Shown here: one piece after another, positions 1-28,155 of the stretch
Layout of the letters: each line of letters begins with the position of its first letter
Numbering within the stretch: the stretch's first letter is position 1
Assembly: GCA_023254985.1 (NCBI GenBank)
Contig: JALRJT010000015.1
Location: 1-28,155 of the forward strand
DNA from: Ilumatobacteraceae bacterium
Lineage (GTDB): Bacteria; Actinomycetota; Acidimicrobiia; Acidimicrobiales; Ilumatobacteraceae
Reading direction: 5' to 3'
DNA: 28,155 bases
Notes under the pieces: generated by a model
What the model was told of the DNA's origin: nothing
Databases searched by the model: none
What the model saw: only the letters and a program-made list of their open reading frames with translations
Program-made: the position numbers and the translations under genes

Positions 1-123
1 GCGGACAACGCGGGACATCCCGGACACATTTTCAATCTCGGACATGGTGTCCAACCTGATGCGAATCCTGGTGCGCTTGCCGCGGTCGTCAAGCACGTCC
101 ATGCCGTGACGGGAGCACGATAA
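1..123 (+). CDS. hemE: Uroporphyrinogen decarboxylase, C-terminal fragment (5'-truncated by window)
   Basis: Frame 1 reads [49 protein letters not shown] is the HemE C-terminal signature. Stop is 2 nt before hemH. Confidence 0.92.
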
Positions 124-125
124 CC

Positions 126-1040
126 ATGGCCAAGATCGGCGTCCTCTTGATGGCGTACGGCACGCCGCGCAGCCAGGAAGAAATCCTCCCCTATTACACG
201 GACATTCGTCGTGGCCGTGCACCGACTCCCGAGCTCCTCGCAGAGTTGACCGCGAGATACGACGCAATTGGTGGAATCTCTCCGCTTGCTCAGCGCACTG
301 AGTCACAGCGAGACGAGCTGCAACGCCAACTCGATGCGATTGAGCCCAATCGGTATTCGGTGCGCCTCGGCTTGAAACACGCACACCCGATGATCGAAGA
401 AGCCGTCGCGGATTTTGCTCGAGATGGATTCACCTATCTCGTCGCCCTCGTACTTGCACCCCACTATTCCTCGTATTCGATCGGGCAATACGTGGGGCGG
501 GCTCGCGAAGCCGCCACTCCACACGGAATCACCGTGAGCGGCATCGACTCATGGGCCACTGAACCAGCATTCGTCGACTTCCTTGCACGTGACATGAAAG
601 CAAGGCTCGACTCGATGCCGAGCGACACCCGCGTACTCTTCACTGCGCACTCACTACCGCAGCGCATCATCGATGGTGGCGATCCATACCCGAATGAATT
701 GCGCGCAACAGCCGAGGCTGTGGCCGCACGGGTTGGTCTGCGCGAAGGAGATCAATGGTCGATCGCGTGGCAGTCGGCTGGCCGAACGCCCGAGCCATGG
801 ATCGGTCCCGACATCCTCGCAGTCATCGACGAGTGCGCAGACGCACGGACGACATCGGCCGTTCTCGTCAGTGCGTGCGGCTTCGTCGCCGACCATCTCG
901 AAGTGCTCTACGACCTCGATATCGAAGCCAAGGCGCATGCTGCACAGCGCGGTCTCGCCTTCGACCGCACTGCATGCGTCAACGACGACACCGAGGTCTT
1001 GCGAGCGCTCGCCCGTCGCGTGACCGCTGCGCACGCATGA
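126..1040 (+). CDS. hemH: Ferrochelatase (coproporphyrin ferrochelatase, HemH/CpfC)
   Basis: GVLLMAYGTP, LAPHYS, FTAHSLP, WQSAGRTPEPWIGPD and GFVADHLEVLYDLD motifs. GGAG upstream of ATG. Confidence 0.95.
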   Translation: MAKIGVLLMAYGTPRSQEEILPYYTDIRRGRAPTPELLAELTARYDAIGGISPLAQRTESQRDELQRQLDAIEPNRYSVRLGLKHAHPMIEEAVADFARDGFTYLVALVLAPHYSSYSIGQYVGRAREAATPHGITVSGIDSWATEPAFVDFLARDMKARLDSMPSDTRVLFTAHSLPQRIIDGGDPYPNELRATAEAVAARVGLREGDQWSIAWQSAGRTPEPWIGPDILAVIDECADARTTSAVLVSACGFVADHLEVLYDLDIEAKAHAAQRGLAFDRTACVNDDTEVLRALARRVTAAHA

Positions 1041-2437
1041 CTGCCGATTCCAATCACAAGTCCCATGTCGTCATCATTGGTGGCGGTATCACTGGCCTCG
1101 CTGCTGCGGTTGAGCTGGTCACCTCAAAACCTGGCGTTTCCATCACGATCCTCGAACGTAACGACCGCGTTGGGGGCGTGATCCAGGCTTCACCGTTTGC
1201 GGGACTCCCCTCAGTGGATGAGTCCGCCGATGCGTTTCTCCTTCGTTCACCCGCGGCACTCGAGCTCGCCAAGCTCGTTGGACTCGGCGATGATCTGGTC
1301 CATCCCTCCACTGGTGAGGCATACATCTGGCACGACGAACTCCAAGAAATTCCCGCCCACACCGTCCTCGGCGTTCCGGCATCGTTGCGATCGATCTGGT
1401 CAACCCCGATCTATTCACCGCGCGGAAAATTGCGCGCGTCGATCGAGCCGCTGTTGCCTCGGAGTCGAGGGCGGTCGAGTTCCTCGCTTGGTGAGGCGAT
1501 TCGTGCTCGATGCGGCGACGAAGTTCTCGAACGCGTCGTCGATCCGCTGGTTGGAGGGATTTATGCCACCGACACCGACGCGTTCAGCGTGCACAGCATG
1601 CCTCAACTCGACGAGCTCATCGCTGGTCGCGGCAGTTTGATGGCGGGGGCCCGCCACATGTTGTCGACACGCCACGATGCAGGACCGGTCTTTGGCGCTC
1701 CTCGCGGGGGAATGTCCTCGCTCGTCACCGCAACCGCCGACTTCGTTCGCTCTCGAGGTGCGACAATCCGACTCAACGCTCCCGTGAACGACATCCGACG
1801 GAATGATTCGGCTCAATACGTCGTCGTTGGAGCACACGGCGAACTCGTCGCCGACTCGGTGATCGTCGCAACTCCTGCCAAGCACTCCGCGCCATTCCTA
1901 CGCACGCTCAGTGTCGAGGCAAGTGAGATGCTTGCTTCGCGCGAGCACGCGAGCATCGTGATGGTGACGCTTGCGGTCCCGCGACAACAGTGGCCCGAGT
2001 GGCTGACTGGAAGTGGATACCTCGTCACGAAGCCAAAGCAGACTGCGATCACCGCAGCATCGTTCGCATCGAACAAGTGGGCACACCTTCGCGGTGATGA
2101 CGACGCCATGATCCTGCGGGTGTCTCTCGGTCGGGATGGGATGCCGATGCACCATCACGACGACGAAACGCTCGTTCGACTCGCACTGGCCGATCTCAAT
2201 TGGCACCTTGACTGCGACCTTGAGCCACATGCGCAACGCGTGACGAGATGGGTCGAATCGTTCCCGCAATACCGACCGGAACATGAAACGAACGTCGCGC
2301 GACTCGACTCTCTTATCCTGCGCGATGCTCCCGGAGTCATCCTCGCCGGAGCGAGTTACCGCGGAATCGGAATCCCGGCATGCATTGCCGATGGTCGACG
2401 CGCTGCGCGACTCATCGCGGACCGTGTGACGTCGTGA
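1037..2437 (+). CDS. hemY: HemY-type protoporphyrinogen/coproporphyrinogen III oxidase (CgoX)
   Basis: Start placed at ATG 1037 (ATGA overlap with hemH stop), not 755. VVIIGGGITGLAAA FAD motif, DPLVGGIYA, GSGYLV, ASNKW, LRVSLGR and C-terminal GASYRGIGIPACI. Confidence 0.93.
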   Translation: MTADSNHKSHVVIIGGGITGLAAAVELVTSKPGVSITILERNDRVGGVIQASPFAGLPSVDESADAFLLRSPAALELAKLVGLGDDLVHPSTGEAYIWHDELQEIPAHTVLGVPASLRSIWSTPIYSPRGKLRASIEPLLPRSRGRSSSSLGEAIRARCGDEVLERVVDPLVGGIYATDTDAFSVHSMPQLDELIAGRGSLMAGARHMLSTRHDAGPVFGAPRGGMSSLVTATADFVRSRGATIRLNAPVNDIRRNDSAQYVVVGAHGELVADSVIVATPAKHSAPFLRTLSVEASEMLASREHASIVMVTLAVPRQQWPEWLTGSGYLVTKPKQTAITAASFASNKWAHLRGDDDAMILRVSLGRDGMPMHHHDDETLVRLALADLNWHLDCDLEPHAQRVTRWVESFPQYRPEHETNVARLDSLILRDAPGVILAGASYRGIGIPACIADGRRAARLIADRVTS

Positions 2438-3891
2438 AGCGCAACGACCTCCCGACGCTTGCTGCAGCGAGCCTCACAGGGGCGCTCGTCGCGTTCGCGC
2501 TTCCCCCATGGGGATGGTGGCCACTCGCACTCATCGGAGTTGCGTTGTTCGTTCGCATCATGACGACGTCGGTTTCCTCTTCACCACGCGCTCGATTTGC
2601 GCTTGGTTTCGTCTTCGCCGCGTCGTGGTTTGCTCCTGGCATGGGCTGGATGTGGTTCCTCACCGCCCCTGGATACATCATCGCCGTCGTCCTCTTCTCC
2701 GCGTTCCACGGCTTCGCATCAATCGTCGGCACACGCGCACGGTTTCCAATCGTCGGTCTTGTCCTTGCTCACACGCTCGCCGAGACCTTACGCATGTCGT
2801 TCCCCTTTGGCGGAGTTCCACTCGCGTCATTGGCGATCGCAACTGCGTCGTCACCACTTGCGGAGCTCAGTCGTTTGAGTGGACCACTGTTCGTCACACT
2901 CGTCGTTTGGATCCTCGGCGCGATGATTGCGACGTCGACACGTGCGACATGGGCGCGCAATGTCGTCGCTGGACTGTCACTGGTTGCTGCGCTCCTCGTC
3001 ATCACACACGTCGGCCCGCACGCACACAACCTTGACATCTCCAAGCGAATTGCTGCCGTCCAGGGTGGTGGCCCTCAGGGAACGCTCGCGATCAATACGA
3101 ACCCACGCGACGTTGTCGAACGTCATCTTGCGGCCACGAAATCCATCGACGACAGCAGCCTTGACATGGTGATCTGGCCAGAGAACGTGATTGACGTTGA
3201 CGACTTCTATTCGAGCGTCGAGCGGGAAGAGATCGCCGCCGAAGCAAGTCGGCTCTCGGCACCGTTCGTCGTCGGCATCACCGAAGACGTCGATCGTCGA
3301 TACTTCACCAACGCTCAAGTCGTCGTCAATGTGGACGGAACACTCGCAGATCGTTACGACAAAGTGCGCAGGGTTCCGTTCGGTGAATTCGTTCCGCTGA
3401 GGGGATTGCTCGAGTCGCTGGGTGCGCCCGTGGACAGGATCCCTCGTGATGCCCAGGCTGGCGACACGCCAGCATCACTTCGCGTCGGCGACACGACTGC
3501 CGGAGTCGTCATCAGCTGGGAAGTGTTCTTCTCCGGACGCGCCAACGAAGGAGTCGAGCGCGACGCGACGTTCATCATCAATCCAACGAACGGGTCGAGT
3601 TACATGGGGACCATCCTGCAAACGCAACAGATCGCATCTTCTCGCTTGCGAGCGATCGAACAAGACCGATGGCTCGTGCAGGTTTCACCAACTGGATTCT
3701 CGGCATTCATCGAACCTGACGGCACGGTCCACGACCGCACAGGGGTCAGCGAGCAGCGTGTGATCGTGCGGGACGTCCCGCTCCGAACCGGACGGACGCT
3801 CTACTCACGTCTCGGCGACCTCCCACTCATCATCGGTATCGTTGCCGTGCTTCTTGCTCTGCTCTATTCGTCACGCAGGTCGCGCGCGTGA
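2434..3891 (+). CDS. lnt: Apolipoprotein N-acyltransferase (nucleophile position is Ser rather than Cys)
   Basis: GTG 2434 in GTGA overlap with hemY stop. Multiple TM segments, FPFGGVP, WPEN (Glu), YDKVRRVPFGE (Lys), ISWEVFF (ICYE-equivalent) and SSRLRAIE motifs. Confidence 0.9.
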   Translation: MKRNDLPTLAAASLTGALVAFALPPWGWWPLALIGVALFVRIMTTSVSSSPRARFALGFVFAASWFAPGMGWMWFLTAPGYIIAVVLFSAFHGFASIVGTRARFPIVGLVLAHTLAETLRMSFPFGGVPLASLAIATASSPLAELSRLSGPLFVTLVVWILGAMIATSTRATWARNVVAGLSLVAALLVITHVGPHAHNLDISKRIAAVQGGGPQGTLAINTNPRDVVERHLAATKSIDDSSLDMVIWPENVIDVDDFYSSVEREEIAAEASRLSAPFVVGITEDVDRRYFTNAQVVVNVDGTLADRYDKVRRVPFGEFVPLRGLLESLGAPVDRIPRDAQAGDTPASLRVGDTTAGVVISWEVFFSGRANEGVERDATFIINPTNGSSYMGTILQTQQIASSRLRAIEQDRWLVQVSPTGFSAFIEPDGTVHDRTGVSEQRVIVRDVPLRTGRTLYSRLGDLPLIIGIVAVLLALLYSSRRSRA

Positions 3892-4673
3892 CGATCACCA
3901 TCGCCAATGACGTCATCGCCCTGAGCGTCGAACCCTCTGCGGGCGGACGAATTTCGTCGTTGTTGATCGCGGGTCGAGAGCGACTCGTCGTCGATCGATC
4001 TCGTGGACCGATCGGTTGGGGTTGCTACGTGATGACTCCGTGGGCTGGCCGTATGCGACATGGCGAGCTCACGTTTAATGGATCGAACTACCACGTTCCG
4101 TGTGACTTGCCACCCCACGCAATTCATGGCACGGCCTATGAGGCGTCGTGGGTAGTCGAGGAAGTTACTTCGACCTCTCTCGTGCTCAGCTACCCGATCG
4201 GTTCGCCATGGCCATTCACAGGAAACGTACGCCACGAGATCTCACTCGATCACGACACGATCGGACTCACCCTCGAATTACACGCAGCAGACACCATGCC
4301 CGCACAAGTTGGATGGCATCCATGGTTCGTACGACCTGCACACGTCGAACATTCGTTCCGCGCGATGTACGTGAGAGGGAGCGATGGAATTCCGACGGGA
4401 GAACTCATCGAGCCCACTCGTGGTCCACACGATGACTGCTTCGTTGATGCACTCACGACGCCACAAGTCATCTTCGACGATGGAGTGTCGCTCGAATTAC
4501 ACAGTGATTGCTCCCACTGGGTGGTGTACGACGAACAGACACATGGACTGTGTATCGAACCGCAATCGGGGCCGCCGAATGGTGTCAACGATTCTCCGGA
4601 GATCGTGATGGCCCAGTCGTCACTTCTTCGCACCTTCGACCTGACGTGTGTTGGTTATCCACAGATAGGCTGA
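3888..4673 (+). CDS. Aldose 1-epimerase (galactose mutarotase-like) family protein
   Basis: GTGA overlap with lnt. GGRISSL, PWAGR, AIHG, GWHPWF and CIEPQSGPPN motifs, with the His/His/Glu mutarotase residues present. Confidence 0.85.
   Translation: MTITIANDVIALSVEPSAGGRISSLLIAGRERLVVDRSRGPIGWGCYVMTPWAGRMRHGELTFNGSNYHVPCDLPPHAIHGTAYEASWVVEEVTSTSLVLSYPIGSPWPFTGNVRHEISLDHDTIGLTLELHAADTMPAQVGWHPWFVRPAHVEHSFRAMYVRGSDGIPTGELIEPTRGPHDDCFVDALTTPQVIFDDGVSLELHSDCSHWVVYDEQTHGLCIEPQSGPPNGVNDSPEIVMAQSSLLRTFDLTCVGYPQIG
4666..4671 (+). promoter_or_regulatory. Putative -10 element (TAGGCT) for the glycosyltransferase operon
   Basis: TANNNT hexamer 9 nt before ATG 4681, no SD visible. Same hexamer type as before several other genes in the window. 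Confidence 0.4.
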
Positions 4674-4680
4674 CTTTCTT

Positions 4681-5970
4681 ATGCGGCCTCCGCTTGACCC
4701 CAACGGGCCGCTGCGTATCGCCTACCTGACATACCGAGGCAAGCCACACGTCGGCGGGCAGGGTGTGTACACCCGTCACCTCACCAAGGCCCTCGTCGAT
4801 CTTGGGCACCACGTCGAGGTCTACGCCGGTCAGCCTTACCCGATCCTTGACCCGCGCATCCCCCTGCACAAGTTGCCGAGTCTCGACATCTTCAACGACC
4901 TCTATCCAGGTCGCTTTCCTGCCTACTGGGAGATCAAGTCGTGGCCTGATGCAGTCGAAGTGTTGCAGTTCCTGAAGGGAACCTTTGGTGAGCCTCGTGC
5001 GTTCAGCATCCGCGCTCACCGAGCACTCGCCGCACGGGTCAACGACTTCGACCTCGTGCACGACAATCAATGCCTCGGATACGGGATTCAAGACATTGAA
5101 AAGTTGTTCCCCACGATCGTCACACTGCATCACCCAATTACCAAGGACCGCAAGCTCGAGATGGACCATGCCCCGAACTTCTGGAAGCGCAGGGCAATCG
5201 GTCGCTGGTACTCGTTCGTCAACATGCAGGGCAAGGTTGCCTCGAGCATGCCGCGCGTCGTCGTCGTGAGCGAGAACTCGATCAACGACATCCACGAGGA
5301 CATGAAGGTGTCGATGGATCGCATGCGACTGGTTCCGGTGGGGGTCGATCCGGATTTGTTCACCCCCAAGCCACACATTGCACGCAAGCCAGGGCACCTC
5401 ATCACGACCGCATCTGCCGATGTCGCACTGAAGGGTTTGTCATACCTCCTCGAAGCACTTGCCAAGTTGCGCACGGAGCGCGACGTCCACCTCACGATCA
5501 TCGGCAAGCCACGCGAAGGCGCGAGTATGGATCTGATTAGGTCACTCGGTCTCCTCGACTGCATTTCTTTCGTCTCGGGAGTCACCGACGAACGCATCGT
5601 CGAGCTGTATGCAGAGAGCGAGTTGGCCGTCGTGCCAAGTCTCTACGAAGGCTTCAGCCTCCCTGCGATCGAAGCAATGTCGACTGGTGTCTGCCTCGTC
5701 GCGACGACTGGTGGCGCACTGCCCGAGGTCACCGGGCGTGACGGTGACACGGTGTTGTCGTGCCCAACTGGAGACGCCGATGCGCTCGCCGCAGCCATTC
5801 GTCGAGGACTCGACGACGAAGAATTGCGCACTCGTGTCGGACAGGCGGGACGCCAACGTGTCGTCGAGCGCTGGAGTTGGCGCCACTGCGCCTCGCTCAC
5901 GGTCGATCAATACCGCGAAGTCCTCGCCATGCCCCACAATGTCGCCAAGTTGGCGCGCCGAAGGGGCTGA
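4681..5970 (+). CDS. manT: GT4 glycosyltransferase, ManT-like (MMP alpha-1,4-mannosyltransferase homologue)
   Basis: GGQGVYTRHL, GQPYP, VHDNQCLG, HHPIT, SADVALKG and PSLYEGFSLPAIE (EX7E) match my recollection of mycobacterial ManT. GT4 family is secure; donor specificity is inferred. Confidence 0.75.
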   Translation: MRPPLDPNGPLRIAYLTYRGKPHVGGQGVYTRHLTKALVDLGHHVEVYAGQPYPILDPRIPLHKLPSLDIFNDLYPGRFPAYWEIKSWPDAVEVLQFLKGTFGEPRAFSIRAHRALAARVNDFDLVHDNQCLGYGIQDIEKLFPTIVTLHHPITKDRKLEMDHAPNFWKRRAIGRWYSFVNMQGKVASSMPRVVVVSENSINDIHEDMKVSMDRMRLVPVGVDPDLFTPKPHIARKPGHLITTASADVALKGLSYLLEALAKLRTERDVHLTIIGKPREGASMDLIRSLGLLDCISFVSGVTDERIVELYAESELAVVPSLYEGFSLPAIEAMSTGVCLVATTGGALPEVTGRDGDTVLSCPTGDADALAAAIRRGLDDEELRTRVGQAGRQRVVERWSWRHCASLTVDQYREVLAMPHNVAKLARRRG

Positions 5971-5975
5971 TTTTC

Positions 5976-6710
5976 GTGCTGACGATTCGCTTCGACCAAC
6001 TTCGCCTGCGCAAGGGCGACCGAGTTCTCGATGCTGGTGCGGGCTTCGGGCGTCACGCGTTCGAGGCCGCGCGCCGTGGCGCCAAGGTGGTCGCCCTCGA
6101 CTACGCAGCAGACGAAGTCGTCTCCACGAGAGCAACCTTTGCGGCAATGTTCGAAGCGGGTGAGATTGAAGCGGAAAACTTGACGGGCGTCATGCGTGGC
6201 GATGCGACAAAGTTGCCCTTCCCCGACAACACGTTCGACGCGATCGTTACCTCTGAGGTGCTCGAACACATTCAAGACGACGTTCGTGCAATTGGCGAGT
6301 TCGCTCGTGTGCTCAAGCCAGGTGGAGTACTTGCTGCGACGGTTCCATCGTGGTTCCCGGAGAAGATCAACTGGATGCTGTCGGATGAGTACCACGCGCC
6401 ATTCGTACCTGGTGGGCATGTTCGTATCTACAGTTCGACTGAACTGAAGGCCAAGGTGCGGGCGAGCGGACTGACTATCCGAGCAGAGCACCGTGCTCAC
6501 GGACTGCACTCGCCGTATTGGTGGTTGCGGTGTGCGGTCGGCCCGGCACGTGAAGACAACCGGTTCGTAAACGCCTACAAGCGCTTTCTTGAATGGGACA
6601 TCATCGCTGCGCCGCGACTGACTCGAACCTTGGAGCGCATCCTCGCTCCCGTCCTTGGCAAGAGTTACATCGTGTACGCAACGAAACCATCTAGAGGATC
6701 GACGCAATGA
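5976..6710 (+). CDS. Class I SAM-dependent methyltransferase (candidate sugar 3-O-methyltransferase of an MMP-like cluster)
   Basis: GTG 5976 gives VLTIRFDQLRLRKGDRVLDAGAGFGRHA (SAM motif I). Also DATKLPFPDNTFD, SEVLEHI and GGHVRIY. Lies between the GT4 and hydrolase genes. Confidence 0.85.
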   Translation: MLTIRFDQLRLRKGDRVLDAGAGFGRHAFEAARRGAKVVALDYAADEVVSTRATFAAMFEAGEIEAENLTGVMRGDATKLPFPDNTFDAIVTSEVLEHIQDDVRAIGEFARVLKPGGVLAATVPSWFPEKINWMLSDEYHAPFVPGGHVRIYSSTELKAKVRASGLTIRAEHRAHGLHSPYWWLRCAVGPAREDNRFVNAYKRFLEWDIIAAPRLTRTLERILAPVLGKSYIVYATKPSRGSTQ

Positions 6711-7747
6711 CGATGCTCGGACTCCAGAACGATCGCCTTGAGGCCATCATCACGCACGATGAGTTGATGGCAACGGCGCGCTCAATTGCGTCACTGCAGT
6801 TGCCAAACGGCATGATCCCCTGGTTCGAAGGTGGTCATTGTGACCCGTGGAATCACGTCGAAACGGCGATGGCTCTCGACGTCATGGGCTTCCACAACGA
6901 GGCGCAGCGTGCATATCGCTGGCTCTCGCTCGCCCAGCGCAATGACGGCAGTTGGCACAACTATTACCTCCCCGACGACAGCCTTGAAGACGCCAAGCTC
7001 GACACCAACGTGTGTGCATACGTCGCCACTGGTGTCTGGCACCACTGGCTGTGCACCGACGATCTCGGATTCGTCGCCCTGATGTGGCCAACGGTGAAGC
7101 GTGCGCTCACGTGGGTCCTCGAGATGCGCAAGCCGGACGGGACGATCCTGTGGGCACGGGAAGTTGACAGCAAGCCCTGGGACTATGCGTTGTTGACCGG
7201 ATCGTCCTCGATTCGTCACGCTCTGCACTGTGGAGCGAACTTGGGTGCACTCCTCGGCGAGCATCAGCCCGCCTGGCGTACCGCTGCCGATGCGATCGAC
7301 ATCGCGATCAACACCAACCAAGGTGCCTTCGAGCCGAAAGACCGTTGGGCGATGGACTGGTACTACCCCGTCCTCACTGGTGCAACGACAGGAGTAGACG
7401 CCAAGGAGCGTCTGCGCTCCAAGTGGGACGAGTTCGTCATTGAGGGTCGAGGAGTTCGATGCGTCAACGACGAAGACTGGGTGACGGCTGCCGAAACCGC
7501 CGAGTGTTCTCTCGCCCACGCGGCTGCAGGCGACATCGAGCGCGCCAAAGAACTCCTGCTCTGGACACGCGCGCACCGCACGGAAAGCGGCGCATATTCG
7601 ACCGGGATCGTCTACCCGAACCGGATCGTGTTCCCCGCCGACGAGTGCAGCGCATACACCGGAGCGGCAATCATCTTGGCTGCTGACGCTATCGCCAACG
7701 CGACTCCGGCAAGCGCGATCTTCCTCGACTCAGCCGTCATCGACTAA
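6707..7747 (+). CDS. mmpH: (alpha/alpha)-barrel protein of the type often annotated prenyltransferase-like; probable MmpH-like glycoside hydrolase
   Basis: ATGA overlap with the methyltransferase. QLPNGMIPWFEGGHCDPWNHVETAMAL, LLTGSSS, MDWYYPVL, PWVT-like DWVTAAETAE and YTGAAIILAADA motifs, plus cluster context. No DDxD or polyprenyl DDxxD motif. Confidence 0.65.
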   Translation: MTMLGLQNDRLEAIITHDELMATARSIASLQLPNGMIPWFEGGHCDPWNHVETAMALDVMGFHNEAQRAYRWLSLAQRNDGSWHNYYLPDDSLEDAKLDTNVCAYVATGVWHHWLCTDDLGFVALMWPTVKRALTWVLEMRKPDGTILWAREVDSKPWDYALLTGSSSIRHALHCGANLGALLGEHQPAWRTAADAIDIAINTNQGAFEPKDRWAMDWYYPVLTGATTGVDAKERLRSKWDEFVIEGRGVRCVNDEDWVTAAETAECSLAHAAAGDIERAKELLLWTRAHRTESGAYSTGIVYPNRIVFPADECSAYTGAAIILAADAIANATPASAIFLDSAVID

Positions 7748-7752
7748 GCGAC

Positions 7753-8046
7753 ATGCGTTACGTTCCGCTTGAAGACGAGGCGGCTCGCGCGATGCCTGAG
7801 CTCGCATCGTGGACGGTTGCCGAAAAGACGATCTCGCGTGAGTTCAGGCTGCGAAATTTTGCCGTCATCGCCGACTTCATTCGCGATGTGATCGAGGCGT
7901 CAGAGCGACTCAATCATCACCCCGAGCTCGACATTCGCTATCCGAATGCAGTACTCGTTCGAATGAGCACCCATGTGGTTGGTGGACTCTCGAACGCGGA
8001 TGTCACTCTTGCGACCGAAATCGAATCGATTGCGCAGCGCTACTAG
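7753..8046 (+). CDS. phhB: Pterin-4-alpha-carbinolamine dehydratase family protein
   Basis: W..ISREF..RNF, ERLNHHPELDIRY, STHVVGGLSNAD..LA signature; 97 aa. Confidence 0.85.
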   Translation: MRYVPLEDEAARAMPELASWTVAEKTISREFRLRNFAVIADFIRDVIEASERLNHHPELDIRYPNAVLVRMSTHVVGGLSNADVTLATEIESIAQRY

Positions 8047-8054
8047 TCGAGCAG

Positions 8055-8690
8055 TTACGCGACTCGTTGCAGGACGCGCAACGAACCGGTAATCGAAATC
8101 TCGCGAAACTTTCCTGACTCAAGCGCGGGGAGATAGATCTCCTCATACGGGGCGAGTCCCCCATCTGCGGGATCCGTGAACACGTCATGGATGGCAAAAA
8201 TTCCGTCATGTGCGACGTGTTCGTGCCAGGCGGCGAAGTCTGCACGAGCGATCTCGCGACCATGCCCGCCGTCGATGAACAGAAACGAGATCTTCGATGC
8301 CCACGATGCGCCAAGTGACGCCGAATCGCCGACAACAGCACGCACTGTGTCGGTGAGCCCCGCGCGCGTCATCGTGTCGTTGAAGAACGGCAACGTATTG
8401 ATTCGACCCGTCGATGGATCCACCACGGTGTCATCGAACCACTCCCAGCCGGGTTGGTTCTCCTCCGAACCCCCATGGTGATCAACGGCATACAACGTGA
8501 CTCCGCACGACCGAGCTGCCGCCCCAACCCACACAGTGCTTCGGCCGCAATACGACCCGACCTCTACCATGTCGAGCGACGGAACGTTTCTTCCTGCGAG
8601 CATCGCCGCATCGAACAGGGCATCGCCCTCGTCTGACGGCATGAAACCTTTGGTTGCGAGGGCGACCTCGCGAAGCCCTGGGTCGATCAT
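8055..8690 (-). CDS. meT1: MeT1-like O-methyltransferase (Methyltransf_24 type; MMP 1-O-methyltransferase homologue)
   Basis: ATG 8690 overlaps the GH1 stop (ATGA). GFMPSDEG, EVGSYCGRST, DHHGGSEENQPGWE, FLFIDGGH and HDVFTDPADGG.AP match mycobacterial MeT1 as recalled. Confidence 0.75.
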   Translation of the reverse strand: MIDPGLREVALATKGFMPSDEGDALFDAAMLAGRNVPSLDMVEVGSYCGRSTVWVGAAARSCGVTLYAVDHHGGSEENQPGWEWFDDTVVDPSTGRINTLPFFNDTMTRAGLTDTVRAVVGDSASLGASWASKISFLFIDGGHGREIARADFAAWHEHVAHDGIFAIHDVFTDPADGGLAPYEEIYLPALESGKFREISITGSLRVLQRVA

Positions 8691-9904
8691 CCGTCGTTGA
8701 CGCCAAGAAGCGCGTTCGCTTTGGCAACGCGCCCGAGCCAATGTGCGCTCGGCTTCGGCGTGCGAACCTGTGTCGAGCGATCCACGGCGCACAGTCCGAA
8801 GATCGGCGCATATCCGCGCGTCCATTCGAAGTTGTCCATCAACGTCCAGTAGGTGTACCCGCGAATGTCGATCCCGTCGGCAATGCAGTTCAACACTCCG
8901 TCAAGTGCGTCATGGACGAATTCGATGCGCTCACGATCATCAGTTGCGGCAACACCGTTTTCCGTGACGATGAGCGGAACGTGGTCCGTTTGCTCCCACG
9001 CACGTCGAATGCACGCTTCGAGAGCCGACGGGCGGAATTCGTATCCCATGATCGTGAGCCGCATGTCGGGCGTCGGCTTCGTTCGACCGTCCTTGTCCAT
9101 GATCTCTCGCGTGTACGTCTGAACACCGAAGAAGTCGTCGCCCTTGGCGACCTCGAGAAAGGGGTCCTCGAGTCCGGCCCAGGCGCGATCTCGGTGTGCT
9201 GCCGCCTTTGCGAGCTCGTCTTCGTTCGAGCCGACGATTGTGTATTCCTGCATCGCCAGGGTAATTCCGAGCGGTGCGCTCGAAATCGACTTCACGGCGT
9301 CACGTGACTTGCGGTGAGCATCGCAGAAGACTTCATTCGCCTTCAGGCGCAAATCACGGTCCTTCTTCCCAGGCGGAAATTCACCGAGGAGATATCCGAT
9401 GGTTGAGACCATGTTCGGTTCATTGATCGTGCACCACATGCCAACCTCGTCACCGAGTCCTCGCGCGACCATGTCAGAGAATCGACCAAAGAGATCCGCC
9501 GTGGTGGCGTTGCCCCAACCACCCATTGCCGCCACCCAGCGTGGCGTCGTGAAGTGATGGAGTGTGACGACCGGAGTGATGCCGTTGTCTCGGCAACACT
9601 GCACCATCTTCTTGTAGTGGGTGATAGCTGCCTGGGAGAACTCGCCGTCTTCAGGCTCGATGCGACTCCACTCCACACTGAAGCGATACGTGTTGAAGCC
9701 CCACGACTTCATCATCGCGATGTCGTCGGGATACCGATTGAAGTGATCACACGTGTCTCCGCTTGGCTCCACACATGGACTTCCCGGCGTGTGCTCCCAA
9801 TCCCACCAGTCGTTGTTCCAATTATTTCCCTCGACCTGATGGGCGGCGGTCGCCGTTCCCCAAGTGAATCCCTGAGGAAATGCCTTCGATTTCTGTGTCG
9901 CCAT
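8687..9904 (-). CDS. Glycoside hydrolase family 1 (beta-glucosidase/beta-glycosidase)
   Basis: Start ATG 9904. FPQGFTWGTATAAHQVEG, YRFSVEWSRIEP, TLHHF, TINEP (acid/base), IVTENG (nucleophile) and DNFEW. Confidence 0.93.
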   Translation of the reverse strand: MATQKSKAFPQGFTWGTATAAHQVEGNNWNNDWWDWEHTPGSPCVEPSGDTCDHFNRYPDDIAMMKSWGFNTYRFSVEWSRIEPEDGEFSQAAITHYKKMVQCCRDNGITPVVTLHHFTTPRWVAAMGGWGNATTADLFGRFSDMVARGLGDEVGMWCTINEPNMVSTIGYLLGEFPPGKKDRDLRLKANEVFCDAHRKSRDAVKSISSAPLGITLAMQEYTIVGSNEDELAKAAAHRDRAWAGLEDPFLEVAKGDDFFGVQTYTREIMDKDGRTKPTPDMRLTIMGYEFRPSALEACIRRAWEQTDHVPLIVTENGVAATDDRERIEFVHDALDGVLNCIADGIDIRGYTYWTLMDNFEWTRGYAPIFGLCAVDRSTQVRTPKPSAHWLGRVAKANALLGVNDG

Positions 9905-9911
9905 GCGTGGC

Positions 9912-9917
9912 ACGCTA
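9912..9917 (-). promoter_or_regulatory. Putative -10 (TAGCGT) of leaderless GH1-meT1 transcript
   Basis: Hexamer lies 7 nt before ATG 9904 on the minus strand; no SD. Confidence 0.55.
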
Positions 9918-9959
9918 GCGCACCGTGCATTCAGCTTCAGATGCTGGCAACATGGATGA

Positions 9960-10820
9960 GTGCCAAGCCCACTCGAAGATCTCGTCACACTTCTCGACTT
10001 GGAAGCAATCGAGGTCAACATCTTTCGTGGTCAATCGCCTGACGAGAATCGCCAGCGTGTGTTCGGCGGACAAGTAGCTGGTCAAGCACTCGTCGCAGCA
10101 ACTCGCACCATTGATGAACCCGACCGGATGGTGCACTCGTTGCACGCTTACTTCCTGCGCTCGGGCGACCCCGGCGTGCCGATCCTGTACGAAGTCGACC
10201 GACTTCGCGACGGTAAGAGTTTCTCTACTCGTCGAGTGGTAGCGATCCAGCACGGAAAGCCGATCTTCAATCTGCAGGCAAGTTTCCAGAAGATCGAGGC
10301 CGGTCTCGAATATCACATCACGATGGACCCGACGACTCCAACACCAGAGACGCTCCCTGATTTCAAAACGCGCATGGAGCCGTACAAGGAGCTCCTTGGC
10401 GACTGGTACGACAGACCTCGACCGATCGACCAGCGGTACGTCGACGGAGATCCGTTTTCACGAAAGGGAAATCCCCGTCCAGGTCAGCGCGTATGGATTC
10501 GTGCCGACGGCACTCTCCCCGACGATCCTGTGTTGCACTCCTGCATCCTCACCTATGCGAGCGACATGACCCTTCTCGACACCGCCCTCATGCCACACGG
10601 AATCGGGTGGTCCGACGGATCGGTGCAGATGGCAAGCCTCGACCATGCGATGTGGTTCCATCGGCCGTTCCGTGCGGACCAATGGATGCTGTATCAGCAG
10701 ACCTCGATCTCGACGTCCAACGCACGAGGTCTTGCCGAGGGGCACATCTTCACTCAGGACGGCCTTCTGGCAGTGACCGTCGTCCAGGAGGGACTCACCA
10801 GACTCGTTGCAAAGTCCTGA
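9960..10820 (+). CDS. tesB: Acyl-CoA thioesterase II
   Basis: RVFGGQVAGQAL, HSLHAYFLR, RDGKSFSTRRV, LTYASDMTLL, ASLDHAMWFHRPFRAD.W.LY and VQEGL. Confidence 0.95.
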   Translation: MPSPLEDLVTLLDLEAIEVNIFRGQSPDENRQRVFGGQVAGQALVAATRTIDEPDRMVHSLHAYFLRSGDPGVPILYEVDRLRDGKSFSTRRVVAIQHGKPIFNLQASFQKIEAGLEYHITMDPTTPTPETLPDFKTRMEPYKELLGDWYDRPRPIDQRYVDGDPFSRKGNPRPGQRVWIRADGTLPDDPVLHSCILTYASDMTLLDTALMPHGIGWSDGSVQMASLDHAMWFHRPFRADQWMLYQQTSISTSNARGLAEGHIFTQDGLLAVTVVQEGLTRLVAKS

Positions 10821-10831
10821 CCGACGGTCAG
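10817..10831. terminator. Short palindrome spanning the convergent tesB/mreB stops
   Basis: CTGACCG-A-CGGTCAG contains both TGA stops. Short stem, no U-tract. Confidence 0.25.
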
Positions 10832-11832
10832 CGACGCGAGTCCATGAACATCCCGCGCAGAGCGGTGAAGTTCTCGACGCAGTGACCCGCACCCAAGACC
10901 ACAGCCTCAAGTGGCTGGGGCGACATGTTCACCGGCACCTTGGTGTCGCGCTCGATTCGCTGGGCAAGCCCACGCAACATCGAGCCGCCACCGACCAGAT
11001 ACATGCCGCGAGTCAAGAAGTCCTGAGACAACTCTGGCGGCGCCACTGCGAGGCATCGAATGACCGAGTCGACCATCTGTGTGACGACGTCTTCGATCGC
11101 CTCACGAATTTCCTGGGGCGTCAAGATGACGGTCTTTGGCAGACCGCTCACGAGATCGCGACCTCGCACCTCTGCATCACGTTCACGCGGAGTTGGCATC
11201 GCACTGCCAATCGACTTCTTGATCTCCTCAGCAGTTCTCTCACCGATTGCCAATCCATGCTCGCGACGTACGTGTGCCTGAATCGCTGCATCGATATCGA
11301 ATGAACCGACACGCACTGCTTCAAGTGCGACGATTCCACCGAGGCTGATGACAGCTGTCTCGGTCGTCCCACCACCGATGTCAATCACCATATTTCCGAC
11401 CGGCTCGTTGATCGGAAGGTCGGCACCGATTGCTGCAGCCATCGGTTGCTCGAGCAGCTGCGCATCAGCTGCACCCGCGCGACGCGTCGCATCCGTCACC
11501 GCGCGACGTTCGACCTCGGTGATTGCCGACGGAACGCAAATCAGCACCTTGGGTCGTGAAAAACGAGAAACACCTGCACGCTGGAGGAGGAGGCGAATCA
11601 TCTTTTCGGTGATCTCGAAGTCAGTGATCGCCCCGCCACGCAGCGGCCTGACCGCGACGATGTAGCCAGGGGTCCTGCCGATCATCCCGGACGCCTCTTC
11701 TCCCGTGGCCAATACCTCGCCCGTACGCCTATTGACCGCGATCACCGACGGCTCGTTGATCACGATCCCCTTGCCTTGCATGTACACGAGGGTGTTGGCG
11801 GTCCCGAGGTCGATCGCGAGGTCACGTGCCAT
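10828..11832 (-). CDS. mreB: MreB-family actin-like ATPase, not linked to mreC/mreD
   Basis: IDLGTANT, NEPSV, GRTPG, TEVERRAV, EQPMAAAIGA, DIGGGTTE and GGGSMLRGL. Confidence 0.93.
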   Translation of the reverse strand: MARDLAIDLGTANTLVYMQGKGIVINEPSVIAVNRRTGEVLATGEEASGMIGRTPGYIVAVRPLRGGAITDFEITEKMIRLLLQRAGVSRFSRPKVLICVPSAITEVERRAVTDATRRAGAADAQLLEQPMAAAIGADLPINEPVGNMVIDIGGGTTETAVISLGGIVALEAVRVGSFDIDAAIQAHVRREHGLAIGERTAEEIKKSIGSAMPTPRERDAEVRGRDLVSGLPKTVILTPQEIREAIEDVVTQMVDSVIRCLAVAPPELSQDFLTRGMYLVGGGSMLRGLAQRIERDTKVPVNMSPQPLEAVVLGAGHCVENFTALRGMFMDSRR

Positions 11833-11834
11833 GG

Positions 11835-12053
11835 TTAATCACGCCCCTGACGCTCTCGTGACTCACGCAGTTGCTGGCGCAGGTGTGCCCGCGAGTCATC
11901 GGATAGTGCGTCGAGGTGTCGATGGAACGCGTCCATTCCGTTCGTCCTCGTCGGCGGTGGCGCATCTTGATAAACGAGATATGCAAGCACTAGTGCTGAC
12001 ACGACGGAGATGAGAGCAAAAAAAATCGTGACGGCACCGAATGCGAACATCAT
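11835..12053 (-). CDS. Small single-pass membrane protein of unknown function (72 aa)
   Basis: ATGA overlap with the moaE stop; ends 2 nt before the mreB ATG. Hydrophobic N-terminal ~27 aa followed by a charged helix (GMDAFHRHLDALSDDSR). Confidence 0.7.
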   Translation of the reverse strand: MMFAFGAVTIFFALISVVSALVLAYLVYQDAPPPTRTNGMDAFHRHLDALSDDSRAHLRQQLRESRERQGRD

Positions 12054-12544
12054 GAGTGGCTCTCGTTGTTCAAATTCGTGACATCAGTGATGTGTTGTGC
12101 ACCATGTGCCCAGTCAGATCCTTCGCCCCACTTCTCACGTTTCCAAATTGGAACCGTCGCCTTCAGCGCATCGATTCCGAAGCGAGCCGCTTCGAATGCC
12201 TCTGGCCGATGTGGTGCAGACACGACGACGAGGACGGACGATTCGCCGAGCTTGAGTTCACCCACGCGATGCACGAGTGCAATCCGCCCCAAGTCAGACC
12301 AGGTGCGACGCATTTCGTTCGCGATCTCGAGACACTTCGGGACGACTTGTTCGTCGTATGCCTCGTATGTCAACGTCGTGACGTCAGATCGTCCTTCAGA
12401 ATGATCGCGAACTGTTCCAGAAAACACAACGACTGCGCCACAGCGCGGGAGGACCGACCAGTCGTAGAGTTCTCCAACCCTCAACTCATCACTCGTCAAC
12501 TCAATCAGCGTCTCTCCGTTGTCGAAGAAGCGTCGGCTGGTCAC
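12050..12544 (-). CDS. moaE: Molybdopterin synthase catalytic subunit
   Basis: GAVVVFSGTVRDH, LTYEAY, HRVGEL, SAPHRPEAF and LKATVPIWKRE. Start set at GTG 12544, 6 nt below TACGCT. Confidence 0.92.
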   Translation of the reverse strand: MTSRRFFDNGETLIELTSDELRVGELYDWSVLPRCGAVVVFSGTVRDHSEGRSDVTTLTYEAYDEQVVPKCLEIANEMRRTWSDLGRIALVHRVGELKLGESSVLVVVSAPHRPEAFEAARFGIDALKATVPIWKREKWGEGSDWAHGAQHITDVTNLNNESHS

Positions 12545-12550
12545 ACGCAA

Positions 12551-12600
12551 AGCGTACCTGAGTATCGCGACGACACTTCGCCGTGGCACTTGACTAGCCT
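12551..12600. promoter_or_regulatory. Back-to-back leaderless promoters: TACGCT (minus, 12551-12556) and TAGCCT (plus, 12595-12600)
   Basis: Each TANNNT sits 6-7 nt before a GTG that opens the homologous part of its ORF. Confidence 0.55.
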
Positions 12601-12607
12601 CTCGCAC

Positions 12608-13387
12608 GTGTCGCCCGATGATGACGAACTCGGTGAACATTTCTTCAATGCACCCCTTCCGCCGTACGAGCGCGCCTGGGTTCATCCGAGTGAGCGTGCA
12701 CAAGGCGCCGAACTTCAAGATCCGTCGTGGTTCGACCGATCTTCCGGTCGAACGCTCGCCTTATTCAGCATTCTCACCGGACTGACTACCTCACTTGTCT
12801 TGCTGGTAGTCGCGCTGCCTGGATCTGGAAACAGCCCAGCACCTGACGCGATTCCAGTCACCTCAGAAGAGCGCCAGTCGCCCGTGAATGTCGACCCAAC
12901 AACAGTTCCGATCGCAGCAGCCCTAACCGAATCGGGGCTCCTGATCTCCGTGCTCAACGGCGCCACAGTCGGCCAGACAGTGCACGTTGCCACTCCTGAG
13001 GCAGCCGAATTCGACGCAGTCGTGATTGACGTCGAGCCGACTCTCGGAGTCTCGATGCTGAAGGTCATCGACCCCGTCTACGCAAAGAGTCGACTGGCGG
13101 TGACACCGGTCTCCGATGACGAGATACAGCCAGGAGCCCCAGTATGGGTCGCAACTGCAGCGTTTGGCATCGAACTCAGTCACATCAGTTCATCTACCCC
13201 GGGAACAAGCGGGACGCACATCCCCCTCGAACCATTCTCTAGTTCTCACCACGGTGGAACCGTGTTCACTAGCGACGGCTCGTTGATCGGGTGGTGTGTC
13301 GAACGCGACGGAAGGCATTGGTTGCTCTCGGCAAACGTTGCGCGGTCCGCGGTCCTTAGGCTGGAATCCGATGTCGTTCAACCCTGA
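12608..13387 (+). CDS. Membrane-anchored trypsin/HtrA-like domain protein lacking the catalytic triad
   Basis: GTG 12608. PLPPYERAWVHPSE N-terminus and one TM helix (TLALFSILTGLTTSLVLLVVAL). Then the HtrA-like pattern ESGLLIS..V.V....EFDAVVIDVEP..VSMLKV ... PGAPVWV ... HGGTVFTSDGSLIGW. No PDZ domain. Confidence 0.65.
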   Translation: MSPDDDELGEHFFNAPLPPYERAWVHPSERAQGAELQDPSWFDRSSGRTLALFSILTGLTTSLVLLVVALPGSGNSPAPDAIPVTSEERQSPVNVDPTTVPIAAALTESGLLISVLNGATVGQTVHVATPEAAEFDAVVIDVEPTLGVSMLKVIDPVYAKSRLAVTPVSDDEIQPGAPVWVATAAFGIELSHISSSTPGTSGTHIPLEPFSSSHHGGTVFTSDGSLIGWCVERDGRHWLLSANVARSAVLRLESDVVQP

Positions 13388-14540
13388 CGAGTCACCGTTC
13401 CCCGGAATGCCCTTCTTTGGCGATCTCGCCAAACAGTTGTCGAGCCAGGGTCCGTTGCAGTGGGATGTCGCTCGTCAAGTTGCCCTCATGACTTCCACGG
13501 AAGGGTCGAACAACGAGTCGAACGTTGACCCAGCCAGCCGGGTCGCCTTCGAACGCCTCCTTCCGATCGCCGACCAACGGGTGCGTGATTTCACAGGCCT
13601 TGCAACTGCACCACTCGGAGCACCGCCCAAGGTTGAGGTCGTGAATCGCTCGATGTGGACGCACCACACGCTCGCCGCATATCGCCCAATGTTCACGGAA
13701 CTCGCACAGTCACTTACCTCGTCGTCCGTCGAATCCACTGACGCCGATCCAATGGCCCAAATGATGTCGTCGATCAACAAGATGATGGGCCCCGCGATGA
13801 TGGGCATGTCCGTCGGCACGATGATCGGGCAACTCGCCCTCCGTTCGTTCGGCCAATACGACCTTCCCCTACCCCGTGAGTCACAGAATCAAGTTCTCAT
13901 CGTCGCACCAAATGTCGAGCGCTTCGCAAGCGACTGGAGCATCACGCCGGACGACATGCGCATGTGGGTACTCATCAGCGAACTCACGTCACACGCGGTT
14001 CTCACCATTCCACACGTCCGCGACACCATTTCTGCTGCCGTTCGTCACTACATTGCCGGATTCTCACCGAACCCGAACGCGTTGATGGAACGCCTCACGA
14101 ACATGGATCTCGGCGACAGTGATCCGATGGCGATGATGAACAAGTTCTTCACCGATCCCTCCATCATCCTCGGAGCAGTTCGCTCACCGATGCAGGAGAA
14201 CCTCGCACCATCCCTCGATGCGATGGTCGCAGCAATCATCGGCTATGTCGATCATGCAGTTGATGGAATCTCTGCGACAGTTCTCGGTGCTGGTACGCAG
14301 ATCGCCGAAGCCGTCCGACGCCGACGAGTGGAGGCCTCGCCAAGCGACTCCTTCGTCGAACAGCTCCTCGGTCTTCACCTCACGCAGGGACAAGTAGAAC
14401 GCGGAACCGCCTTCGTGGAGGGTGTCGTAGAACGAGCTGGGAGCGAAGGTCTCGGCCAACTCTTTGTGCGCTCTGGCAACCTACCGACGCCAAACGAGCT
14501 TGACGCCCCCGGGCTGTGGCTCGCCCGCATCGCCCTCTAA
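13371..14540 (+). CDS. DUF2342 / zincin-like 'zinc-dependent metalloprotease' family protein (metal motif degenerate)
   Basis: ATG 13371 overlaps the upstream gene. W..ARQVA, VVNRSMW, FGQYDLPL, IVAPNVERFA.DW, MWVLISELTSH and VERG.AFV.GVVERAG...LPTPNELDAPGLWLARI. Confidence 0.8.
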   Translation: MSFNPDESPFPGMPFFGDLAKQLSSQGPLQWDVARQVALMTSTEGSNNESNVDPASRVAFERLLPIADQRVRDFTGLATAPLGAPPKVEVVNRSMWTHHTLAAYRPMFTELAQSLTSSSVESTDADPMAQMMSSINKMMGPAMMGMSVGTMIGQLALRSFGQYDLPLPRESQNQVLIVAPNVERFASDWSITPDDMRMWVLISELTSHAVLTIPHVRDTISAAVRHYIAGFSPNPNALMERLTNMDLGDSDPMAMMNKFFTDPSIILGAVRSPMQENLAPSLDAMVAAIIGYVDHAVDGISATVLGAGTQIAEAVRRRRVEASPSDSFVEQLLGLHLTQGQVERGTAFVEGVVERAGSEGLGQLFVRSGNLPTPNELDAPGLWLARIAL

Positions 14541-15694
14541 TAGCGCACTGCGTAGTAGATCGCAGCAATGAGTCCGATCGATCCGATTATCGCGAAGCCA
14601 ACTGCCCCACTTGGCGTCAATCCGACGGCGACGAATCCACCGGCCACCTGCGCGAACTGATTCCGAGTCTCGTAACGCGCAAACGCACGAGAACGATTTG
14701 CGTCTGGCGCACGAGTTTGAAGAATGGAATCAAAGGCTAATTTTCCGAGTGCGCCGACGGCATAGGTCACGCCAGTCAGCACGATTCCTGCGGTGATGCT
14801 CCCCACATAGGCGCACACGAGGCCAACGACAGCGACGATGACGAGAGCAATTTCAAGTACCACGTGTTCGCGAAGCACTCGTCGCACCAACCCACCGATC
14901 GAATTTGCAATCAACGTCGAGAGGGACCCAATACCCAAGGCGAGTGCGAACCACGCGGTTCCCGCCTTCTCCGTGCGCAACCAGAACGCAAGATGGAAGA
15001 ATAAAAAGCCATTCGCTACCCGAAGAGCAGCCATCGCCATCGCGGCTCGAACGATCGACGGTGAGTGGAGTTCGTTCCGCTCCAAGTCCGACTCCGGGCC
15101 TCGCGCTCCTGCGATTCCCCGTGGAAGAGACAACGCGAGAATTCCCGCCAACACGAAACACATAGCCGCGAAACTAAGCGAAAGCCGTGAACTGATTAGT
15201 TGCAGTAGTGCTGCAGGACCACCAGCAACAATCCCCACGATGCCAGTGAGACGACCGATCTGGCCGTTCGCAGCCATCAACTCATCTGAAGGCGCCACCG
15301 TCGGCATCACCGCTGATCGCGAAACGCCGTACACCTTGGCGAGCACGAGCGCCACGAACATCAGCGCAAAGAGTGACAGCGAATCGATCCACCGCATGAT
15401 CGCAAACATCAGTCCTGCGCGCGCGATGGAGAGCACGACAATCGTCAGCCGACGTCCACCTGGTACGCGATCGAGAAATGGACCGATGAATCGCGCGAGG
15501 ATCAGGAATGGTGCGAGGCTAAACGCGAGGAATGCAAGCACCCTTCCCCGAGCAGCATCCGGGCTGACCGACAAGAACATCGAATCGGCAAGCGAGACCG
15601 CAAGAGCGGCTTCCCCCGCGACGGTCCAGGTGTGAACACGCTTGAGGCGAGTGAGAGGACTTGCTGGTGGAAGACCGGTAGTAGATCTGACTAT
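14537..15694 (-). CDS. MFS-type membrane protein; first canonical start is 15580 but coding homology extends upstream to about 15690
   Basis: About 10-11 TM segments, SPDAARGRV..FL...LAPF, IGPFLDR, KLAFDSILQ and RSRAFARYETRNQ. The upstream in-frame stretch encodes a TM1-like segment (see findings). The 5' coordinate is tentative (ATA). Confidence 0.75.
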   Translation of the reverse strand: MVRSTTGLPPASPLTRLKRVHTWTVAGEAALAVSLADSMFLSVSPDAARGRVLAFLAFSLAPFLILARFIGPFLDRVPGGRRLTIVVLSIARAGLMFAIMRWIDSLSLFALMFVALVLAKVYGVSRSAVMPTVAPSDELMAANGQIGRLTGIVGIVAGGPAALLQLISSRLSLSFAAMCFVLAGILALSLPRGIAGARGPESDLERNELHSPSIVRAAMAMAALRVANGFLFFHLAFWLRTEKAGTAWFALALGIGSLSTLIANSIGGLVRRVLREHVVLEIALVIVAVVGLVCAYVGSITAGIVLTGVTYAVGALGKLAFDSILQTRAPDANRSRAFARYETRNQFAQVAGGFVAVGLTPSGAVGFAIIGSIGLIAAIYYAVRY

Positions 15695-16410
15695 GAGGTC
15701 AGTTTCTCATACTTGTATCCGAGACCGCGGATGGTCACCACGTTCACCGGATTTGCAGGATCGACCTCGATCTTCGAACGAAGACGTTTGATGTGCACGT
15801 CGAGGGTCTTCGTGTCGCCGTAATAATCGGAACCCCACACCCGATCGATCAGGTTCTCGCGGGTCATCACCCTGCCCGCATTCGCCATCAACACGTACAG
15901 CAACTCGAATTCCTTCAACGGGAGCTTTGTCACCGTTCCACGAACTGTAACCATGTGTTGTTCGGGGTCAATCTGCACATCGCCAACTCGAACCGTGCCG
16001 ATACCGACTTCGTCGATTTCGCTCTGTGTCAGTGAGCTGCGACGCAATGCCGCGCGAATCCTGGCGACAAGTTCCCGGAGACGGTAGGGCTTGACGATGT
16101 AATCATCGGCACCAACCTCGAGACCGACGACGGTGTCGATTTCAGAGCCCTTGGCCGACACCATGATGATCGGCACCTGACTCTTCTTACGGATCTCGCG
16201 ACAGACATCGGTCCCCGAAACCTTCGGCAACATCACGTCGAGAAGGATGATGTCTGGCTTCACGGTCTCGAAATTGAGGAGTGCCTCAGCGCCGTCTCGT
16301 GCAACTTCCACACGAAAGCCTTCGCGCTGCAGTCCGATGTCGAGTGCCTCAATGAACGCATCCTCGTCTTCAACAATGAAGACAGTCGGAGCGTCCTTGG
16401 CTGAGGTCAC
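15691..16410 (-). CDS. regX3: OmpR/PhoB-family response regulator, RegX3-like
   Basis: VEDE, LLDVMLP (phosphoacceptor Asp), SEIDTVVGLEVGADDY.KP, LPLKEFELL, DRVWGSDYYGDTKTLDVHIKRLRSKIE.DP and TIRGLGYK. GTGA overlap with phoU. Confidence 0.88.
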   Translation of the reverse strand: MTSAKDAPTVFIVEDEDAFIEALDIGLQREGFRVEVARDGAEALLNFETVKPDIILLDVMLPKVSGTDVCREIRKKSQVPIIMVSAKGSEIDTVVGLEVGADDYIVKPYRLRELVARIRAALRRSSLTQSEIDEVGIGTVRVGDVQIDPEQHMVTVRGTVTKLPLKEFELLYVLMANAGRVMTRENLIDRVWGSDYYGDTKTLDVHIKRLRSKIEVDPANPVNVVTIRGLGYKYEKLTS

Positions 16411-17126
16411 AGGATGACTTTTGGAGTCTCGCCATCATTCTGACGAGCACGGAAACGTGACGCACCTTTGAGCTCTGGCACCCATCCGGTGAGGATGAAG
16501 CGAGTCCGCTCTGCAATGTTCACTGCATGATCGCCAATTCGCTCATAGAAGCGTGAAACGACTGCCAGCTGAACAGCAACTTGAAGATCGATCGCTTCAC
16601 GAGCATGGCTCTCAAAAATCTCTTGGATGAACTGACGGTGCAGGGCATCGAGGTAACTATCCATGTCGTCGAGTGCGGCAGCTTTTGGCGCATCATTCGT
16701 GTTGAAAGCGTCGATCGTTGCAACGTACAACTGCCGAGCCTGTTCACTCATCTTGCTGATCAAGTCACGCAAGACCGGATCGATGTCGTGGCCGTAGATT
16801 CGTCGAGCGGCCTTGCAGATGTTCACCGCGAGGTCTGCGGACCGCTCAAGTTCTGCAGAAATCTTGATGATCGACACGAGCTGGCGCAAGTCCCCCGCAA
16901 CCGGTGACTGTAATGCAAGCTCCTGGAAGCAGAACTCTTCGATCTCAAGTGATCGTGCGTCGATTTCGTCATCTGCCTGAACCAGGTAGTCGGCACCTTC
17001 AAGATCTCCGGAGAGGAGCACGTTGGTTGCACGCGGGATGGTGTCGATGACCGTCTGACCGAGGGCCACAACTCGACCCCGCAAGTCCTCAAGTTCCTGG
17101 TGAAATGTTTTGCGAAGCTCTTCCAT
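16407..17126 (-). CDS. phoU: Phosphate signalling protein PhoU
   Basis: DDEIDAR..EIEE, LQSPVAGDLR, ELERSADLAVNI, DSYLDALH and RFYERIGDHAVNIAER. Start is ATG 17126 or GTG 17135. Confidence 0.93.
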   Translation of the reverse strand: MEELRKTFHQELEDLRGRVVALGQTVIDTIPRATNVLLSGDLEGADYLVQADDEIDARSLEIEEFCFQELALQSPVAGDLRQLVSIIKISAELERSADLAVNICKAARRIYGHDIDPVLRDLISKMSEQARQLYVATIDAFNTNDAPKAAALDDMDSYLDALHRQFIQEIFESHAREAIDLQVAVQLAVVSRFYERIGDHAVNIAERTRFILTGWVPELKGASRFRARQNDGETPKVIL

Positions 17127-17147
17127 CTCCCTCACCGTATCTCGCGG

Positions 17148-17188
17148 AAGTTACTTGGGGCTTGCCACAAGGTGACGTCCGCGTGAAC
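17148..17188 (-). promoter_or_regulatory. PHO-box-like promoter of phoU-regX3
   Basis: Minus strand GTTCACGCGGA/CGTCACCTTGT (11-nt period, 17188-17167). The second unit overlaps the -35 position of a TAACTT -10 (17153-17148). Confidence 0.6.
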
Positions 17189-17199
17189 AAGGTCAGGAG

Positions 17200-19311
17200 T
17201 CAGCGAACCTGCGTGCGAGTAACCCACGCATGAAGGTCACTCTGAGCGTCGCGGTCAAAACCGGGCGTCCCCTGCCGCGACCACTCGTTCTCTGGACCAA
17301 GTGCGTAGTGCGCCACATCATCAGCGAGGAGAAATCCGAGGACCGTATCCAGCCACATTCGATGCTTCGGGTGAGTGAGTGGCACCAACGTCTCTACTCG
17401 ACCCTTGAGATTGCGCTCCATCATGTCCGCCGAGCCGATCAAATGGAGTGGTTCATCATTGTCGAGCCCATGTTCGAACCGATAGATGCGCGAGTGCTCC
17501 AGTTGACGTCCGAGGATCGAGCGGACCGTGATGTTGTCAGAAAGGCCAGTCACTCCGGCACGGAGGCAGCAAATCCCGCGCACGACCAGATTGATGCGAA
17601 CCCCAGATTGGGACGCTCGATAGAGCGCTTCGATTACATCCGGATCCGAAATGGAGTTCATCTTCATCGTGATACGGCCGAGTTCGCCGAACGATGCTTC
17701 CTTGTCGATCAGTTCAATGACTCGTGTCTTGAGTCGATGAGGCGCGACGAGGAGCGATTGATAGTCAGGGGCGTGTGCGTACCCCGTCAGATAGTTGAAC
17801 AGCTCTGTTGCGTCACGACCGATCTCGGGTTCGCTTGTGAAGTAACCGATGTCTTCATAGATGCGGGCCGTGACCGAGTTGTAGTTACCCGTTCCGATGT
17901 GCACGTAGCGTCGGAGTGAACCCGCCTCGCTGCGCACGACGAGGATGCATTTCGCATGGGTCTTCAAGCCGACGAGCCCATACGTCACGTGAACGCCCGC
18001 ATATTCCAGTTCCTTGGCCCACGAAACATTTCGTGCCTCGTCGAACCTTGCCTTCAATTCCAAGACGACCGCCACCTGCTTGCCGAGTTCGGCCGCTTTG
18101 ATCAAATGCCGTGCAATCGTCGAATCACCAGACGTCCTATACAGAGTCATCTTGATTGACTGCACCTGTGGATCAAGCGAAGCCTGCTTGACGAACGACT
18201 CCACCGACGAGGCGAACGATTCATGTGGGTGATGCACCAACAGCTGTCGCTCACGTATGACATCGAACATTGATCGATGCTCTTCCTCTGCGACGGCCAG
18301 GCGTCCGGCCGTCACCGGCGGCCATGGGCGATACCGCAATCTCGGCATGTCAAGCGATGCGAGCTCCGCGAGTGACCCGAGACCGATGACCTCGTCGTGA
18401 TACGTCACGTCCTCGGCTTCCAATTCGAGTTCCTCGACGAGAAGCTCGCGCATCTCTGCTGGCATTGCACGAGGCACCTCGAGCCTCACCGCGCGACCGA
18501 AACGTCGTCGCCGAAGCTCCATCTCGACCGCCGCGAGCAAATCTTCGGCATCCTCATCGTCGAGGGAAAGGTCGGCGTTTCGAGATACACGAAAGACGTA
18601 ACACTGTTCAACTGTCATCCCCGGGAACAAGTGGTCAAGGTGTGCAACAACCACGTCTTCGATCAAGACAAACGTCTTGGACGAGCCGACCGAGATGAAC
18701 CGTGGGAAATTCGCCGGCAACTTCACTCGAGCGAATCGTTGTTCTCCGCTGCGCGGATCACGAACAGTGACTGCAAGATTCAATGCAAGGTTGGAGATGT
18801 ACGGAAATGGGTGAGCCGGGTCTACCGCAAGCGGGGTAAGGATCGGATAGATCCGTTCCATGAATTGGCTTGTCAACTCTGCACGATCGCCCTCTGATAA
18901 CTGACTCCAGTGAAGGACGAACACACCATTTTCCGCGAGCTCAGGAAAGAGCGACCCTCGAAGAATCTCTTCCTGGGTCGAAGTCAGTGCCTGAACTCGC
19001 TCACGGATCTCGACAAGTTGCTGAGCCGGAGTGCGACCGTCGGGTGTCGGTCGATCAACTTCTGCGGCGATTTGATCTTTCAGGGCCGCAACACGAATTT
19101 GATAGAACTCGTCCAAATTGGTACTGAAAATGGACACAAAACGACAACGTTCGAGCAACGGAACTTCGACTTCAGTGGCAAGGGACAGCACTCGTGAATT
19201 GAAGTCGAGCCAACTCAGCTCTCGATTAATGAAACGCGTGTCGATGGGAGCATCGTAGGAACCAATCGCAGACGACAGCCCGCGACGAAGGAGTTGTCGC
19301 CAAGAAATCAC
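17200..19311 (-). CDS. ppk1: Polyphosphate kinase 1
   Basis: FINRELSWLDFNSRVL, FSTNLDEFYQIRVA, LTPLAVDPAHPFPYISN, HHPHESF, IKMTLYRTSGDS, ELKARFDE, LKTHAK, HIGTGNYN and RSILGRQLEHSR. Exact start uncertain. Confidence 0.96.
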   Translation of the reverse strand: MISWRQLLRRGLSSAIGSYDAPIDTRFINRELSWLDFNSRVLSLATEVEVPLLERCRFVSIFSTNLDEFYQIRVAALKDQIAAEVDRPTPDGRTPAQQLVEIRERVQALTSTQEEILRGSLFPELAENGVFVLHWSQLSEGDRAELTSQFMERIYPILTPLAVDPAHPFPYISNLALNLAVTVRDPRSGEQRFARVKLPANFPRFISVGSSKTFVLIEDVVVAHLDHLFPGMTVEQCYVFRVSRNADLSLDDEDAEDLLAAVEMELRRRRFGRAVRLEVPRAMPAEMRELLVEELELEAEDVTYHDEVIGLGSLAELASLDMPRLRYRPWPPVTAGRLAVAEEEHRSMFDVIRERQLLVHHPHESFASSVESFVKQASLDPQVQSIKMTLYRTSGDSTIARHLIKAAELGKQVAVVLELKARFDEARNVSWAKELEYAGVHVTYGLVGLKTHAKCILVVRSEAGSLRRYVHIGTGNYNSVTARIYEDIGYFTSEPEIGRDATELFNYLTGYAHAPDYQSLLVAPHRLKTRVIELIDKEASFGELGRITMKMNSISDPDVIEALYRASQSGVRINLVVRGICCLRAGVTGLSDNITVRSILGRQLEHSRIYRFEHGLDNDEPLHLIGSADMMERNLKGRVETLVPLTHPKHRMWLDTVLGFLLADDVAHYALGPENEWSRQGTPGFDRDAQSDLHAWVTRTQVR

Positions 19312-19327
19312 GATCTCGCTACCACTC

Positions 19328-19354
19328 GTTCAACTTCGCGTCGCGCCACGTTCA
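19328..19354 (+). promoter_or_regulatory. Possible PHO-box-like site upstream of ppk1
   Basis: GTTCA at 19328 and at 19350 (22 nt = 2 x 11) in the 63-bp gap before ppk1; middle unit poor. Confidence 0.3.
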
Positions 19355-19374
19355 GACGCGTCGACCCGATGGGG

Positions 19375-19644
19375 TCAGGCCGACTCGTCGGCCCAGCCGA
19401 TTTCCCACTCGACGCTGATCCGCTCACGCTCAGCATCGCGGTTCACGCGTTCCTGATTGCGTCGGAACTGAGGGTCGTTGCGGGGCAAGAGAACGAGACG
19501 TGCGAGAACACGAGCACGAAATTCCTCAAGAAGGTTCGCGTCGCCGTAATCGCTGTAGACCTCCCAATGAGGAGATACTGGACCCAAATAGACGATGCGC
19601 GCGTGTCCGCGCGGCGGCTCGTTCAGTACTGCTGCGTCTGACAT
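19375..19644 (-). CDS. Hypothetical soluble protein (89 aa)
   Basis: ATG 19644 lies 7 nt below TAGCCT. MSDAAVLNEPPRGHARIVYLGPVSPHWEV...DPQFRRNQERVNRDAERE reads as a globular protein with normal codon usage and fills the ppk1-whiB gap. Confidence 0.75.
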   Translation of the reverse strand: MSDAAVLNEPPRGHARIVYLGPVSPHWEVYSDYGDANLLEEFRARVLARLVLLPRNDPQFRRNQERVNRDAERERISVEWEIGWADESA

Positions 19645-19651
19645 GCCCCTC

Positions 19652-19657
19652 AGGCTA
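19652..19657 (-). promoter_or_regulatory. Putative -10 (TAGCCT), leaderless
   Basis: 7 nt before ATG 19644. Confidence 0.55.
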
Positions 19658-19769
19658 CCGCCGGATTTCGACGAGTTCTCCGGGGAATTTACGGCATAAG
19701 GACTTGCTAAGAAGTATGACCAAGTCTTCACCATGTGAGCACACATCAATTACGGTGAAACCAACCCCG

Positions 19770-20027
19770 ATGAATGCCAATCGATCGCTGAAATGGATGG
19801 ATCGCGGTAGTTGCCGCAACTTTCCACCTGCGGTGTTCTTCCCGCAGGACGGAGCTGGTGTCGAGCGTGCCCGCGCAATTTGCGGTCACTGCCCAGTGAG
19901 AAATGAATGTTTGGAGTACGCCCTCAAACATCACATCGACCACGGCGTGTGGGGTGGATGCTCAGAACGTGAGCGCCGCCGAATCGCCAAGCGTCGTCGC
20001 CTCGAACACACAATCCAGCCAAACTAG
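19770..20027 (+). CDS. whiB: WhiB-family Fe-S transcription factor
   Basis: WMDRGSCR..FFP..ICGHCPVRNECLEYAL...GVWGGCSERERR: four Cys plus GVWGG turn. Start ATG 19770 (GTG 19755 possible). Confidence 0.92.
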   Translation: MNANRSLKWMDRGSCRNFPPAVFFPQDGAGVERARAICGHCPVRNECLEYALKHHIDHGVWGGCSERERRRIAKRRRLEHTIQPN

Positions 20028-20030
20028 GCT
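20025..20030 (+). promoter_or_regulatory. Putative -10 (TAGGCT) of leaderless ppx, overlapping the whiB stop
   Basis: 7 nt before GTG 20038. Confidence 0.55.
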
Positions 20031-20037
20031 CGCCCAC

Positions 20038-21588
20038 GTGGCAACGACTGCGGACGCCCCCACCATCGCCGCGCTCGACATCGGAACGAACAGTTTCCAC
20101 ATGGTGATCGCAAAAGCGGTCTCGAACGGCTTCGAGGTCATCACTCGAGAAAAAGAAACCGTGCGAATTGGCCATGGCGCCGGCGAGATGAAGGAACTTG
20201 ACCCAGCGGCGATCGACCGAGGGGTTGCTTGCCTCGAACGGATGAGGCATCTCGCAGAATCCCATGGCGCTGAGATGCGAGCAGTTGCCACGAGCGCGAT
20301 TCGCGAGGCCCGTAACCGCTCCGAGTTCATCAAACGTGCGAAAAAAGAAGCCGGGATTTCGATCGAGACGATCTCCGGAATCGAAGAAGCGCGCCTCATC
20401 CACCTTGGCGTGCTGCACGGAATCGGCAACCACGAAGATTCGATGTTCGTCTGCGACATCGGTGGCGGGAGTACGGAGGTTGTCGTCGGCAATGGCGACG
20501 AGATGTTGCTTGCACGCAGTTTCAAGATTGGAGCAGTCCGACTCACCGATCGCTTCTTCGGCTCAGCAACCCTCCACCCAAGCGCAGTGCCAAGTTGCCG
20601 GGCATTTGTGAAATCGACGCTCATGATTCTCCAATCGGAAGTCCAAGCGTTGGGTTACGACCTCGCGGTTTGCTCCTCTGGCACTGCCGAGACCGTCGCA
20701 CGCATCATCCAACAGAAGTCCGGGAAACCTGAACCCACCAGCATGAACCGATTCCACTTCACGGCCCAAGACGTCGCCGAGGTGGTGGAAGACCTCACTG
20801 GTTGCGCAACCGTGGAAGAACGCCGCGAGAAGTTCGGTATCGACCAGAAACGCGCCGAGATCATCCTTGCGGGAGCGATCATCCTCGAAGCGATCGCCGA
20901 CACCTACGGAATTTCCACCTTCACTTTCAGCGACTACGCACTTCGCGAGGGAGTACTCATCGACACTCTGCACCGTCGTGGAATCGGACCCGAAAACTCC
21001 GCTGGCGATGCATCACTGCGAAGCGTGAAGTTGCTCGCCGAGCGATGCGACGATCGGCCCGAACATTCGGAGAACGTTGCCCGAATCGCAGTCACGCTCT
21101 TCGATGCGCTCGCTTCCCACTTAATTAGTGATTCCGAAGATCGACGACTCTTGGAATATGCGGCCCTTTTGGCCAATGTTGGCGTGGTCATTTCGCACTC
21201 CAAGCACCACCTCCACTCGTACTACGTGATTCGTAATTCCGAACTCGTCGGTCTCGCCGACCATGACATCGAGATCATCGCGCAGGTGGCCCGGTACCAC
21301 CGCAAGGGGCTGCCGAAGAACGAACACCCGGAATTCGCGCGGCTCGGTGACGCCGACAAGCACCGAGTCGAACTCTTGGCAGGCATCCTGCGGATCGCCG
21401 TCGGTCTAGACCGAACGCAGGATGGTCGTGTGAAGAAAGTAAAGACTCAGATCACGGACGACGAGGTACTGATCTCGTTTGCTCCGTCAAAAAAACTGGA
21501 CAACGAACTGAACGTCTACTCAGCGATGGAGCGACGGTCGCTCCTCGAGCGAGTGATGAACCGAAGAGTTCGAGTGACTACCGACTAG
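20038..21588 (+). CDS. ppx: Ppx/GppA exopolyphosphatase with C-terminal HD-like domain
   Basis: IAALDIGTNSFH, VATSAIREARN, ISGIEEARL, DIGGGSTE, SGTAET, RAEIILAGA and ALREG, plus C-terminal ISHSKHHLHSYY...VARYHRK. Confidence 0.92.
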   Translation: MATTADAPTIAALDIGTNSFHMVIAKAVSNGFEVITREKETVRIGHGAGEMKELDPAAIDRGVACLERMRHLAESHGAEMRAVATSAIREARNRSEFIKRAKKEAGISIETISGIEEARLIHLGVLHGIGNHEDSMFVCDIGGGSTEVVVGNGDEMLLARSFKIGAVRLTDRFFGSATLHPSAVPSCRAFVKSTLMILQSEVQALGYDLAVCSSGTAETVARIIQQKSGKPEPTSMNRFHFTAQDVAEVVEDLTGCATVEERREKFGIDQKRAEIILAGAIILEAIADTYGISTFTFSDYALREGVLIDTLHRRGIGPENSAGDASLRSVKLLAERCDDRPEHSENVARIAVTLFDALASHLISDSEDRRLLEYAALLANVGVVISHSKHHLHSYYVIRNSELVGLADHDIEIIAQVARYHRKGLPKNEHPEFARLGDADKHRVELLAGILRIAVGLDRTQDGRVKKVKTQITDDEVLISFAPSKKLDNELNVYSAMERRSLLERVMNRRVRVTTD

Positions 21589-21598
21589 GTCGGAGAAT

Positions 21599-21778
21599 TT
21601 ACGCCGAAGGAGGCGTGTCGTTCTTCGGAGCTTCTGCGGACTTCGAACCGTCCGACTGGCCCTTCTTGAATTCCTGCTGGGCCTGTCCGAGGCTCCGAGC
21701 GATCTTCGGCAAACGCGAACCGAAAAGAAGCACAACGACGATCCCGACAATGATGAGTTCTGTTCCACCAAGGTTCAT
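21599..21778 (-). CDS. tatA: Twin-arginine translocase TatA/E subunit (59 aa; not in supplied ORF track)
   Basis: My translation: MNLGGTELIIVGIVVVLLFGSRLPKIARSLGQAQQEFKKGQSDGSKSAEAPKNDTPPSA*. It shows E8, an FG hinge, an amphipathic helix and EFKKG. Confidence 0.92.
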   Translation of the reverse strand: MNLGGTELIIVGIVVVLLFGSRLPKIARSLGQAQQEFKKGQSDGSKSAEAPKNDTPPSA

Positions 21779-21784
21779 GCCGTC

Positions 21785-21790
21785 AATCTA
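21785..21790 (-). promoter_or_regulatory. Putative -10 (TAGATT) of leaderless tatA
   Basis: 6 nt before ATG 21778. Confidence 0.55.
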
Positions 21791-21824
21791 GCACTGGGTG
21801 TTCCAAATGCGATAAGCAAAAAGG

Positions 21825-22631
21825 GTGCTCGAATGCGTCATCAACATCAGTGAAGGCGGGAACCCAAGCCAGCTCAGCGAATTGTCAGCGGAGCTCGGAT
21901 CGGACCTCCTGGACCTCCACAGCGACCGTGACCACAACCGCAGCGTGTTCACACTCGCAGGCGAAGACCCAGCGAGGATTCTTACGAAGAGCGCATCTGC
22001 GATGTTCGACATCCAGGAACATCACGGTGTCCATCCTCGAGTCGGGATCGTCGATGTCGTCCCCTTCGTCGCACTCGATGGTTCGACGTTCGAAGATGCG
22101 ATCGCCGCACGTGATCGCTTTGCGCAATTCGCCGCGAACGAACTTGGTATCCCCTGCTTCCTGTACGGCCCCGAACGTACACTGCCATTCATTCGCAAGC
22201 ACGCCTTCATCGACCTTCTTCCCGACGCAGGACCGACGAAACCCCATCCACGCTCTGGGGCGATCTGCGTCGGCGTACGGCCGATCCTCATCGCGTACAA
22301 CGTGTGGCTAAAAGACCAAACGGTGGAGACGGCCAAACACATCGCGAAGACTATTCGCACCAATGAACGTCGTACTTTGGGGCTCCAGGTTGGTGAACAT
22401 GCCCAGGTTTCAATGAACCTCATCGACTATGACGTCACCGGACCGGTGGAGGCCTATGACGCTGTTGCCGCGCTCGCTCCGGTCGATCACGCAGAGCTCG
22501 TTGGTCTCGTCCCCGCACGCGCGCTTGCTCGAATCCCGCGGGATCGATGGGCGCAACTAGACCTCAGCGGAGAAAAGACAATTGAGTGGAGACTCGCTGA
22601 ACGAAATCGACGTTTACAGGGAAACGACTAG
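21825..22631 (+). CDS. ftcD: Glutamate formimidoyltransferase (FTCD formiminotransferase domain)
   Basis: MLECVINISEG, DLHSDRDHNRSVFTL, HGVHPRVGIVDVVPFV, GIPCFLYG, PDAGP...HPRSGA, GVRPILIAYNV and QVSMNL. Confidence 0.85.
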   Translation: MLECVINISEGGNPSQLSELSAELGSDLLDLHSDRDHNRSVFTLAGEDPARILTKSASAMFDIQEHHGVHPRVGIVDVVPFVALDGSTFEDAIAARDRFAQFAANELGIPCFLYGPERTLPFIRKHAFIDLLPDAGPTKPHPRSGAICVGVRPILIAYNVWLKDQTVETAKHIAKTIRTNERRTLGLQVGEHAQVSMNLIDYDVTGPVEAYDAVAALAPVDHAELVGLVPARALARIPRDRWAQLDLSGEKTIEWRLAERNRRLQGND

Positions 22632-22903
22632 GCGCTAGCGATGTTGCGCGAGGTCTGCGCGCGCTGGCGACGGAGCTTGCGGCGCTCACGCTCCGACAAA
22701 CCGCCCCAGATGCCGAATTTCTCGCCATTGGCGAGGGCGTATTCAAGGCACTCATCTCGCACAACGCAGCCCTTGCAGACTTCCTTGGCTTCGCGGGTGG
22801 AGGCTCCTCGCTCCGGGAAGAAAAGGTCGGGGTCGACGCCGAGGCAGTTTGCCTGATCTTGCCAAGCGCGGTCAGCGCTCAGCTCGATTTGCTCGTCGTC
22901 CAC
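22628..22903 (-). CDS. whiB2: WhiB2/WhiB (WhmD)-like Fe-S transcription factor
   Basis: WQDQANCLGVDPDLFFPERGASTREAKEVCKGCVVRDECLEYALANGEKFGIWGGLSERERRKL. GGGGAGGAA SD upstream of GTG. Confidence 0.9.
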   Translation of the reverse strand: MDDEQIELSADRAWQDQANCLGVDPDLFFPERGASTREAKEVCKGCVVRDECLEYALANGEKFGIWGGLSERERRKLRRQRAQTSRNIASA

Positions 22904-23070
22904 GTATCCGGTTCCTCCCCAACCTTGGTGGGACGCCCTACGCGACTTACACCAAGGAAATTACAACGCCGTCATTCTGCCAAATCCTTGTAGGAAATGC
23001 AAATAACTCGGTTTCGGGACGTGGACCCCTCCATCAAGACCGAAGTCACACCCCTAGGCTGAGGACGAGT

Positions 23071-23622
23071 ATGCGCTTTCGCAGAACCTTCATCTTCGTT
23101 GACCTCTCTGGTTTCACAACCTTCACCGAACAACATGGTGACGGCACCGCAGCCCAACTTCTAAGCAAATTTCGCGCTGTCGCACGTGCAGTTGGCTCAC
23201 ATCAAGGCGTGCGCATCGACAAGTATCTCGGCGACGGATTGATGGCAGTAGCTGTGGAGGCATACGACGGAATCACGTTCGCGATGGAACTCCAGCGCCA
23301 CGCCACGATTGCGTGCGCTCCCCTCTCGCTCCGCATTGGAATCGCCACCGGCGACACGATGCTCTTCGAAGGCCAGGACTACATAGGCTGGGCTCCGAAC
23401 ATGGCTGCACGACTCTGTGACGCCGCGCACGGAGTCGGGGCTTTGATGCCCGCAGAACAAGCCGTCAATCTGCCTGTTGGTCTCTCCGCTCTCCAACACC
23501 CCGCAGTTGATCTTCCTGGCTTCCAAGGTCCGATTGAGGTTGTTGCCCTAGCGGGCGAACCGCTCATTGATGGCCGTTATGACATCAACGAAGTGGTGCT
23601 CGGCGCTCCATTCGTGAGCTGA
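23071..23622 (+). CDS. Stand-alone class III adenylate/guanylate cyclase catalytic domain protein
   Basis: ATG 23071 after GAGGA. FVDLSGFT, DKYLGDGLM, LRIGIATG and DYIGWAPNMAARL: both metal Asp, substrate Lys/Asp and transition-state Asn/Arg present. Confidence 0.88.
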   Translation: MRFRRTFIFVDLSGFTTFTEQHGDGTAAQLLSKFRAVARAVGSHQGVRIDKYLGDGLMAVAVEAYDGITFAMELQRHATIACAPLSLRIGIATGDTMLFEGQDYIGWAPNMAARLCDAAHGVGALMPAEQAVNLPVGLSALQHPAVDLPGFQGPIEVVALAGEPLIDGRYDINEVVLGAPFVS

Positions 23623-23664
23623 CAACTGCCTCAAATTGCAACTGAACCGTGCGTCTTTGAGGAA

Positions 23665-23684
23665 AATCTAGATTGTTTTAGCCT
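23665..23684 (+). promoter_or_regulatory. Palindrome AATCTAGATT plus -10 TAGCCT of leaderless SDR gene
   Basis: Perfect 10-bp palindrome at 23665-23674. TAGCCT at 23679-23684 lies 6 nt before ATG 23691. Confidence 0.5.
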
Positions 23685-23690
23685 GTCGAA

Positions 23691-24575
23691 ATGCAACCCA
23701 CCATTCCCCTCGTCGCCGTCGTTACTGGTGCCAATTCCGGTATCGGTCGGGCCACGGCCCTCCATCTGGCCTCGAACGGATACCGAGTCTTTGGCACCGT
23801 CCGTTCGCTCGATCGCGCCACCAAGCTGCTCGACAAGGCGAAGTCCCTCGGAGTCACCGTCGAGATCATCGAGATGGACGTCGCAGATTCACAGTCCGTC
23901 ATAGGTGGTTTTGCCGACATCTTCCGCGCAACACACCACGTTGATGTCCTCGTCAACAACGCCGGAGTCGGCGGGAATGGTGTCGTCGAAGAGTCGACAC
24001 CGGAGATGCTCGAGGCATCGTTCAACGTAAACGTCTCAGGTGCGGTGCGCTGCATCCAGCAGGTCCTGCCACAGATGCGCGAACGGCGTTCGGGCACGAT
24101 CGTCAACGTCACAAGCGTCGTCGGCCGACTGGCTGCGATCGCCCAAGCACCATACGTTGCATCCAAGTGGGCGCTCGAAGGAGTGAGCGAAGAACTCGCG
24201 CATGAAGTCGCGCCGTTCGGGATTCGCGTCGCAATCGTCGAACCTGGCGTCACCAAATCGTCGATCTTTGCCAAGAACATCGATTCGCCGAATGCCACGG
24301 GTGCCTACGACGTGCACTATCGCCGAATGTTCCAGTTCTACGCAGCAGGCATAGCCAACGCATCGCCGGCTGAAGAGGTCGCTCGCGTGATTGAACGCGC
24401 AATCTCGACAGATGCTCCAGTGCTTCGCTATGCCTGCTCGTGGGGCGGCGAGAGCATCATTGAGGGTCGTGAAACCTTGAGCGACGAAGAATGGATTGCC
24501 CTCGGTGCGCTCGACGATGAGGCTTATCTTTCGCGGTTTGAGGACGTCTTCGGGGTCGATCTCCACAAAAGTTGA
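23691..24575 (+). CDS. Classical short-chain dehydrogenase/reductase
   Basis: VVTGANSGIG, DVLVNNAG, NVTS, YVASK (YxxxK), EVAPFGIRVAIVEPG. Confidence 0.92.
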   Translation: MQPTIPLVAVVTGANSGIGRATALHLASNGYRVFGTVRSLDRATKLLDKAKSLGVTVEIIEMDVADSQSVIGGFADIFRATHHVDVLVNNAGVGGNGVVEESTPEMLEASFNVNVSGAVRCIQQVLPQMRERRSGTIVNVTSVVGRLAAIAQAPYVASKWALEGVSEELAHEVAPFGIRVAIVEPGVTKSSIFAKNIDSPNATGAYDVHYRRMFQFYAAGIANASPAEEVARVIERAISTDAPVLRYACSWGGESIIEGRETLSDEEWIALGALDDEAYLSRFEDVFGVDLHKS

Positions 24576-24602
24576 CAAGTTTGGTCGGGATTTAGATATC
24601 CT
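24572..24602 (+). promoter_or_regulatory. Housekeeping-sigma promoter of the peroxiredoxin gene
   Basis: TTGACA (24572-24577), 19-nt spacer, TATCCT (24597-24602). AAGGAG SD before ATG 24631. Confidence 0.55.
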
Positions 24603-24630
24603 GTCACTCCACCCGCACCAAGGAGCCACC

Positions 24631-25263
24631 ATGCCAGTTCGCCTCGGAGACATCGCCCCCGACTTCACCGCCGACACCACCCAGGGAACGATCTCGTTCC
24701 ACGACTGGCTCGGCGACTCGTGGGGAGTGCTGTTCAGCCACCCGAAGGACTTCACCCCAGTGTGCACAACCGAGCTCGGCTACGTCGCACACATCAAGCC
24801 CGAGTTCGACAAACGCAACGTGAAGGTGATCGGTTTGTCCGTGGACAGCGTCGAGTCACACCACAAGTGGGAGGGCGACATCGGTGAGACCCAAGGAACG
24901 CCAGTCAACTTTCCGATGATCGGTGACTCTGAGCGCAAGGTCAGCGACCTCTACGACATGATTCATCCGAACGCGAATGACACCCTCACCGTGCGCAGCG
25001 TGTTCGTGATCGGGCCAGATAAGAAGGTCAAACTCTCGATCACCTACCCTGCATCGACTGGCCGCAACTTCGACGAAATATTGCGCGTGATCGACTCCCT
25101 GCAACTCACCGCCAAGCACAAGGTCGCCACGCCAGCGAACTGGGAACAGGGCGAAGATGTCATCATTGGAGCCGCAGTCAGCGACGACGAGGCAAAGACG
25201 CTCTTCCCGAACGGATGGAAATCGGTAAAGCCATACCTGCGCGTCGTACCGCAACCGAAGTAA
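24631..25263 (+). CDS. 1-Cys peroxiredoxin (Prx6 subfamily)
   Basis: LFSHPKDFTPVCTTELG, LSVD, TVRSVFVIGPD, YPASTGRNFDEILRVIDSLQLT and ATPANW. Confidence 0.95.
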   Translation: MPVRLGDIAPDFTADTTQGTISFHDWLGDSWGVLFSHPKDFTPVCTTELGYVAHIKPEFDKRNVKVIGLSVDSVESHHKWEGDIGETQGTPVNFPMIGDSERKVSDLYDMIHPNANDTLTVRSVFVIGPDKKVKLSITYPASTGRNFDEILRVIDSLQLTAKHKVATPANWEQGEDVIIGAAVSDDEAKTLFPNGWKSVKPYLRVVPQPK

Positions 25264-25280
25264 GCGTTCACCGATAGTCC

Positions 25281-25310
25281 AGCACCCTCGTCATGAGTGA
25301 CGAGGGTGCT
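25281..25310 (+). terminator. Perfect 13-bp hairpin after the peroxiredoxin stop
   Basis: AGCACCCTCGTCA-tgag-TGACGAGGGTGCT, 17 nt after TAA; no long U-tract, which is common in actinobacteria. Confidence 0.65.
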
Positions 25311-25327
25311 TCATAGACTGAAGTCCT

Positions 25328-26077
25328 ATGAACTCCCCCACGTTGACCTCAACTTCACCTGCCGCGTCCGCAGTCACGGTGCGCAAGATCTACGGCACCG
25401 GAGACAGCGAAGTTCGCGCACTGGATGGCGTCACCGTCTCGTTCGAGCGAGGCAAGTTCACCGCGATCATGGGACCGAGCGGCTCAGGCAAGTCGACGCT
25501 CATGCACTGCATGGCCGGTTTGGACTCACTCACCGAAGGCGAGGTCTCGATCGGGTCAACGACGCTCGCGGGCCTTTCCGACAAAGAGCTCACGATGCTC
25601 CGACGCAAACAGATCGGTTTCGTCTTCCAGGCGTTCAACCTCATTCCAACCCTGAGTGCGTATGAAAACATCGTGTTGCCACTCTCCCTCGACGGCGCAA
25701 CAGGTGATGCCACGTGGATCGACTCGGTGATCGACACCATCGGTCTGCGTGACCGCCTCGACCACCGCCCGAGTGAACTCTCAGGTGGTCAGCAACAGCG
25801 TGTCGCTGTCGCGCGCGCACTGGCCAGCAAGCCGGCGATCATCTTCGCCGACGAACCAACGGGCAACCTCGATTCGCGAACCGGTGGCGAAGTACTCGGC
25901 TTCATGCGTCGAGCCGTCACCGATCTTGGGCAGACGATCGTGATGGTGACGCACGACGCCGTGGCTGCGAGTTATGCAGATCGCATCGTGTTCCTGAAGG
26001 ACGGCAAGCTCGCGGGCGAGATGGTGTCCCCGACGCCGGACAAGGTCCTCGACTTCCTAAAGCACCTCGGGGAGTAG
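25328..26077 (+). CDS. ABC transporter ATP-binding protein (LolD/MacB type)
   Basis: GPSGSGKS Walker A, IGFVFQAFNL, LSGGQQQRV, IIFADEPTGNLD and MVTHD. Confidence 0.95.
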   Translation: MNSPTLTSTSPAASAVTVRKIYGTGDSEVRALDGVTVSFERGKFTAIMGPSGSGKSTLMHCMAGLDSLTEGEVSIGSTTLAGLSDKELTMLRRKQIGFVFQAFNLIPTLSAYENIVLPLSLDGATGDATWIDSVIDTIGLRDRLDHRPSELSGGQQQRVAVARALASKPAIIFADEPTGNLDSRTGGEVLGFMRRAVTDLGQTIVMVTHDAVAASYADRIVFLKDGKLAGEMVSPTPDKVLDFLKHLGE

Positions 26078-26080
26078 TCG

Positions 26081-28155
26081 ATGTTGCGCCTCTCCCTGCG
26101 CATGACGCTCGCCCGCAAGGGCCGGCTCGTGCTGACGTCACTGGCGATCATCCTCGGCACCGGCTTCCTGTCGGGGACGTTGATCTTCTCCGACACGTTG
26201 AACAAGACGTTCGATCGACTCTTCGCCGACGTGTTCCGTGACGTCGATGCTTACGTTCGCTCATCGCAATTCGTCGAGGTTGGTTTCGGCGGTGAGCAGC
26301 GGGCTCAGACCCCGATTGCTTCGCTCGAGACAGTGCTCTCCGTCGACGGTGTCGACGACGCAACTGGTGACATCCAGGCGTTTGCTCGCATCATCGCCAA
26401 GGACGGCACGCCGATGGGTTCCGAGAACGGCCCGCCGACGTTCGGTGGCATCGCCACGGAATCACTCGCCGGTCTGTGGACCATCGAGGATGGTCGCCTG
26501 CCGGTTGGTCCGACGGAAATGGTGATGGACGCCGCAACGGCGGAGAACGCCGACTATTCGATTGGCGATCGAGTCCGAGTGACCGCTCAGAAAGGCAGTC
26601 GCACCTTCACCCTCGTCGGCATCGCCAACTACGGCGACGTGAGTTCACCAGGTGGTGCAACGTTCGCGCTGTTCGACCAACCCACCGCATCGGAGTTCCT
26701 CCTTCGCGAGGGGTACGTCGATGCATTCCTCGTCAAGGGTGATGGCCTGCTTTCAGACGAAGACCTCGCCGCGCGAATCACCGCATCACTCGATCCGACG
26801 CTCAAGTTGGAGACGCTCACTGGAGCAGAGATCACCAAGGAGACCCAGGACCAAATCGGTCAGGTGCTCAGCTTTTTGACCATCTTCCTCACCGCCTTCT
26901 CTCTCATCGCCCTCGGCATCGGCTGCTTCGTCATCTACAACGTGTTCTCGATCACGATTGCCCAGCGTCTGCGTGAAAACGCCCTGTTGCGAGCAATCGG
27001 TGCGAGCAAGCGCCAGGTGTCGACGGGCATGTTCGTCGAGGCCGGAGTCATCGGTGTCGTCGGGTCGCTCCTCGGATTCGCCTCGGGTATCGGACTGTCG
27101 CAAGCACTGAGCGCACTCCTCAATGCCTTCGGGGTTGAGATCCCGACGAAGGGCCTCAGTGTGAGTGTGAACACCCTCGTCGTCACGGTGCTCGTCGGCA
27201 CGATCGTCACGCTCCTCTCTGCAATCTTCCCGGCTCTACGGGCTGGTCGCGTTCCTCCCCTCGCCGCACTACGTGACACTGCACTCGAAGTCGTCGAGCG
27301 TCGTGGTCGTCGAGTCCTCATCGGCCTCATCGTTTCCGGTCTCGGGGCGCTTGGCATCACGATCACCGCACTTGGTGGTTCGAACAACTTCCTCGGAATC
27401 GGCATCCTCTTGGTCTTTGCCGGAGTGATCATCGTCGGACCTGCAATCGCCAAGCCCGTCGCACTCTCGCTCGGTCGTCCGATCGAACGCTGGCGTGGGG
27501 TCACCGGCTCGATGGCGCGCCAGAACGCTGCGCGCAACCCGAAGCGCACCGCTCGCACCGCTGCACCTGTCCTCATCGGCGTCGCGCTCGTCACCGCGTT
27601 CACCGCGTTCGCGGCAAGCCTGCGTTCGGAGATTCGCGACACCATCGGATCTTCGTTCCGTGGTGACTACGCCTTGAGTGTCGACAGCCAGGGCTTCGGT
27701 GGCATCCCACTCACCGTCACCGACCAAATTGCTGAACTGGACGAGGTCGCTCAAGCAACAGGTATCGGTTTCGTGTCGGTGAAATTCGGCGAGGACACGC
27801 GGTTCGCTGTTGCAATCGATCCCTCGACGACGAGTGGGCTGTACGACTTCACCATGCTCGAGGGTCGCCAAGACACACTGACGCCCACGGGAGTTCTGGT
27901 CTCCAAGACGGTCGCGACGAACAAGGGTCTGACCGTCGGCTCCAACATCCCCATCACGCTCCTCGATGGCAACATCGTGAAAGCAAAAGTCGAGGGGATC
28001 TTCGACGGCGAGGGCACGTTCGGTAATTACGTCGTGAATCGTGAACTATTCACCGATACTTCGACGCCGCTATTCAACAACTACGTGTACATCGTGAAGA
28101 ACCTAACGGCCTCAGACGAGGATCTCAAGGCAGCAGTCTCCACGATCACCACCGA
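26081..28155 (+). CDS. FtsX/MacB-like ABC permease with duplicated FtsX domains (3'-truncated by window)
   Basis: ATG 26081: MLRLSLRMTLARKGRLVLTSLAIILGTGFLSGTLIFSDTL. Also IYNVFSITIAQR..ALLRAIGASKRQV and NAARNPKRTARTA. I saw no stop in the stretches checked, and the frame appears open to the end. Confidence 0.92.
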   Translation, partial: MLRLSLRMTLARKGRLVLTSLAIILGTGFLSGTLIFSDTLNKTFDRLFADVFRDVDAYVRSSQFVEVGFGGEQRAQTPIASLETVLSVDGVDDATGDIQAFARIIAKDGTPMGSENGPPTFGGIATESLAGLWTIEDGRLPVGPTEMVMDAATAENADYSIGDRVRVTAQKGSRTFTLVGIANYGDVSSPGGATFALFDQPTASEFLLREGYVDAFLVKGDGLLSDEDLAARITASLDPTLKLETLTGAEITKETQDQIGQVLSFLTIFLTAFSLIALGIGCFVIYNVFSITIAQRLRENALLRAIGASKRQVSTGMFVEAGVIGVVGSLLGFASGIGLSQALSALLNAFGVEIPTKGLSVSVNTLVVTVLVGTIVTLLSAIFPALRAGRVPPLAALRDTALEVVERRGRRVLIGLIVSGLGALGITITALGGSNNFLGIGILLVFAGVIIVGPAIAKPVALSLGRPIERWRGVTGSMARQNAARNPKRTARTAAPVLIGVALVTAFTAFAASLRSEIRDTIGSSFRGDYALSVDSQGFGGIPLTVTDQIAELDEVAQATGIGFVSVKFGEDTRFAVAIDPSTTSGLYDFTMLEGRQDTLTPTGVLVSKTVATNKGLTVGSNIPITLLDGNIVKAKVEGIFDGEGTFGNYVVNRELFTDTSTPLFNNYVYIVKNLTASDEDLKAAVSTITT

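Follow-up and report, generated by a model that had tools for sequence, protein, structure and literature searches.

Four genes spanning positions 4681-8690 (4010 bp) of the window, the whole 28,155-nucleotide stretch of DNA that was analysed, are with good confidence true orthologues of the genes for methylmannose polysaccharide (MMP) synthesis, and most likely make a cytoplasmic MMP-type oligomer of α-(1→4)-linked 3-O-methylmannose. Nontuberculous mycobacteria are the group for which MMP has counted as a hallmark; beyond them there is a single old report from Streptomyces, and the physiological role of the polymer is still debated. The host is an uncultured aquatic member of the Acidimicrobiales, an order abundant in lake, river, estuarine and coastal water, and is represented by a 55%-complete metagenome-assembled genome (MAG), with same-genus relatives having genomes of about 2 Mb. 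Judged by genome names, its closest genomes are Ilumatobacteraceae and Acidimicrobiales MAGs, which supports the Acidimicrobiia host guessed in the original prediction. The span encodes a GT4 enzyme, a class I methyltransferase, an (α/α)6-barrel protein and a Methyltransf_24 enzyme, each found intact where a four-gene set within 4 kb had been proposed; these genes and their neighbours are as follows.

2380-3891, plus strand: Lnt-like apolipoprotein N-acyltransferase (TIGR00546 lnt, E 1.3e-57).
3888-4673, plus strand: aldose-1-epimerase-like gene (Aldose_epim, E 8e-18).
4681-5970, plus strand: ManT orthologue, predicted GT4 / GT-B α-(1→4)-mannosyltransferase, 429 aa (Pfam, PDB 7qsg).
5976-6710, plus strand: pMeT3 orthologue (MeT3), class I SAM methyltransferase, putative 3-O-methyltransferase, 244 aa (Pfam Methyltransf_11).
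6707-7747, plus strand: MmpH orthologue, (α/α)6-barrel protein, predicted endo-α-(1→4)-mannosidase, 346 aa (PDB 7qsj).
7753-8046, plus strand: pterin-4a-carbinolamine dehydratase (Pfam Pterin_4a, E 8e-20), outside the conserved set.
8055-8690, minus strand: MeT1 orthologue, Methyltransf_24, predicted reducing-end-capping 1-O-methyltransferase, 211 aa (PDB 6g7d/6g80/6h40).
8687-9904, minus strand: GH1 β-glycosidase, a variable accessory gene (Pfam Glyco_hydro_1, E 1.8e-86).
9960-10820, plus strand: acyl-CoA thioesterase II, tesB (NCBIfam tesB, E 1e-84 to 1e-88).

The core order is ManT, MeT3 and MmpH on the plus strand, followed by a convergent MeT1. MeT3 most likely starts at the GTG at 5976, 6 nt past the ManT stop, rather than at 5760, and its stop overlaps the ATG of MmpH. 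The ATG of MeT1 (8690-8688) overlaps the stop of GH1 (ATGA), pointing to translational coupling to this upstream gene, and tesB is divergent from the GH1-MeT1 unit. This overlap, the opposite strand of MeT1 and the pterin dehydratase gene between MmpH and MeT1 were missing from the original prediction. Values of dN/dS for the four core genes lie between 0.065 and 0.089 (0.065 for ManT against the closest relative, L002), indicating purifying selection.

Reciprocal searches, set beforehand as a test of the MMP reading, were run against a Mycobacteriaceae genome (G139) drawn from the phylum sample, which was confirmed through its MmpH (707 bits against PDB 7qsj); a motif search with DPWDHVE for a mycobacterial member among 150 cluster representatives found none. 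In the reciprocal searches each of the four genes formed a reciprocal-best-hit pair, the next hit trailing by 40-95 orders of magnitude. ManT found its partner at E 1.4e-111 (next 6e-17) and was found in reverse at 7e-112 (next 1.6e-16), the top match of MeT3 sits within the MMP cluster of that genome (E 3.8e-75, next 1.4e-10; reverse 5.6e-76, runner-up 3.3e-7), and MeT1 has one reciprocal match in each genome. Solved Mycolicibacterium hassiacum structures were likewise matched by ManT (7qsg, E 7.6e-117; next chain 4.7e-19), by MmpH (7qsj, E 2.5e-93, the single match) and by MeT1 (6g7d/6g80/6h40, E 5.3e-58, no other match). Family databases describe the proteins in broader terms: ManT carries the Pfam domains Glycos_transf_1 and Glyco_transf_4, MeT3 matches Methyltransf_11 (E 8e-22), and MmpH has a sub-threshold SQHop_cyclase_N hit as its only one in Pfam and a GH15-like match in NCBIfam. 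Generic names for all four would suit the view that members of common enzyme families (GT4, methyltransferases, an alpha/alpha barrel) came to lie side by side by chance and have unrelated functions, but this explanation is refuted by the size of the reciprocal-hit gaps, by a gene order conserved over 100 loci from many families, and by the MeT3-MmpH fusion proteins of about 595 aa encoded in relatives. Orthology and shared gene order together back the reading of the four genes as an MMP set. As had been foreseen, automated annotation hides the cluster: homologues are labelled 'prenyltransferase', 'hypothetical protein' or 'GH15 family glucan-1,4-alpha-glucosidase', and thousands of database proteins so named are MmpH homologues.

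Residues of known importance were then located in the window proteins. ManT contains the EX7E motif at E323-E331 (EGFSLPAIE) and keeps G15, K240, D293, E313, G314, F315, L317 and E321 (positions counted in the 7qsg alignment; roles per PMC9883506); replacement of K240, E313 or E321 by alanine abolishes or sharply lowers activity, and D293 contacts guanine (PMC9883506). The HHPIT motif, taken to contain H142, is also kept, its position being assigned by motif and not by counting. What argues for GDP-mannose as the predicted donor is the kept D293 together with the EGFSLPAIE loop. MeT1 carries DHHGGSEE (residue 70) and IDGGH (residue 139), and in the alignment to its M. hassiacum counterpart the DHHxGSEE, IDGGH and IHDVF blocks line up. 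In MmpH, the putative catalytic acid D47 (D46 in the window) and base E262 (E263) are invariant across 34 sequences, and W49, N101, T163, M215, Y219 and E265 are kept. Three subsite residues of the window protein are unlike those of mycobacteria, namely D50 (N49), F102 (V102) and W315 (Y317), and the same substitutions recur in Acidimicrobiales MmpH (D50N in 20/20 sequences, F102V in 19/20, W315Y in 20/20). The D50A variant of M. hassiacum MmpH is nearly inactive (PMC9883506). An asparagine at position 50 also occurs in 6/14 sequences from outside the order and, as N50 is thus common elsewhere in the family, D50, F102 and W315 line the site without defining the family.

By analogy with the mechanism shown in M. 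hassiacum and M. smegmatis (PMC9883506), we infer enzyme activities, a sugar donor, a product and a lipid-handling role in Acidimicrobiia as follows. MmpH would cut existing chains into oligomannoside primers, ManT would lengthen these using GDP-mannose, MeT3, a putative enzyme in mycobacteria too, would methylate O-3, and MeT1 would methylate the reducing-end O-1. The helical, hydrophobic polymer would in turn sequester long-chain acyl-CoA or fatty acids. It is highly improbable that the genes serve instead to scavenge or degrade environmental methylated mannans with MmpH and GH1 as hydrolases: MmpH is indeed a hydrolase and GH1 is co-transcribed with MeT1 in the window genome, but a retaining GT4 and two SAM methyltransferases are biosynthetic, the N-termini of MmpH and GH1 do not, by eye, have the look of export signals, and MmpH is required for MMP synthesis in M. 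smegmatis (PMC9883506). GH1 is moreover found between MeT1 and tesB in only 7/80 related loci, with the same placement seen also in another family of the order (L097) and in the same genus (L100).

We consider it possible, if somewhat doubtful, that the product of the cluster is chemically distinct from the canonical mycobacterial polymer, a 1-O-methyl, 3-O-methyl α-(1→4)-mannan of 11-14 units, and related to it, with another chain length, methylation pattern, or acyl or acetyl groups. The order-wide subsite changes in MmpH favour this, as do the lineage-specific neighbours (the Lnt-like acyltransferase, the epimerase-like gene, GH1 and tesB) and the case of Streptomyces griseus, whose ManT stands at a similar distance from its M. 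hassiacum counterpart (53%) and whose product is modified (PMC9883506). Against it, none of the four core enzymes has been lost and their catalytic residues are in place, no additional transferase is universally linked to the cluster, and the occurrence of N50 beyond the order means that specificity need not change. The Lnt-like and epimerase-like genes, packed tightly upstream of ManT in the window, are each found there in 41/80 loci, and the pterin dehydratase occupies its position solely in the window and in L002, the closest relative, that is, in 1/80 related loci. The tesB gene is a conserved neighbour within Acidimicrobiales: in 44/50 loci with MeT1 in view it is found upstream of MeT1 in divergent orientation, and the 15 loci fetched outside the order lack it. 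This conserved pairing is a new genomic hint of a tie to acyl-CoA metabolism.

A synteny survey showed that the order ManT-MeT3-MmpH recurs across Acidimicrobiia (73-77/80 related loci) and other actinobacterial families (20/20 further loci, from nine other families and two more genomes of the window's family). MmpH is present in 76/77 high-quality Acidimicrobiales genomes, and every locus or genome checked for all four genes had them, including the cultured, non-pathogenic Desertimonas flava (strain SYSU D60003), a carrier in which the polymer can be sought. Identity falls from 76% within the genus to 58-66% within the family, mostly 47-56% within the order and 43-48% beyond. In a concatenated tree each taxonomic group lies on one side of a branch, except for one group (f76) whose two rows are paraphyletic around Mycobacteriaceae. 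A recent transfer from mycobacteria was considered and rejected on account of the stepwise drop in identity with taxonomic distance and a tree that tracks taxonomy; vertical inheritance looks likely, as MmpH is near-universal and the gene tree agrees with taxonomy. Riverine RNA libraries, which may contain DNA, yielded contigs that cover relatives' versions of the genes at about 85% nucleotide identity and are no more than suggestive of their transcription; the window's own sequence was found in no RNA run. As the full set occurs in Acidimicrobiia and MmpH in nearly all sampled genomes of the order, an MMP-type polymer is probably far wider spread than described, and the near-universality of MmpH takes the question of MMP function out of its mycobacterial context. 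Quite possibly, though we stop short of calling it probable, polymethylated mannan of the MMP type has been a core trait of Acidimicrobiales since ancient times, passed down vertically and shared by aquatic lineages with genomes of 1.3-2 Mb. MeT1 and acyl-CoA thioesterase II would then be a conserved pair, and the MmpH active site would be specific to the order, so that the polymer too may be chemically distinct. Buffering of acyl-CoA by polymethylated polysaccharides would in that case be general among actinobacteria and no mycobacterial speciality.

Among known systems, the mycobacterial MMP cluster is the closest counterpart, sharing with the window the four genes, their order and their orientation, with MeT1 convergent (three Mycobacteriaceae genomes), and the catalytic residues of ManT and MmpH. 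The window differs in its identity of only 43-51% to the mycobacterial proteins, in the D50N, F102V and W315Y changes of MmpH, in the inserted pterin dehydratase, in a GH1-coupled MeT1 back to back with tesB, and in the Lnt and epimerase-like genes upstream of ManT; its host is an aquatic Acidimicrobiales bacterium versus a mycolate-producing actinomycete. A polymethylated mannan in a mycolic-acid-free bacterium is already known from S. griseus, whose acetylated methylmannose polysaccharide (AMMP) comes from this gene set outside mycolic-acid bacteria but bears acetyl groups. Genomes of one family (f32; 7-10 Mb), which is probably Streptomyces and groups in the tree with Actinomycetes families and not with Acidimicrobiales, have ManT-MeT3-MmpH arranged in this order too, MeT1 being more distant or out of view. 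The original prediction had listed both Streptomyces and Nocardia as MMP producers; the former holds through S. griseus AMMP, whereas Nocardia otitidiscaviarum makes a methylglucose polymer and is not known for MMP (Maranha et al. 2023, PMC9883506). The mycobacterial 6-O-methylglucose lipopolysaccharide (MGLP) pathway yields the other polymethylated polysaccharide of the cytoplasm for which acyl-CoA binding has been proposed (PMC9883506, PMC2674218), but it is glucose-based, primed on glucosylglycerate and built by different enzymes, and none of the window's four proteins matches it better than the MMP enzymes. With the Acidimicrobiales cluster, a known pathway gains a genuine new member and its taxonomic range is substantially extended.

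The window comprises one entire contig (C94) of a 1.06-Mb metagenome-assembled genome (213 contigs, 55% complete). The original prediction, made from the sequence alone, had placed a GT4 glycosyltransferase, two methyltransferases and an alpha/alpha-barrel gene at 4681-8690 and read them as a complete methylmannose polysaccharide (MMP) gene set. All four were found there and the motifs quoted for the GT4 protein and the second methyltransferase are present, while the interval holds five intact genes, including a pterin-4a-carbinolamine dehydratase gene absent from the earlier account. The genes of the region are as follows, with positions on the forward strand.

2380-4673, Lnt-like N-acyltransferase and aldose-1-epimerase-like genes, directly upstream of ManT
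4681-5970, + strand, GT4 glycosyltransferase (ManT, predicted alpha-(1->4)-mannosyltransferase), EX7E at E323-E331
5976-6710, + strand, Methyltransf_11 methyltransferase (MeT3, putative 3-O-methyltransferase), start most likely GTG 5976, six bases past the ManT stop
6707-7747, + strand, alpha/alpha-barrel protein (MmpH, predicted endomannosidase), its ATG overlapping the MeT3 stop
7753-8046, + strand, pterin-4a-carbinolamine dehydratase, between MmpH and MeT1
8055-8690, - strand, Methyltransf_24 methyltransferase (MeT1, predicted 1-O-methyltransferase), DHHGGSEE and IDGGH motifs
8687-9904, - strand, GH1 glycosidase, its stop overlapped by the MeT1 ATG (ATGA)
9960-10820, acyl-CoA thioesterase II (tesB), divergent from MeT1

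Searching the Protein Data Bank with the window proteins matched ManT to 7qsg (E 7.6e-117; second-best chain 4.7e-19), the ManT structure that Maranha et al. 2023 reported for Mycolicibacterium hassiacum and that was deposited with an automatic name (PMC9883506). The sole match of MmpH was 7qsj, 'Methylmannose polysaccharide hydrolase (MmpH)' (E 2.5e-93), and MeT1 matched only the MeT1 structures 6g7d/6g80/6h40 (E 5.3e-58). No structure has been solved for the putative 3-O-methyltransferase, and a Mycobacteriaceae genome (G139) was therefore taken from the phylum sample as a mycobacterial reference; its MmpH scores 707 bits against 7qsj, and G139 is therefore closely related to M. hassiacum. 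MeT3 of the window matched a gene inside the MMP cluster of G139 at 3.8e-75 (next 1.4e-10), and the reverse search against the window's genome gave 5.6e-76 (next 3.3e-7). The corresponding values were 1.4e-111 (next 6e-17) and 7e-112 (next 1.6e-16) for ManT, and 2.6e-56 and 1.9e-57 for MeT1, with no second match in either direction. Reciprocal best hits with mycobacteria had been named as the decisive test of the original prediction, and all four genes gave them between G139 and the window's genome. Together with the matches of ManT, MmpH and MeT1 to M. hassiacum structures, this supports the MMP interpretation: the window carries a genuine, complete MMP-type gene set, whose product and enzyme activities are putative.

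The alignment of ManT to 7qsg was compared with section 14 of PMC9883506, which revealed that the window protein keeps the glycine-loop residue G15, K240, the guanine-contacting D293 and the loop E313-G314-F315-x-L317-x3-E321. The HHPIT motif is also kept and is presumed to hold H142, a position matched by motif rather than counted. In M. hassiacum ManT, activity is abolished by K240A or E321A and strongly reduced by E313A (PMC9883506). For MmpH, the site residues described in section 11 of the same paper were located in the window protein and in 33 homologues. Across these 34 sequences, D47 (putative acid) and E262 (base) never vary, and the same holds for W49, N101, M215, Y219 and E265. Three positions are changed across Acidimicrobiales, with D50 replaced by Asn in 20/20 sequences, F102 by Val in 19/20 and W315 by Tyr in 20/20. 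The D50A variant of M. hassiacum MmpH is almost without activity (PMC9883506). Asn also occupies position 50 in six of the 14 sequences from outside the order and is thus tolerated in the family. The three order-wide changes may nonetheless reflect a somewhat different substrate.

An alignment scan for MmpH over one genome per GTDB species returned at least 600 stretches, and 598 of those listed were confirmed as relatives. The best 80 of these at least 598 relatives are nearly all metagenome-assembled genomes named Ilumatobacteraceae, Acidimicrobiales, Acidimicrobiia or Ilumatobacter, the one cultured strain among them being Desertimonas flava SYSU D60003, placed by NCBI in Ilumatobacteraceae, Acidimicrobiales. 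The closest locus among the matches listed (L002, 'uncultured Acidimicrobium sp.') has the same gene order as the window, with protein identities of 86-93% for ManT, MeT3 and MmpH and 72% for MeT1. These names and this closest locus bear out the host proposed earlier, a probable member of Acidimicrobiia. Six loci (L009, L010, L026, L036, L043 and L059) carry titles that clash with their content, 'Acidobacteria bacterium', 'Bifidobacterium breve' or 'uncultured Bifidobacterium sp.'. Their MmpH proteins are 62-67% identical to that of the window and their gene order is the same, and L009, the only one of them included in the tree, nests within Acidimicrobiales; the odd titles look like labelling errors.

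Of 80 related loci, 73 have ManT and 77 have MeT3, in every case colinear with MmpH and upstream of it, and the loci lacking either gene are misses at the ends of contigs. In 50 of the 80, MeT1 follows downstream on the opposite strand. Five long-flanked genomes without a linked MeT1 all have an orthologue elsewhere (56-65% identity), among them Desertimonas flava, whose MeT1 is on a different contig from its ManT-MeT3-MmpH genes. The order ManT, MeT3, MmpH was likewise the same in the MmpH regions of all 20 phylum-sample genomes viewed. In these loci, three from Mycobacteriaceae included, every MeT1 in view is convergent and encoded on the opposite strand apart from that of L088, which lies on the same strand; the opposite-strand MeT1 is therefore ancestral and not a local rearrangement. 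A second, divergent pair of MmpH (41% identity) and MeT3 (38% identity) genes lies beside an unlinked MeT1 in the Acidimicrobiia locus L106 (G403:C3:696958-700581), so this genome carries two MmpH-type sets.

In many Ilumatobacteraceae relatives (P0051, P0055, P0057 and others), MeT3 and MmpH are fused into a protein of ~595 aa, which ties both functions together, and the class sample has open frames of 570-660 aa that fit the same fusion. In the window, MeT3 and MmpH are separate genes that share only an ATGA overlap (6707-6710). Two genomes of the window's family have one TGA within the open frame holding the MmpH match (G147:C1:819566-820561 and G461:C3:466955-467950), which may mark the MeT3/MmpH boundary or a frameshift.

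In 44 of the 50 related loci with MeT1 visible, tesB sits upstream of MeT1 in divergent orientation, across a gap of 56-2287 bp with room for zero or one gene; in four of the other six loci the available flank is too short. It holds the same place in L097, a locus from another family of the order, and was beside MeT1 in none of 15 loci fetched from outside Acidimicrobiales. This linkage fits the proposed acyl-CoA-binding role of MMP, although it is a lead only, as the counts come from related, non-independent genomes. GH1 lies between MeT1 and tesB in 7/80 related loci and also in L097 and L100. As this arrangement (L079, L100) repeats in the different family represented by L097, it may be an old feature that has been lost many times, and not a recent insertion. 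The dehydratase gene occupies its position only in the window and L002 among the 80 related loci. The Lnt-like and epimerase-like genes are each upstream of ManT in 41 of the 80; in the window, the two overlap by 4 nt and a 7-nt gap separates them from ManT. A role for these candidates in the pathway, such as polymer acylation or sugar handling, is conceivable.

MmpH was found in 68 of 401 genomes evenly sampled from the phylum and in 15/26 genomes of family f14, tallies that include two unpublished f14 genomes (G001 and G048) on which no other claim rests. The class sample, limited to genomes with a completeness of 90% or more, had MmpH in 146/250. Within Acidimicrobiales it was present in 76 of 77 of these genomes, including genomes of 1.3-2 Mb, and in the other orders of the class it was all-or-none by family, for example 17/17 in f13, 16/16 in f96, 0/35 in f8, 0/18 in f11 and 0/12 among the 1.1-Mb genomes of f93. 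Relative to the window's MmpH, identity declines from 73-76% in the same genus and 58-66% in the same family to mostly 47-56% across the order and 43-48% outside it. A maximum-likelihood tree was built from concatenated ManT, MeT3 and MmpH (34 rows); in it, each taxonomic group falls on one side of a branch except f76, whose two rows are paraphyletic around Mycobacteriaceae, and Acidimicrobiales split from all other groups (SH-aLRT 86). Between the window and L002, dN/dS is 0.065-0.089 across the four genes. Taken together, the family distribution, identity gradient, tree and dN/dS indicate that inheritance of the MMP genes has been old, mainly vertical and under purifying selection. The stepwise fall of identity with taxonomic distance and the tree argue against a recent transfer from mycobacteria.

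Aquaculture, lagoon, estuary, marine, crustacean-associated and freshwater metagenomes contained 80-95% of the window's sampled words. The window's own sequence was not found in any RNA run searched. Four riverine RNA libraries contained contigs, in pieces of 250-1400 bases, that are ~83-90% identical over the ManT, MeT3, MmpH, MeT1, GH1 and tesB regions, with the dehydratase gene skipped in three of the four. These contigs are only suggestive of expression of the genes by relatives, as libraries of this kind may also contain DNA.

A full-text literature search returned no paper linking methylmannose to Acidimicrobiia, and Maranha et al. 2023 give no discussion of an Acidimicrobiia MMP cluster in their text (PMC9883506). 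The conservation alignments in its supplement, whose text is machine-read and garbled, include sequences labelled Acidimicrobi-, Iamia and even Gammaproteobacteria. The original prediction had counted Nocardia among the chemically known MMP producers, which is at odds with the same paper, where N. otitidiscaviarum is described as 'not known to synthesize MMP'. For bacteria lacking mycolic acids, a polymethylated mannan has already been recorded from S. griseus (PMC9883506); new here are the near-universal reach of MMP-type genes across Acidimicrobiales, an MmpH site specific to this order and the tesB linkage.

What the first reader, a model, noticed from the sequence alone, without database searches (positions are those of the whole stretch)
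10828..11832. Orphan MreB paralogue with an actin-like Gln at the catalytic glutamate
Seen: the universal MreB motif IEEPMAAAIG reads LEQPMAAAIG (CAA at 11448-11446), other nucleotide-binding motifs are intact, and no mreC/mreD/pbp2/rodA follows (the gene converges on tesB). Known: the Glu before Pro (E. coli MreB E143) positions the hydrolytic water, and the equivalent residue in eukaryotic actin is Gln137. Inference: a second bacterial actin with altered, possibly polymerisation-gated or slow ATPase and a role outside the Rod complex. This is the best candidate here for an undescribed cytoskeletal system.
Basis: partly seen in the sequence, partly recalled or inferred. Interest (0 to 1): 0.75.

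Follow-up and report, generated by a model that had tools for sequence, protein, structure and literature searches.

The report
Second MreB with actin-like catalytic glutamine
This freshwater actinobacterium has a normal MreB cell-shape operon plus a second, very conserved MreB whose catalytic glutamate is fixed as glutamine, as in eukaryotic actin, and whose gene follows a tiny membrane protein resembling the front end of a known cell-division anchor, so it is a real, apparently undescribed variant of a known bacterial cytoskeletal protein.

Summary
Window 10828-11832(-) encodes an intact 334-aa MreB reading LLEQPMAAAIG. Q129 (CAA 11448-11446) aligns with E. coli MreB E143, and the other nucleotide motifs are intact. 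Contigs from three independent studies reproduce the sequence.

It is a true second copy. Another contig of this genome carries folC-ndk-mreB(IEEP)-mreC-mreD, and a closed genome of the same genus continues with pbp2-rodA.

The gene belongs to a strongly supported paralogue clade ("MreB2") found beside canonical mreB in most Acidimicrobiales and several other Actinomycetota lineages. Every Acidimicrobiia member has Gln (137 distinct proteins, both Gln codons). Glu was lost at least three more times in MreB2 and never in canonical copies.

New here: a small single-pass membrane protein sits immediately upstream of mreB2 in 172 of 208 loci. Its transmembrane helix plus SVxxFxRxLxAL motif matches the N-terminus of SepX/GlpR-like divisome membrane proteins (hhalign 93.7%).

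The proposed mechanism is inferred, not shown: a slowly hydrolysing, membrane-tethered filament. A role outside the Rod complex is not demonstrated.

This is a new variant of a known kind, of moderate interest.

The parts
10828..11832 (-). mreB2: a 334-aa MreB-family actin homologue, the second MreB copy of this genome
   Evidence: Pfam PF06723 424 bits; NCBIfam NF010539 433.6 bits and TIGR00904 408.9 bits, all over cut-off. Best solved relative is Geobacillus MreB 7zpt, E 5e-101. It falls in a paralogue clade with 100/99 support.
11446..11448 (-). CAA codon for Gln129, at the position of the catalytic Glu (E. coli E143, C. crescentus E140, actin Q137)
   Evidence: Reproduced in contigs of three independent studies. 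Gln in 137 of 137 distinct Acidimicrobiia orthologues, using both CAG and CAA.
11359..11382 (-). Phosphate-2 motif DIGGGTTE (residues 151-158), holding the retained Thr-X-Glu pair of the hydrolysis motif
   Evidence: Translation. D151, G153-155 and E158 are invariant in the MreB2 alignment. All Gln-type proteins keep G-G-G-T-x-E.
11791..11811 (-). Phosphate-1 motif DLGTANT (residues 8-14), preceded by only 7 residues (MARDLAI), so there is no N-terminal amphipathic helix
   Evidence: The E. coli alignment starts at its residue 9.
10984..10992 (-). Adenosine-binding GGG (residues 281-283) within YLVGGGSML
11835..12053 (-). Small single-pass membrane protein (72 aa): N-terminal TM helix, then a conserved juxtamembrane motif (GMDAFHRHLDAL here; family consensus SVxxFxRxLxAL; a basic stretch follows the helix in most family members). 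Its stop lies 2 nt from the mreB2 ATG.
   Evidence: A homologue lies just upstream of mreB2 in 172 of 208 MreB2 loci and 0 of 42 other mreB loci. In whole-genome searches the best hit sits next to mreB2 wherever I compared the two positions. No Pfam or NCBIfam family matches. hhalign gives 93.7% probability, E 1.9e-7, to the N-terminus of SepX/GlpR-like proteins.
12050..12560 (-). moaE (MPT synthase large subunit). It overlaps the small ORF by 4 nt. Its true start is uncertain, somewhere around 12544-12640.
   Evidence: PF02391 118 bits. It is the only MoaE match in this genome and in four closed or near-complete relatives. moaE sits upstream of the small-ORF-mreB2 pair in Acidimicrobiia and in some other lineages.
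9960..10820 (+). Convergent TesB-like acyl-CoA thioesterase. It marks the end of the mreB2 transcription unit and is not part of the module.
   Evidence: PF02551 156 bits. Its distance from mreB2 varies from 1.8 to 7 kb among relatives.
13296..14540 (+). Divergently oriented Zincin_2 (PF10103) gene, the one neighbour besides mreB2 that is conserved in all 18 diverse MreB2 loci compared
   Evidence: PF10103 212 bits. Neighbour clustering found it in 18 of 18 loci.

Best explanation
Shown. The gene encodes the second MreB of an uncultured freshwater acIV/Ilumatobacteraceae actinobacterium (class Acidimicrobiia). It belongs to a distinct, strongly conserved paralogue clade, called MreB2 here. That clade coexists with the canonical ndk-mreB-mreC-mreD-pbp2-rodA operon in most Acidimicrobiales families and in several other lineages of Actinomycetota. 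In the whole Acidimicrobiia branch the water-positioning Glu is fixed as Gln, while the Thr-X-Glu pair and the phosphate and adenosine motifs are kept. The same Glu-to-Gln change arose at least twice more in the clade, and Glu-to-Gly once; it never occurs in the canonical copies. mreB2 is tightly coupled to a small N-out/C-in single-pass membrane protein whose TM helix and juxtamembrane helix are homologous to the first module of SepX/GlpR-type divisome membrane receptors.

Inferred. MreB2 still binds ATP and polymerises. With Gln instead of Glu it positions the attacking water as actin does but hydrolyses or releases phosphate more slowly, giving longer-lived filaments. The small protein serves as its membrane receptor or tether. 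The pair acts as an accessory envelope scaffold, either alongside or co-assembled with the canonical MreB.
For: Second copy: one search finds two MreB genes. Contig C134 carries folC-ndk-mreB(IIEEPMAAAIG)-mreC-mreD, and closed genome G102 of the same genus has folC-ndk-mreB-mreC-mreD-pbp2-rodA.

Clade: the careful IQ-TREE tree has a 59-row MreB2 clade at 100/99 support against 18 canonical and other rows. Its Acidimicrobiia sub-clade (25 rows, 100/99) is entirely Gln. The tree needs at least 4 changes at this residue, all inside MreB2.

Distribution: MreB2 is present in 24 of 24 genus genomes and 15 of 16 other families of the order.

Selection for Gln: 137 of 137 distinct proteins have Gln, 100 CAG and 37 CAA. 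Position 129 is the only one that changed convergently in all three Gln lineages.

Constraint: MreB2 is more conserved than the canonical copy in the same genomes (95, 83, 73 and 71% identity against 88, 67, 63 and 64%).

Catalytic role of the residue: E140, T167 and E169 form the hydrolysis motif, E140 corresponds to actin Q137, and loss of the motif in Spiroplasma MreB3 gives slow phosphate release (PMC9597168). ScMreB5 E134A is ATPase-deficient yet still forms filaments, for which no disassembly events were observed (PMC9195046).

Partner: adjacency statistics and the hhalign match to SepX/GlpR-like proteins. GlpR and SepX are described as membrane receptors or anchors for cytoskeleton-associated proteins (PMC10522489; PMC8748795).

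RodZ: its HTH (PF13413) was not found above cut-off in four closed or near-complete (99-100%) Acidimicrobiia genomes.
Against: No biochemistry exists for any member, so slow hydrolysis, polymerisation and membrane tethering are all inference. Actin hydrolyses ATP well with Gln at this position, so ATPase activity may be little changed. The small ORF is missing or unrecognisable in 36 of 208 MreB2 loci, including Gln-type ones, so it cannot be obligatory. Its motif also occurs in the longer SepX/GlpR-like protein in genomes that lack MreB2 (family f39), so the motif need not bind MreB2. The complex prediction gave no verdict. The counted loci are phylogenetically related and are not independent samples.
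Confidence: 0.55

Rival explanations
1. An ordinary isoform. MreB2 is an Mbl/MreBH-like accessory MreB that co-polymerises with the canonical MreB and works inside the Rod complex. Gln129 is a conservative, functionally minor change that leaves ATPase activity roughly normal.
For: All other motifs are intact and the protein is 49% identical to E. coli MreB over its full length. Actin uses Gln at this position and is an active ATPase (PMC9597168). From my own knowledge, orphan MreB paralogues that act with the Rod system are known in B. subtilis. Most non-Acidimicrobiia MreB2 proteins keep Glu.
Against: Canonical copies never vary at this residue, whereas MreB2 lost the Glu at least four times. 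In Acidimicrobiia the Gln never reverts despite deep divergence and a one-base path back to Glu. One lineage (L143) lost both the Glu and the Thr (EGP plus GGGVTE), which points to selection on hydrolysis itself. MreB2 carries its own diagnostic residues, such as G-x-F-D-x-D where canonical copies have G-D-x-x-D-E.
Confidence: 0.28
2. A non-hydrolysing regulator. MreB2(Q) binds ATP but is effectively ATPase-dead. It acts as a static scaffold, or as a cap or modulator of canonical MreB filaments, rather than as a dynamic polymer.
For: Mutating this Glu in ScMreB5 (E134A) strongly reduces ATPase activity; the mutant still forms filaments, and no disassembly events were seen for them (PMC9195046). 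Spiroplasma MreB3 is a natural low-ATPase paralogue. The L143 lineage lost both catalytic residues.
Against: Gln retains hydrogen-bonding capacity and is the native residue in actin. Thr-X-Glu is strictly kept in all Gln-type proteins, which suggests that some hydrolysis still matters.
Confidence: 0.12
3. An artefact or a decaying gene: the CAA is a sequencing or assembly error, or the copy is a degenerating duplicate.
For: The genome is a 55%-complete metagenome-assembled genome in 213 contigs.
Against: The sequence is identical in contigs of three independent studies. The Gln is conserved across an entire class-level clade with synonymous codon variation. The frame is intact, and the protein is more conserved than the canonical MreB.
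Confidence: 0.01

Closest known systems
Canonical MreB (E. coli MreB, C. crescentus MreB PDB 4CZJ, Geobacillus MreB PDB 7ZPT)
   Same: Full-length actin fold, 49% identity to E. coli MreB. The phosphate-1, phosphate-2 (with Thr-X-Glu) and adenosine motifs are kept, as is V107, the equivalent of E. coli V121, which from my memory of the literature lies at the double-filament interface.
   Different: Gln replaces the catalytic Glu. It is not in an mreBCD operon. It has a very short N-terminus without an amphipathic helix. It carries clade-specific residues (A68, G87, A103, F178-D179, R189). Its gene is coupled to a small membrane protein.
Spiroplasma MreB3 (natural low-ATPase MreB paralogue; PMC9597168)
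   Same: A paralogue kept beside other MreBs, with the conserved hydrolysis motif E...T-X-[D/E] naturally disrupted.
   Different: MreB3 has Asp, Lys and Ser/Thr at all three positions, whereas here only the first residue is changed, to Gln. The lineage is unrelated (Mollicutes, wall-less, linked to swimming), and the change is independent.
Eukaryotic actin (Gln137)
   Same: The same residue type at the structurally equivalent water-positioning position (PMC9597168).
   Different: The proton-abstracting partner remains the MreB-type Thr-X-Glu, not actin's His161. The match to Pfam Actin is below threshold (20 bits against a cut-off of 27). The resemblance is a convergent single-site one.
B. 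subtilis Mbl/MreBH and Streptomyces Mbl (accessory MreB paralogues)
   Same: Extra MreB copies encoded away from mreCD.
   Different: The NCBIfam MreBH model scores 376.9 bits against a cut-off of 515. The second, divergent MreB-family copy in three Streptomyces-sized (7-9 Mb) genomes, which I take to be Mbl, is only about 35-36% identical and was too divergent to enter the tree; their canonical copies fall outside the MreB2 clade. From my memory, those paralogues keep Glu-Glu-Pro.
SepX (Streptomyces) and GlpR (Corynebacterium) divisome membrane receptors; this comparison is for the small upstream protein
   Same: An N-terminal TM helix followed by the SVxxFxRxLxxL juxtamembrane motif (hhalign 93.7%). 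Both are encoded directly after a molybdenum-cofactor gene: moaE here, moaC for the long form.
   Different: The small protein is only 50-150 aa and lacks TM2, TM3 and the two long disordered regions. It has no hit to the NCBIfam SepX_GlpR models. It is followed by mreB2 rather than lying near the repurposed MoeA gene glp, as glpR does.

Membership tests
MreB/Mbl family (PF06723, TIGR00904) | Full-length match to the family profile above the curated cut-off | tested here: met
   PF06723 424.2 bits (cut-off 27); NF010539 433.6 (293); TIGR00904 408.9 (365.75).
MreB/Mbl family (PF06723, TIGR00904) | Hydrolysis motif E...T-X-[D/E] (CcMreB E140, T167, E169), conserved in 95.8% of 4832 MreBs (PMC9597168) | tested here: not met
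   The first position is Gln129. The T-X-E part is present as T156-T157-E158.
MreB/Mbl family (PF06723, TIGR00904) | Phosphate-1 (DxGTxxT) and adenosine (GGG) nucleotide-binding motifs | tested here: met
   DLGTANT at residues 8-14 and VGGGS at 280-284, invariant in the clade alignment.
MreB/Mbl family (PF06723, TIGR00904) | Assembly into antiparallel double filaments on the membrane | not testable with these tools
   Only indirect evidence: very high conservation over the whole length (mean column identity 73% across distant, probably class-level, lineages).
Canonical Rod-complex MreB (the mreBCD operon copy) | Encoded with mreC, mreD, pbp2 and rodA | tested here: not met
   The window gene is flanked by moaE and the small ORF upstream and by a convergent thioesterase downstream. 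The operon copy lies on contig C134 and at G102:C1:1890013.
Spiroplasma MreB3-type low-ATPase MreB | Asp, Lys and Ser/Thr at the three motif positions | tested here: not met
   The residues here are Gln, Thr and Glu.
MreBH (NF010540) | Score above the curated cut-off | tested here: not met
   376.9 bits against a cut-off of 515.
Streptomyces Mbl | Close similarity to, or clustering with, the Streptomyces second MreB copy (Mbl) | tested here: not met
   The second copy in Streptomyces-sized genomes is 35-36% identical to the query and was too divergent to enter the tree. Their canonical copies fall outside the MreB2 clade.
SepX/GlpR divisome membrane protein (for the small ORF 11835-12053) | Three TM helices and two cytoplasmic disordered regions (PMC10522489, PMC8748795); match to NCBIfam SepX_GlpR models | tested here: not met
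   There is one TM helix and 72 aa, with no SepX_GlpR hit at E<=1. Only the N-terminal module is shared (hhalign 93.7%).
SepX/GlpR divisome membrane protein (for the long paralogue on contig C205:840-1355) | Three-TM architecture, Moco-gene neighbourhood, match to NCBIfam models | tested here: inconclusive
   The architecture fits, as does the moeA...moaC context. NCBIfam scores of 33-38 bits are far below the cut-offs of 110-160, though E-values reach 1.6e-9.

The most novel reading that the evidence does not exclude
MreB2 and its mini-SepX/GlpR-like membrane partner form a separate, membrane-anchored actin system of non-Actinomycetes lineages of Actinomycetota (presumed deep-branching). It would be distinct from the Rod complex and would link envelope growth to the divisome. 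Hydrolysis would have been tuned down repeatedly, by Glu-to-Gln or Glu-to-Gly, to make long-lived filaments.
Probability: 0.2. Interest if true: 0.8.

Novelty: new variant of a known kind. Interest (0 to 1): 0.56.

Why it matters
MreB is the model bacterial actin, and what its ATP hydrolysis is for remains unsettled. Nature has run the Glu-to-Gln experiment here at least three times in one paralogue clade and then held the result fixed across a whole class that includes very abundant freshwater bacteria (the acIV lineage). This gives a ready-made pair for testing how the catalytic carboxylate shapes filament dynamics: wild type against a Q129E revertant, with the canonical MreB of the same cell as a control. 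The coupled small membrane protein shares its first module with SepX/GlpR. That points to a possible general way in which actinobacteria dock cytoskeletal proteins to the membrane, in genomes where no RodZ was found. All databases I looked at currently label these proteins simply 'rod shape-determining protein MreB'.

Tried and rejected
1. Complex prediction of MreB2 with the cytoplasmic tail of the small protein scored 0.00, under the mark. It gives no verdict and is no evidence for or against binding.

2. Pfam, NCBIfam and the ESM Atlas returned no known family for the small protein.

3. I looked for compensatory or co-varying substitutions accompanying Glu-to-Gln. T280V looked specific to Acidimicrobiia, but it also occurs in Glu-type sisters and is absent from one Gln lineage. 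Only position 129 is convergent.

4. The consensus promoter and terminator scan of 10600-13400 found nothing.

5. Literature searches for 'MreB' with 'Acidimicrobiia' found nothing, and searches on actinobacterial MreB paralogues found no description of this clade. This absence is limited to the open-access library searched.

6. I tried to name the non-Acidimicrobiia lineages that hold MreB2. Their records are labelled only 'Actinomycetota bacterium', so they are cited by family codes (f26, f31, f33, f35, f57, f59, f68, f69).

7. The long + strand ORF at 12056-13387 gave weak antisense 'hits' opposite moaE. I treated its 5' part as a shadow ORF.

8. I considered whether the adjacent moaE is a repurposed paralogue, by analogy with Glp and MoeA. 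It is the only moaE in four closed or near-complete relatives, so it is probably the housekeeping enzyme.

9. RNA evidence is thin. One metatranscriptome contig matches 11169-11365 exactly. That is not proof of transcription or of co-transcription.

Full report
**Observation**

The ORF at window 10828-11832 on the minus strand is intact and encodes 334 aa. It is an unambiguous MreB-family protein. Pfam MreB_Mbl scores 424 bits, and NCBIfam NF010539 and TIGR00904 score 433.6 and 408.9 bits, all above their curated cut-offs. Its best solved relative is Geobacillus MreB (7zpt, E 5e-101).

The minus strand reads ctc-gag-caa-ccg-atg-gct. CAA therefore lies at 11448-11446 and encodes Gln129 in LLEQPMAAAIG. 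Alignment with E. coli K-12 MreB places Gln129 opposite E143, the Glu before Pro.

Takahashi et al. (PMC9597168) describe this residue (CcMreB E140) as the one that positions the attacking water. They equate it with actin Q137, and they report the motif E...T-X-[D/E] in 95.8% of 4832 MreBs. Here the Thr-X-Glu part (DIGGGTTE), phosphate-1 (DLGTANT) and the adenosine GGG are intact.

**Not an error**

Logan contigs from three unrelated studies (2017, 2021, 2025) cover 10700-11833 with no differences. Across all loci I fetched, 137 distinct Acidimicrobiia orthologues carry Gln at this site, 100 as CAG and 37 as CAA. The residue is therefore held by purifying selection.

**A genuine second copy**

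The assembly is a 55%-complete metagenome-assembled genome of 1.06 Mb. Record titles of its nearest relatives place it in the freshwater acIV/Ilumatobacteraceae group of Acidimicrobiia.

It has a second MreB on contig C134, within folC-ndk-mreB-mreC-mreD, reading IIEEPMAAAIG. In a closed genome of the same genus (G102) that operon continues with pbp2 and rodA. The window gene is instead flanked by moaE and a small ORF upstream, and by a convergent TesB-like thioesterase 7 nt downstream.

**The clade**

Orthologues of the window gene (67-99% identity) occur in 24 of 24 genus genomes and in 15 of 16 other families of the order. Each sits beside a canonical copy of about 50-56% identity. In a sample of 300 Actinomycetota genomes, further relatives at 57-65% identity occur in several other families, again next to a canonical copy.

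A careful IQ-TREE analysis of 77 non-redundant sequences separates a 59-row 'MreB2' clade (support 100/99) from the canonical and other copies (the quick tree agrees). A second, divergent MreB-family copy in Streptomyces-sized genomes (presumably Mbl) is only about 35% identical and is not in this clade.

The Acidimicrobiia branch of MreB2 (25 rows, 100/99) is entirely Gln, with one HQP variant. Elsewhere MreB2 is mostly Glu, but Gln arose again in two separate places (L141/L167 and L133), and one lineage has Gly together with loss of the catalytic Thr (L143: EGP, GGGVTE). The tree needs at least four changes at this residue, all in MreB2 and none among the canonical rows. No other position changed convergently with it.

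MreB2 is also more conserved than the canonical MreB of the same genomes. Identities are 95, 83, 73 and 71% for MreB2 against 88, 67, 63 and 64% for the canonical copy, at genus, family, order and class distance.

MreB2 is not universal. It was not found in six of seven sampled genomes of other orders of the class, nor in two sampled Acidimicrobiales families.

**The partner gene**

The 72-aa ORF at 11835-12053(-) ends 2 nt before the mreB2 start and overlaps moaE by 4 nt. It has an N-terminal TM helix, then the motif GMDAFHRHLDAL. In most family members a basic stretch follows the helix, which suggests the tail is cytoplasmic.

Equivalent ORFs lie -11 to +23 nt from mreB2 in MreB2 loci of many lineages. 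They share only the TM helix and SVxxFxRxLxAL, with an invariant Phe. A profile of the family hits an ORF just upstream of mreB2 in 172 of 208 MreB2 loci, and in 0 of 42 other mreB loci. In whole-genome searches of 301 genomes the top hit sits next to mreB2 wherever I compared the two positions. The ORF is absent or unrecognisable in some sub-clades. No Pfam, NCBIfam or Atlas family matches it.

The same profile also hits, more weakly, proteins of 170-240 aa with the same N-terminal module, a disordered linker and two further TM helices. These are encoded directly after moaC and near the genome's only moeA; in this genome the gene is at C205:840-1355. They give sub-threshold but consistent matches to the NCBIfam SepX/GlpR divisome models (E down to 1.6e-9). 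They also have the three-TM, two-loop architecture described for SepX and GlpR (PMC8748795; PMC10522489).

Profile-profile comparison of the small-protein family with these proteins gives 93.7% probability, E 1.9e-7, over the TM1-plus-motif region. The small protein is thus a 'mini' version of the first module of a SepX/GlpR-like membrane receptor. It is not a member of that family.

**Wider neighbourhood**

A divergent Zincin_2 gene is present in 18 of 18 diverse MreB2 loci. An NAD-epimerase-like gene and a PDZ-Lon_C protease gene are each present in 12 of 18 loci, a UPF0182 membrane-protein gene in 6 and moaE in 9. From memory, this resembles the mycobacterial Rv3193c-Rv3195 block. The moaE here is the only copy in four closed or near-complete relatives. 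RodZ's HTH domain was not found above cut-off in four closed or near-complete (99-100%) Acidimicrobiia genomes.

**Interpretation**

The following are shown:
- MreB2 is a conserved second MreB.
- It has a selected Gln at the catalytic Glu.
- Loss of that Glu recurs within the paralogue clade.
- It has a conserved, coupled small membrane protein related to the SepX/GlpR N-terminus.

The mechanism is inferred from published work. Mutation or natural loss of this Glu lowers ATPase activity and phosphate release while leaving filaments able to form; for the ScMreB5 E134A mutant no filament disassembly events were observed (PMC9195046; PMC9597168). On that basis MreB2(Q) probably forms longer-lived filaments, and the small protein is a plausible membrane tether.

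The inference has limits. Actin is an active ATPase with Gln at this position, so the size of the effect is unknown. A role outside the Rod complex is possible but not demonstrated; orphan MreB paralogues in Bacillus act with the Rod system (my own knowledge). The complex prediction gave no verdict.

**Novelty**

Natural MreBs lacking the hydrolysis motif are known (Spiroplasma MreB3, and about 4% of MreBs in PMC9597168). I found no description of this actinobacterial clade, its Gln signature, or its partner gene. All database names are the generic 'rod shape-determining protein MreB'. I class it as a new variant of a known kind.

**Unpublished genomes**

The samples included unpublished genomes: G041, G088, G128 and G160, and G041. 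They enter only the overall tallies of those two calls. No locus was fetched from them and no specific claim rests on them.

Noticed in passing
own genome contig C205:840-1355(-) (locus L268), with moaC at L268:1465-1935(-) and moeA at C205:3723-4205(-): A SepX/GlpR-like three-TM membrane protein lies directly downstream of moaC and near the only moeA. The same order is seen in relatives and in another family (L269-L271, L273). Acidimicrobiia therefore appear to have the actinobacterial Glp/GlpR-type locus. Both 'TM + SVxxFRRxL' proteins follow a molybdenum-cofactor gene, which I cannot explain.
   Followed up: partly
L255:1066-2505(+): In one Ilumatobacteraceae metagenome-assembled genome the small membrane protein is fused in frame to MreB2, with no stop between them. 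It is a single case and could be an assembly error.
   Followed up: partly
L143 (G108:C40) and its relatives L142 and L168: One MreB2 lineage has lost both the catalytic Glu (EGP) and the Thr (GGGVTE), while its sisters keep EEP and GGGTSE. It is probably a fully hydrolysis-deficient natural variant.
   Followed up: partly
L001:1380-2414 (own canonical mreB) compared with window 10828-11832: In this streamlined genus the canonical MreB sits on a long branch (0.8-1.0 substitutions per site) and is less conserved than MreB2 at every taxonomic distance.
   Followed up: partly
G102, G131, G145, G117 (closed or near-complete Acidimicrobiia genomes): There is no RodZ-type HTH_25 (PF13413) match above cut-off, although 11 of the 14 control genomes have one above cut-off.
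   Followed up: partly
L138:6051-6149(-), L162:1876-1944(+), L184:1301-1447(+): In three other actinobacterial families the canonical-type mreB is preceded by a different tiny hydrophobic ORF, ending ...KITIAAVIGMLVAFILVARK.
   Followed up: no
window 13296-14540(+), and L127:6483-7838 and L127:9974-10993 in relatives: Zincin_2 flanks MreB2 in all 18 diverse loci compared, a PDZ-Lon_C protease gene in 12 and a UPF0182 gene in 6, across distant lineages. From memory this recalls the mycobacterial Rv3193c-Rv3195 block. The PDZ-Lon gene is not near mreB2 in this genus.
   Followed up: partly
window 11805-11834: Logan contigs of all three DNA runs break here, and summed depth jumps three- to thirty-fold. 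This is the near-invariant DLGTANTLVY coding stretch shared by many organisms in the metagenomes, so it acts as an assembly-graph knot. It is not a feature of the genome.
   Followed up: no
window 11169-11365: A 197-nt contig from a metatranscriptomic run matches this part of mreB2 exactly. This is a weak hint of expression only.
   Followed up: no
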